Positions 1 to 64,000 of a DNA stretch of 64,000 nucleotides are shown piece by piece. The first letter of the stretch is position 1; the number at the start of each line of letters is the position of its first letter. The DNA lies in contig MU057051.1 in the NCBI GenBank assembly GCA_013239625.1, positions 1,361,603 through 1,425,602 of the forward strand, given 5' to 3'. Under the pieces are notes generated by a model. It had not been told where the DNA came from. It ran no database searches and was given only the letters and a program-made list of their open reading frames with translations. This DNA comes from Lama guanicoe (Eukaryota). Both the position numbers and the translations under genes were made by a program.

Positions 1-164
1 TTTAAAGAAAAGGGAGACAAATTCGAGGGTTATTTTTTTTTTAACCAAATGTCAAGAAGTAAGTCTGGGTAGGAAGCTTCAGCTATGTCTCTCTTCATGT
101 TCAAAGTCTCCCCTTAAATCCCCAGAGGTGGGTTGGGACCAGGTTTTGCTTCTGGGCTCTTGCG

Positions 165-310
165 AGCTGTGTGACCTTGGGTAAGTAACTTAAACTCTCT
201 GTGCCTCAAATTCCTCATCTGTTAAACAGGATTAATCACAGTACCTCCTCTGTGAGTTTATCAGGGTTAAATGAGCTAATGACAGTAAAGTGACTGGCAA
301 ATGGCCACTG
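165..310 (+). mobile_element. MIR SINE
   Basis: Core agctgtgtgaccttgggtaagtaacttaaactctctgtgcctca...cctcatctgt. Confidence 0.9.
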
Positions 311-1169
311 CTCTATAAAAGTAGCAGCCACTACTGGCATATTCCAAAGGCCAAAAGGCCAACCACTCAGTTACCTCCGTGGGGCTCCTTTCCTTGGGTA
401 CTGACCGCCCACAAGCCCATAATGCCTTGGAGGGAGCCCCCTTTGCAACACGCATGTATGTTACTCCAGGTTGGGGAAAGAATCATCCCCCATAAATAGG
501 ATTTGTTGATTACACTGTCATTTAAGCAAAAACTGCTGGGTCATCTTGCAAAAGTCAACCTCAAATATGAACTAAGCAAGGGTTTAGAACTCTTTGGAGA
601 AATAGGGAATGATATTAAAGCAACTTCAAGAGTCTACCAACTGTGAGAGGGAAATCAATGAAAAGGAATTGGCAAAGAAAGTAGCAGCTGGTAGCAATGT
701 TTCCAGGTGGAGAGTAAGTCCCAGGAGAAACGGATTTGTTCAGGGAGAGTTCTGAAAGAGGGAGAGAGGGGTTTGTTGCATGTGATGACAGGGGAGCTAG
801 TTGAATTGCAGCCCACCCTGACACGTAACAGAGAGAACCTCCCTTCCTAGCAACGAGGGTGCTGAGAATCGGATTTAAATGATCCACAAAGGAAGAGAAG
901 ATAGGTGTCAGAAGCCTGAGTCTTAGGAGGAGAAACCTCCTACTTCAGGGGTGATGGCAATAAAAATTGAACCTCAAGGTTCAAATCATAAAATCTTTTC
1001 CATAGACTTCTGTTTGAGGGTAATATTGATTGCAATTTCTCCTTCTTAAAAATATGTTTTACAATAGATAAAGGCTGATTTGATTCACTTGTTTAACCTC
1101 CTTTGAAACCATCAAAGTCACTTGTTAATTTTTAAATAGTAAAAAAAAAAAAAATCATTTCGCTGCCTA

Positions 1170-1840
1170 AGCAGGCACTCTGAACATTGCTGGTGGGAGC
1201 ATAAATTGTTACAAGGCTGATAGAGAGCAATATATTGATGTCTATCAAAACTACAAATGCATATGTCCTTTGATGCAGCGTTTACTCTTCTAGGAAATGT
1301 ATCCTACAGGTACTTGCCTACATGAATGCAGCCTTTCCATAGATTTCTCGTTGTAGTATATGTACAATGGAATACTCTGCTGCTATAAAAATGAATGATT
1401 AATTTATTTATATGTTGAAATGGAAATATCTCAAATATATACTAAAAGAAGGGATCAGGGAGGTGGGTATAGCCCAGTGGTAGAGTGCATGCTTGGAATA
1501 CACAGGGTCCTCGGTTCAATCTCTAGTACCTCCATTAAAAAAAAATAAATTTTTTAAAATAATAAATAAATAATAAAAGCAGTTAATTTAAAAATAAAAA
1601 ATAAAAGAAAGAATCAAGATACATGAAATATATATGGTATACTACTATTTTTTAAATAAAATCAAAACAGGAAGAAAAAGATGTGCATGTGTATTGAGTT
1701 GCATGTGCATAAAAATTACCTGGAAGAATAAATAAGAAACTAATGACCAGTTACCTCATGGGTGAACTGGCGAGGATGGAGGGCAAGAGAGGGAGGTTTG
1801 AATTGTGAATATATAAGGTATCAAAAAAAATCAAATTATA
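1170..1840 (+). mobile_element. Old L1 (L1ME-like) 3' fragment interrupted by a SINE
   Basis: cattgctggtgggagcataaattg... and acaatggaatactctgctgctataaaaatgaatga are typical L1 ORF2-end/3' UTR motifs. Confidence 0.75.
1458..1612 (+). mobile_element. tRNA-derived SINE (Vic-1-like, camelid)
   Basis: gggtatagcccagtggtagagtgcatgctt...ggttcaatc A/B boxes followed by an A-rich tail. Confidence 0.88.
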
Positions 1841-2363
1841 AAAATACCACATTTTATGAAAACCTCCATAACCTTCCATTTAATGCCAAAGAAAACCTTT
1901 CAAAATAACAGCTTATCAACTAACAGCATTTAGGAAAATACCCCTCCAAAAAAGTATATAAAGAATTTAAAACAACTCACAGATCTCACTGCAAACTCTT
2001 TGAGCTGAAAAGGACTCTAGAAAGCACATTTCTTCTGTATTGCATACCAAATGAATAGAGACTTCAACTGCAAGTTGGTTCACTTCTCTGTGACTCGGGG
2101 TCTTTGACAATGAACTGTAAATGGCAATGCTAGTTTATAATGTAAAGTTCCAACCAAGTAGATGTGTCTCTGAAGGCCTACATAAATATTTAATACCCCA
2201 GGAGTATGCAATAACTAAATATGTATGTTTCCCTTTTTCCTCATTGATGAAATAGAAATAAAGACTTTTATAATAACATGAGCCATAAGACTATAAGCCC
2301 TATGAAGGCAGGGGCCACATTTGTTTGGATCAGTACAATACTACTATCACCAGTTATAGTTGA

Positions 2364-2915
2364 TGTTAACCTGAGTTTCTCCAAAAGGAGAGCTTAAGAC
2401 CAAGGCTATGTGCAAAGAGTTATTTGCAGGTGTGATGCCAGTGGGCGAGAGTAAAGGATGGGGAGAGTGAATAGGAAAGGAGGGAGAGCCAGGATAGGTT
2501 GCATTATCAAGTGGACCATTGCTACAGGTACCAGGTGGATACTGCGTGACCTTCTGAGGAGCCTTATAAAGTGTATCTCAGCCCTTCCACTCAGAGAAAG
2601 AAAAGGAGAAGCATTCATCCATCAGTCTCACCTCCCACTGGTCAAGGGTTGCCCCACCAAACTTCAGCTCCCCCACCATTCCAGATTATACAGGCATGAG
2701 TTACAGGTGCATTCTCCCGGGCATCCAGTGACACAGCTTCAGAGAAACAGATGCAGGAAGCAGGAGGCCCATGATGCAGGCCCGCAGTGAAGTCTGGCCA
2801 GACTGCCTCTGTGCAGAGCTGGTTGAAGTCTGCAGAGGACTGGGGACCACAGCTGTGGCTGGCACAAGAGGCGAGTCTGAGAAGACCTGAAGTGATGTAC
2901 AAGAGGCCTTCAGTA
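2364..2915 (-). mobile_element. MaLR LTR (MLT1K/L-like)
   Basis: Resembles an MLT1 consensus end (ccaaaaggagagcttaagaccaagg...gttatttgcaggtg). Boundaries approximate. Confidence 0.65.
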
Positions 2916-4391
2916 CTTGATGTGTGTCACACTGTAAGTGCTCAATAAATATTTGTTCACTGAAAAGACCCCAGGTGACTGGATTACAGAATTGGAGAGT
3001 TGGAGGAGGCTTTGGAAATCTGCTCATCCAACCTCCCACCTGGTATGGGTTTTTCTTTTGAAGGAAGATGCTTCAACTTTGCCCAAAGTGGGAGCTCGCC
3101 CACCACTTGCAAGGAATCCTTTTCATGTTTAGGAACTTCTGCCTACTGAGACATTTCCCTCACATGAACAGAAATGTGTCCTGCTGGGACTTCTGCCATC
3201 AGTTCCGCTTTGGGCCCCGACAGCATAATGCAGCCACTTCCTTTGCCAAATTGCACCTGTAAATGAGGTTTGCAAGTAAAAGCAGCATTTAAACAGGAAG
3301 CTGAGGGGTGTTATTGTCGTGTCCTCCGTGCCAGTTTAGCCAGCGTTCCTTGAGTTGGGCTTCATCCTACCACCACCCCCACCCCATAATCTATCCTGTA
3401 AGGGAGGGAGCTGATTTATATCCAGCTGGGTGGAGTGGCCTGATACTCTCAGAAAAGCAATTTTTGATATATGTCAAATGAAAACCTTCTGTCCATCATC
3501 CCAGGGTGAGCACCCAGTCCCAGAACAGTCACCCCTGAGCACCCCTCCTGAGTGGTACATCCTTGAGAAACTGCTCCACAGCCAGAAGCAGCTAACCCTG
3601 CACACCGGGATGTTTGAAGACAGTGACCGAGTCTCTGCAGAGACATCTGAGTGCCTTCTGTCATTTCCCCGTGATGAGACAGTTCCTTGCCATGCTGGCC
3701 ACTTTCTTCTTGATCCTTTCCAGTTTATCAAGTATAAACTGAAACTCTCTTAAAATGCTGCATCCATGCTGAAAGCAGCGCTCCCTGTCGGGCCTGACCA
3801 GCTCTGAGCACAGGGAGGCTCTGATTCACATCTACCCACTTTTGCTCATGTTAAATGAAAAGGGAGGAGAAATCCTGCATTCAGTTAATTTTTGGAAAAC
3901 TTGACTGAATGGGACAAATGGTGGAGAAACACAAAACACCCTTCCAATGTGAATACAAATAGGTACTTTTTTAAAAGATGTAAGTTTGTGTTAACACTTA
4001 AAGAAAAAAGAGAAGAACCATTGTCTCACTTCATGGAGGTCTGGGTTTTTCACTCTCAGGTGAACCTGGATGGGAAAAAAATACCCAAACTGCTGATTGG
4101 CTGCACTCTAAGTTCATGACATCTCCCCTCAAGGGAGCCCTTAGTTCAACTGGAAGTCCTACCAGTCCATTCACTCTCTGATCTCCTCACCAGATGTTCC
4201 CTGTATTCTGCATTCTAGCCCTCAAGACCTTCCAAGACCTTCTCCGCATGCCCACCCTTGGCTGATGGGCTTGCTTCCTATTTCAGTAAAAGCACAGAAG
4301 TACTCAGAAGAGAAAACACCTGCCAGTCCCCACTACCACATCGACCAGCCTGATGGCATCCTGGCCCACATTGGAGGACTTCTGTTGTCAC

Positions 4392-4922
4392 TGTACATGG
4401 TGGTTTAAATATACATCCACAAATTCTTTGACATTCAAAGAATTTTCAGAAAGAGGAACCTAAATTTTCTCCCCTTAGCTAGGACTTAATGACCCCTTTC
4501 TGACAAACAGAATGGGGAGGCGCTGAGGGATGTGTCTTAGAAGAAGAGATTATACAATTGTTGAGACTTCCGCCTCGATCACTTGTTCTGGGGGAGAGTG
4601 CCATGTTGTAGGAATACTCAAGCAGCCCTATGGAAAGGTCCTTCCAGGGAGGAACTGAGGCTTCCTGCTAACAGTCAACGTGAACTTGCTGGTTGTATAA
4701 ATGCGCCATCTTGGAAGCCACTCAAACCTTCAGATGACTGCAGCCTTGGCCAATATCTTGACTACAACCTCAGGAGAGACCTTGAGCCAGAACCACTTAG
4801 CTTAGATGCTGCTAAATTCCTGACTGATGGAAATCGTGTACAATAATAAATGTGGGTTCTCTTGGCTTTTTAAGCCACTAAATTTGGGGGCAATTTTTAC
4901 ACAGCAATAGATAACTAACATA
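4392..4922 (+). mobile_element. MaLR LTR (MLT1F/G-like)
   Basis: gaggaactgaggcttcctgctaacag...ccttcagatgactgcagcc...aataaatg...agcaatagataactaaca. Confidence 0.85.
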
Positions 4923-5122
4923 CTGTGGATGAACTGTCCATGCTTCCATTTTAAGCCAACCCTTCTATATGCTAGGCCCCATCCCTTCCCACTAACTCAC
5001 AGATGTTGTTCAAGTAAAGTGTCCCCTTTGACTCCTGCAACACCAATATTTTCCCCTTTAGTGGCTCATTCCCATCGGCATGTCAACATGTTATAATATC
5101 TCCCCATCTAAAAAGCAAACAA

Positions 5123-5251
5123 GGGGGAGGGTGTAGCTCAGTGGTAGAGTGTGTGCTTAGCAAGCACAAGGTCCTGGGTTCAATCCCCAGGACCTCCATT
5201 TAAAAACAAACAAACAAACCTAATTACCTTCCCCCCTCAAAAAATTAAAAA
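5123..5251 (+). mobile_element. tRNA-derived SINE (Vic-1-like), first of tandem pair
   Basis: ggggagggtgtagctcagtggtagag...gtcctgggttcaatccccag...aaacctaattacc tail. Confidence 0.92.
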
Positions 5252-5253
5252 TT

Positions 5254-5386
5254 GGGGGAGGGTATAGCTCAGTGGTAGAGTGTGTACCCAGCATGCACAA
5301 GGTCCTGGGTTCAATCCCCAGTTCCTCCACTAAAAATAAATAAATAAAAATTACCCTCCCCCTAAAAAACTAAATAAAAATAAAAA
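5254..5386 (+). mobile_element. tRNA-derived SINE (Vic-1-like), second of tandem pair
   Basis: gggggagggtatagctcagtggtagag...ggttcaatccccag, A-rich tail. Confidence 0.92.
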
Positions 5387-6134
5387 CGTGCAATTACACA
5401 AAATTATATTAATTTAAAATTACAGGCAGGCAAACACACACCTCTTGGTCTCACAACTTCCTTCTAGCTGTAGTTCAGTTGCTCTGTTCCTCTTTATGGC
5501 AAAATTCCTCGTAAGAGAGTGTATACTCTGTTTTCTTTCTTTTCATTCTCTCATGAAGCCCCTCCAGTCACTTCTTTCCCCTCCACTCCACTGACAAAGC
5601 TCTCGTCAGGGTCTTTGATGGTCTCGGCACTAAGCTCCCATGTTCCCACTTTGGGCTCTCAGCGGCACTGAGCACCCCCTCCACCTCAAAACACTTGCTT
5701 GGCTTTCTTGCTAAGACATCCCTCTCTCTCGGTTCTCCTGGTCTTCTGATCACTTCTCTGGTTTCTCTGCTGGTTCTTCCTTGTCTTCCTGACCCTCAGA
5801 TGTCAGAGTGCTCCAGGGCTCAGTCCTTGGATCGATTTTCTTCCCTAAGATATCTCTCATTTTGATCCCCACCCTGTCTGATGATGGCTTGACTCTATGT
5901 TGCCTGTGACCCCTAATTAGTGTGGGCTCAGGATTCCGGGAACACCAGTGCCTGCTTTGACCAGCTGACAGCACTATACGCTGTGCCTTCACCAGTCCAC
6001 ATCAAAGTCACTCACTAATTTTTGAAAAAAATCAGCGAAACCAGTTATTTTGATATATCAAAGTTACAAGATGTGGAGTTGTTTTTATTTCTCTTCAACT
6101 GGTTGAGTTGCTGGTAGATTGACTACCTTAGACC

Positions 6135-6312
6135 AGGATGTCAGAAGCGGGGCAGGGAGAGCTGTCCTGTGCATTGCGGGGCAGCCAGCAACATCCCTGG
6201 CCTCTCCCCGCTAGACGCCAGGAGTCACACCCACACCAGCGGTGATGATCAAAATGCCGACATTTCCAAATGTCCTCTTGGGTACAGGATCTGCCCCAGT
6301 GGAGACCCACTG
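6135..6312. mobile_element. MER20 DNA transposon fragment
   Basis: gctgtcctgtgcattg...catccctggcctctccccgctagacgccag...gacatttccaaatgtcc. Confidence 0.8.
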
Positions 6313-7456
6313 CCTGAGACAAATGCTGTGTGTGGACAGGTAGGCGGATAGGTTGAAGGATTTATGCAACATCGATTCAGGGAGGAAAAGGCTTAACATA
6401 AACAAACCCTTCCTGGGATCTGGTGAGTTAAGGCTTGTAATTGCTGTGTTTTTATCAGGAAGGAATACCTGCAGACCAGTCAACTGGCGTCTATTCAGAG
6501 AGGCTGCTGGAAGCGGGGGGCTAACAACCGGGGGGCTAATGAGGCTCCACCCAGATCACTCGTCCCTCGTGCGTGTCGTATTACTGCCCTGTGACGCTTT
6601 GTGAGATGATTCCTTCCCGTTGCCCTCAAATGCTGTGAGCAGACTGAGGGCAAGGACCAGCCTCTAGCACGGTTCCCAGTGCTTAGCTGGTGTTCAGTCG
6701 TTTTTCATTGGAACCGAGTATGGGTACCACGCTCTCCCAGGCCCAGAGCACAGGGTGAAGATGACCCACCCTTCCACTCGCAGCTCTCTGACTGCATCCC
6801 ACCCTTTAAACATGACTTTGGCTTTCACTCTGCCAGATTCTTTACAAAGACCTGTCCTTTTCTGTGCTCTTCCACTCAAGAATTAACCCCTCCCTTGGCA
6901 AGGAACTAAGTAGGTTAGCTGGACCAGGGGCGGCCACAGCCCTCCAAGGAACCTGGCTGTTAAGACAGTGACATTCTATGGGGGAGACGCTAGCAAACCC
7001 CTCTCACCCCGCATCATCACCTGTAACCCCCTGGTAGTTGACAGAGAAAACTAACTACTTACCGTACAGTTTCTAAAGGGTGGCTGGTGGGGACAGGGTG
7101 CTGTGCCTGGGAGAGCAGGGGTGCAGTTGACATGTTTCTCTAAACAGTTTAACAGAAAGAATTAGAAAACACTAGAGCCAGAAAGAATTGTGCAGAGCAC
7201 ATTGTCCAGCCCTTTTTTTCTATAGGGGACAGCCCCCAGTGCCCAGGGAGAAGTGACTTGACAAAGGTCAAACAATTTCAGCAACACAGCTTTGGCCAGG
7301 ACCCAGCCTCCTGGCTCCCAGTTCTGTGCTATTTCCACCTCCCTGTGCCGTCCTGGTTGGCACATGCAGAAACTTTAGGAGACACCCTTGTCCCAGCAGG
7401 ACGAGCCCGACACTGGTGGAGCCCCACTCTGCCCCCCAACCTTGACTCCCAGCGCG

Positions 7457-7652
7457 NNNNNNNNNNNNNNNNNNNNNNNNNNNNNNNNNNNNNNNNNNNN
7501 NNNNNNNNNNNNNNNNNNNNNNNNNNNNNNNNNNNNNNNNNNNNNNNNNNNNNNNNNNNNNNNNNNNNNNNNNNNNNNNNNNNNNNNNNNNNNNNNNNNN
7601 NNNNNNNNNNNNNNNNNNNNNNNNNNNNNNNNNNNNNNNNNNNNNNNNNNNN
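7457..7652. other. N-gap
   Basis: Run of n. Confidence 1.
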
Positions 7653-8593
7653 TTTTCTCCACACTGGGTGTTCGGCATCCATCACGGCCATTGAGCTTGG
7701 CAGCTGTCTTTTAGCTCTAAACTGCCTCGTTACTCATCTTTTATGACTAGCCTTTAAAAACACTAGGCGCCGATACCCCTTTTATTGTAATATATGTGTG
7801 CGGTGGGAACAGAGCCATACTTCACCTTCGCTATAAAACATGAACCGAGGGTGCCAGCAGCTACCTGAGCTGGCCTCTAAATTGAGACAACAATTACCCT
7901 TCGCTGACATCTAGTGTCAAGGCATGAGATATAGCCAGCGTGCTGAATCCATTGGCCTGGAAAACCACGCTTCCCCAGTGATAAAGCCTGTCTCACCCAC
8001 CAAGCTCCAGCCCCAGCTGTAAAGGGGGGGATGCGCAGAGAGATGAACTTGGCCCTGGCTGTTGACTTTGCCAGGGCGCGAGGTTATCGAATGGGGCCCC
8101 TGTCTGCCAAGGCTTTAAAGAGCTTGTAATGTTTAATGAAGGGACGGTCATTAAATGTGTTTGGTTCAAATAGTAGGCTCGATGAGCCTGGGTGGTACTT
8201 AATAGAGAGGTGGGAAAATATGAATTAAATTAGAGAGATTCATTAAAGAAATTGGCCGGGAGCCCAAGAATGTCAGGTTGTCAGGCAGAGCTGCCAGGAG
8301 CTGGAGCTCGTCCAGGGAGGAAAACTCAACTAGCTTTAGACTTTAAATCCCAGAATTGCCCTGTAAGATGTGCTTAAATACTGGCCAGCCTGTGCTTGTG
8401 GAGAAAGGGACAGTCATAGTGTAGAATATTTTATGGAACACAGCAGGGATGGAATGCTTGTGGATAGAACTTTTTCTCCCCCTCGAGGAAATGCTTTTGC
8501 CTTCCGCGGTGGAAGCACACAGAATTTGTACATTTTCAAAGCAGAGATCCCGATTTCTCCCCACTTTGGAAAGGGTCTGCCGTCTCCTCTGGT

Positions 8594-8815
8594 CCGGGCG
8601 TTCTCAGTCTGGCACTACTGGTACACTGGACTGGATAATTCTTTGTTGGAGGGTTGGGGGCTGGCCTCTGCAGTGCAGGATGTTTTGCAGCATCTCTGGG
8701 CTCTACCTTCTTGATGCCAGTAGGCCTCCTCCCTTCCACTGTGACAATGGAAAGGGCCTCCAGGCATTGCCAGATGTCCACAGGAAAGCAAAATTTCCCT
8801 GGTTGAGAACCACTG
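8594..8815. mobile_element. MER20 DNA transposon (near full length)
   Basis: ttctcagtctggcactact...ggataattctttgttg...ggttgagaaccactg. Confidence 0.88.
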
Positions 8816-9149
8816 GTCTCTTCTAACCTCAGGAAGCAGGTTCAAACCCCTAAACTGACCTGCCTCAGTGACCCTTCATTGGCTGGAGGATGCACTGTTG
8901 GTCCAGCACTTCTGAGTTGCCCTGGTAACTGGCCCGGTGACCACTCATGCCTGATGTCAACCATGACTGTGTTTCCTGGCTTGTATGTTGGACCTTGGCC
9001 TGGTGAACTCTAGCTCAGCTTTGGCCACAGTCCCGAGTCTTTACCACAAGCATTGTTTCATCTCCTGATCTTATTCTGATAACACTAATCCTATAAAAGA
9101 GTCCTAATACCAGCTGAGGTATCTTTGCTTCAGGTGGTCAGAGAATCAA

Positions 9150-9420
9150 CATATACTTCCTGCTAGGGATTCCATAGGAAACAAGACCATCAAAAGCACC
9201 GCCTTTACGGGATTTACATCCTAGTGGTGAGGGAGAGGCAGTGAGTATATTAATAAACAAGCTGTGTTCAGATGATCAGAAGTGCAATGAGGAAAATTAA
9301 CCAGGTAATTGGATAGAGTGGAGAGGGGAGGGCGGGCCACTGCAACTAGGGTCAGTGAAGGCTTCTCTGAAAAAGCAAAGACAGCCAAGATGTGAACAAT
9401 GAGAAGTAGGTGGCTCTGAA
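9150..9420 (-). mobile_element. L2 fragment
   Basis: gggatttacatcctagtgg...gtcagtgaaggcttctctga. Confidence 0.6.
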
Positions 9421-9439
9421 TACAGTGTTCTCTCTGTTA

Positions 9440-9680
9440 CAACAGGTTCTATTTTAAGAAGAAGAAATTTAATAAGTTTAGAGCACTCACAGAGTAAAGT
9501 GCATAAATCTCATGTGAACATGTCAGTGAATTCACACACCCACATTTATACTCAGGTAAACACCACCCAGATCAAGACACAAAACCTCTGCATCATCAGA
9601 GGTTTATTCCTGCCCCTTCCCTGCCATTGCACATCTACGGAGAAGACTGCTCTGTCTTGGATCACCATCAATTCATTTTG
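9440..9680 (-). mobile_element. L1M 3' UTR fragment
   Basis: gtgaattcacac...aaacaccacccagatcaagacacaaaac. Confidence 0.65.
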
Positions 9681-11505
9681 CCAACAGACTCCATTGTATT
9701 TTATCTTGTTTTGTTTTTTCTTGGAGAGCCAGTCTGGTCTTCTAGACCAGCAACTTCTCATAAATTCTCATAAGCCTTTAGTTACTGATAAAAACAGAAG
9801 GAGGCCACTATCTCTTCCCCTAGGAAACTTTGGGAACCAGCTGTGATGGGACCCACATCATTGAGCCCCTGTCAGGTTCATCCGGTCCTCGCTGATGCTG
9901 TGATGCCCGGGGTGGGGAGAGACACGAGGGGAAGCAGAGTCTCTGTGTTTTCATCCCTACCCCCTTCCTTCCTGTTTGCTGAACAAACATTCCTGCCAGA
10001 GAGAACAGTAGAAAAACACTGGACTCTGTCAGCCCCCCCGTTAATCAGCGGGGCCACAACAAATCACAGGATGAAGCCCATGACACATCAATTACACTAA
10101 AACCTGAGGGCAGCTACGGGAATTGGCAATCAGGCGCAGGACCTCCGGGGGATGCCTCCACCCAGCCCGGGAGGCCTAGATGCTCTGCTACTAATTGGTC
10201 CAGCGATGAGGTGACAGCTGGAAGGTGGGCTGGTGACTACAATATAAGAAATGCTTCCAGTGGGCAGTGGTCTTGAGTAAAGATTCTCAAACCTAAAAGG
10301 GCTGTGCCTGGTGGGTCATCTTCAAGCCCATTCTGGATGATAGATTTTCACAGAATTTAGTTATCATGAAGAGGAATGATCCTGTAATTGGAAACTTGCT
10401 TCTATCCCCACTGTTGACTAACTAGAAACTTGGGCAACTGAGTTGACCGCTAGGTGTCGCAATTTCTTTTGCTACGTCTGCTGCACCACCTCATGAAGGC
10501 ACTGCCTCTGGAGGTCAAGAAAGGGGTTGAGAACCGTGTAAATGTGTGGGTGGTTGTGCTTACGTATGAGCTGGTGTTTATTCATCATCCACTTGATAAC
10601 ATTACATGTGTCCACTGGGCGTCGGCGCTTTGTTTACCTCAAGGAGTTCACAGCGGAGAAGAGAAGACAGGTTGCGTTGGAAGAAGGCGGTCCACATGGA
10701 GGCATCCAGCAAATCCGCCGGCTAGCATTGTAGTCCGGCGACCTGGCTGTTCCCCAGAGAGAAGCCGGGCATTGCCTTGTTCTTGGCATCCGTGAGGCAG
10801 CTGGCGCCTGAGGAACGATGCAGTCGGATTCCCTAGGCTTGTCTGGGCCAGGCTGCGTGGGGTGTAGAGGACCGCCTCAGCCGTTACCATCTTCTTCCCA
10901 CTCTCCTTTCCCATTGCTCCACCACTTCCTGGATATGAAAGTGGAGCCGGGAAAAAGAAGGACATAAATGGGAAGAGTCATGGAACACAGTGGGAGAAAG
11001 TCACGGTGGCCAGATTCAGGACAGTGCACTGGGGCTGGTTCCACCGGAACCCACACAGGACCAAGCACTCGCCAAACGTGATCCAGCCTGTGAGTGCGCC
11101 AACCCCAGCTTTCTCATCTCCCGATTCCATGCTGTTTCTTACTCACTGGGGGTGGCTTACTAAGTCTGAGTTCTTAGTTACAAGCAACAGAGACTAATTT
11201 GGGCTGATAAATGGGAAAAGGAGTTTGTTTTTAAGAAGATGTTGCCAGGCCAAAATCACCAGTAGATACTAAAGTCACAAGGTAAAACTTTTTGAAGAAC
11301 AGGATGTTCACAGTAGGTAAAGCACAGATTACTTACTACAAGATTACTTGCAAAGGGAAAAACCATGTATTTGCAATGAAGTGATCTGGCAGGGATCATG
11401 CTAACCAAGTGATCAAATCTAGTGTTGCCAGTAGTGGGGGAGGCTCTATCAGAGTCTGGTGTGCATGGCCCCACCTATGAAGCACACTTGCCAAAGATGT
11501 AAACT

Positions 11506-11606
11506 ATTTTTTCATTGAAGTTCCATCAGTTACAGCATGTCAATTTCTGGTGTACAGCACAGTGTCCCAGTCATGCATATGTATACATATATTCGTCTTC
11601 ATATCC
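11506..11606 (-). mobile_element. ~100-bp young L1 3' tail
   Basis: tcagttacagcatgtcaatttctggtgtacagcacagtgtcccagtcatgcat, the same sequence as at 46368 and 62696. Confidence 0.85.
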
Positions 11607-11611
11607 TAAAC

Positions 11612-12142
11612 TTTTTTTTAATTGAAGTATAGTTGATTTACAGTGTTGTGTTAGCTTCTGGTGTGCAGCATAGTAATTCAGTTATACATATATACATTCA
11701 TTGTAAGTTATTACAAGATATTGAATATAATTCCCTATGCTATACAGTAGGACCTTGTTTGTCTGTTTTATATACAGTAGTTAGTATCTGCTAATTCCAA
11801 ACTCCTAATTTATTCCCTCCTCCCTTTCCCCTTTGGTCACCATAAGTTTGTTTTCTAGGTCTGTGAGTCTGTTTCTGTTTTATAAATAAGTTCATTTGTA
11901 TCCCTTTTTTTTAGATTCCACATATAGGTGTTATCACATGATATTTTTCTTTCTCTGTCTGTCTTACTTCACTCAATATGATACTTTGTAGGTCCATCTG
12001 TGCTGCAAATGGCATTATTTTATTCTTTTTCACAGTTGAGTAATATTCCTGTGTGTGTGTGTGTGTGTGTACACACACCACATCTTTATCCAATCATCTG
12101 TCAGTGAACATTTAAGTTGCTTCCATATCTTGGCTATTGTAA
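11612..12142 (-). mobile_element. L1 3' end (cetartiodactyl-type), ORF2 C-terminus plus 3' UTR
   Basis: ORF 11911-12093(-) ends MDLQSIILSEVRQTEKEKYHVITPICGI*, the L1 ORF2p C-terminus. Poly-T at 11612. Confidence 0.92.
12050..12077. repeat. (TG)n/(AC)n microsatellite
   Basis: tgtgtgtgtgtgtgtgtgtgtacacacac read directly. Confidence 0.9.
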
Positions 12143-14049
12143 CAAAAAATGTAACTTGAATGCATTCAGGACTTTAGCTCTAACTTCATATTTACAGGGT
12201 ATATAAAAAAAGGAGTGCATGAAATATCACAAATAGGAAACTATGAGATTAATCAAAAATGTAGGAGAGCCTACGAGACAATTGTTTTACCCCTCAAAAA
12301 ATAAACGCCATGAATAAATTTTTTAAAGTTAGAAAGTACTCCAGAATAAAAGAGATTAAAGAGATATAACCACCAATTACAGTGTTGAATCTAGATTGGA
12401 TCCTGTTCTGGAAAAACAAAAAGTAATAAAAGCTATTCTCAGACTGGAGGAATTTAAATATAGACTGTGTTCTAGATTGTATTATGAAATTAATTTTCTT
12501 AAGTTTGAAAGCAGTATGGTAGTTTTTAAGAGATTATACTTGGGAGATGCACTGAGAAGCGTTTAAGAGTAAAATGTTAGGAGGTCGATGACTTTCAAGT
12601 GAAGTGATACAGCAAAAAAATAAGAATAAAATAAAACACGCACACGGAAGGATAAAGCAAATGTAGCAAAAGGTGCCCAGTTGTTGAAGCCAGGTGAATT
12701 TAATACAGGTATTCCTCAGAGAAGGGGGGAGGATACTGGATAATTAAGAGTTAGTGAAAGGACTGGAAGGTCAGCGAGAGGCTAAGTTCCCCTGAGCAAG
12801 GCCTCAATCACCTGACATACCTGGCCAGGTAAGAAGTCGCTGTTGCTGCTGCCTCCCTGACCAGCAGAGGACACCGCCTCTCTGCCCCCCCCCCCCGTCA
12901 ACAGCCACTTCTGCTCCAGGTCTTGACCCTTGAAACCACTTGAGTAAATCCTCCATTGCCTCTGCTGCACCAAAACCTAGGTACCCATGCCACCCACCAC
13001 ACCTCGTGCAAAAACGGAACTGCCACACACACGTGTTTTCTCAGGTAGCTCAGGTGACTCCCCCACTGGTGCATCTGCTTGGTGGAGCCTAGTTCTCAGG
13101 CCTCTATCCTGGCTGTGAGGGAAGCTGGGAATTGGTACAGTGATGCTTCTCTTGCTAAGGTTAGCGAAAGATGATCCGCAGCCCTCGATCCGATAGGTGC
13201 TGGCTGCACAGAACAGTGACGTGTGTAAAGTAGCCAGGGATCCAGGCTCTGTCCCAGGACTTGGTCCGATGATGACAGGATACTTCCCGGTGGAAGAGTA
13301 ATTTCGACTTTTAAATCTTTGCCAGCTTCATACATAGCATTTCTTTAATGTTGAGGTCTGGGCATTTAGTGTTGAGGTCTGGGTTGAGGCGTTTATTTAT
13401 GGACCGACTCTGGGATTTATTTGTTTGGGCATATTGCCTTGTTTGATTATAAGATACTCCCTTAGTTGTTTTCTGTTTAAATGCCGAGAGGCCTTCAGGC
13501 TTGGATTGTCCATAAATTAAAATGTATTATGATTATTATTGTTCACGATGGTTCAAAACTACACTCTCTCATCAGAATGCATAATCAAGACATTGCATAG
13601 AGGAAATTTGTTTTAAAGCCTGATGTCTTACCCACTGGAAAATCTAAGACCGTCTTGGTGAAGCTCTCCTGGCAGTTGGTGATAGATTCAAATGCAGCGG
13701 AATGCAGACTTACCATGACCTAATATTAATATCCATTAACGCATTTTATATTGATCAATTCAGAAAGAGAATTCACGGTGTTCTTTCAGAGGCTGCTGGG
13801 ACGTAGCTTCCACCCCCCTCATTTGTCATCATTATGGGGCAGAGCTGTGGTCCACAGCTTATCATTTGTTTATGGCAGTAAGTCCAGCAAAGGAGGCATA
13901 GATGGGGACACAGTAAAGCTATTGGCCTTCCCTCCTGTTCCTCACCCCGGGGAGCAGGGGGGTGGCAAAGCTATATATCTAGATGCTCATGCCCCACACC
14001 TAGGCGGCATCCCTGATAGCTTCCGCCCCCATGCTGCCCCCCAGTACCC

Positions 14050-14800
14050 AATCCATGATTCGTCCTTTTGATATTAACTCTGAAGTATCACTTCTCTCAT
14101 TTCCTTCGGTGTCAATCCTTTCCTGTGTTACCACAATTTCCCCTGTATTGACAGCATCTCCAAACCAGCCTCCCTACTCTGCTCTTCTCTGCAGCCTGAG
14201 GGATCTTTTTCAGTGCAAATCAGGTCCTGCTGATTGCATCCTCGTACTCGCCCTACAATCTAAAAAATTTTTCAGTGGTTTCCAATTGCATTTATGAAAC
14301 CATCCAGCATCCTTAAGTCTGGCCAGTATGGCTTTGTAGGCTGTACCCCTTCCCCCATCATCAGCTTCTCAGTCTCATCTGGCAGTATCTCTCCCTTGTT
14401 CACTGGGCTCCAGCTACACCAGCCTTCGATTCAGTATCTTGTATGCTCCGAGCTTCTTCTCCCTTCCAAGTCTTTATATGTGGTGTCCCCTCTGCCTGGT
14501 ATTTGTGCCTTCACCACCTGTACCCACCCCTGGGGAAATGCTCCCGGCAGAACTAGATCTGTTCTCCATCCTCCTAGCCCCCTCTGTCTTTCCTTTTTCA
14601 CATCATCACTGTTTGACATTACACATACGTTGGTGCAATTGTTTGGACTTATATTAACCCCACTAAATTGGCAACATCTTGAAGGCAAAGAGGATGCTTC
14701 AACCTCTTTGCAGCCTCAGCTCATGGTGCAAACCGTAGTCATGTGTGTGTTTCTTGAATAAAAATATGTATATCTATTTGAACAAATGAGTGAATGTCAG
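14050..14800 (+). mobile_element. L2 3' fragment
   Basis: gcagcctgagggatctttttcagtgcaaatcag...cttgaaggcaaagagg...gaacaaatgagtgaatg. Confidence 0.7.
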
Positions 14801-15107
14801 TCACAAAGAGGTATGACCCACAGAGAGGTCAGAGAGGGATGAAAAAGCCCAGGATGCATTGAGATTGTGCCGTAAACATTGTCTACGAACCAGGATTTAG
14901 AAACAAGGTCGTGAACGCTGGCTGACGTCTTGTTTCCTCCCCAGTTGAGAAGCTGGGCTGGTCAGCTCAGATATAAAGAATTGTTGAGATGTGAAAGGTA
15001 AGCCTGAGGAGCAACAAAAACTGATTTGCAGAACGTGATGAGATCTCTATCCAGACTGAGATTTCCATGATTGAAATTCCTATAGCCGCCTCCCCTGAGT
15101 TGCGCTC

Positions 15108-15247
15108 NNNNNNNNNNNNNNNNNNNNNNNNNNNNNNNNNNNNNNNNNNNNNNNNNNNNNNNNNNNNNNNNNNNNNNNNNNNNNNNNNNNNNNNNNNNNN
15201 NNNNNNNNNNNNNNNNNNNNNNNNNNNNNNNNNNNNNNNNNNNNNNN
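15108..15247. other. N-gap
   Basis: Run of n. Confidence 1.
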
Positions 15248-17599
15248 ATATTCTGGATGAGACCCGGCTGCTGTTTACATAATGATCTTGCTTTTTCTCT
15301 TAGAGAAGATCTGGTTTTCAATTTTCTTTTTATGCTGGGAGGTATTGTCATTCCAAGATAAACACAGTATATCATAGAATGTGCGGGTGAGAAACATCAA
15401 TAAAGTAATACTCTAGATGGGTTTTAATAATTCTTATTTATGCCACTGGATTAGGTAATAAAATAGTTCACCTTTCATAAAATGTTGGAATAAAAATGTC
15501 CCCAAAATTACAGTAAATTTTTTGTGACCACTCCTGTGGCAAAGTGCCACCGAATAGCAAAAATGAATATTTTGTTAAATGTATTTGACCATTAATAACA
15601 TAATATTCATAACCAGAACCCTGCTCTGAAGTTGGAACAATATCAAAGGAAAGTGCCTTTTTTCTGACCTTTAAGACTAAGTCTGCATGAAACAAAGGCT
15701 TTTTGGCATTTAATCCCAAATATTCCTCCCCTCCTAGCTAGAGATGGTTGATGGACAAGGAAGAGAATGACTTCCAATCACATGCCTTTCAGACAGAAAT
15801 CTCTTCTTCACATAGCAAAGGGGAGGGAAGGAGAGCAAGGAGGCACGTGGAATGAACCCAACTGAGGGCTCAAGACGCAGGCAACTATCAGGATACCCAT
15901 GCTGGTGGCCTTGAACTCAGGGGACCACATCTGGGGATAAAAGAAAGCCAAGGAGGCACGGCCACCCTCCACCCTGCTTCAGCCAAACACCTCTCCTGTG
16001 CCCCTGGCATGGACTGGTGCTCCAGGTGAAGAATTTATTCACAAGGAGAAGTGGCTATTTTTAGAACGTCACAAAAACACCTAATAGTGGAAAGAGCAAT
16101 GTTCTAGAAGTCAGCTCCCTGAGCTCTGTTTTCTCACTTACAAAAGGAAGAGTTTACAATTAACGATCTTGAGCCTTCCTCTGTTCCACAATATGTGCTG
16201 TTTTATATTCCAGGCCAAACTCGAGTGTAGATGTGGCTGTTATCTGGTATAACAATCTAATTATGTCATGTTATCAAACAGCATGCTTGCCTCCCTTTTA
16301 ACAGAACAAGGGAAGTGAAACATCCAGTCGTGGAACCAGCGATCCATCAACAGCGCTGGTCCAGGTGTAAGACGCTCACTTGAACATGGGTCACTGGAAA
16401 GTGCTCGAATCACCCGCACGGATTCTAGAGTACGGGGTGAAATCCTGGAGTCTTCCCAAGTCCTTGTGTGCCTGGAAATGAGCCCAACACTAGATTAAGT
16501 TGCAAATAAATATATGAATATAATTTTACTGTCATTAAGAAACCTATAATTTTGGATAATGTTCTTTTTATCATAATTATTCTAGCAGTGAGCAGTTTGT
16601 TGTTTCTCTTCCTTTTCTGCAAAATAACAAAAACTCATCAGCTAAATGAATTAGGGCGAAATCATACAATCAAATACTATGAAACATGTCTAAGAAAAAT
16701 GATCTTCTAGTAGTTTGGGGGGGTGCTCCTCAGGGTCTCTGCTGATTGGAAACAGTTGATTAGATTCAACCTGGTAGAGAGATTCAGAAGAAAAAAAATG
16801 CCCTATCCTCCTGGGTGTGGTTTGCATTCTTATGGCCCCTTACTATGCCGGTATCATGTTTTGTGAGAGCCAGAGAAGTAAGAATATGGCATGGAAAAGA
16901 GATCTGTCTTAAGGACTTGAATTCTATGCACAGCAAGAAACTGGTGATTAGCAATTTCCCCCTGGAAAAACCTATAAAACATGAAAAAATGTTGATATTG
17001 ATGCCGGAACACACTGCCACACAATGTAATGGTAGTGGCCGGCTAGCAGTTTGAAAGGAAATCTCGTTATGACTCTTTTAACACAGAGCTGTGCAAAAGG
17101 AAGAATTTCTACAGCATTCGCCTAAGACAAAGAGAAGGAATTATGGGTAGTGAGTAATATACGTGTCTGGGACTGCTGTCAGGTTCTGCATTTAAAAATA
17201 TTTCTTGAATATAATATTTAAATCTAAAATACAGCAATTTGTGCTTAGTCCTGTTTTGCTTCCAGGGGAGTGGCCTGTCATGGGCAGACAGTCTTCTCCA
17301 AATGAGAAGTGGTTGCCGGAGCATGAAGTCACAGTGCACAGGAGTGACATGGGTGCCCGGGCCAGGAGGGGCAGGGCTGGAACCCAGCACAAGCTCAGCA
17401 ACCTCCCTGAGTACCAAGCAGTCACTGTGTGGGCTGGGCCCAAAGGTGGGCGCTTGGGCAAATTCAGGTGGTCCCAGATAGAGACTGAATGAGGAAACCG
17501 AGGATTTTCAGCAAGATCAGAACCCAAGATGGGAATAGTTAAAGATGGAAGGTAGGGCTGCCTTGATGGGCAGTACCATATAGTGAGGCATTATCAACA

Positions 17600-18070
17600 G
17601 CCTTCATACCACAAATATTTATTTACCAGGTGTTTAGGGAAACAGGTGACCTCTAGAAATGCAGACACTAGAGCAACAGCTAATGTCATGACATATAAGA
17701 GTTTCAGGGGGAGGATGAGTGTGACAGTGAATAATTCACGTTGTGGGATGAGGTTAGGGGAGGGGGAACAGACAAAGAGGAGTGGTCAGGGATAGCTTTT
17801 TACAGGAAGAAACTCTTAAGCTAGGCCTTACAGAGCTCACCAGCTAGACAAAGAGGAAAGGGTATCTCACATAGGAGGACTAACATAAGCAAAGTTTGGA
17901 AGCATGGAATTTGGCAGATTTGGGGAAGAGGAAATGGTTTGGTGTATCTGGATTACAGGGGCTGACTGGAGATCAGGTTTAGGAACTGGAGGAGTAGAGA
18001 GAAGGGTTGTGTAAGGTATTTTGCCAAGGAATCTGAATGCAGTCCAGTAGGCAGTGAGGTTGAGTAAAGC
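17600..18070 (-). mobile_element. L2 fragment
   Basis: acaaatatttatttacc...gccaaggaatctgaatgcagtccagtaggcagtgagg. Confidence 0.6.
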
Positions 18071-18189
18071 TCACTTGTAGCTTTAAAAGTTCACACACGG
18101 AGAGTCAGGAGGTGGACTCATTGCAGGCTTTAAGGGATCTGGAGAAGACTGAGATAAAACTTTTTTTTCTTCAAATATAAATAGATTGT

Positions 18190-18402
18190 ACCACATACTG
18201 TTCTAAGTGTTTTTATACACATCAACTCATTTAATCGTCATAACTCTCTGAAGTAGGTACTAATAGTCTTATCTTATAGATGAGGGAACTGAGGCCCAGA
18301 GAGGTGAAGTAACCTGTCCTAGGTCACACAGCAGATAAGTAGAGAGGAAGGATAAAACCCCAAGCAGTCTGGTTCCAGTGTTTATGCTAAAACCATTCTG
18401 CC
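18190..18402 (-). mobile_element. MIR SINE
   Basis: ttatagatgagggaactgaggcccagagaggtgaagtaacctgtcctaggtcacacagc. Confidence 0.92.
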
Positions 18403-20077
18403 AAGTTCCTTGTGTTGGACACTGGGCCCCAAATGCAGCTCATGGTCAGTGCTCAGTTGACTGAGTGCATACCGAACCTCCCGCTGCTCTCTCATCTCTC
18501 AATAAGTGGGCTGTCTTTTTAGTATCATTCCATCATCCATCCCCCTTGATGCGCCTGCTGGAGGTCGGGGAGGAGAGCCGGTAGCACCCACTTTTCATTT
18601 TTTCTCTTTAGTCTGTATTTACTTTCCATTTCCAGTGTGTGGAATGGTGCCAACCAGGCAGAGTGTGGGCCCTCAGTGAAGACATTTAAATATCTATACT
18701 TTTATATGTAGTTTTTGGTCAATAAATTTTTTTTAATTTTGTGAGCTGTCTTTTGAAAGAAACCCTTCCAACTACGATAGAACACTTTTGACATGAGTCT
18801 GTAAAATTGATTGAGACAGTTTGCCAAAGCCGCCAGTCTTAATTAATGGCTCACTATAACCTCCAGTTTTATTAGGTCTATATTTCTAGTATATTGGTAC
18901 ATATATTAATGACTGGCCCGTGAATAAACTGACAGTTTTAAAATGATACGAGATAACTTGTTTTCTTATGGGGAACTCAACTTGTGCCTTGAACTTAGAG
19001 TAAAATGATGATTAGTTCAGTAAATTATAACTCCCATGCTCATATAATCACCTTAGCAATAGAAAGACGAGATTTTATTTCTTGATGAAACTCTAGTTTG
19101 GACGGGACTCTGGTTAATCTCATGCTCTAGGAAATAGGACTGTTGGCTTCATAGTAACTTTCTGAGCAGAAAAACGTTCACTAGGGGTGTGCTGGTTGCC
19201 TGTATTAGTAATATCCAAGCCTCCACAGTATTTTCCATTATCCTAAATAATGTGTTAAATATAAATGTATATTTATATGAAACAAAATTACATTAAGCCA
19301 AATTAAGTTTGAACTCTTTAACTTTTCATAAAATGCATATAGAACATTTTATAGTGAGAGAGGATATTAATAAAATCAACAACGTGAATTTCAGAACAAC
19401 AACAGAAAGTAATTAGCTGGTCTACTGTCTTAATTTAAAACAATGTGCCTCCTTCCCCCAAAAGGGGACACCACACGTGCCTGGTTCTTTATATGCCTAT
19501 TGCCCAGGCAAAATCTGGTTAGGATATGTTAGTAGAAGCAAAAAGTGCTGAGTTACTGCTGAATTGAATTGCCATATTTTCCAGCCCTTTCTTCCCAAAT
19601 ACCCTGTCTTTTTTGAAAGGTAAACTTTGACGTTAATGTGACAACTCAAAATGACAGTGAAAATATTATACAGAGCTGAAATTTTTCATCTGAGATTCAC
19701 CCAGACAGTGTGAACCAGGCCTACAGTAAGTCGGTTGAATTTGTGGGGATGACATTGCATTTGAGGGTTACTCCCAAAGGCGTAGCTTAATTTAAGGCTG
19801 ATTTTCTCGTAGTGATAAGGTAGCAGAGCTGGCGCTGGGTTCCCAGTTGGAGTGGCGCCACCCTGTGGCAGCAGCATAAACACAGTTTCCAAGTCATTCA
19901 ACCAAGCCAATTCAAAACCAGATACTTGACAATTTTTGTTTCATTTGAGATTATGTGCATTGTTTTAAATTTTGTACATGACGAGAGATTCAACTTCTAT
20001 TTTGACATTACAGTGATTTCAAGTTAGTATATTTCAAATTCACATAAAAGGTACAAGTGTTGTTTTTATATAGCCAT

Positions 20078-20330
20078 AGGCAGAGTGATTAAGAGAAGGT
20101 ACTTTGGAGCTGGTTAGCCTGGATTCAGACCCCAGCTCTGCTACTTAACCCTCTGAATAATTCTGGGTAAATTACTCAACCGTTACAAGCCTCAGTTTCA
20201 TCATCTGTATATGGGGACAGTATACTGGTACCCATCATAATGGATTGTTATGAGGATGAAGTGAGTTACCTCAAGTAAAAGACGAAGAACAGTGCCTGGA
20301 ACAGAGTAGTTCCAAGAAGTCTTTTGTTAT
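20078..20330 (+). mobile_element. MIR SINE (near full length)
   Basis: gtgattaagag...cccagctctgctactta...agcctcagtttcatcatctgta...gaacagtgcctgg. Confidence 0.9.
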
Positions 20331-20644
20331 TGCTTTTCTAGTCATCACTATTAAGCTCAAAGAGACTTTGATAAGTCATCTGATTCATCTTTCTCAGCCC
20401 ATTTGGGTACCAACCTGAACCAGCTCACAGGAGATCAGCACCAGTGTGCAGACTAAGGAACAGACCACAGCTACATGTTGCATTTTAAAAGCCAGTGTCA
20501 CACTTTGAGGTGATTGCTTTAAAAGAAATCAAAATAACTTCAGTGTCTTCATGTCAGATTTAAGTGTTACATCACTCAAAATGCTCAGTTACAAATGACT
20601 GAGCTTCGTTTTAACTCCACCTACAAAATCCATTCTTCTAGACA

Positions 20645-20795
20645 CACGGCTCTCAAACTTTAATGTATATGCAAATCACCAAGGACTCCTGCTAAAATGT
20701 AGAGTCTGAGTCAGTAGGTCTAGGTAATTCCTGAGATTGTTGCATTTCTTACAGGCCAGTACTGTTGGCCTGCAGAGCACATTTTGAGTAGCAAC
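20645..20795. mobile_element. MER5-type hAT DNA transposon
   Basis: tctcaaactttaatgtatatgcaaatcacc...tcagtaggtctagg...cattttgagtagca. Confidence 0.8.
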
Positions 20796-21562
20796 ATTCT
20801 AAATCACTAAGATTCATGTCCATTTCCACTTTCCCACTTCCCTATCACTCAGCATAACGTAGTAAGTTAATCACAAGTCAGAACAGAGCCATAGGAACCA
20901 AGATAACACCCTGTGCATCTTCACTGTCTCTAGACAACTCATCCTTCAACTTCATGATGGCAATGACTACAAAAGTAAAAGAATCATAAATGCCTAAGTG
21001 GAGCTGGGGAAGGTATTGGAAGGACCAAGTTTTATCACAGTTGTTGATACCATGCCAGGATTTCCAAAGATGAGAAGTGGTGTCGTTCACACTAATATAG
21101 AAACTCCTTGTAGGTGACAAGCGGTGGGAGTTAGCGGGGAGGATGAAGCCCCCTGAAGTGTAAAACAGGGGTGCCTCCATCCTGGAGACCTCCCAGGGTG
21201 TGAGGGTCACAGGGGCCGTCCATCAGAGTGCTTTCTGACCTACTGAAAAGAAAGTTAAAGGTTTTATTAGTCGTAAAGCAATGCCCCAAATACTGTAAAT
21301 TTTAAAATTCTTTGGAAATTTACATAAGGCTATCTAAAATCAATCTGCTATAATCCAGGCAAACCAGATGCCCTTTTATTGTGAGAGATTAGAAAATTAC
21401 AGATCAAGAAATGTGTTAACGTGGAAATGACCCTAGAAGTTGAGACCTTTTCGGGGAACCTATTGTGAGGTGCTGACAGCCTCAACTCTCACAAGAAAAA
21501 CAGTTTAAATAATTTTCAGACACTAAAAACATATCCTTAACATCTACATGCTTTTTTTGACC

Positions 21563-21582
21563 ATATATATATATATATATAT
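21563..21582. repeat. (AT)n microsatellite
   Basis: atatatatatatatatatat read directly. Confidence 0.9.
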
Positions 21583-22283
21583 GAGCTGCAACATTTTACA
21601 GTCAGTTAAATCATATTTTAGTCAGAAGAAGTTTTAAGTATATACAGAAAACTTTAGAAAGGTGTACAATCAAAGAAGAGTTAACTCCAATGGTGATTTT
21701 TATTTTCTTTTTGTTTAACTGTACTTTGTCATGTTCTGTAATCAATGTATATTATCTTTGTACTATAGGCGGGGAGGCAACAGAACCAAGTTTTGCTTTT
21801 AAAAAAAAATCATGTCCCGAATGTGAATAAATTATTTTAAAAGTTTACCATTTAGCTTCATATGATATGACTACAGCTTAGGACACTCCTTCCTCCATTT
21901 ATTGCTACTGGCTGAATTTCTGAAAGTATAATTTAGTTCCTTTACTAAAAAGCAAATACCAACACCTGCAATAGCTCTTTGGAGGACTGAGAATTGTCCC
22001 TGCTAATAATTAATTCCATGCGTTCTTTGGGTTCTAAATTACTCTGAGGAAAATCTGAAATAGAGGGACAAAAACCCTTTTTGTTCACGGCTTCCTTCTC
22101 TTGGTCCCGACTGTGTTTCCACTTCAAGCGCCCTTGGGCCATCAAAATGGAATTTCTTAACTTTTGGGGCTCTGGAAACATTTCCAAGGAGCACTTGCAA
22201 GAAACGGCTTCAAACTGGAATCCTTCCGCTCAGGGACAATCATGCAAACAGCCGGCAGAATTTATTTAACCTTCAGCCAGCTG

Positions 22284-22631
22284 NNNNNNNNNNNNNNNNN
22301 NNNNNNNNNNNNNNNNNNNNNNNNNNNNNNNNNNNNNNNNNNNNNNNNNNNNNNNNNNNNNNNNNNNNNNNNNNNNNNNNNNNNNNNNNNNNNNNNNNNN
22401 NNNNNNNNNNNNNNNNNNNNNNNNNNNNNNNNNNNNNNNNNNNNNNNTCAGCTGCTGGAGGAAAATAAAACTGTTNNNNNNNNNNNNNNNNNNNNNNNNN
22501 NNNNNNNNNNNNNNNNNNNNNNNNNNNNNNNNNNNNNNNNNNNNNNNNNNNNNNNNNNNNNNNNNNNNNNNNNNNNNNNNNNNNNNNNNNNNNNNNNNNN
22601 NNNNNNNNNNNNNNNNNNNNNNNNNNNNNNN
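22284..22631. other. Two N-gaps (22284-22447, 22476-22631) around a 28-bp island
   Basis: Runs of n. Confidence 1.
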
Positions 22632-24769
22632 ATGGTCATAGGCCCCCGAAATAAATTTTACCACGTTCAGCAGGTAAAGTTAATCTCAATCCTGGAGAAT
22701 GAAAGAGCCACTTTGATAGAATATTCATCCCATTGACAGTGATGGGACATTTTTCCTCTGTGAACGTCTGGTGTGGAGCATATGCGAGTAGATACCCTCT
22801 CCTCCCCACTCCCCCAGCCCCAGTGGTATGAAGTCCACCTGCAGAAAAAGAGACCTCGGGAACAATTGCCGAAGATGGAACTTGAAAGACCGACTTTGGT
22901 TGAGAAGCTCTCCAGGGAACGGAACATACTGTAGCTCTACCCTGCGGTGATCCAAGTGACGCAGGAATCAGATAAAGAATTAAAGAACCACTGGCTGTTG
23001 CATTCAGTTATTTATGCCCTATCTTTAGTCCAAAAAAGGGCTGGAAGCAGCATTAAGGGGTCACTAAGTCATGGGTGGAAAATACATGGCACAAAGTTTG
23101 CCATCCTCTCCCAAGTCCATCAAATATCCATGATCAGCCACAGAACCCTTTTCCCATGGAGCCCAAATGAAGCTCAGAATTTCAGCCCAGTGTTATACAG
23201 GTGCTCAAATTAAAACGAGTTTGCCACCATCCCCCTAGGTCCTGAAAATCCAGAAACCTGCTTTCAATCATTCAAAGAAATAGAGTAAGTCTTATGAAAA
23301 TTTCCCTAAGGGCAGTGAGAGGGTGTCTCCAGTACTAGAACCTGTGAAAAACAGCCCGTTTGTGGATCCCTCAAAGACAGCTTGTCTGCGAGAGATTTTT
23401 CTTGGGAATGAGGCATGAAGCCCAGCAGAAACGGGGCACTGTGCTCTTCACTGGAGAAATGAGGCTTTTTTCCAAAGGATGAATCTTATCTCCAGGCCAA
23501 GACTCAGCGAGACTCATGGATCTGAGTCATGTGCCTCCAAGAGCCCCTCAGAGCTCATCTTCATTAGAAACTCTAAGGAAGTGTGAGAGGGGAGGAGGGA
23601 AGCGTGCTGGAAGGATGCTAGGGAAGGATGCTAGTCGCTGATGGTGGCGGCGTGCTTGAAGAGCCCAACCCTTCCCCACCCTTCAGCCCTCGTTAGATCT
23701 GCTGTAGGAGCTGCGACTTGCCGCATCTCCCTCGTCGACTGCTTCGTTTAACAGACTGGATTCCTCCGACATTATGACTCAGAGTTTGCTTGGGGGTGAA
23801 AAAAATAAACTAATTTCTCATTTTCTTAATTTAGGGAGAGTAAGTCTTTGTTTTATTAACTTGTTCACCTTGTTGTGAACACCTCCTTTCTTGAGGACAG
23901 GGTGTTGCTCACGTCTCTCAGTATCTCAGGGATGGCGGGCACCCAATCCAGGAAAACCGGTGAATACATCCCTCAGCGTCTCCCGTTCAGAGCCTGCTGT
24001 CTGGATTTTTAGCATAGTGCACATGAAGTAGGCCAATTGCTGCATGTAGGGCAAAGTAGGTATTTATACTAAGTTCATGTTCTCTTCAACTTAAAAAAAA
24101 GAAGAAGAAGAGAAAGAAAACCCAAATGATTAGACTGTCACAGAATCTGAAAAATCAATTTTAAGCGTTTTTGATTCACAATTATTCTGTAAGCACAAGT
24201 CTTTTTTATTAATAAAAATGTGCTCTATGGTGTTCCAACAAGAAAAATGTACTCCAGCATATAAAGTTAAAGGAAAGGCTGTTCTGAATTAGTCTCAACT
24301 ATAGACTTTTTTTTAAATGCCTTTAAAAAGTTTTTTTAAATAATGAAAATTAATCCTTAATGAAGTCCTGCCAAATAGAGGTCCTAGAAGGCCTTCCTTT
24401 GATGAATAAATTAAGGGTTTTTAATTCACTGATTTAATGGTTTCCTTGCCACTTCTTAAAAAAAGGAGTTGGCATCTAATGCAACCTCACCGTCACCTGT
24501 AGCGCTCAGCACGTGGCTTGAACAAAGCTGACGCTCATGAACCAGCCACTAAATAGACAAATGTGCTTGTAAGGGGTTTGAAAACAATTTGCTCCCTTAA
24601 GTAAACATTTCTTCCATATTTTTCATTTTATGATGTAATTGTGACTTTTTTTAGCCCCTACAAAGTTCAGTTTCAGTCCAGTCCATGAAAGAGTGATTAT
24701 GAATTCCATATAAGTGGGATCCAAATTCACACAGTTTTACTTAACTTTAAAATGTGGCACTATGAATTG

Positions 24770-26560
24770 AGAGCTTTTAAAATATACTTGCCGTTCACAC
24801 AGTAATTTCACTTTTAGGAATAGTAAATAATAATGGATTATATAAAGATTCAAATAAAAGAATGTTCGTTACTTGGAAGCAACCTAAATGGCCAAGTATA
24901 CACTCAGTGGAATAATATTCAGCCTTTAAAAATGATCTTGTGGGTAATAGTGACTTGGAAAGAGAATATATTAGTAAGTTTTTTCTTTAAATCAGGCTAA
25001 AAAGGACCCAGCAGAGATTGGGAGATTAGCTACCTAGAGGCAGATTGAGCAATGGATCAAGAGAATCAGGTTCCTCACTATCAGAGAAGAGAGTTACAAA
25101 TAGAAAAAGAGGGAAAGTTAGAATTCACCCTGCAGCATTGGACTGGAATTGAAGGCATTAGTGTCAATTTATGGTTTTCAGGATGCAAAATATAAAACCA
25201 AAATATGAAGGTAAATATACACGTATTACATATATGTATATTTCATGACTCTGTCCACCCTGTGTATCTGGGAGCATCAACACGCCGGTAGCCGTGAGCA
25301 CGCCACTTTGTACATCGTGAAAGAGCTCTCCATTAGAAAGAATCTCCATTAAGCAGTGGCCAAAACAGCTCAGCTGAGGCAGCATTAGACTGAAGAAGAA
25401 GGAACCTCCATTACAAAGAAGCAGGGCCTCTTGGAGAAATGGCTGATTCCAGGGGTAGAAAAGGGTAAGTGCACACTATGCCTGGAAGACCTTGTTCCAG
25501 CAAGTAAGGCAGTGCTCAGAGAACAATGTGGACATGTCAGTAGGACATGGAAGCTACCTTTCAGGGGCTCCCACTGGCTAAATACAGGATCATTTAATGG
25601 TCAGAATAATAAGTGATAGTAATAGAAATAAATAATAGTAGAAAACAATAGAAATCCATGGATCCACACTGATATAAATGAATGAAGAAAAAGCTCTTCT
25701 CTATAATAAAACATCAATTTAGAAATGTAGAAGAAATAATGGATTTAGAAATAGCTACCATTTGGTAGCTATCATAGTAATAATCAACTTAGTTAAGAAA
25801 TGTCAATGCATGCTAAAACTAGTGGAAAAGAGTTTTTTGAAGAATGGGATAGATAGATAGACAGTCAGTCAGTTTCAGAGTATCTCCACACAAAATACTT
25901 ACTAATTACAAAGGAAAAGCAAGTAATTTTATAGGGAAAAACCCAGCATACACCACCTACCAGTGACAAAAGTTAACATCACCCATAGTGGACAAATCAA
26001 ATAGTGTGTCATCTTACAAAATGCGCTGAGAGAGCACATCCTTTTGTGATCTTCTTGCCTCTCAGATGCATCAGCTGAATCTAACACTGAGGAAACATCA
26101 GACTAAACCAGATAGAGGGACCATTGACAGAAGGACTAACCTGTAATCTTCAAATGTGTCAAGGTCATAAAAGTCAAGTTAAGACTGAGGAATTGTCCCA
26201 CAGCGAAGGAAATTAAAAAGACTTGACAATTAAGAGCAACCTCTAGTTCTGGATTGGATCCCTTTATTTAAAGAACACTTATTGGTGAGCTTAAGGAGTT
26301 CTTTGTATTGTACTTTCAGAGTTTCTCGAAACTTGAAATCATGTCAAAATAAAAAATCAGGATATAATACAGTATGTAAGCTATAATCCCATTTTGTAGA
26401 AGTTGTACATCATAATATATGTGATACAAAGAGACAGATCAAAAAATATACATCAAAATACGGTAATCACTGAGCAGTGGGACTGTTTATATTTTTATTT
26501 TTTATCTGTTTATCTGTATTTTGTAATTGTTTAAAAAATGAATATATATTATCTTTGCAA
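24770..26560 (+). mobile_element. Nested old L1 3' regions (L1MC/MD-like within L1ME-like)
   Basis: ttggaagcaacctaaatggcc; ttggagaaatggctgattccaggg; gaggaaacatcagactaaacc; tcttcaaatgtgtcaaggtcat. Confidence 0.75.
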
Positions 26561-27508
26561 TGCAAGAAATTATTTTTGCTTTTCAGTATTCATGCACTTT
26601 GGTAATTTCCAGTCTCAAACTGGTAAGATTATGTTTTAAAGCGTAACTGCTTTATTTATAATTCAGTTAGCATCCATCATATATAATTTTGCACTTCCAA
26701 GTCACTGAAGATTGCATTTTATTCCTAAAATGTGGAAAATAGTCATATTTTGGAAATGCTGTCCATCTTTTCTCTTTAGTATATTACCTGTTGCTCCTTG
26801 ATCTTATTCCTGAAAAATAATCTGCTATAATTGAATCACTTCCTTTCTAATTTTTACAATAGAACATTTTAAATAGACTAACTCTTCTAAATACTACTTA
26901 TCTGGATTGTAAGAAAAATACTAAAATAACTGTCTTTTGCTATTGTGAATTTCAACATCTTTTTATTGCTTTTCTTAATTCATTCAGGATCATGTTATAA
27001 CTGTAAATGTCATTGTAAGGAATAATTAGAAATACTGATAAGACTAAAAGAATTAGTACTATTGCCAGAGTACACAATATCTCTTGTCTAGCAAACCCTT
27101 ACTAAAAGAATTTGAGATTCTTGTTAATTTGTTTCATTGAAATGAAATGTGTTCAACATTCCTATCATTTGCAAAGGCCAAGTGCTTATAGTGTGGGTCT
27201 GGGATCTCAGAACAAGAACCTTGCAAACTTTATATATGAGATTCTTCATCAGATTTTGATTAAATCTGGAGTTATGGTCCTTGTGTGCTTAACGTATAGA
27301 ACACAGCACTGAAAATGTACAGTAAGTGCACTTTCTTGCATGAAAACTAAAAAAAAAAAAAAATCCCTGGATAGTTTAGCTGAAAAGAAAGTAAACAGTG
27401 GGCCTTTGCAAACTTTTAAACCCAGAGGCACACACATATCTCCAATTAACTGAAACAAAATTCCCAGCATGCTTTGAGTGAAGAAGATATTCTTCAGTCA
27501 TGTCATTG

Positions 27509-27854
27509 GTTTTTGGTTTTGGTTTTGGTTTTCTTTTGTAATTAAAGTATAGTCAGTTTACAGTGTATCAATTTCTGGTGTATGGCATCATGTTTCAGTC
27601 ATACCTGTACATACATAAATTCCTTTTCATGTTCTTTTTCATGATAGGTTACTACAAGATATTGAATGTAGTTCCCTGTGCTTGTTGTTTATCTGGTTTT
27701 GTGAGGATTTTGTGTTTCCAATTGTAAGATATATTCTGCCAAAGTTCAGTAGGTATTCCGTGAGAACTGTTCTGTAAGTAGATGTAGTCTCTGATGTAAT
27801 TGTGAGAGAGGGTGAACACCGCATCCTTCCACTCTGCCATCTTGGCAGTCTCTG
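27509..27854 (-). mobile_element. Internally deleted L1: 5' end (27693-27854) fused to 3' tail (27509-27692), with TSD
   Basis: Minus strand starts ...gagactgccAAGATGGCagagtggaagg...tcaccctctctcacaattacatcagagactacatctac (L1 5' terminus with YY1 site) and ends in an L1 tail plus (CCAAAA)n. TSD catgtcattg at 27499-27508 and 27855-27864. Confidence 0.8.
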
Positions 27855-28261
27855 CATGTCATTGTATTGTGGCAGGTAATTTTAATACGTAAATCAGAAT
27901 AGTATATCGTATGGCTAGAAGTTTTTAACAACAAAACTGAGTCAGAGACATAGAAGTCTCGTATCACCTTTAACACCCCTTCTCTGCGTAGGTCTACACA
28001 GCACACTCTACCTTACTTACCAGACCTATAAAACAGAATCAGTATTACGTTGTGCAGTGGGAGAACCAGTTGAGCTTCGCTTGTGAAAATTAAGATATAT
28101 AATATATATAATCTCATAACCCAATAACATCTCTACTACACTGTAGCTGATCCTCAAGGCAAAGTCTCAGTCAGAGAAGGATGCTAAGTGAATGAAATGG
28201 GTCTTACAAACACCCAGGGCAATAGCAAATTAAGATGGTTAATGTAAAGGTTATGTTTAAA

Positions 28262-28775
28262 ATTAGGATTATTTTAGCTGCAAATGTAGAAAACTTACCT
28301 GAACGTGACTTAAATAAAAGAGCATTGACTATTTTACATGAAAGAGGTCTAAGAGCAGAGGCTGCAGAGAAGGTTAGGTCAGTACCTCAACAGTGACATC
28401 CATGACCAGGCTCTGCCATAATGCTTAGTTTTCTTCCATGTGTTGTCTGCCATTCTCAGACTCATCCCCTCATTGTTGCAACGTGGCTGCTACCACTCCA
28501 GACATCACGGTAGTAACCATGTCTGGAGGCAGAAAGGACAATGCTTCTCTTTTTTCCAGGGAGGAAAACTTTTCACAGAACGTCACCAGTAGACCTCCCC
28601 TTGGGTCTACTGGTCAAGACTTACTGGGTCAATGCCAATGTCCTGGCCACAAGGAAGGTGGGAAAGTTCCTTTCTGACCTTTAGCCTCTGAAATGAGCAT
28701 CAGCCCTGCCAGCAAGAAAGAAATAGGGGAAGATGGAAGGGCTGCCGGGTAGGCAACCAATACTGTCTACTTTAC
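28262..28775 (-). mobile_element. MaLR LTR (MLT1J/K-like)
   Basis: ttaggattattttagctgcaa...ttgcaacgtggctgctaccactccagacatcac...gggtaggcaacca. Confidence 0.7.
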
Positions 28776-29699
28776 CCTGTCCTTTCTGGTCAGCGTTTTG
28801 CCTTTTCTTTTCTTTAAAAAAAATGGACTTTTTATATAGCTTCAAGTAAGTTTTAAGTAAACCCATTAGATGTATTCATATGCTTTTGAATATGGTGCAT
28901 CTACAAGACCTTGTTTCTATGTAACTTTGCAAGTATGAGGAGGATGTTTGTAGTGGTCTCCTGTGTTTTCATTGGGCTGAACACCCTAACCCTAATGCTA
29001 ACCCTCTGTGCTGATAAGATTCCGAACTTATACCTGGGGCTCTACACTTTCATGATAATAATTAGCTTTGTATAAGACTTTATAATTGGAAAAACTCCCT
29101 ATTCATGATCATATCTTTCAAACCTTGCTCTCCACATGAAGGCTGTGTCCATTTATTTAAAATGAGCCAGGACAGTGGAGAGGCTGTAGACCTGGTGCTC
29201 CAGATCTGGGAAAGGTGAAAGCCACAGACCAGGCAGTTAAGCTTCAGCCTCTGGAAACACTGTCAACAAGCATCTGGGTGCGAGCCACTGGCCTAGTACC
29301 CAGGACACAGCTCCAGTCTCAAGGGAGGAAGAATAAGGCCAAGATGAGACTTTAGTCTGAAGGAAAACTTCTGTAATGGGAGGTTAGCAGATAAGGTTTG
29401 GAAATGGGGATCAGGGTAAAACTCCACAAGACCTGAGACTCAAGAGTATACAGAAAAACCCAGCAAGTTCTCAATAAATCTTGATGAAGGAACGAATGAA
29501 TGAGATAGCAGACTTGTAGCAAAGGTGATTTAATACTAAGTCATTGCATGTTGATCTTGAAGACCTTAGCATTAGTCCTAGGATCTGGGAGCTGACTGGA
29601 TCTATAATTAAGGATCAAATGTACCGTATTGGAAGTGGAAGAAGGAATGACGGTAGCTGGTGCCTTTATTAAGTCAAAGTTTTACTAAGAACAAAAGTT

Positions 29700-29830
29700 A
29701 CCGGGGTAGCCCCTTAATTACGCAGATTCTCAGCCACCTCCCTTAGAAATTCTGCCTAGGAGGTCTTGTGTAGGACACAGAAATTTTTAACAAAAATCCT
29801 AGGTGGTTCTGATGCTGTGGCCAGTGGAAT
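29700..29830. mobile_element. MER5-type fragment
   Basis: gcagattctcagccac...ttttaacaaaaatcctaggtggttctgatgc. Confidence 0.6.
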
Positions 29831-30289
29831 CATCTTACGTTCCAAATTGAACAATAAGCCCCTTAAGGATCAGCAGCATGCCTCATATTCCTTCTGTATC
29901 CCGCACAAAACCTAACCATGTGATGTAAATGCTCAAAGTGCACATCGATCGAAATCTCTCCCATTTTAAATTGGTGAGGTCACTGGAATTGACCACAAAG
30001 GATGATGATAGAGTCACCTGTTGAAGTTGAGATTATTCACCAGCTTAATGCTAACTGATTACTCCCATCTTTAAGGTGCTGGATGCTGTAGGGGACACAG
30101 AGGTGAGCGTTTGAGGTAACCAGTCGGGTAACAGATTTGTACAAAAATAATGTACTAGGAAGAAGAATTTGATGAATGCTGTGATATGGGGAAAAGTGCT
30201 CAGAGAGTAAAGTGATTAGGGGAGGTCAGCTCTGCCTTGAAGAACAAGAAGGCTTTCGATAGGCCCAAAAAAGAATGATCATTGCACAC

Positions 30290-30665
30290 AAAGTCATTCA
30301 TTGCTTTATTCATTCACTCATTTGTTCAACAAATGTTTACTGAGCATCTTGTATATGCCAGACACTGTTCCAGAGGTTAGGGGGACAGCAGGGTTCAAAA
30401 CTAAGTCCCTGCTTATATTCTAGGGGAGAGAGGAGACAGTCAATAAACAATAAGTAATGATATATTATGCTGTCCTTGATAAACTCGGATGTTCCATTTC
30501 TTGTATATGGGAGTCACATGAAAACTGAATTAGGAGGGAGGGCAGATGGGGGCAGGAGGGCCATTGAGGAGACCAGGGTAAGAACAGAGGAAGACATGTT
30601 AAGAATCCAGCCTATCCCATGGACAGTAAGGATGGAAAGAAATGGATTCAAGGGGCATTTTAGAG
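30290..30665 (-). mobile_element. L2 3' end
   Basis: ttcattcactcatttgttcaacaaatgtttactgagc...tatgccagacactgttc. Confidence 0.85.
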
Positions 30666-30909
30666 AGAAACTGTCACAAGGGCATACAAGTGTCTGACTA
30701 TAAATCACCACAAGTATAATGAGAAGAACAAATGTAAGAAAGTTACCATTTTCAGAACCTGAAAACCCAGGTCTTGACACCCACCTCCCTGGCTGTCCGT
30801 TTTTTTCATCCCTAGAGTAGGGTTCCCCAGACTCCCCTGCTGCCCACGTGGACCTGGAGATCATACGGAGAAATGACAGTAGACAAACAGTGAAATCATA
30901 AAAAAGGCT

Positions 30910-31260
30910 GGAGAAGATCTTTTCGTATTTATATGGAAGTCTCTAAGATGTATCATTAAACACAGAACCATGTGCCTAGCATACTACAATTTCTCTTTAA
31001 AAGGGTAGGGAAAGGATGTATTCATTTCTGTAATATGCGTAAATTAGCTCTAAAGAAATAGGTAACGTTACAAACCTGTGAAACGAAATATCACAAGAAA
31101 CTGGTAACGTTAGCTGCCTGTGGGAAAGGTAGCTGGGAGAATGGGGGACAAAGGTGACAGTGGAGAGCTGTTATAATATACCCTTTGGACTTCAAATTTT
31201 TTTCATTTGTGAATATATTGTCAATTTAAAAAACAAATAATATAATTTAATCTTAAGACA
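30910..31260 (+). mobile_element. L1ME-like 3' UTR fragment
   Basis: atatggaagtctctaagatgtatcattaa...cacaagaaactggtaac. Confidence 0.6.
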
Positions 31261-33119
31261 TTAAAAGTAAAGAAGAATACTGTAAAATACCTAGCTTGTG
31301 GCTGGCCATTAGATATCAGCCGTAGATAAATTATCTGTCACTGCTGTGAGTACTGATGTCAAGCGGCTTGCTCTTCTCTCCAGACATTGACCTTGCTCCC
31401 TCTGGTGGTGATGCCAGGGACTTGCACTAAGCAGGAGAACACAAATCGAAACACTGAATTCATGAGTAAATGAGAAGTGGACTGGATACACAACTTTATC
31501 TTCCATAACCCAGTCCAGCCGGTGCCTTTTCAAGGTAGCTTTCGACTTAGAAGACTGGCTCCTCCATGCTTCCCCAGGACACACAAGGAGTTAAGAATAG
31601 ATGTGATCACAGTGACTAGAGCACTAGCTCGGTTGACACAGACTTGTGGGTGCATCTTATAAAACTTCAGGACAGTACGTCTTAAAATAGATAACCTAGA
31701 AGTAAAGGTACAAATACTGTCCTTTGATCAAGGCAACTCAACCACAAGCATGATTTGTAATGAAGATGAATAATTCTGAGAACTTCCACAATTGATGATG
31801 TCCAAGGAGGCTGTTCCATTCTGTTCTGGTTGATGCTTGTCTTGCTGAAGGAGTGATGTTGCTCGTCAGAGTTTTCCTACTGTGAGCCCCAGTGAAACCT
31901 CCGGAACGTTAAATCCCATTAGCACTAGCCCCCTGGATGGAGAACTGATTTAATTGGGAGTCAACACACATTTTATATCTCTTTGGGAGAAAAATCTCAG
32001 GACTTGGGTGCGATGAACAGAAAAGGCTCTGTATGGCACTATGAGAGATAATTATACTATAAATTTCATCCTTGTTTGCAAAATGAGAAATATCTTTTTT
32101 AAAAAAAATACAGTCTACTCCCCACCCCCCAACTTTATCTGTCTAGGTAAATATAATTAGGTAATGGATGATGATTTGTTGGCATTTTATTTCTTGTGTT
32201 TGCAAGGGCATTAACACTGATCATAAAGCTCACAACAAATATGGTCGCTTTCTGATTTTCAGAGGCGAGAACGTGACTTTTGAGAATCAAATGGGCCAGA
32301 AGCGGGCATTCTTGCAAATTAACTCTTCCTGTATTCTGAACAGGATCAGGGAGACTTTTGTCTTAGCTGATTTGCATGCGCTAATTGCTAATTCTGAGTA
32401 AATGTGGAGTGATCACCTACACAATTACATTCATAAATTAATATTTTTACTCCACAGTTATTTACACACAGGAAGAAACAGTACAAATAATTTTAAGGCT
32501 GTGTCTACACTTACATAATGAAGTGGTTAATTAAAGTAATGAGCTAGTTAATGACAAGCCTAGAGATTTTTCATGAAATATCCATATAAGGGAGGAAGAA
32601 ATGTCTTTGGCTGAATAATTCTCTTAATTGCCTCAACATTTGATTTCACTTTCCATGCGCAGATACATGCCCTAAATGATACTTTGGTTATGAATCTAAA
32701 TTATCTTTTGATTTCTCATGAGTGGTAAGGATGCCAAGGCTAACTGCCAAGGTAACGGGATTAAACTAAACCAGAAGTGTCGCGCAGAAGGGAGATAGCC
32801 CCAACCTGAAAGATCAGACTGGACGCAGGCTGATTCAGGCAAGTAGGTGGCACTGAATACACAGAAACAGAGGCTGAGCTGGGACTAGAGTAGATCAGCC
32901 ATCGACTGTCAATACCTTGGGGCTCCTTTATCAGGGTGATCCACCCCAATTTTAGAGGACCCCATCCTTTTGCAACCTCTTAATCCTTTAGTCCAGTAGA
33001 TCTCTGACCTCCATGTGGGAGACCAAATTCCCTCTAACTGTTTGCTTCGCATGTGGAATCGAGGGGGCTGCCACAGACCCGAATCATCTGGGTTTGGACA
33101 ACCACCTCATTCCTTAGGG

Positions 33120-33400
33120 AAAAGATCTAGCCTTTTCCCTATTTCAGCGAAGAGCACACCATCCACCCAGCTGCCCAGAGCAGACCTCTAGTGGTCAGCC
33201 TCGATTCTTTGCTTTCCCTGGTGTCGGTCTGAGCTACCATCATCTCTGATCATTGCAACAGCCTCTTCATGGTCTCCCTGCCTCCACTCTGGCTCCCCTC
33301 AGCCACACCACTGATCCCCAAAGCCTATTCTCAGTGCAGCAACCAGTATAGTTCTTTAAAATGTGCATCATACTATATCAGTCCTCTGCTCAAAACCTTG
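33120..33400 (+). mobile_element. L2 fragment
   Basis: caccatccacccagctgcccagagc...ttgcaacagcctc...ggtctccctgcctccac. Confidence 0.75.
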
Positions 33401-33799
33401 TGATAGCTAGGGCTGAAGCCGTGGACATTCTCTGGATCTGAAAGCCTATAGAAGAGATAGGAGTTCAGCTTTGGTGAGATAACAAGGAGAAAAGCAGGTG
33501 GGGAACTAAAGCCCCTCTCACTGCTTGAAGCCATGACTAGGGGTGGAGCTGTCAAGTTCAAGGGTGCTTTGGCCCAGGAATATGATTTATGAGAAAATCA
33601 GCATTTATAGAGGTGAGGGGACACAGACACAGCCCCTTGACTTGGACCTGATGCAATATTACCTTGCATGTTAATAATATCCCCTAGGATGGGAGATGGG
33701 AGCAGTTGCCACTACACTGAGTTCTAGCCTGAGGTCTCTAGAGGAGACCATGTGAAGGCAACTGTAACATCACTAGACAGCAGGAGGTCAGCACAGAGA

Positions 33800-34450
33800 G
33801 GGAGAGAAACCAAAACCTCCCCCCTCGCCTGAATCTGAAAATCTAAATTCTAAAGCATAGGAAGAAAACTAATTCTAAGAAAGGGAACAATACAAAGTTT
33901 CAGGGAAAAGAGATTGAAAAGACTATAGGAGAGACAGTATTTGGAAAAAATAGAATTGTGCAAAATTTAAGAAAGGCAAAAGTTCTTAAATTGAAAATGT
34001 ACTGTAGAAACCAACAGGAAAATAAATTAAGTACACACTTAGCCTTATCCTAGTGAATTGGAAAATGTCACTGTTAAAGAGAAACTTTAAATGTTATCAA
34101 GGAGGGGAAAGCATTACTTACAGAAGGAGTACCATTAAACTAATAGCCAACTTCAGTCTTCAGACACCAGAAGGCAATGGGAAGTAGCTGCAAGTGTCAG
34201 AATTCCACATAAGTCTGACCTGTAATTGAAGAGTAAGAATAAAACAAAGACATTTTCTGGCAACTGAAAGTGTTTACCTGTTACTAGCTCTCAAATAAAA
34301 ATAATCCCTAAAGAATCTTGTCAAATAACAGTATAATCAATGTCAAATAATAATCTTGTCAAAGGGAAAAGTGAACTCAGAGGAAGTAAGTAAGACATAA
34401 TAAACAGTGAGCTTTGAAATTAGGTTGGTTTTAAATGTTACTTAATTTAA
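33800..34450 (+). mobile_element. Degenerate L1/HAL1 ORF1-like region
   Basis: atcctagtgaattgg...ttacttacagaagga...aaactaatagccaacttc...accagaaggcaatggg resemble L1 ORF1. No intact frame. Confidence 0.55.
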
Positions 34451-34466
34451 ATAACTATTTAGTGCA

Positions 34467-35047
34467 TATAGTAGATAGAATTATAAGATGGCCCAAGATT
34501 CTTCCTCCCTAATATGTACACCTTGCCTCGTTCCTATCCTTGAGTGTGAATGGGGCATCACAACCATGATTAGGTTATGTTTTGTGAAACAGTTAACTCT
34601 GAAGAAAATAGATTAATCTGGGTGAACCAGACCTAATCCAGTGAGCCCTTAAATGGAATTGATCACTCCTTAGAAATATTTGAAGCATGAGAAGGGTTTG
34701 ATGGAAGATTATTGTCTTTGAAGATAAAGAGGGTCACCTGTCAGGGGGTGAGAATGGCCAAGAGGAACCGAAAGCATTTCTCCCAGTGGTTAGCCTGTGA
34801 GGAATGGGAACCTGGTCCTACAGCCACAAGGAATTGAATTCTCCATATAAGCTTGGAACAGGGCCCCAGTTCCAGATTGGTATGTAGCCCAGCCAGTACC
34901 TTGATTTTAGCTTTGAGATCTTAAGCAGAGAACTCTGTCACACTGTGCCCAGATCTCTGACCTACAGAACCCTGAACATGTCAAAGAGCGTTATTGTTTT
35001 AAACCACCAAATCTGTGGTCATTTGTTTTGCAGCAACAGAAAATTGT
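34467..35047 (+). mobile_element. MaLR LTR (MLT1D/E-like)
   Basis: tagaattataagatggcccaagatt...cctacagccacaaggaattgaattct...ttttgcagcaacagaaaa. Confidence 0.85.
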
Positions 35048-35298
35048 TTTCAGTAGCTTAGTTCGATGGCTGTAATGAGGACTGATTGTAGCAGCACGAG
35101 TCTAGAGGACACAAAACCAGTTAGAAATTGCTGTCGTAATTTAGAATGAGGTGATACCAGAAAGAAAAACCCAGTTCCAGTCTGTGAAGGAAGAATCGTT
35201 TAGACTTGGGGTCCACAAAAACACACAGGGATAGTTACCTGCTATCGCAGTGATTAATTTGGAATCAATCATGAACTTTCTTTTGATATCATTCATGC

Positions 35299-35841
35299 TA
35301 TTAGCAGATAGAGTAAGGGTTCCCCAGAGGAAGAGAACCAGGCATGTGCCATTTTTGGCCGAAGCCAGTTTGTGATCTAAGCCTGGCCACAGTGCTTGTT
35401 CAGCAATGAATGATCTCAAGGGAATAAAAGAATGCAGGGACAGGCAACTGTTACCAGGAAGAGAAGTAACAGTAGCAAAGAGAGTATATCAGTTGCAAAG
35501 ACTCCCAGTTCTGTTTCAATGGTAGAGATTAGCCTGAAGCTTCAACCATCAGCTCAGCTGGAACCTAAGGAATGATGATGTTGACCTTTTCTCACCCTTG
35601 TGACTTCAGTCAACTAAAGCTTGAACTCTGTCAGCCACCGAAGCCCCTTCATGAATATGCGTGTACCCTTAGCTTAAAAGTTCCCCGGTTTTGCTATTCA
35701 GGGAGACACTGCTTTAGGAAAGATCCCTAGTGTTTTATTTTGTTTTGTTTTTAGTTGCTACAAGTAATAAATCCTTCTTTGACTTGAGTATTTCTTTTGG
35801 CTCAACACCTACCAAGAGGCAAACCCAATTTTCAGGTAACA
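35299..35841 (+). mobile_element. Solo ERV1-type LTR (same family as 51404-51992)
   Basis: Colinear similarity with the 51.4-kb copy (gtacccttagcttaaaa, gagacactgcttt, ttttcaggtaaca end). AATAAA near 35766. Near-TSD atgc/gtgc. Confidence 0.85.
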
Positions 35842-36108
35842 GTGCTACCATATTGGACTACTATTCCATTTGATTTTTATGTGTTTGTATTAGCTTCTCA
35901 AGTAGAGGAAAAGTTCCTTGTGGACTGAATTCCCCCACGGAATCATATGTCATAGGTATCAAATGATTTAATAAAATTGCAGCATGCTTTACCACCTGTT
36001 AGACTGGCTCAAATCAGAACAAGCTGACAATATCAAGAGCTGACAAGGACGCAGAGCAACAGTAACTGGCATGCATTCATTGCAGGGGGAATGAAAAATG
36101 GTAAAAGC

Positions 36109-36676
36109 TGTTACAGAACCCAAGTTGGTGTGCCCAACACACAGTGAGGCCAAATACACAGAAATATCAGAGTTGAAGCAGAGAGACGTTTCTTGCAGGG
36201 GCCAAGCAAAGAGGACAGGCGGCTTGAGCTCAAAAAACACAAACTCCATGATAGTTTTCAGGGAAGAATTTTTAAAGACAAATTCAGGATGAGGGCTGCA
36301 GGATGCACGACTTTCTTCTGATTGGTTGGGGGTGAGGTAACAGGGTGGTGTTCCAGGAATCTCGGTCATCAGCCTTCTGGTTTCAACCAGTCTGGGGTTT
36401 GTGTGCTTCTGGTCATTATGTAGTCACCATCTTAGTTCCTTCAGAACAACTCAGATATACTGTCAGATATACAGATTGTTATCTGTATCTCTTCAGGAGG
36501 AGTTAGGAGTCCTGTGACTCTATTGTCCTAATCTTAACTGCTTGAACCTGTCCTTTGGAACGCTTTGAGGAAGACTTAGAAAACTAAAGCCTTTTTCTTT
36601 TTCTGCAAACAAGAAGCGGGGGACGAAGGGGGGCTTTTGTACCCAGGAGGGCTCAGCAGGGTCCTGCTTGATTTCA
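36109..36676 (-). mobile_element. Solo ERV1-type LTR
   Basis: TG...CA termini (tgttacag...gatttca), near-TSD aagc/tagc, cleanly interrupts the L1. Confidence 0.85.
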
Positions 36677-37109
36677 TAGCTACTTTGGAAAACAGTTTGG
36701 CAGTTTCTTGTAAAGTTAAACATACACTTACCATAAATTCCACTGAAGGGAAAATAAAGACATATATACAGACAAAACCCTGACTTAAATGTTTATAGTT
36801 GCTTTATTCAAAATTACCACAAAAAAAGAAAGAAACAAAGAGCCCAAATATTCATCAGCTGAGGGATAAATGATGGCACAGCCATGCAGTGGCCCACCAC
36901 CCAGCAAGAACCCCCTGCGGAGACAAGCAGTAACAGGGACAAGTCTCAAAAAGCATCATACGAAGCGAAAGAAGCCCAGCCCAGAAGACTGCGTGCTGAT
37001 TGACTCTGTTTACGGGACTTTCTCAAAACGGCAGAACTGCAGGACAGAGAATGCGTCAGTGGTTACCAGGGCCTAGGGTGGGGGTGGGTAAAAGTGACCA
37101 TCTCAGGGT

Positions 37110-37564
37110 TGTTGTGGGCACAACGGGGACCAGTTGGTCAGTGACATGGTGACGCATGCAGGTTGGTAAAAGAATTTACCAGAGATAAAGTTTGGGACTA
37201 GAAAGGAGTTTATTGGGGGTGCACGGTCATAGCAGCGGGCCACGCAGACGACAAGTGCCTGTGTGGGCCCCGAGGGCCGGTTGTTGGGGTGTTTTATAAG
37301 GTGGGGTCCCAAGATGCCTGACGGGCTTGTGCACAAGTCTCTGACTGGCTGCAGGTGAGGTAAGAGGCTTAGGGTCCGTGAAGGGCGGTGGGGTCTGACT
37401 CTGATGAGGTGGGCTGAAGCAAGCCCGCCTGCGCCATTGTGAGATTAGGCATTACCCGGGGCTGTTAGTTTGTTAGGGCAAACTTGCCCCGTGAAGGATG
37501 TCAGACATCTGAGAGCCCAGGAGTGGGGGTCATTGGACTTTGAAGGACGTCGGTTGACCCAACA
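37110..37564 (-). mobile_element. Solo ERV LTR, CpG-rich (young)
   Basis: Termini tgttg...caaca. On the minus strand TATAAAA (~37292-37298) precedes AATAAA (~37208-37213). No TSD recognised. Confidence 0.75.
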
Positions 37565-37812
37565 AAGAGAATAGACATATTCTGTACTTTGTGGTGGTGG
37601 TTACAAGTCTGTATATGTGTCAGATTCATAGGACTGTGTATCTAAATGGGGTGGATTTTAATATAAGTAAATTATAGCCTGATAAGCCTGGCTTAAAAAG
37701 AAAGAAAATAAAAATTTTACTGCAATAAGCACTCTGCAGGGCCTTCACTCTCTGTCTGGTGAAACAGGCCCCCATTCAGAGCTTTTCAAGGCTGGATGTA
37801 AAGCATAGCATG

Positions 37813-38284
37813 TGTGAAGTTAAATTCATATTTTATGGCAAGACAAGAAAAATGTAAACATAAAAAATTTGTCCCTGCCCTTCGGCCTCGTCTCTCCCCA
37901 CTACTGTGCATTGTATACGTGCATTATACATCGACCAAACCTCCCCCAGCGGCAGCAGTGCCTGCCCAGCCACCAACTGTACCACTCCCCTGGCATCAGT
38001 AAGACAACTCCTTAGAAGATAACATTGCTTCTTGATCCTGTAAGGGGTCCCATGATCCACCATGATGATGCTCAGATCTGGATTGTGTAGAATGTCAGTA
38101 ATACGTCATTTCATGTACAGCCCTCTGTCTCAAAAACCTTACCTAACTGTGCCTGGATTTCCAATGGGCAGAACAGTTCTCAGAGCTTTCTGAGAGGCTC
38201 TTCCCAGGTTGTAATCCTCAAATGCAGCTCAAATAAAATTTTTCATTAATTTCTTAGGTCAACTGATTAATTTTTTTGTGGACG
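37813..38284 (+). mobile_element. Solo ERV1-type LTR (MER41/MER34-like)
   Basis: ctgagaggctcttcccaggttgtaatcctc...aataaaa...gtggac(g) end. Near-TSD catg/tatg. 3' part resembles the reverse complement of 49398-49500. Confidence 0.7.
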
Positions 38285-39989
38285 TATGTATTATCCTCTT
38301 CCCAGCTCCCCACCCTGCCCCAACTTCGGCACGAAATATATATGAATTAAAATAAGTAAAGTAATTTATTTTTACACAGAGAAATCTGACAAAAACAATA
38401 GTGGTTGTACTGAGGGGGAACGAAGAAAAGAAAATATTTCAGCAGGTCACGTTCAAGGTGATGATAAGTTCTGAAAGTAAGGAGAGGCTGCCAAGCCCGG
38501 ACAGCATGTTAATGTAATGTGTACCGGGGCTCCTGCTCTGGTTTTAGCACCAACTGTTAGCATTCCGTCATCCTCCACTCTCTTTGGCACTGTGTAGCAG
38601 CTGCTGCTTAAATCCTGTATGATAGTAAGCATTCCAAACACAGAACTCTGTGCAGTTTTAACCCCAACTTGCCCCATCTGAGGTCTCTGCCACTAGGCTC
38701 TCACAGGTGTCTATGGCGGCCTAAGTCCTAGGAAGGCCTTTGCAGCATTTCTGTTCTCATACTTCTACTGGCATAAAATGCAGGCACAGCTGGTAATTTC
38801 CTATTTTCATGTGACCTGACTTGAATGTAATTTCTGTATAAACAGAAGGAGTGAACTATTACAAGATCCACCTCTAACCTTAGGAAAGAAGAGGAGGATT
38901 TACCCTATTCTTTTCTTGCAACTTCATACACAAGCACACAAAACAGGTACCCGAATGGCACAGTTTAGGAAAGTGTATCAAATGAGAAATTGGTATCATG
39001 GTGGGACAGGAAGGAAGGAAGGCTAGCAATACTACTAGGATTAGTGAGAGCATGAATGCTGAGAGGACATTAGAATTGAAAGGAAGAAAAGTTCTGTGTT
39101 AGCATGATAGTGTCTTATGTTTTCAGAAAGATGTAGGCATTTCTATTTTATTACATTGGTTATCTTTCTTGAGTTTTATCTTTAAGATAGGGGTCTAAAT
39201 TTTTTTAAGTGATTAAACAGTTTTTATTCTCTTTGAGAACAGAGGAATTTGAGTTTTAAATGAACAATATTTCCAATATGTTAAAAGTTAACTACATCCC
39301 ATGTTCAATATTTTCTTAAATAACAATTGTATGTAACAGGCCATTCTGAAGTATAATAAATGATGTCTTCTAAATTCTAATAATGGCTGGCATTACTTAT
39401 GACCCTTTCTGTAGCAATAGCCAATAAAAAAGATCATATTTTCAGTATATACATATCATTTTGAAGACCCTAACATTCAGAAGTGAGTCAATTTATTTAA
39501 TTTATAGGAATATGAAAACCATTCTAGGAATAACATTTTATGATTCTTCTCTCATCAATATCTGATACTCTAAATTTTCTTTTTAAGCATCTCCATTTTC
39601 CATTGTCATGTCTGAATTAGTTTTATTATTGTATTTTACCTATTTCAATGTCTACTTCTTTTCTTTAATAAATGAATTCATGTGTTGAAGTCAAACCCTT
39701 AAGATTTAAAACACACTTTAATTATCATATATCATGTCATTAAGAAAAATCAGATATAGCTCTCTCTAATAAGAATTATGTTTACATTTATCTCATCATT
39801 AAATCTGACATTAAAAATAATCTTTTAAGAGCCATAGAAATGGAAATAACATACAAACAATTGACTGTATTCTTATCTTATTATTTAAAAATTTTTAACT
39901 ATTTAAATAATGTTACAACTGTATTTCCAACATTCCCTCTGCTTATTTTACTTAAGAAAACAATGTTACCCATTAAAAAATGTACGTGT

Positions 39990-40085
39990 TGGGGGAGGGT
40001 ATGGCTCAGTGATAGAGTGTGTGCTTCACATGCACGAGGTCCTGGGTTCAATCCCTGGTACCTCCATTTAAAAAAAAATTTAAAA
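39990..40085 (+). mobile_element. tRNA-derived SINE (Vic-1-like)
   Basis: gggagggtatggctcagtgatagagtgtgtgcttcacatgcacgaggtcctgggttcaatccc plus A tail. Confidence 0.92.
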
Positions 40086-41832
40086 TTACCTGTAATAGAA
40101 CCTATACATAAATAAATATGCATAAAATGAATACACATACATATGCTTATCAGCAGACAAAACTGTAAAATGACTCTGTAAAACTTCTAGAATTAAAAAT
40201 GCTTCAAATATAGTGATCAGAAAATTATCAGAGCTTTCTTTAGAGAACAGTGTAGTTAATTACAGATAAACCCTGACTGATCGATTAAGTCCACAAAAAT
40301 TTTCTTCTGGTTTTTCATTCATCATTTATGTTTTCCCATTAACCATTTTATAACAAATCAGAAAAATAAATCCAGTTTGTTAAGATCCCAGTATTATGCG
40401 CATTTACGTGTCTTATTTAGCCCCCAGACAAAAGACTCACACAGTTGCCTTCTATTTGAATGGATATGGAGAGAAATAAAAGAGAAAGAGAAATAAAGCT
40501 TTGTATAAACTTACTACACATCAATCAATCAAACCAGTGGAATCTTAAAGAACAAATAAATGAAAGAAGAAAACAGTGGGAGCATTTGATCAAGATGGCT
40601 TTGGGAAGAGCAGAGGCCATAAATTAAAAAAATAAAACCTTAAAAAAAAAAGAAATATGACTTTGTTTCATAAATATCATCTAAAAAGTTAGTTTATGGT
40701 TCATGATTAAATATTTGACACTCATAAAGAAACTGCATGATATGCTTTTGAATCACTGTATATTGTTGATTGCATTAAACCTTTAAGTTTTCATTCCCGT
40801 AATTCTATTTATTTATTTTTTGAGCATCTGAAACCCTTTGCTGGAAGAGCATTGCTATTTACTATCCATAATTATTTTTAATTCTCACCCATTCATTCAA
40901 TTACTTTTTTTTTCCCTTCGAGTAGTTTATCTTAATTTATCATCTTCACTCTTCTCAAACTACATTTTGTACTGTCCGTTATAAATTTTGTATTTCTGTA
41001 GACTAAATAAAATTATTCTTGCCCTAGTAACCTAAATATGTTACAAGATTAGATATTACTAAATGTGTTTCAGAATTTGTAGGATGTGATATCAGAGACA
41101 GAAATTGATACCAAGGTTTAAGATTTTCAGTGGAAAGTTTTATGACACTATATTCTGGTCCCAATTTATGGCATAGAAACTTAGAGAAAAATAACCCAAT
41201 ACATATGCAGATCAACAAATAACCAGGCCTGACATATACACCTTATTTCTTGTGAACGTGTCTCATCTCCTTTATTAGATGATTAGCCTTTCAAGGACAG
41301 AGGCAAAATAATTCCCCAGCATCTAGCATATGCCTAGAAAATATTAAGAAATAAATGTTTGAGTTGTTTTGTAAGCCCAGTGAATCTTGCTGTGTATATT
41401 TATTTATCCCGAAACAAAATGTAATGCCATTTAAGATGTACAGCTACTGAGTTCTTTGCACATCCTATGAGCTCTGCACAAGTCTAACAGATCAATTACC
41501 TGCATTTTCTACTGTGACTTCCTGAGTGTGCATTTCTTCCCTCTGTCAGTCGTGGGGGTGAGGTGCTTTTGTCGCCCTTTACTTAGATTGTCTGTCCGTC
41601 TTCACAATATTTTACAAAGCAGAACATTTCTTTTAAACAATTTTTGTTCCCGACTTACCCTTTTTGCTTTTGAGGTTGTTTGACATTTCATGCTGGTAGG
41701 TAGAAAAAAGTAAAATTATTTTTAATGTGCAAATGAAATAATGGCCAACAAAAAAAAACTGTTCTCTGCATTGGATAATAGAGTTTTAATGTATTTCTGC
41801 TGTCGGGTTGGTGTATTTGTGTGATAATTTTA

Positions 41833-42268
41833 NNNNNNNNNNNNNNNNNNNNNNNNNNNNNNNNNNNNNNNNNNNNNNNNNNNNNNNNNNNNNNNNNNNN
41901 NNNNNNNNNNNNNNNNNNNNNNNNNNNNNNNNNNNNNNNNNNNNNNNNNNNNNNNNNNNNNNNNNNNNNNNNNNNNNNNNNNNNNNNNNNNNNNNNNNNN
42001 NNNNNNNNNNNNNNNNNNNNNNNNNNNNNNNNNNNNNNNNNNNNNNNNNNNNNNNNNNNNNNNNNNNNNNNNNNNNNNNNNNNNNNNNNNNNNNNNNNNN
42101 NNNNNNNNNNNNNNNNNNNNNNNNNNNNNNNNNNNNNNNNNNNNNNNNNNNNNNNNNNNNNNNNNNNNNNNNNNNNNNNNNNNNNNNNNNNNNNNNNNNN
42201 NNNNNNNNNNNNNNNNNNNNNNNNNNNNNNNNNNNNNNNNNNNNNNNNNNNNNNNNNNNNNNNNNNNN
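41833..42268. other. N-gap
   Basis: Run of n. Confidence 1.
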
Positions 42269-44094
42269 ATTTTAATGCTTATCACAGCAAATACAGACAG
42301 TAACATTAAACAGTGACTTGACAAGAGATAAGTAAATTATCTTTTTTTTTTAAATCTTGATGAGTCATGTTTAGCAATCACCACTATGCATTTTATAGTT
42401 CCACAAGAAATTAAAAGAAGTGTATTGGATTATTATGATCATCATCTCTTAAGATGGTTAATTATAAAACCTATACAAACATCAGCCATATAACCTCAAA
42501 TGTTAATTTTAAAGGAAAGAATGAAGAAAGTTATTTCAATGTTTTGGATGCTGAACTACTTGGTAGCTTTTTGTGTCTGGGCTTCTCAATAGGAGGGACA
42601 AAATTCCTGCTCAGAAAATCATCTCTGGGTGACAAGCCTGGAATGAACCAGATGGATCATGTTGTGTGAAACCAATGGCTCCTTACAAGAATCCTATCTG
42701 CTTGCTGCACACAAGACAGCCACATCGTCCTCGTGAGGTCTGACGCCACCGTCCTCGCTGGAGCATCCCACAGAAGTTACATAGCTGTAAACTTTCTTAG
42801 GGGAGAAAATTTAATTTCTCTACCCAAAGGAGCTAAATCCATGGCAGAATGTTATCTTCATAGGATCACACAGTTGATTGAGTGAGGACTATAGTCCTCC
42901 GAGAATGCCTGGAGAAAGTTTAGTTTAAAAACAATTAATAAGGACAGAAAGGGAGGCGAGAGAAACAAGACAAGCTTCCTTTCAAGTAGGATCATTTACA
43001 TAAAACATTAAACCTGATAAAGGTTTCTGTCAGTGTGTGGGAGGGTCTGTATTTCTTTAGTTATCCACATCCAGAATGAATTAATTTGACACTAATTGCA
43101 GCAGGATTAAATTTATTCAATCTCCATAGACTACTCCTTGACTATTAAAATTAAATGAAGATAAAAATGAATTATTCTTTCCTAGATCAAAAATTAAACA
43201 CCGAACCAATTTATGAGGATGTGGGGGAAGATGGGCAGGGAAGACCACAGCCTGTGAGGGTGTTTTTTTCCCCCTAAAAATAGATCGAAATGAGGAGCTT
43301 ATTTTTGGATAGATTTATTAATTTAACAAAAAGATTCCTTATTTAGGAGACCTCTGGGATACCTTTAGAAAATAGACCCTAGGTATAAGAATCTGAAAAT
43401 AGATACATTTTTATTAATACTTTAAAATAGGTTGCTATACCAAGAAATTGGTTTGCTGGAGAATGGCTTTTTTAGTAGTTAAAAAAAATGAATTAAGATC
43501 AAAAAGAAGAACAAATTTCAAGTGATTTCATTTCTGCTTGTGTCCTCTGTACATCCAAGTCAAAGAAAGAACTGCAGCAAAACTATTACAAGAAGAGATG
43601 GTCTCATAAACTAAACTTTGAAGGAACTCCTCATTTTCAAAATGGTCCTTAAACAAAAATTATAAATTCAAGGCAATTCCTGAGACTCCCTGAAACTCTC
43701 ATCTTTTTCTTCTTTATTGTTGCCTGTTTCCTAGTCTTAGAGAATGCATGTTGCGGATGCCCACACAGATATCTACACATTCCATGGTCAAGTTGGAATT
43801 TTAAAGGAAATCTGCTGATTCTGAATTCAAGGCTCTATCTCCTGTGTTGTGCAAACCTGCAAACTGTAAATACCAATATCCCTCATAAATATTCAGATTT
43901 TTTTAAGTATCTTTCCTATCACCTGGCATGGATTTTATGTATGTGTTTGGAGTATCTTCTTCTTTAATGCCACTTTTTAAAAGATAGATGATAACCTGTA
44001 AGATGTGTGATTTTCAGATATTTGTACTTAAACATCCACTAAACATTTTAGTGAATTCTTAAAATTTAATGAAGTAACAAGCCCTGATTCTGGC

Positions 44095-44260
44095 AAAATG
44101 CTAACAAATTAGGTAAAATGAGTCTTTGGTACCTTATAAATACTGACAAGGAAACTGAAGTTCTAGGGGACAGAGGTTACTTGCCCAAGGTCACAGAGAA
44201 TATAGCAAAGTAAGGACTAGACCGCCTTTGGTGATCCCAACCCCATCTTAACCTTCCATG
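44095..44260 (-). mobile_element. MIR fragment
   Basis: aaggaaactgaag...ttacttgcccaaggtcacag. Confidence 0.75.
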
Positions 44261-45303
44261 TTAGCATCAGTTTTAGGTGTTAAGCCATTCTATGAAAAAT
44301 AACTGCATTCTAACATGAATCAGTGTCATAAGCTAATTAAGGAAAGACTAATAATACAATCTCAGGCATGAGTCATCTTATTGATTCAGATTCACCACCA
44401 CACTCTCTCGTATCCCAAACTACACACGAGGAGTATTAGATACAATATTTGTAAATAGTGCCTGGGTAAGTTCATTAGAGATGGAATAGTGTCTCACATT
44501 TATATATACATAAAGTTCCTCGTGTTAACAGGTAATCTGCTGAAGAGTTGGTACTCTAGAATTTCAGAGATGAAGGATCTTTTAAAGATGATAATTCCTG
44601 CTAACTTTCTGCCATTTGATCTCTCCCCATTCTATAAATACCTGAAATTAGACAGTGTTCTTTCTTTTAGTAAGTATAATTTGATGCCTTAGCAATTATA
44701 TTAAAAGAAAAGTAAGTATTACAAGGGAGCCGTGCAAAAGAAAAATAATGTTACAATATTATATTTTCTCCTCAAGTGTACTGAAAATGATTAAAAAGAA
44801 TTGAATTAGTACATTTTACTTATTTACAGAGTTCCAGTGTTTCAAACTACAAGTAATCACCCAGATTCTCTCAGTTGAATTAGTTACTTTTAGGAGCTTA
44901 AGCATTTTGGTAAATACATTTGTAGAACATTTAGCCCGTTGCAATAGTGAATTAAATGTTACCACCTTTTAGTTTTTATATTTGTATTAAATAAAAATGC
45001 ATTTGCCTTACATAGAGCCATGTTAGCACTTTGTTTTGTTAAATAGAATGAAATTCCCAGTTGACCCAACAATTATTTGTATATTTTGAAATGTACTTTC
45101 TTTTTTGAAACAAGTAAAATTATACTTTGACTCGACAGATGCAGAATAAATTATTAATGCTTTAGTGAATGACGGTGCTGTACCCAACTTTGTGTTACTC
45201 TGGGTGCAGCTACTGTAACTGGCTGCAGGACAGTTCACTCTAGTTAATCAATTCTCATTGATATTTACCCAGCCCAGAAAGAATTTAAAAAGCATTATCA
45301 CTG

Positions 45304-45874
45304 TGTTACCGAGCTCAGGTCTGGCTGCTTGCTGCTCCAAAATCAGAACTCAAGAAGCAAGTGTTGGTAGAAATGGAAAATGTCGCTTTTAATCAGAAAG
45401 CTAGCCATCTGGGGACAAGGTGGACTCGTGTCCCCAAAACCAACTCTGAACAGTCTTCTTGGCCATGAAAGTTTTTAAAAGAAAAGGGAATTAATCTCAG
45501 TCGGGGATGGGAGATCAAACTCATAGTCATTTCCCACTACATGCAGGCTTGTCTGCTCCTTGTGATCTTTCTTTAGATGAGATCTCGTTCACAGTTTGTT
45601 TGCAAGATTACTAAAGGGGAAGCTAGGGAAGAGATCTGGTCATCTGTTAATTCTTCATTTTTACTTTTTTGATCTAGGAAAGAACCAACAGGTTAGGCGA
45701 GGTATTGTGTGATCAAAAGATTTGAAATTTGTACGTGGATGTGGACGGGAGATGAGTAGAGCGTGAGGGGTGCCTGGTTTAAGGTTAGTTACAATGTAGC
45801 TTTGCTGAAGTGACAAGACAAAAGGGACCTTCTGCAGAGAGCTCTTTTATGCAAAAAGCTCTTTCCTGCCAACA
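45304..45874 (-). mobile_element. Solo ERV1-type LTR
   Basis: tgttaccgag...cctgccaaca termini, near-TSD actg/gctg. Confidence 0.8.
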
Positions 45875-46302
45875 GCTGCTTACGACTGTTAAAATCATCA
45901 TTACCAACATCATCAACCCAACACTCTTTTTCTTAAATTGGAGGCTACTTCTTATTTATGTATTTCTAAATGTAGATGGTCATACTGCTACTAACATTCT
46001 AACATTTCACATCTTAAAAGAGAAGGAAGAGTGAAATCTCCTTCCCTCTTCAAAATTAATCTTAAGTAATAAACAGCATGGTAGTACTATGGCTCATACT
46101 TTCGCAAAAGCATTAATTAATAAGTGGAGTGATTTTTTTTTTAGCAAACCTCTCTTCATGGTGGGTGGATCTCTCTCCATCCTCTTCTTTCCAAATGACA
46201 ACCATGATCTCCAATCTATTTGTTGCTATGATTCTGCCCCATTTTGTGCTTTAATATTATAAAATGTATACCATCAGATAGTTTAAAACTCATACTTGTC
46301 AT

Positions 46303-47073
46303 TTCTTTTTGTTTGGTTGATTTTTTTGTTTGTTTTGAGGGTTTTGTTTTGTTTTTTTAACTGAAGTACAGTCAGTTACAGTGTGTCAATCTCTGGTGTA
46401 CAGCACAATGTCCCAGCCATGCATATACATGCATATATTCATTTTCATATTTTTTTAATTAAAGGCAATCACAAAACACTGAATATAGTTCCCTGTGTTA
46501 TACAGAAGAAATTTGTTTTTTATCTTTTTTTATATATAGTGGTTAACCTTTGCAAATCTCAAACTCCCAAATTTATTCCTTCCCACTCTTTCCCCCAGTA
46601 ACCATAAAATTGTTTACTATGTCTGCATATCTGTTTCTGTTTTGTAGATNNNNNNNNNNNNNNNNNNNNNNNNNNNNNNNNNNNNNNNNNNNNNNNNNNN
46701 NNNNNNNNNNNNNNNNNNNNNNNNNNNNNNNNNNNNNNNNNNNNNNNNNNNNNNNNNNNNNNNNNNNNNNNNNNNNNNNNNNNNNNNNNNNNNNNNNNNN
46801 NNNNNNNNNNNNNNNNNNNNNNNNNNNNNNNNNNNNNNNNNNNNNNNNNNNNNNNNNNNCTTCCTTATCCAGTCATCTGTCTATGGACATTCAGGTTGAT
46901 TCCATGCCTTGGCTACTGTAAATAGTGCTGCTGTGATCATTGGGGTGCATGTATCTTTTTGAATTAGAGTTCCCTCTGGATATATGCCCAGGAGTGGGAT
47001 TGCTTGATCATATGGTAAGTGTATGTTTTAGTTTTTTAAGGAATCTCCATACTGTTTTCCATAATGGCTGCAC
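46303..47073 (-). mobile_element. Young L1 3' end (contains N-gap)
   Basis: T-rich tail, ctgaagtacagtcagttacagtgtgtcaat...; atatgcccaggagtgggattgct...ctccatactgttttccataatggctgcac. Confidence 0.92.
46650..46859. other. N-gap inside L1
   Basis: Run of n. Confidence 1.
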
Positions 47074-48384
47074 GTATTTATCATTTCTTATATGACACTG
47101 CAGTAACGTCTTCATAGAAGACTTGAATATTGGCTCCAAGCCTGGTTCACAGTATTAGTTTTGATAAGCAGTCTAAGGGAGTGCTAGTCTTTCCTGAGTT
47201 CTGCTGGATGTAATGCATACCCCCTACAGTCCCCAACAAACGCAGCCATGTTTAGATGTGAACTCTTATCCTCACTTGATTTAACCCATAACCTAGCTAT
47301 TTTCTGGAATGAGCTGAATCCTTAAAACCCCATGTACTAAAATTCTCCAGTAAATAAGCCTAGTTTTCCTCTTAAATGGCCATCATCTAACTCTGCATGT
47401 GGAAATATTTCTTCGAAATGTGTGCTGTTGCTTCCCCGTACGTATCCTGTGGAATCTGGAAGCAACAGTGAGATGTAATATATGTATGCTGTCCAATTTG
47501 AATTTTCTGAAATCAGGAAGCACAAATTCTCTCTGGAACAATTTCTTTCACTGGTTCACTGTAGAAAAGAAACTTGTCACCCTGCCAAAGACAAAACTGC
47601 TCCTGGGTTTGGTTTTGAATTTTATAAAGTGAATAAGTGAAAAATATATACACATTTATTTCAGGCCCAAGTTATGAATAATTAAATGAATATATAATTG
47701 TATCCGGTTTTACCCTCAAGCTCAACCAGCAAAGACATTTTCAGCCCATGTAAAAAGGCTACTTGGTTTTTTTTTTGTTTTTTTTTTTTTCAAAAATTCT
47801 GAGTACACTGCCAAACATCACTGAATTTACATGCTCATAAGCAAGAATAACAATCTGTCTGTAAAATTATACAGTGGAGAGTGCAGCAGCCTTCAAGAGT
47901 TTTGTTTAATGTACATTATGCCATCTGAAATTTGAATTTACACAGGCTTTTTCTTAGTGTTGTAGCAAATGTCTTCTTCATCACCTCTCATCTTACCTCG
48001 GTTCAAGGTTCTGGTGGGTATGGGGAGCAGGCAGAGCACCTCTTCAGTCAGTTTTGACTGGGTGCTGTAGTTTTGATGTGTGAAGTATGACAAAGTAACA
48101 TGAATAATGACTTTTTAACTTGAAGTATAGTAGATGTACAGTGTCGTGTTCGTTTAACAGGAATAATCTTAACATGCATACGAAAGCATATATTCAAGTA
48201 AGTGGCGTCCCTCTTAAAGTTTTCCTCTTAGGACTCATCCTAATGGGCCTGTCATTGCGCAGGACACATTTCAATCTCTTCCTTTGGAGTATAATTATAA
48301 AGTAATAATTGATTGCTTTTCCATATTGCTCATTATATTGGCTCAAGTAAATTCTTAGTATTTAAAAAAAACTCCCTTTTTGCA

Positions 48385-48520
48385 GGGTAGGGTATAGCTC
48401 AGTGCTAGAGCACATGCTTAGTATGTATGCATCAGGTCCTGGATTCAATCCCCAGTACCTCTGGAAAATAAATAAATCAACCTAATTACCTTCCCCACCC
48501 CAAGAAAAGGCCTGAAAAAA
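48385..48520 (+). mobile_element. tRNA-derived SINE (Vic-1-like)
   Basis: gggtatagctcagtgctagag...ggattcaatccccagtacctc...aacctaattacc. Confidence 0.9.
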
Positions 48521-48569
48521 ATTTTTTTGATTCCTGTTTTAATCTGGCATTTAACTACTTCTTTTTGTT

Positions 48570-48978
48570 ACTGGCCGTTCACACCCACTCCTCCTCCCAC
48601 TGCTTGAGCTCCAGTCATGAAGAGAAGCATGAGGTTCCTAGAAACCTCCGTGTATTTGCATATGCCATTTTCTCTGCTCCGAAGATCCTCCTTCTGTTAC
48701 TAAGATCACCTCCTTCAGAAAGTCTTCCTTTCCTGACCCCACCTCCCACTCCTCACCCCCAATCTGTGTAGCTCCCATCTATTTAGCTGTACCTTGGAAG
48801 TACCAAGATCACCTCAGTCCACCAAATTGTTCACTGTCTTTGTTTGCCCCACTTCCTGGCTAATCTGTGAGCTCCTTGAAGGCAAACCTTGTGTCTTTTT
48901 CATGTGTACCCTCAGGTCCCAACCCTTAGGACTCACAATATTGTTCAATAAAGGTTTGTCCAATGACAGTTGGTGAAT
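48570..48978 (+). mobile_element. L2 3' end
   Basis: tttgcatatgccattttctctgc...ctgtgagctccttgaaggca...tcaataaaggtttg. Confidence 0.75.
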
Positions 48979-49397
48979 GGCTAAAAGATGTGTTGTAAGA
49001 TTTGTGAACAGATACTTGAACACGTGGGTAACCTAAGATGATAACTCTGAAGGTAATATTTCCTAATTGAGTCCTAGTCAAGTTCAAGAATTACTGGATT
49101 ATTCAGTAAATAACATTAGGTGAAATATTTTGTCAGTTTAGTAAAATCAGATTGCCTACTCCATATCATAAGCATATATATTAAATTCCAATTGGATTTA
49201 ATGTTCATATTGTTTCAAAGAATGAACTGTAGACAACTATGACTGTTTATATAATTTTAGTGTGAGGAGGGCCTATTTAAACATAACACCAAAACCAAAA
49301 TCCACAAAGGAAAAGGTTGATGCGGCTCTGAACTAATGTATCACTCTCCAAATGAAACTTTCTGCTTAGGGTCTGGAAGCCCCACTTTTTTTCCTTC

Positions 49398-49844
49398 TGT
49401 TGACTTAAAAAAAAACAGACAATGTAAAAATTGTAAGTAGAGTTTATTCAGTGTCTTACTGAGGACTGTAGCCTGGGAGACAGCCTTTCAGGTAGCCCTG
49501 AGAAAATGTTTCAAAGAGGTAAAGGGGGAGGTCAGTATATATGTGATTTTGGCAGAGGAAGTACATGCAACCAAACACACATCTTGGTACAAGGTTCATG
49601 CCAGTCACTAGGAACACATCTTAGTTAATGCTGTTAGTGCTTTTCTAAATACGGGAAGATGCAAGAATCCAGGTTCGTAAAAAATTTCTCCTGAAAAATA
49701 ACTATCTGAAGGCCTGTTCTGCCAGTTCCCTCAGAGCACAGAGTGCCTCACTCCTGATCTTTCAGGGTGTGTTAGAAGTCAGTACACTGGCTCATGATTC
49801 AATCCTTGTAGAGTTACATGGCTAGCAATATTCTTTACTTGGCA
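49398..49844 (-). mobile_element. Solo ERV1-type LTR (MER41-like)
   Basis: tgttgac...ttggca termini, tttatt poly(A) signal on minus strand, near-TSD cttc/cctc. Confidence 0.8.
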
Positions 49845-50089
49845 CCTCTGAATTATTTTCCAGTTTTAAGAGTCTAAATATCTGCCTGTTCCAGGAGCCA
49901 CATAGAAAAAAATGAGTGATTGTACCAATACACTGAAGCTTGTCTGAGAAGTTTGGAAACAGGGAAAATAGTGTCTTTATCATGCTTTATTCAGGTTAAC
50001 AACTGGACTCATTGCTTTGAGGTATTTCACCTAAACTTTGAAGGAAAAAATATTGAGAGTATTATTTGGAAATGTAACTACTACACTAT

Positions 50090-50460
50090 TTGAAAACAAG
50101 TTAGTTCTAGGTTTCTGACGTTTTGGATACTCTGTGAAGTGTGGTTTTTAACTATTAAAAACTGAGCAACCTTAATGTTCAATAAGGAATTGTTAGTGCA
50201 TAAATTATCCATAATAAAAAAAGTTGGTGTTGAAATATACTTAATGACCTGAAAAGGAGTTCGGGATGTATTTTTTAAATGAAAAGAAAAAATTAGATCA
50301 TAAACAATTATTAGGTACATTATTTTATTTTTATAAAATGTGTGCTATTTTTATGGTTATATATGTACAATAATCTGAAAGGACATACGTAAATGTGCTA
50401 ATAGTGACTATCCTTTTTGCCTTATCTGTAGTTTATTCAACAATAAGAATGGATAATTCA
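50090..50460 (+). mobile_element. L1ME-like 3' fragment
   Basis: aaaaactgagcaaccttaatgttcaataagg...aaattatccata. Confidence 0.55.
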
Positions 50461-50839
50461 TGCGATGGGGATAAAAAGACAAATAGTAGAATGGCTTACT
50501 CAAAACCAAAGCAAATACTGACCAAGCTTATTAAACAATAAAGTTATTGAAATGAAAAAGGAACTAAAGATTGCAAAAAAAAAAATCACATAATTGTATT
50601 ATGATTTCAAATGATTTTCTGCCACCCTGTGGAGAATACTACTCATTGCAGGATGTAGAACCATGAAAAATCAGTAACTGAAGATGAGATTGTTTACAGG
50701 ACCATGGTCCGAGGAGTTGTTTAGCTAAAGCTCTGTTTACCAGTTGATCAGCTTTGTTTGTTCTCTCTGCCAGCTACTTAACAAAATTAGTATAATAGGA
50801 GGAAAATAATAATTTCCAACATATATATCATTACAAGAT

Positions 50840-50990
50840 ATCAAGCACTGTTTTAATATATATGTGACTTTTCTCACAAAAACCTTATGAAGTATTATTT
50901 TCCCCCATCTTATAGATGAGACACTGAGAGTCTAACCCCCTGCCAAGAGTGAGTAAATAGTGCCAACGAAATGTAAACCCAAGAGATGCA
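50840..50990 (-). mobile_element. MIR fragment
   Basis: aaccttatgaagtatt...ccccatcttatagatgagacactgag. Confidence 0.75.
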
Positions 50991-51403
50991 TTTTGGGTTA
51001 ATGATTTAAAATTTTGAGCTTTTCCGTTCCCCTTAAGCCCCACCATTCCATAATGCATTACACAGATAGCTGACTGCTGGGCCTTTGCAGGGATTTAGTG
51101 GGTGAGATTTGAGAGGTATCATTGTATTTTCCAAACTGATCTTAGTTCACGTGTTGCTACTCAAAATGTGGCCCACTGACCTGGGCCCTTCAGAGAACTG
51201 TTACTGGTCCACAGTGAGACAGGTAGTATAGAAATTGAGAGTTAGTGTTTAGGAAACTCTATGGCAATTTTGCAGGTAATTTTATGGCTATTGACTCTAA
51301 AGATAAAATGTTGCTAATATTTTTATTTTGTCTTCCCAAAGCATGGTCCATAACTAATTAGAAATTTAAAAAAAAAAAGTTGATCCTTCCCAACATACAG
51401 TTT

Positions 51404-51992
51404 TGTAAGCAGACAGGGTAGGGGGTCCCAGATGAAGAGAACTGGATACAGCTTTTTGACAAAAGAGAAGCCATTTGGGGCCTTAAGTCATTTTGTGATC
51501 CAAGCCTGGCCGCGATGCTTGCCCCTAAACCTTGAAACAGTGTCAGTGATATAAGGAACTTAAGGGAACAAAATAAGAATCGACTGTTATCATGCAAGAA
51601 AGGAAGTAATAGCAAAGATAATAAACCAGTTGTAAAGACTCTTAGTTCTGTTTCAGTGGCAGAGATTAAACTGAAGTGCTCAACCATAAAAGGTCACCTG
51701 GAGCCTAAGGGATGACAACGTTGAGCCTTTCGACTTCAATCAACTGAAGCTTGGACTCTATCCACCTTTGCCCCAATCCTATGCAGAATTCTCTGCTGAC
51801 GCCCCTTCTTGAATAGGCATGTACCCTTAGCTTAAAAACTTCCCCAGTTTTACTGTTCAGAGAGACACTGCTTTGGTAAAGATCCTCAGTGTTCTCCTTA
51901 TTTGCTACAAGAAAATCCTTCCTTCTCCTGATGTTTGGCTTGGTTGTCTTTCGGTTTGACATCCAAGAGGTGAACCTAGTTTTCAGGTAACA
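51404..51992 (+). mobile_element. Solo ERV1-type LTR just upstream of the BNIP2 promoter
   Basis: TG...CA termini with perfect 4-bp TSD GTTT (51400-51403 and 51993-51996). 4-bp TSDs are typical of ERV1-class integrases. Confidence 0.9.
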
Positions 51993-52379
51993 GTTTAAGT
52001 AAAGCAATGTTTTAGAGCTATTTCCACCTCTACTTTTACCCAAATCTAAGGTCTAGCTCCCCAAAGAGACATACGATATTGTCGTCCCTCCCTCCATTTG
52101 CATCCATATCTTAATTATCAAGAAAGGCAACACAAAGAATATGAAATAGTTCTTTGAGATTCCAGGGCAGCGGTCCAGCGCAGAGAGGAAATGCCAGTAA
52201 CCTCCCAACCAGGAAGGCGCCATCCCACCCCGCACCCGCTGAGCAGCCCCAGGGCGCGGGCAGGGGCGCCTGCGCATGCGTTAGTTCCGCCCCCCACAGG
52301 GCGGAGGGTGCGGGCGGGGGAGGGTGACGCCACGCCTCCGCTTCCGCCGGCTGCCGGGTCTGGAGGAGGTCGGGATGTT

Positions 52380-52604
52380 GCCACTTCCGCCGGGTCCGCT
52401 CTCTGCCTCCGGGTCAGCCACTGCCGCTGCCGCCGCTGCCGCTGCCGTTGCTGTTGCCGCTGTGGCCGGGGGACTAGCCCGGGTCTCACAGCTGTCGGAG
52501 GGGAGCGGGCTCCGCTCGGCACTACCTTCTGCGACCTGGCCGTCAGCCCTACGTCGCCGGGCTGGAGGGGCGAAGAAGACGAGGAGGCCAAGGCTTCCTC
52601 CGGG
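52380..52604 (+). other. BNIP2: BNIP2 exon 1 (5' UTR in the canonical model; start approximate)
   Basis: Consensus donor GGG|GTAAGT at 52604/52605 inside the CpG island. The TSS is inferred only from motif positions. Confidence 0.8.
52421..52467 (+). repeat. Imperfect (GCC/GCT)n trinucleotide repeat in exon 1
   Basis: ctgccgctgccgccgctgccgctgccgttgctgttgccgctgtggcc read directly. Confidence 0.85.
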
Positions 52605-54419
52605 GTAAGTGCGACTAGGGAAGGCTGAGCACGGCGGGTGTGAGCTGGGAACAGGCCTGGGGGGGCGGACGTCTGAGGGGCCCTTACCCAGGACCGTCCG
52701 AGGAAGGAAGCCCAGGGCGTTGTCCGTTGTGGCGAGCGCCATAGGAACTGCCTCGAGGCGCTTCCTGGATCCCCGCCCAGCTGAGGCCCCCGCCCTTGCC
52801 TGGGCTTCTGCTTGCTTTTGCCATCCTTGCTTCCCCTGTCTTCGTCCCACCCCTTTTCCGTTTGTGATGGTTTTGCGCCGCAGGGAACTTGCCTTCTCAG
52901 CCCCCTTCAAACTCCGCCGTCTGGATACGGTGACTGTGTCAAGTTGATCCCTTTTTGTCACCAGCGTCGGTCCTTGTGCAGAACAAAGAAACTTGGACGT
53001 CTAATGTGCTCCGCACCCTTGGGGAACAGACACGGAAGCGGCGTTTGTAATCAGGCTTTAATGGACTTTCCAACGCCCAAAGCCGAGTTCTGCGTGGATT
53101 CAGACACTACCTTGTACTTAAATACCTGGCAAAAGTGATTTGGGTTTCCTGGGGTGTATCTAATGTCACTGGAGGTATACTAGGTCAACTCAGAAATTTA
53201 TATGAGTCTGTTACGTTGCTTTGAACTTCCCCTAGTCTTCCTGTTCTGGGAGTCCTTTGAGGGCACGGCGCTTGCCATGTTCATCCAGGTAGTCATAGTG
53301 TCTTCCATATCGTTAGTGGAATGAAGTGTGTGGTTGCATTTTGGTGTTGCTTTTTTCGTCCTCTCTCTTTTTCATTAGGACCTTTATTTCTCCTAATGCT
53401 TAATTTTCAAATTAACCGCATTTTATCTCTAAAATTGTATAAGAATTTCTGCAATTTGTAAATGGATGTTTCCTCAGAATTGTAACTGAAGTTACCGTAT
53501 CTAGTTACCCTACAACATACTATCTTGATGATCTTGCACAGCTTTTCCTTAGTTCCGATCATTTAACGTTTTCTCTAAACTGTATTCTTTTCACAATCTC
53601 CTCTATTGCAGCCTAATATTATTGTTGGGTTTAGACAGGAAGTATGATAGGTCCACTTCTGCAAACCTGGGGGTTGAACTAGATGAGCATAAGTCAGTGC
53701 TATTGTAGTCTTACAGGACTTAGAAGCTATGTGTAAATCTGGCATTACGGGCTTATTCTTTATAAAGTTGCCAGTGAACTGGAGACAGTGTACTGTATTA
53801 AAAACAGTCTTGGTCTAATTTGGGAACCAAGATACAGTGTCATTTGTCTCTATTGTATAAGATAAAATGGGGATAAAAACACCGATGTTTTATATGACAC
53901 AAAATTTTTGGTTGGAACGTATGAGATGATGAATGTACAAGTGGTTAGTAAATGTGAGAAGCACTCTTTGGAAAGGTGGTTTTCTTCATTTCATCTGGAG
54001 TCATGCTGCTAGATAGAAAGAGCAGCAGTGGAGAAAGTCACCTAAGAAAGGAAGTGTATGTAAATATATTGGAATATCCGATAAACTGGTCTTGGCTGAC
54101 ATTGAATCAAAAGATGTCTTGAAGCTTACATTCTCTAAAGCAGAGTACTAGTATAATATGATGATAGTGATACTCCAAATTTACAACTTTTTATTAAACC
54201 TAATTGTAACTCTACAATGAAGTGTTAGAGATCAGTTATTAGACAATCTTAAAGATCTCAGAGCATCTCCAGTATGTTCTGCATACTTATAATATGATAA
54301 ATGTACCTTTTGTAGGTGGCATAATTATCCTGTGCTTTATTATCTTCACAATTTTGAGAAATGTCAAACCATTGTAATTCTTCTTGAACTTTGTGTTAAC
54401 ATCTCTGATAGAGTATCAC

Positions 54420-54812
54420 ATTTAATTGAGGTATATAATTGACATGATATTTTGTTTCAGGTGTACAACATTGAGGTATAATGGACATTGAACATATTAA
54501 TTTAAGGTGTACAGCATGAAGATTTGATATTTGTTTATATTGCAAAGTGATCGCCACAATAAGTCTAGTTAATATCCATCACCGTTCTTAGTTACACTTT
54601 TTTTCTTGTGATGAGAACTTTTAAGATTTACTCTCTTAGCAACTTTGAAATATCTAATACAGTAGTATTAGCTATAGTCACTGTGCTGTGCTGTACATTC
54701 CCAGGGCTTTTTTTTAGCTGGAACCCTGTTCCATTTGATCCCCTTCACCCATTTAACCTACCTCCCACCCCTTACCGCTGGCAACCAACAGTCTGTTCTC
54801 TGTGAGCTTGAC
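54420..54812 (-). mobile_element. L1MA-like 3' end in BNIP2 intron 1
   Basis: ttaattgaggtatataattgacat...taagatttactctcttagcaacttt...ctggcaacca. Confidence 0.85.
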
Positions 54813-56706
54813 TTTTTGGGGGGTTTGGTGTTTCTGTTAACTTGTGAGTCAGCAGTATTCTGATTTCCTTCAAAGTGGTTCTGCTTATATTGCTCCTTTC
54901 TTGTTTGTTTCCTGTTCCTACAGCTGCTGATGACAATGTGCTTCCAAGAGCAGTCCTCTCTCAATAAACTTTTTATCTGCCTAGGGTACTTTTTCCTCTA
55001 GAATTTGAAATGGTTAAGAGTGAATCTGTCTCTCCTCCTAGGTTCTGTTTAACTAGCTTAAATAATTATTCCCAAACTAGGTATCCATAACCGTATGCTG
55101 TGATGTATTAACATTACGAGATTCAATGATGTTAAAGTAAGAACTGAATGAATCAGCTGAGCGGGCTGAAGGACTCTGGCTTGCTGTGTATATTTTCACG
55201 TGATAGACTCGTTCAAGTGGTAAAGCAGCTAAAAGACATGGTTTGTCCTCTCGAATTTATCGAGATATGTATTTTCTCTTACAAACAAGGAATGATTTTA
55301 CCAACAGAAATTGATACTATGTGTAGATAGGTTGGGGCAAATGTTTCCACGACTCTTTTTGAGGGGTAAAACTTAACAGGAAGCCTATTTATATAGGGAA
55401 ATTAGAAAAATAAGCTTAAGAGATTGAGCAAAACACAGACACTTCAAAAAATTTCTAGTGTAACTTTGTCATTGTTCTGGAACATAATGGTTTTTTGTAC
55501 AACTTTGTGTGTCTTTTGAATGTTGTAATGACATAGTAGATAAGGCAACCATATAATATCACCACAAGTTATATATACATGGTTTTAAAAGTTAAATAAC
55601 TTAGAAAGATTTACTATGAAAAGCCTGATTTTCCCCATCCCACTTTCTTCCACTTTGTTATTAAAACTTCTAGTGATAATCTAGTAATACTTTTTCTCTC
55701 TGAAGAGTTGTGTGTTTTACTGCTTTTTTAGAAAATAACTTTAGCCATTTGTTGACTTACTCTAGTGTAAGTGAACTAAATAACTTGTTTATACCTCTTG
55801 GCCCCCAGAATTGTCACAGTTTTTGTTGCGCTGTTAACCAGTTGATCTTAATGACTTTTTAAGCAATATACTTATACCTCTATTTTTTATTTCATCAACC
55901 ATACCAAACTCTAGATCCTTCATTGTGTAAAATTAGGATACTGACACCTCCATCCTTCCTTGGAAAAACTAAAACTAAAATTTTTGGACCAAGGTAAAAC
56001 ATGTAGTTGCATTAGTAGAAATATTCGTTAAGTTCAGTATCCGAAAACTCACGTTAAACTGTATGAGAAAAGCTTGGTATAGATATGAAGCAAATCAAAA
56101 TGTAGCGTAATTCATTTACTGGACAGTTAATGAATAACCTTTAAGTGGCTCGGGAATTATGGCATTGGAACTGTGGAGAAGGAAATATAAAAGACCGCAC
56201 GACACTTGGCTCTCCTGAATTGTGAACATGTAAATGCTATTTACTATTATTTAGTTTCTAGAATTAACCTCTCCAGAGGACAGAAAATTTAATTATAGGT
56301 CTAGAGTAGAGAATGTATTTATTTAATTTTAGTATTTGTGTCCCTTTCCCCAGTTGCTTTTACATAATTTATAGTTCCTAATAAATGTTAAATCACATAC
56401 TTGAACACATATGCATATATGCAACTGGAAAGTATTTAATTGCACGATACCCTAATTACCAAACAGTGATTACTAGAATATATATACCCTGTTTTCTAAT
56501 TGGAAAAAAAAAAGTGGTAGTTGCAACCCAATAAATGTATTTCCTGACCCAGGGTGGAGGTGTGAGCTAAGGTATAAGATTTTTGTGTCTTTTCGGAAGA
56601 TAAAATGGAAAATAAGCTGTTAAAATTTTTTCCTCTTTTTTTTTTTCAGGACATTGGCTCTCTGGATTATCAGGAGCCTATAGTTGACATTGAGTCCAGG
56701 CTGAGG

Positions 56707-56756
56707 ATGGAAGGTGTAGAACTTAAGGAAGAATGGCAAGATGAAGATTTTCCAAT
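56707..56756 (+). CDS. BNIP2: BNIP2 exon 2 coding part (exon 56650-56756): [16 protein letters not shown](I)
   Basis: Poly-T acceptor ...ttttcag|G at 56649/56650. ATG at 56707 in aggATGG context. Donor AT|gtgag at 56756/56757. Peptide matches the N-terminus of BNIP2 as I recall it. Confidence 0.96.
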
Positions 56757-57784
56757 GTGAGCAATGCTTCCAAATGAAAACAAATTTAATACAAAATTTC
56801 ACAATTTCTTTATTGAGATGTCACTTATTAACTGAATATTGGGTTTCTTAAAGAAACTCAGTATTGAAAGGTGTGCATTTAATACTAGTAAACAAAAGTT
56901 CCTTTCTAATAGACTCATTCTCTTGTATCCCACTTTCTAACCAAATATGTATGTGATCTTCTATAATCTTTTCATTTTTGTTTTGGACACTCAAGTTTCA
57001 AATGTTTTACTGTTATAAACAGTGCTTTAATGTGGTATTTGTTAGAGTCAGTTTTCTGGGGAAAGGGAATCTTGAGTTGTCTGTAAGAACTGTTAAATTG
57101 CGTGCTTTATCTTAAGAAAAAAACATACTAAGTAAATAAGGAAGAGTTTTCTAGATTATCTGGCCAGGTATCGTGACACATTTGTATTTGTGTTTACAAC
57201 TCTGTTGGCACCAGTTGGGTGAAGAGAGAAAACGCAAAGGCAGAGCTTATATTTAAATGATGCTTCCATGACATGATGGTCAGAAGACCATCCAGTGCTC
57301 AAGAAGTTTCGTTGGCAGTTGGAATACTTAGCAGTTGGAATAGGGAGAGTACTCAGTTGTGTAGCACATCATGATAATAGTAGTGTAGAAGTGCTGAGCT
57401 CAAAAGTTATAGTCATATATTCTCATTGTGAGTGGCAGCTGAGCTTCGTCATCATACATAGGATCACACATCACGTTAAATTCATGCATTTGAAATATGT
57501 GTGTTTTGTAGGTGGCTAATGATTTTTATATTTGTTTTGTTGTATTTAAGAGCAGTTACAGAAGGAATTTATATCTTTTATGTGTTACTTATATAAATAT
57601 GTAAGTTAATTTGGGCAGTCTGAATTTTCTTTAACAGTGGTTTGTAAATTACTAAAGCTTAAGAAACATTGCTTAATTCAGTTTTCCACATAATTGTTTC
57701 TATAAGCTCTTTTAACAGATCTTTGAACTTGAAAAAAATTTATTTTTAATTTCTGGGTGAAAAAATTATATCTGTGTCTTCTAG

Positions 57785-57852
57785 ACCTTTACCGGAAGAT
57801 GATAGTATTGAAGCAGATATATTAGCTGTAACTGGACCAGAGAGTCAGCCTG
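57785..57852 (+). CDS. BNIP2: BNIP2 exon 3: (I)PLPEDDSIEADILAVTGPESQP(G)
   Basis: ttctag|A acceptor, G|gtaag donor, 68 nt, phase 2 to 1, consistent with neighbours. Contains IEAD, the granzyme B site described for human BNIP-2. Confidence 0.95.
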
Positions 57853-58324
57853 GTAAGAACCTGACACTTAGTTTCAGTGATATTATAGACTTTAAGTGTG
57901 CTATTTTTTTTAACACATTTCTTTAAGATAAAAAGATATACTCAGTTTTTGATCCATCATAAGGTGCCAAAGGATAAGTTAAATGTTTAGGAAAGCATTT
58001 TTGCAATGCTTTGGAAATTTAACTTTTCAAAAACATACGCTTGAGTTTCGGAAATTTCAACAAACGGGCGACAGGAGATCATTTTTAGTAGTGAGAGGGG
58101 ACTGTAAGGTATGCCTCTGTTATTTAAAAAGGCAGATCCTTGCTGGGATGTGTCATCTTGCTGTGATATAGAAGCAGGAGTGATCAGAATCCAAAGTTGA
58201 TAAATTAGTGCTTTGGAATTGTGTTTCATTAATGTTACCTTCTCAAGATATCTTTTCTCTTACTCAATTTGTGCATCTATGCATTTCTTCTAAATGTATC
58301 TTTCACTTTGTTTACCCATTCCAG

Positions 58325-58501
58325 GCTCAGTAGAAGTTAATGGCAATAAAGTAAGAAAGAAACTAATGGCTCCGGACATTAGCCTTACTCTGGATCCTAG
58401 TGATGGCTCTGTGTTGTCAGATGACTTGGATGAAAGTGGGGAGATTGACTTAGATGGCTTAGATACACCATCCGAGGACAGTAATGAATTTGAGTGGGAA
58501 G
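58325..58501 (+). CDS. BNIP2: BNIP2 exon 4: GSVEVNGNKVRKKLMAPDISLTLDPSDGSVLSDDLDESGEIDLDGLDTPSEDSNEFEWE
   Basis: ccag|GC acceptor, G|gtaaat donor, 177 nt. Lies in ORF 58294-58527. EWE(D) is the W-acidic kinesin-light-chain-binding motif type. Confidence 0.97.
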
Positions 58502-60154
58502 GTAAATGTCTCATTGTTTTTACCTGACCTTTATTAATGAATGTTTGTGCTCATATATCTACATGTTTCTGCAGTGGCATTTTCATATTAGGATAATTAG
58601 AAAACCTTAAAATATGATCATAAAGCCAACTAGAATCAATGATTAAGGGATTCTGTTGAAATATGATGTTATTCTTTTTAAAGTTCATATATTTGATATT
58701 AAGATATGAAATTCTGCTAGCACTGAATATCCTCATGGTCAAAACTCTTCATAGTAGTGGCTTTACTTTTAATTGCCCAGTGCTATAAAGTTATGTTTTT
58801 TCTTAATGTTGCTCTCAAATGCTTGGTAATTATGACATGTTCTTTTATTCAGTCAATCAACTAAGAAAAAAGCTTTGAAGAGACATATTCTTTGAGGAAT
58901 TGCTAGAAGTAGTTGAGGATTTGCAGAGGGACTTCTGAGGCATTTTTTTTAGGAAGATTTTTTTAAGTAGGTTTGCCTGATAGTGCAGCACTTTGTAAAC
59001 CAACTTGAATTGATGTATTCTCCTAGCCCCTTCCCTTATATTCCTTATTAGTTAATTTGGAATTGAAAGGAATTGGCATGTGTTTTGCTTTACATGCTTT
59101 CTTGAATTAGGTAATTACTGTATATAGTGTCTTTAAATAGTCATAATACTTTTTAATATATATATAATATTTCATTTTTAAAATGACTTTTACTTCAAAG
59201 CAGTGTTTAGCATTAGGTATGTTATCTGCAGTAAAGAACAAGATCCTTAACGTGCTATATCTTTTGTTCACTTTTTCTTCCCTATTTTACTGGTTCAATA
59301 AGTGGTCCAGTAATAAGCAATATTTTATAAAGATACTGAAATAGTTTTCTGCCTATGTGTTTTGTCTCTTCTTTCTTTAATGCTGCTGTAGTCATTTCCT
59401 GGAAGGATATTTTCCGTTAACAGCTTTGTCTTGGAAACAAACAACTAACATACAGTAGGTTTCCCTTCCCCCATCTTTTGGTAAGGACTATGATACTAAA
59501 ATTTTGAAAATCATTACTTGATTAAAAATCACCTAAAATGCAATCTTAAAATGTAAATTATACCTAATCAATGGTGCTTATGCTTTGGCTGATGTCCACT
59601 TAAAATAGCCTTCTGCATGTACACTTCAGAATATTGTCGATAATTTTCTACCTGATAAAACTGATCAAGTGAGAAATAATTATTGAACAGTTAACCACTT
59701 TCTATCTTGTATTAAAATGTTCGGGGAATAACTTTTGTGCTCAACAACAAAAATTATTTGGCCCCTGAATAGTTGCTTTCCGTAATCCATAATGGTACCT
59801 GTCAAGGACAGTGTTATAAGTAGAATCTGGAAAGGCATTGTGAGGCCAACTGTGATTTTCATGGCTCTATGAATTATCTTTTCTGAATTTGTGGATGGAC
59901 ATTGCACTTTGATTAAGTTCTTACTGAATTAGGCAATACAAAAAAAAGTTAAAGAACTATGATTTCCAGAAATATAATTGGCCTTATCAAGAGCAAGCCT
60001 TTTCCTCTGTTATACTAGAAATACTTTAAATTCCACAGAAGGTATGATGAAACATTCTCTGAGCAATCTAATTAGATAGTAAAGTGGTTAACATGTAATC
60101 TGATTTTTATTGCACAATAATAATCTGTGATTCAAAAACCTTTTATTTTGACAG

Positions 60155-60331
60155 ATGATCTTCCCAAACCTAAGACTACTGAAGTTATTAGGAAAGGCTC
60201 AATTACTGAATATTCAACAGCAGAAGAAAAAGAAGACGGACGACGCTGGCGTATGTTCAGAATTGGAGAACAGGACCACAGGGTTGATATGAAAGCAATT
60301 GAGCCCTATAAAAAAGTTATCAGCCATGGAG
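60155..60331 (+). CDS. BNIP2: BNIP2 exon 5: DDLPKPKTTEVIRKGSITEYSTAEEKEDGRRWRMFRIGEQDHRVDMKAIEPYKKVISHG
   Basis: gacag|AT acceptor, G|gtaag donor, 177 nt. Lies in ORF 60127-60351 and leads into the BCH/CRAL-TRIO domain. Confidence 0.97.
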
Positions 60332-60669
60332 GTAAGAGTTATGGAAGATAGTTCAGATTTTGTAATACAGTATCAGGGATCTGAATGCTTAGGGTCTCAC
60401 CCTTGAGACAGTGTAATTTTGAAAGCATAATAAACATTTATGATGTCATTTTAGAGATGTAACAGGTTTGAAGTGAAAGGATAAAACCAACATTTAAAGT
60501 TCAACAGGTGTGCAGTGAGAGCTGCCTCCCTCCCAGCCCTGTCCTCTATCTGTAGTTACCCCAAACTGGAACTTGACTTTCTCTCCTTTTAATCCATTTA
60601 TAATTTATATACAGTGAAACACTCTAATCCTCTTTTTTTTTTTTTTGAGTATTTGCAAATTCCGTCCCC

Positions 60670-61225
60670 CCCCCAGCTTCATTAAGATAAAACTGACATA
60701 AAACGTTACGTTTAAGGGGTAAAACACATTCATCTGATAACATTATATATTGCAAGTGGTTACCACCGTAGCACTAGCTAACACCTGCATCACATCACGT
60801 AATTACCATTTCTTTTTTGTGTTGGAAACATTTAAGATCTACTCTTTCGGCAGCTTTCAAGTACATAATACATGATTTGTTTTGCTGCTTTTTTGGGGGG
60901 AGGTGGTAATTAGGTTCATTTATTTACTTAATGGAGGCACTAGAGATTGAACCCAGGACCTCATGCTGAATACACACTCTACCACTGAGCTGTACCCTAC
61001 TCCCAATATTGTTAACTACAGTCACCACATTGTACATTAGTCCCCAGAATTTACCCATCTTCTAACTGGAAGTTTGTACTTTGACCAACATCTCCTCTGT
61101 CCCCTCATCCCCCAGTCCCTAGTAACCACCATTCTATTCTCTGTTTCTGTGAGTTCAGTTTTCAGATTTTAGGTACACATGACATACAGTATTTGTCTTT
61201 CTTGTTTCCAACTTATTTCACTTGG
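60670..61225 (-). mobile_element. L1MA-like 3' end in intron 5, interrupted by a SINE
   Basis: catttaagatctactctt...ctacagtcaccacattgtacattag...taaccaccattctattctctgtttctgtgagtt. Confidence 0.85.
60878..61004 (-). mobile_element. tRNA-derived SINE (Vic-1-like)
   Basis: ggtaattaggtt...atggaggcactagagattgaacccaggacc...ctctaccactgagctgtaccc. Confidence 0.9.
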
Positions 61226-61229
61226 AAAT

Positions 61230-61690
61230 GCTCTAGTCTTAAGTGTATACATATACAGTTCACTGAGTTTTGACAAATGCCCATATAACCATATACCCAT
61301 ATAATCTACACCCCCTAGACAGAACATTTTCATTGCCCCAGAAAATTCTCTATTACTCCCTCTCAATGAGTACCGTCTCTCCATTAACCACTATGCTGAT
61401 ACCTACACTATGATTAGTTTTGCCTGTTACAGAATTTAATGTAAGTGTAGTCATTTAGTATATACTCTTTTGTCTGCTTCTTTCGCTCAGCATGATCATT
61501 TTGAAATTCATCTGTGTTGTAACGTGTATCTGTAGTTCACTCTTTGTTACTACGGAGTGGCACTACATCGTGTGGATAAGCCAGTATGCTTATCCATACT
61601 TTTTTTTAATGGACATGTGAGTTGTTTCCAGTTTGAAGTGTTATGATTACAACTGCCATGAACATTCTTGTACAAATCTTTTGTGGATAT
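61230..61690 (-). mobile_element. L1MB/MC-like 3' fragment
   Basis: gagttttgacaaatg...gaacattttcattgccccagaaa...atgaacattcttgtacaaatcttttgtggat. Confidence 0.8.
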
Positions 61691-62676
61691 AAATAAAACC
61701 TGGCCTTCTAAAATACTACTCTTTACCCTAAAATCCAGAGCAAATCATTTAACTTTACCACAAAGTAGAGAATTTGTTCATTCCACACTTTTATGAAACA
61801 CCTACTTTACATATTTGAGGGATATACAAAATTAAGGCTTTGTTCCTTTACAATTTTGCAAGTGAAATAGGAAAAGCTATGAAGTGCAGTTGTAACTTCT
61901 GTCAGTCTGACTGTGCTGTATATGGTCTACCTCAGCACTTTGTAAACAGTGCCAGGATGCTAGCAGTAGTCAGAATGCAACTTACTCTGTAGAGCATGTC
62001 ATATTACCTGAAATCCTAATGCAGGACAGGAGGCCACGTAGGTGCAGCGGGTTAGCTATTTCAGGTAGAGTCATTTCCGCTTAATTTACTCTTTACCCAG
62101 TGCATTCTTCTGCTTATTTCTGTAGTCTTCATTTATCTGAAAGCAAATCACTTGAATATTTGCAGTTACATTATTCTGCCTAATTTAATCTTATTCAGAT
62201 GAAGAAAACAGGATAATATGGATCAGAAGGTCCACAGACACTCATTAATCCAGCCAGCTCATTGGAAGCAAGTTGTGAGACCTGCCTCATGGTTTAAACC
62301 TAATGTCTTTTAGAAATAGCGCTATATTTTTCTTGGGGGAAAGTAATTAGGGCCTTTTTATCCTATTGAATTACCACAATGTGTTTTGTGACAAAGGGAT
62401 TAAGAAAGATAGTGAAGATTCTGATGTACTTGAAATGATCTAACCTTTTCAGTGCATGTTTGTAAATAATGGAAATAAAAGTCAAAGCAAAAATATCTGT
62501 CGCTGATTACAGCTTAATATCTGTATTATAATTAAAACAAACATTTTAAAGATTATAATTAAAACACATTTCAGCACTGTTTTTCTTCCTCTTAGAATTA
62601 TATCAGAGGTATAATCTTTTCTTAGTTGTAATACCCTAACATCTGCAAAATGTTAGACATCATTGAATGTAAAACT

Positions 62677-62780
62677 ATTTACTTTTTTTTTTTAGTACTG
62701 TCAGTTACAGTGTGTCAATTTCTGGTGTACAGCAGAATGTCCCAGTCAGGCATATCCGTACATATATTCGTTTTCATATT
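62677..62780 (-). mobile_element. ~100-bp young L1 3' tail
   Basis: Poly-T, gtcagttacagtgtgtcaatttctggtgtacagcagaatgtcccagtc...ttcgttttcatatt, flanked by taaaact on both sides. Confidence 0.88.
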
Positions 62781-63136
62781 TAAAACTTTTTTAAAAAGCA
62801 ACCACTTTAAGTATAGGTTGCATAAGATTTTGTTGGGGATGTTGCTGTATTGTGTCTGCTTAGATTATATCACTATCTACGTGCTAAAATAAGACTGGCT
62901 TTCTGAGTATACTAATTTAAGTGAGTTTCAGGTTTTTATGCTCACCCTTCCCCTTCAGATTTTATTCTCTTTTTGAGAAGAGGAGATATAAAGATCTCTA
63001 CAAGACTATACGGTCAGAACAGAAAATGTATTTTTGATTCAGAAACGTGTAGACTATATCAACCATAATCGGTATCTTCTGAACACTCTTCAGGGTAGAA
63101 CCGTGCTGATGATTTTGTCTTCGGATTGTTTTTCAG

Positions 63137-63239
63137 GATATTATGGGGATGGATTAAACGCCATCGTTGTGTTTGCTGTCTGTTTTATGCCCGAAAGTGG
63201 TCAGCCTAACTATAGATACCTGATGGACAATCTCTTTAA
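63137..63239 (+). CDS. BNIP2: BNIP2 exon 6: [34 protein letters not shown](K)
   Basis: tttcag|GA acceptor, AA|gtaagt donor, 103 nt. BCH domain. Confidence 0.97.
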
Positions 63240-63958
63240 GTAAGTAGATCATCACAAAAGTGTTTGGACAGAATTGAGTTAAGTACATCTCCCGTTTAAG
63301 GAGGTGAACTTTAGCTGGGTAAGAATTATCAATATCTCAGTTCTGGTTCCTTAAATGAATTTTTTGGCACTGTGAAACTATCCATTGTCCCCCTCAAAAA
63401 AGAAAAACTGGAAGGGATATTTCAGATTATCTGTTCTAACTTACTATTTTACATTGGAGGACACAGTAAGTGTAAAGAAGTAACTTATCTCAAAATCAGC
63501 TGGCTAAATTACATTTACCCCCAAGAAGCCAAATGTAGCTAAACTGATTCAGCTTTATTTCCAGAGTCATTCTATTTCTCAACTTAGTGCAGTTTAAAAA
63601 AAAAAAATGTTGGGGAAAATTTTAAACATATACAAAGATAGAAATACATTAAATATTTGTGTAACAATTACCCATTTCCACAAATAACAATTTGTACTTT
63701 ATTCCCACAATTTATACACCCCCCAAGGTAAAATTTGGAAGTAAATCCCAGATATCATATCATCTATAAACGTTTCAATAAAGATTTCTAAATGAACTCT
63801 TCTTTTCTTTAAATAATCATAATACCAACTAAAGCAGTTTTAAATTTTTAATTATTTTTGCTCTCACTGAAGGGGAGGGAAAGAATTGTGTAATTTGGAA
63901 AACCTGGTTTGGTTCTGCAAAGTGACATTTAAAACTTAAACCTAATTTGTTTTTACAG

Positions 63959-64000
63959 GTATGTTATTGGCACTTTGGAGCTGTTAGTAGCAGAAAACTA
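63959..64000 (+). CDS. BNIP2: BNIP2 exon 7, truncated by window end: (K)YVIGTLELLVAEN(Y)
   Basis: ttttacag|G acceptor. Phase matches exon 6 and continues the BCH domain. Confidence 0.95.

Follow-up and report, generated by a model that had tools for sequence, protein, structure and literature searches.

Is the 5' leader of the BNIP2 gene in the guanaco (Lama guanicoe) merely a leader, or does it encode an amino-terminal part of the protein that is read from a CUG codon? The question was raised by an earlier note on the window, the whole stretch of 64 000 nucleotides analysed here. It had proposed that the leader is translated from a near-cognate start codon in exon 1, adding 42 residues to BNIP2. 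We consider the CTG at 52536 to be the orthologue of the published start site uTIS C, likely starting a 42-residue-longer BNIP2 in guanaco (probability roughly 0.85). The long form as such is already known and has been in print since 2014. The features of the region are collected in Table 1. Among the papers cited below by accession, we take PMC3511541 to be Sikora et al. (2012), and PMC3105428 and PMC9789052 to be Ivanov et al. (2011) and Fedorova et al. (2022), respectively.

Table 1. Features of the BNIP2 5' region, numbered by their position in the window. The NRF1-like, GC-box and ETS-like sites are assigned by motif pattern.
Feature	Position	Strand	Remarks
In-frame ATG	52191..52193	+	157 codons before the annotated ATG; start of one Camelus ferus model
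CpG-rich, TATA-less promoter-like stretch	52266..52390		NRF1-like 52266/52272; GC boxes 52287/52299/52312; ETS-like 52341/52383
Upstream ATG	52375..52377	+	Counterpart of the in-frame start of long models (human, hippopotamus, whales, manatee, tenrec, marsupials)
CTG at the place of human uTIS A	52460..52462	+	Out of frame, 5 codons then TAG; position by eye
One-base shortfall versus hippopotamus/whale reading	52477..52478	+	Frame 1 matches to 52476, frame 0 from 52479
CTG, candidate near-cognate start	52536..52538	+	Orthologous to human and mouse BNIP2 uTIS C
Putative extension, exon 1 part	52536..52604	+	23 codons, acidic run, two SP/TP sites
Predicted 7-bp hairpin	52543..52565	+	Just 3' of the CTG
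Intron 1	52605..56649	+	GT-AG, phase 0; junction as in human and mouse cDNA clones (by eye)
Putative extension, exon 2 part	56650..56706	+	19 codons
17-residue segment before the annotated Met	56656..56706	+	Pattern GSL..QE.....E.RLR; kept from teleosts and amphibians to mammals
Annotated BNIP2 ATG	56707..56709	+	A at −3, G at +4
BNIP2 coding exons 2–7	56707..64000	+	56707–56756, 57785–57852, 58325–58501, 60155–60331, 63137–63239, 63959 to window end

Six exons with GT-AG ends keep a BNIP2 frame of 247 residues open as far as the end of the window, and the gene extends past it. Compared with human BNIP2 (P0007), the first 84 annotated residues are identical at 39 of 42 and then at 42 of 42 positions. 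The named proteins among the listed matches of a search with exon 2 are BNIP2, the others being unnamed models; the closest mammal among the matches listed is a Camelus ferus model (P0002), at 97% over exon 2. Homologues P0152, P0012, P0097 and P0110 contain the Pfam families BNIP2 (PF12496) and BCH/CRAL_TRIO_2 (PF13716). A Pfam scan of the two extension pieces gave no family above the cut-off. Judged by identity from the annotated Met onward, the gene is the BNIP2 orthologue.

The CTG lies in the sequence GAC-CTG-G, with G at both −3 and +4. The annotated ATG follows after 42 stop-free codons in the same frame across a GT-AG intron, and neither an AUG nor a stop codon occurs in frame between the two. 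The donor GT at 52605 lies 69 nt past the start of the CTG, in phase 0. The acceptor AG directly precedes 56650, leaving 57 nt of exon 2 before the ATG at 56707. This splice is deduced from the GT-AG sites and from the identical junction in human and mouse cDNA clones (compared by eye). The computed extension has 42 residues with a mass of 4.56 kDa with and 4.43 kDa without the initiator, a net charge of −6 and two SP/TP sites. What the earlier note had read from the letters was confirmed throughout: the in-frame CTG in strong context, the phase 0 end of exon 1, the stop-free leader, the length of the addition and its character as an acidic segment with SP sites.

As proof of coding, the open frame alone was ruled out, since shuffled sequences stay open with a probability of 0.63 for the exon 1 part and 0.33 for the exon 2 part, jointly about 0.21. 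Between 52370 and the ATG, five other near-cognate codons have a purine at −3 and G at +4, the in-frame members being ATT 56653 and ATT 56689. Stable structure 3' of the start is common, and not required, for non-AUG extensions. Folding of a 75-nt stretch that includes the CTG and the sequence 3' of it revealed no special downstream structure beyond chance (z = −0.31; 71 of 200 shuffles fold equally well). Because the frame is open at chance level, rival near-cognate codons exist and no fold exceeds that of shuffles, the CTG start is not proven by the guanaco sequence alone. The codon stands out because of its orthology to a tested start and its conservation.

That tested start was described by Van Damme et al. 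(2014; PMC4169252), who named the orthologous codon uTIS C and cited a Ribo-seq site in HEK293T cells. A longer human BNIP-2, visible as protein bands and adding 4.5 kDa, was assigned to uTIS C, and initiation at this codon is reported for human constructs. In both human and mouse, 42 codons separate the first residue of the uTIS C product from the Met (PMC4169252). The near-cognate start proposed for guanaco coincides with uTIS C in codon, frame and product, and the CUG-to-CUC mutation suggested by the earlier note had already been made: for human as well as mouse, CTG>CTC is built into the uTIS C primers (PMC4169252). Its doubt about novelty was justified as well. The form is published, and longer AUG-started database models cover the segment; we reject the CUG-started form as a new finding, as it was reported in PMC4169252.

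The same paper sets the frame for what can be expected of the extension. In mouse the largest band came from uTIS B, mutation of uTIS A was without effect, and start use varied with the cell line (PMC4169252). Granzyme B cleaved all extended forms equally, the sole function examined for the extensions (PMC4169252). The constructs contained just 53% and 82% of the leaders, and by eye they start 3' of the counterpart of the upstream AUG at 52375 (PMC4169252). Human and mouse clones start at about the equivalent of 52400–52410 (by eye). Literature searches on BNIP2 and alternative starts gave PMC4169252 as the sole relevant paper among those listed, and no later functional study.

The conservation of the extension was followed with the exon 2 protein search, which gave 314 matches among 385 candidates, the best 120 of 314 being used. 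All counts from this set are inflated and broken cases would be missed, as it consists only of models with an open upstream frame, ranked by likeness to the query segment. In the best 120 of 314, the annotated start motif is preceded by LR in every protein; 118 proteins have Q at −12, 118 have E at −11, 117 have E at −5, 115 have S at −16 and 112 have G at −17. An alignment of 14 proteins has G, S, E, L and R invariant in the exon 2 segment, and Q nearly so. Gene models of zebrafish (P0110), axolotl (P0097), newt (P0105), frog (P0114) and caecilian (P0060) contain the 17-residue segment, and their initial Met precedes it by 40 to 132 residues. The occurrence of the segment in fish and amphibians is independent of the ranking. 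By this comparison the exon 2 'leader' is old coding sequence, since fish and amphibian models include it and since caytaxin has starts at both Met1 and Met10 (see below).

The exon 1 segment is present in 68 of 200 proteins. Leu occupies the position of the CTG in 17 of the 19 distinct non-marsupial segments, the two exceptions being a camel model whose splicing bypasses the site and a model from pangolin that has a different first exon. In marsupials the position holds Leu in none of six and Gly in all six, and the flanking segment is retained. The conservation of the CTG, which the earlier note had wanted checked across mammals, therefore stood as CTG in guanaco, human and mouse, the three species in which the codon is known as DNA, and as Leu at the protein level in other non-marsupials; it did not hold in marsupials. 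In the listed non-marsupial models the Met follows at a distance of 42, apart from cetacean models that carry an in-frame 16-residue insert and one anchorless read-through open reading frame (ORF). Among the 21 distinct extensions that passed a filter for Leu first and length 42, matches to guanaco range from 31 to 38 of 42, with 19 of 42 columns invariant. In eight chosen proteins the extension (31–38/42) was in every one less similar than the next two 42-residue blocks (33–41/42 and 36–42/42). Identity of the extension is 38/42 to human (P0007) and 33/42 to mouse (by eye).

At the DNA level, the guanaco and human extensions differ by 10 of 126 bases, five synonymous and five non-synonymous, without a gap (by eye). 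A codon test on this single pair gave pN/pS of 0.31–0.40 (P = 0.065–0.127), which is not significant. Human and mouse clones are identical as DNA over the first 12 codons, synonymous sites included (by eye). The proposal that the leader is under coding constraint is thus supported at the protein level, by the human identity and the Leu count; at the codon level the data are suggestive only, and that part of the proposal stands unproven.

The two upstream AUGs of the window, at 52375 and 52191, had found no mention in the earlier note. A Met about 84–94 residues before the annotated Met, starting or internal, is found in models from human (P0152), hippopotamus (P0012), right whale (P0144), manatee (P0016), tenrec (P0028), pig (P0017, internal Met), koala (P0018), apes and monkeys, which differ in length. 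The guanaco ATG at 52375 is one base out of the BNIP2 frame and opens an 87-codon ORF which, if spliced, ends at TAG 56681–56683, before the main ATG. Long upstream-Met proteins follow one frame of the window as far as 52476; from 52479 or 52500 onward they agree with the BNIP2 frame. This one-base shortfall near 52477 may be a lineage change or an assembly error; among the 84 cluster members listed (6 clusters, 706 members) there were no camelid models for comparison. Hamster P0180 and P0026 likewise have the upstream AUG out of frame, and it is replaced by Val in muntjac P0032 and by Trp in P0121; all four retain the Leu in place of the CTG as well as the reading frame that follows. ATG 52375 adjoins the ETS-like motif at 52383. 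Its place may be at the transcript start or 5' of it, and its conservation may be that of promoter DNA.

ATG 52191 lies 5' of the promoter-like motifs and probably precedes the transcript start. Of 11 matches (6570 candidates) to the frame opened by this ATG, none was full-length; all cover 28–33% of the query, in its last part only. Between 52335 and 52535 there are no in-frame near-cognate codons. CUG 52536 would be the sole upstream start within the probable leader, since guanaco either lacks uTIS A, uTIS B and the upstream AUG or has them out of frame.

Leaky scanning on one mRNA is the likely mechanism. Some ribosomes would initiate at the CUG, whose context is good, and translate the rest of exon 1 and the 19 leader codons of exon 2, and the remaining ones would proceed to AUG 56707. 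A single mRNA would then yield long and short BNIP2, both with the BNIP2 and BCH (CRAL-TRIO-like) domains. We infer translation in guanaco and selection on the extension; both have to be weighed against other explanations of the same conservation. One is that an ordinary upstream AUG, the counterpart of 52375, translates the segment and accounts for its conservation, the CUG being secondary and the guanaco case reflecting an assembly error, loss in the lineage or use of ATG 52191. The models that read in frame from the upstream Met in human, apes, monkeys, hippopotamus, whales, manatee, tenrec, pig and marsupials agree with this, as do the marsupials in particular, which keep that Met without the Leu, and the shortened leaders of the published constructs, which begin 3' of the upstream AUG (PMC4169252). 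Leu and frame persist, however, where the upstream AUG is out of frame or replaced, the adjacent ETS-like motif may itself account for the conserved letters there, and the CUG product was made without the upstream AUG (PMC4169252). For ATG 52191 the support is one camel model, set against the lack of full-length matches to its frame. We regard an upstream AUG as the main start as highly improbable.

The CUG might also be used at a low level to give an extension without function, the leader being kept for reasons of promoter, RNA or splicing and as a relic of ancestral coding. The codon test, not being significant, leaves room for such a by-product, and the DNA identity of the first 12 human and mouse codons fits constraint at the DNA or RNA level. 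Equal cleavage of all extended forms by granzyme B (PMC4169252) and the lack of phylogenetic support for most Ribo-seq extensions (PMC9789052) point the same way. Against it, the exon 2 residues match those of fish and amphibians and the 19 invariant columns persist in 21 placental-type extensions, the protein bands are visible (PMC4169252), and caytaxin has a similar pair of starts (PMC3511541). A functionless by-product seems unlikely to us. The depth to which the exon 2 segment is conserved, together with the caytaxin parallel, suggests that the long form is not noise.

A wider reading is possible, though we hold it to be less likely than not. The 17 residues would be a functional part of BNIP2 inherited from an ancestor, and vertebrates would at all times have produced a long form containing it: from an AUG in fish and amphibians, from Met1 in caytaxin, from the upstream AUG or other Leu codons in marsupials, and in placentals from a newer CUG, which would have become the reliable start as the AUG decayed in several lineages including guanaco. 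If this were true, the ratio of long to short form would be a conserved, tunable switch on the amino-terminal tail beside the EEWQDED motif, and work restricted to the 314-residue form would miss that switch. EEWQDED is presumably a tryptophan-acidic motif of the kind that binds kinesin light chain. In any case, studies that express the annotated short BNIP2 protein alone may overlook the long form. The long form in one more mammal is an added conservation point only; if the one-base difference is real, the guanaco offers a natural case with the CUG alone, the longer upstream starts being out of frame.

Human uTIS C is the closest known system. It shares with the guanaco codon the gene, the CTG, its context, the 42-codon distance, the splice junction and the size of the product (4.5 kDa). 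The 7 kDa longer form of mouse is not expected in guanaco, because neither the place of uTIS A nor that of uTIS B has an in-frame near-cognate codon there. The long database models human NP_004321.2 (435 aa, P0151), human EAW77575.1 (404 aa, P0152) and hippopotamus XP_057578587.1 (P0012) include the same 42 residues within a longer amino terminus; their initiating AUGs lie farther upstream, and the guanaco counterparts are not in the BNIP2 frame (52276, with 2 codons, and 52375, with the 87-codon ORF).

BNIP2 also resembles the conserved non-AUG extensions of PMC3105428 and PMC9789052, which combine a near-cognate start in good context, an in-frame stretch free of AUG and conservation across mammals. 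Neither paper mentions the gene in its main text, and it was absent from the supplements searched, those of PMC9789052 apart from files 4 and 13 and those of PMC5749180 apart from file 1. The pipeline of PMC9789052 discards extensions that overlap annotated coding exons, and the human AUG-started model would presumably make it drop BNIP2.

The paralogue caytaxin provides a second parallel, and here the upstream start invoked by the earlier note was borne out: with mouse Atcay primers, Met1 and Met10 both served as starts (PMC3511541). Met10 is the equivalent of the annotated BNIP2 Met, so that caytaxin is a paralogue with two starts. The Met1 addition ends in EATLR, compared with EARLR in fish BNIP2 and ESRLR in guanaco. 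Unlike in BNIP2, both caytaxin starts are AUG, and the addition comprises 9 residues, not 42 (PMC3511541).

The upstream ATG at 52375, counterpart of the in-frame AUG of long mammalian BNIP2 models, opens an out-of-frame ORF in the spliced reading. This ORF, which encodes a poly-Ala run, overlaps the CUG extension in a different frame and stops 23 nt 5' of the main BNIP2 ATG. If transcribed, it would be a competitor of the CUG start.

Between this ATG and the CTG, the peptide of the hippopotamus, pig, whale and muntjac models differs over about 10 codons (52452-52479) from that of human, manatee, tenrec and marsupials, and beyond this stretch the four return to the common frame. The divergence looks like a pair of one-base changes compensating each other in even-toed ungulates. 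Near 52477 the window is one base shorter than the hippopotamus and whale reading, by lineage change or assembly error; relevant here is that the window contains six N runs (1302 bases in total), indicating a draft assembly.

Features located in the window
Feature	Position	Strand	Remark
Out-of-frame upstream ORF	52375-52604 + 56650-56683	+	87 codons
Match to part of mangabey model P0004	52962-53003		intron 1
Match to cat model P0009	53926-53967		intron 1; 13/14 of its first residues
N run	7457-7652		
N run	15108-15247		
N run	22284-22447		
N run	22476-22631		
N run	41833-42268		
N run	46650-46859		

Within the extension, the window shares Gly at codon 9 (52560-52562) with the camel model P0002, where all 21 of the other distinct placental-type extensions have Ala.

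Intron 1 contains counterparts of two alternative first exons. That of the cat model starts with Met and is spliced onto exon 2; in the window its frame, read by eye, reaches a stop after 28 codons. In the mangabey model, the matching stretch is an alternative first exon whose reading frame continues into exon 2.

In toothed-whale models (P0013, P0187-P0190, P0192-P0194, P0196-P0200), a 16-residue in-frame insert separates exon 1 from exon 2 and the extension frame is kept. Marsupial models (koala, P0018) have RVS before GSL, whereas placentals have GDI (window 52602-52610 + 56650-56656), and the VS of the marsupial RVS corresponds to the first two intron 1 codons of the window. On this comparison, a 6-nt shift of the splice junction may have occurred between the two groups, with the length still at about 42 codons.
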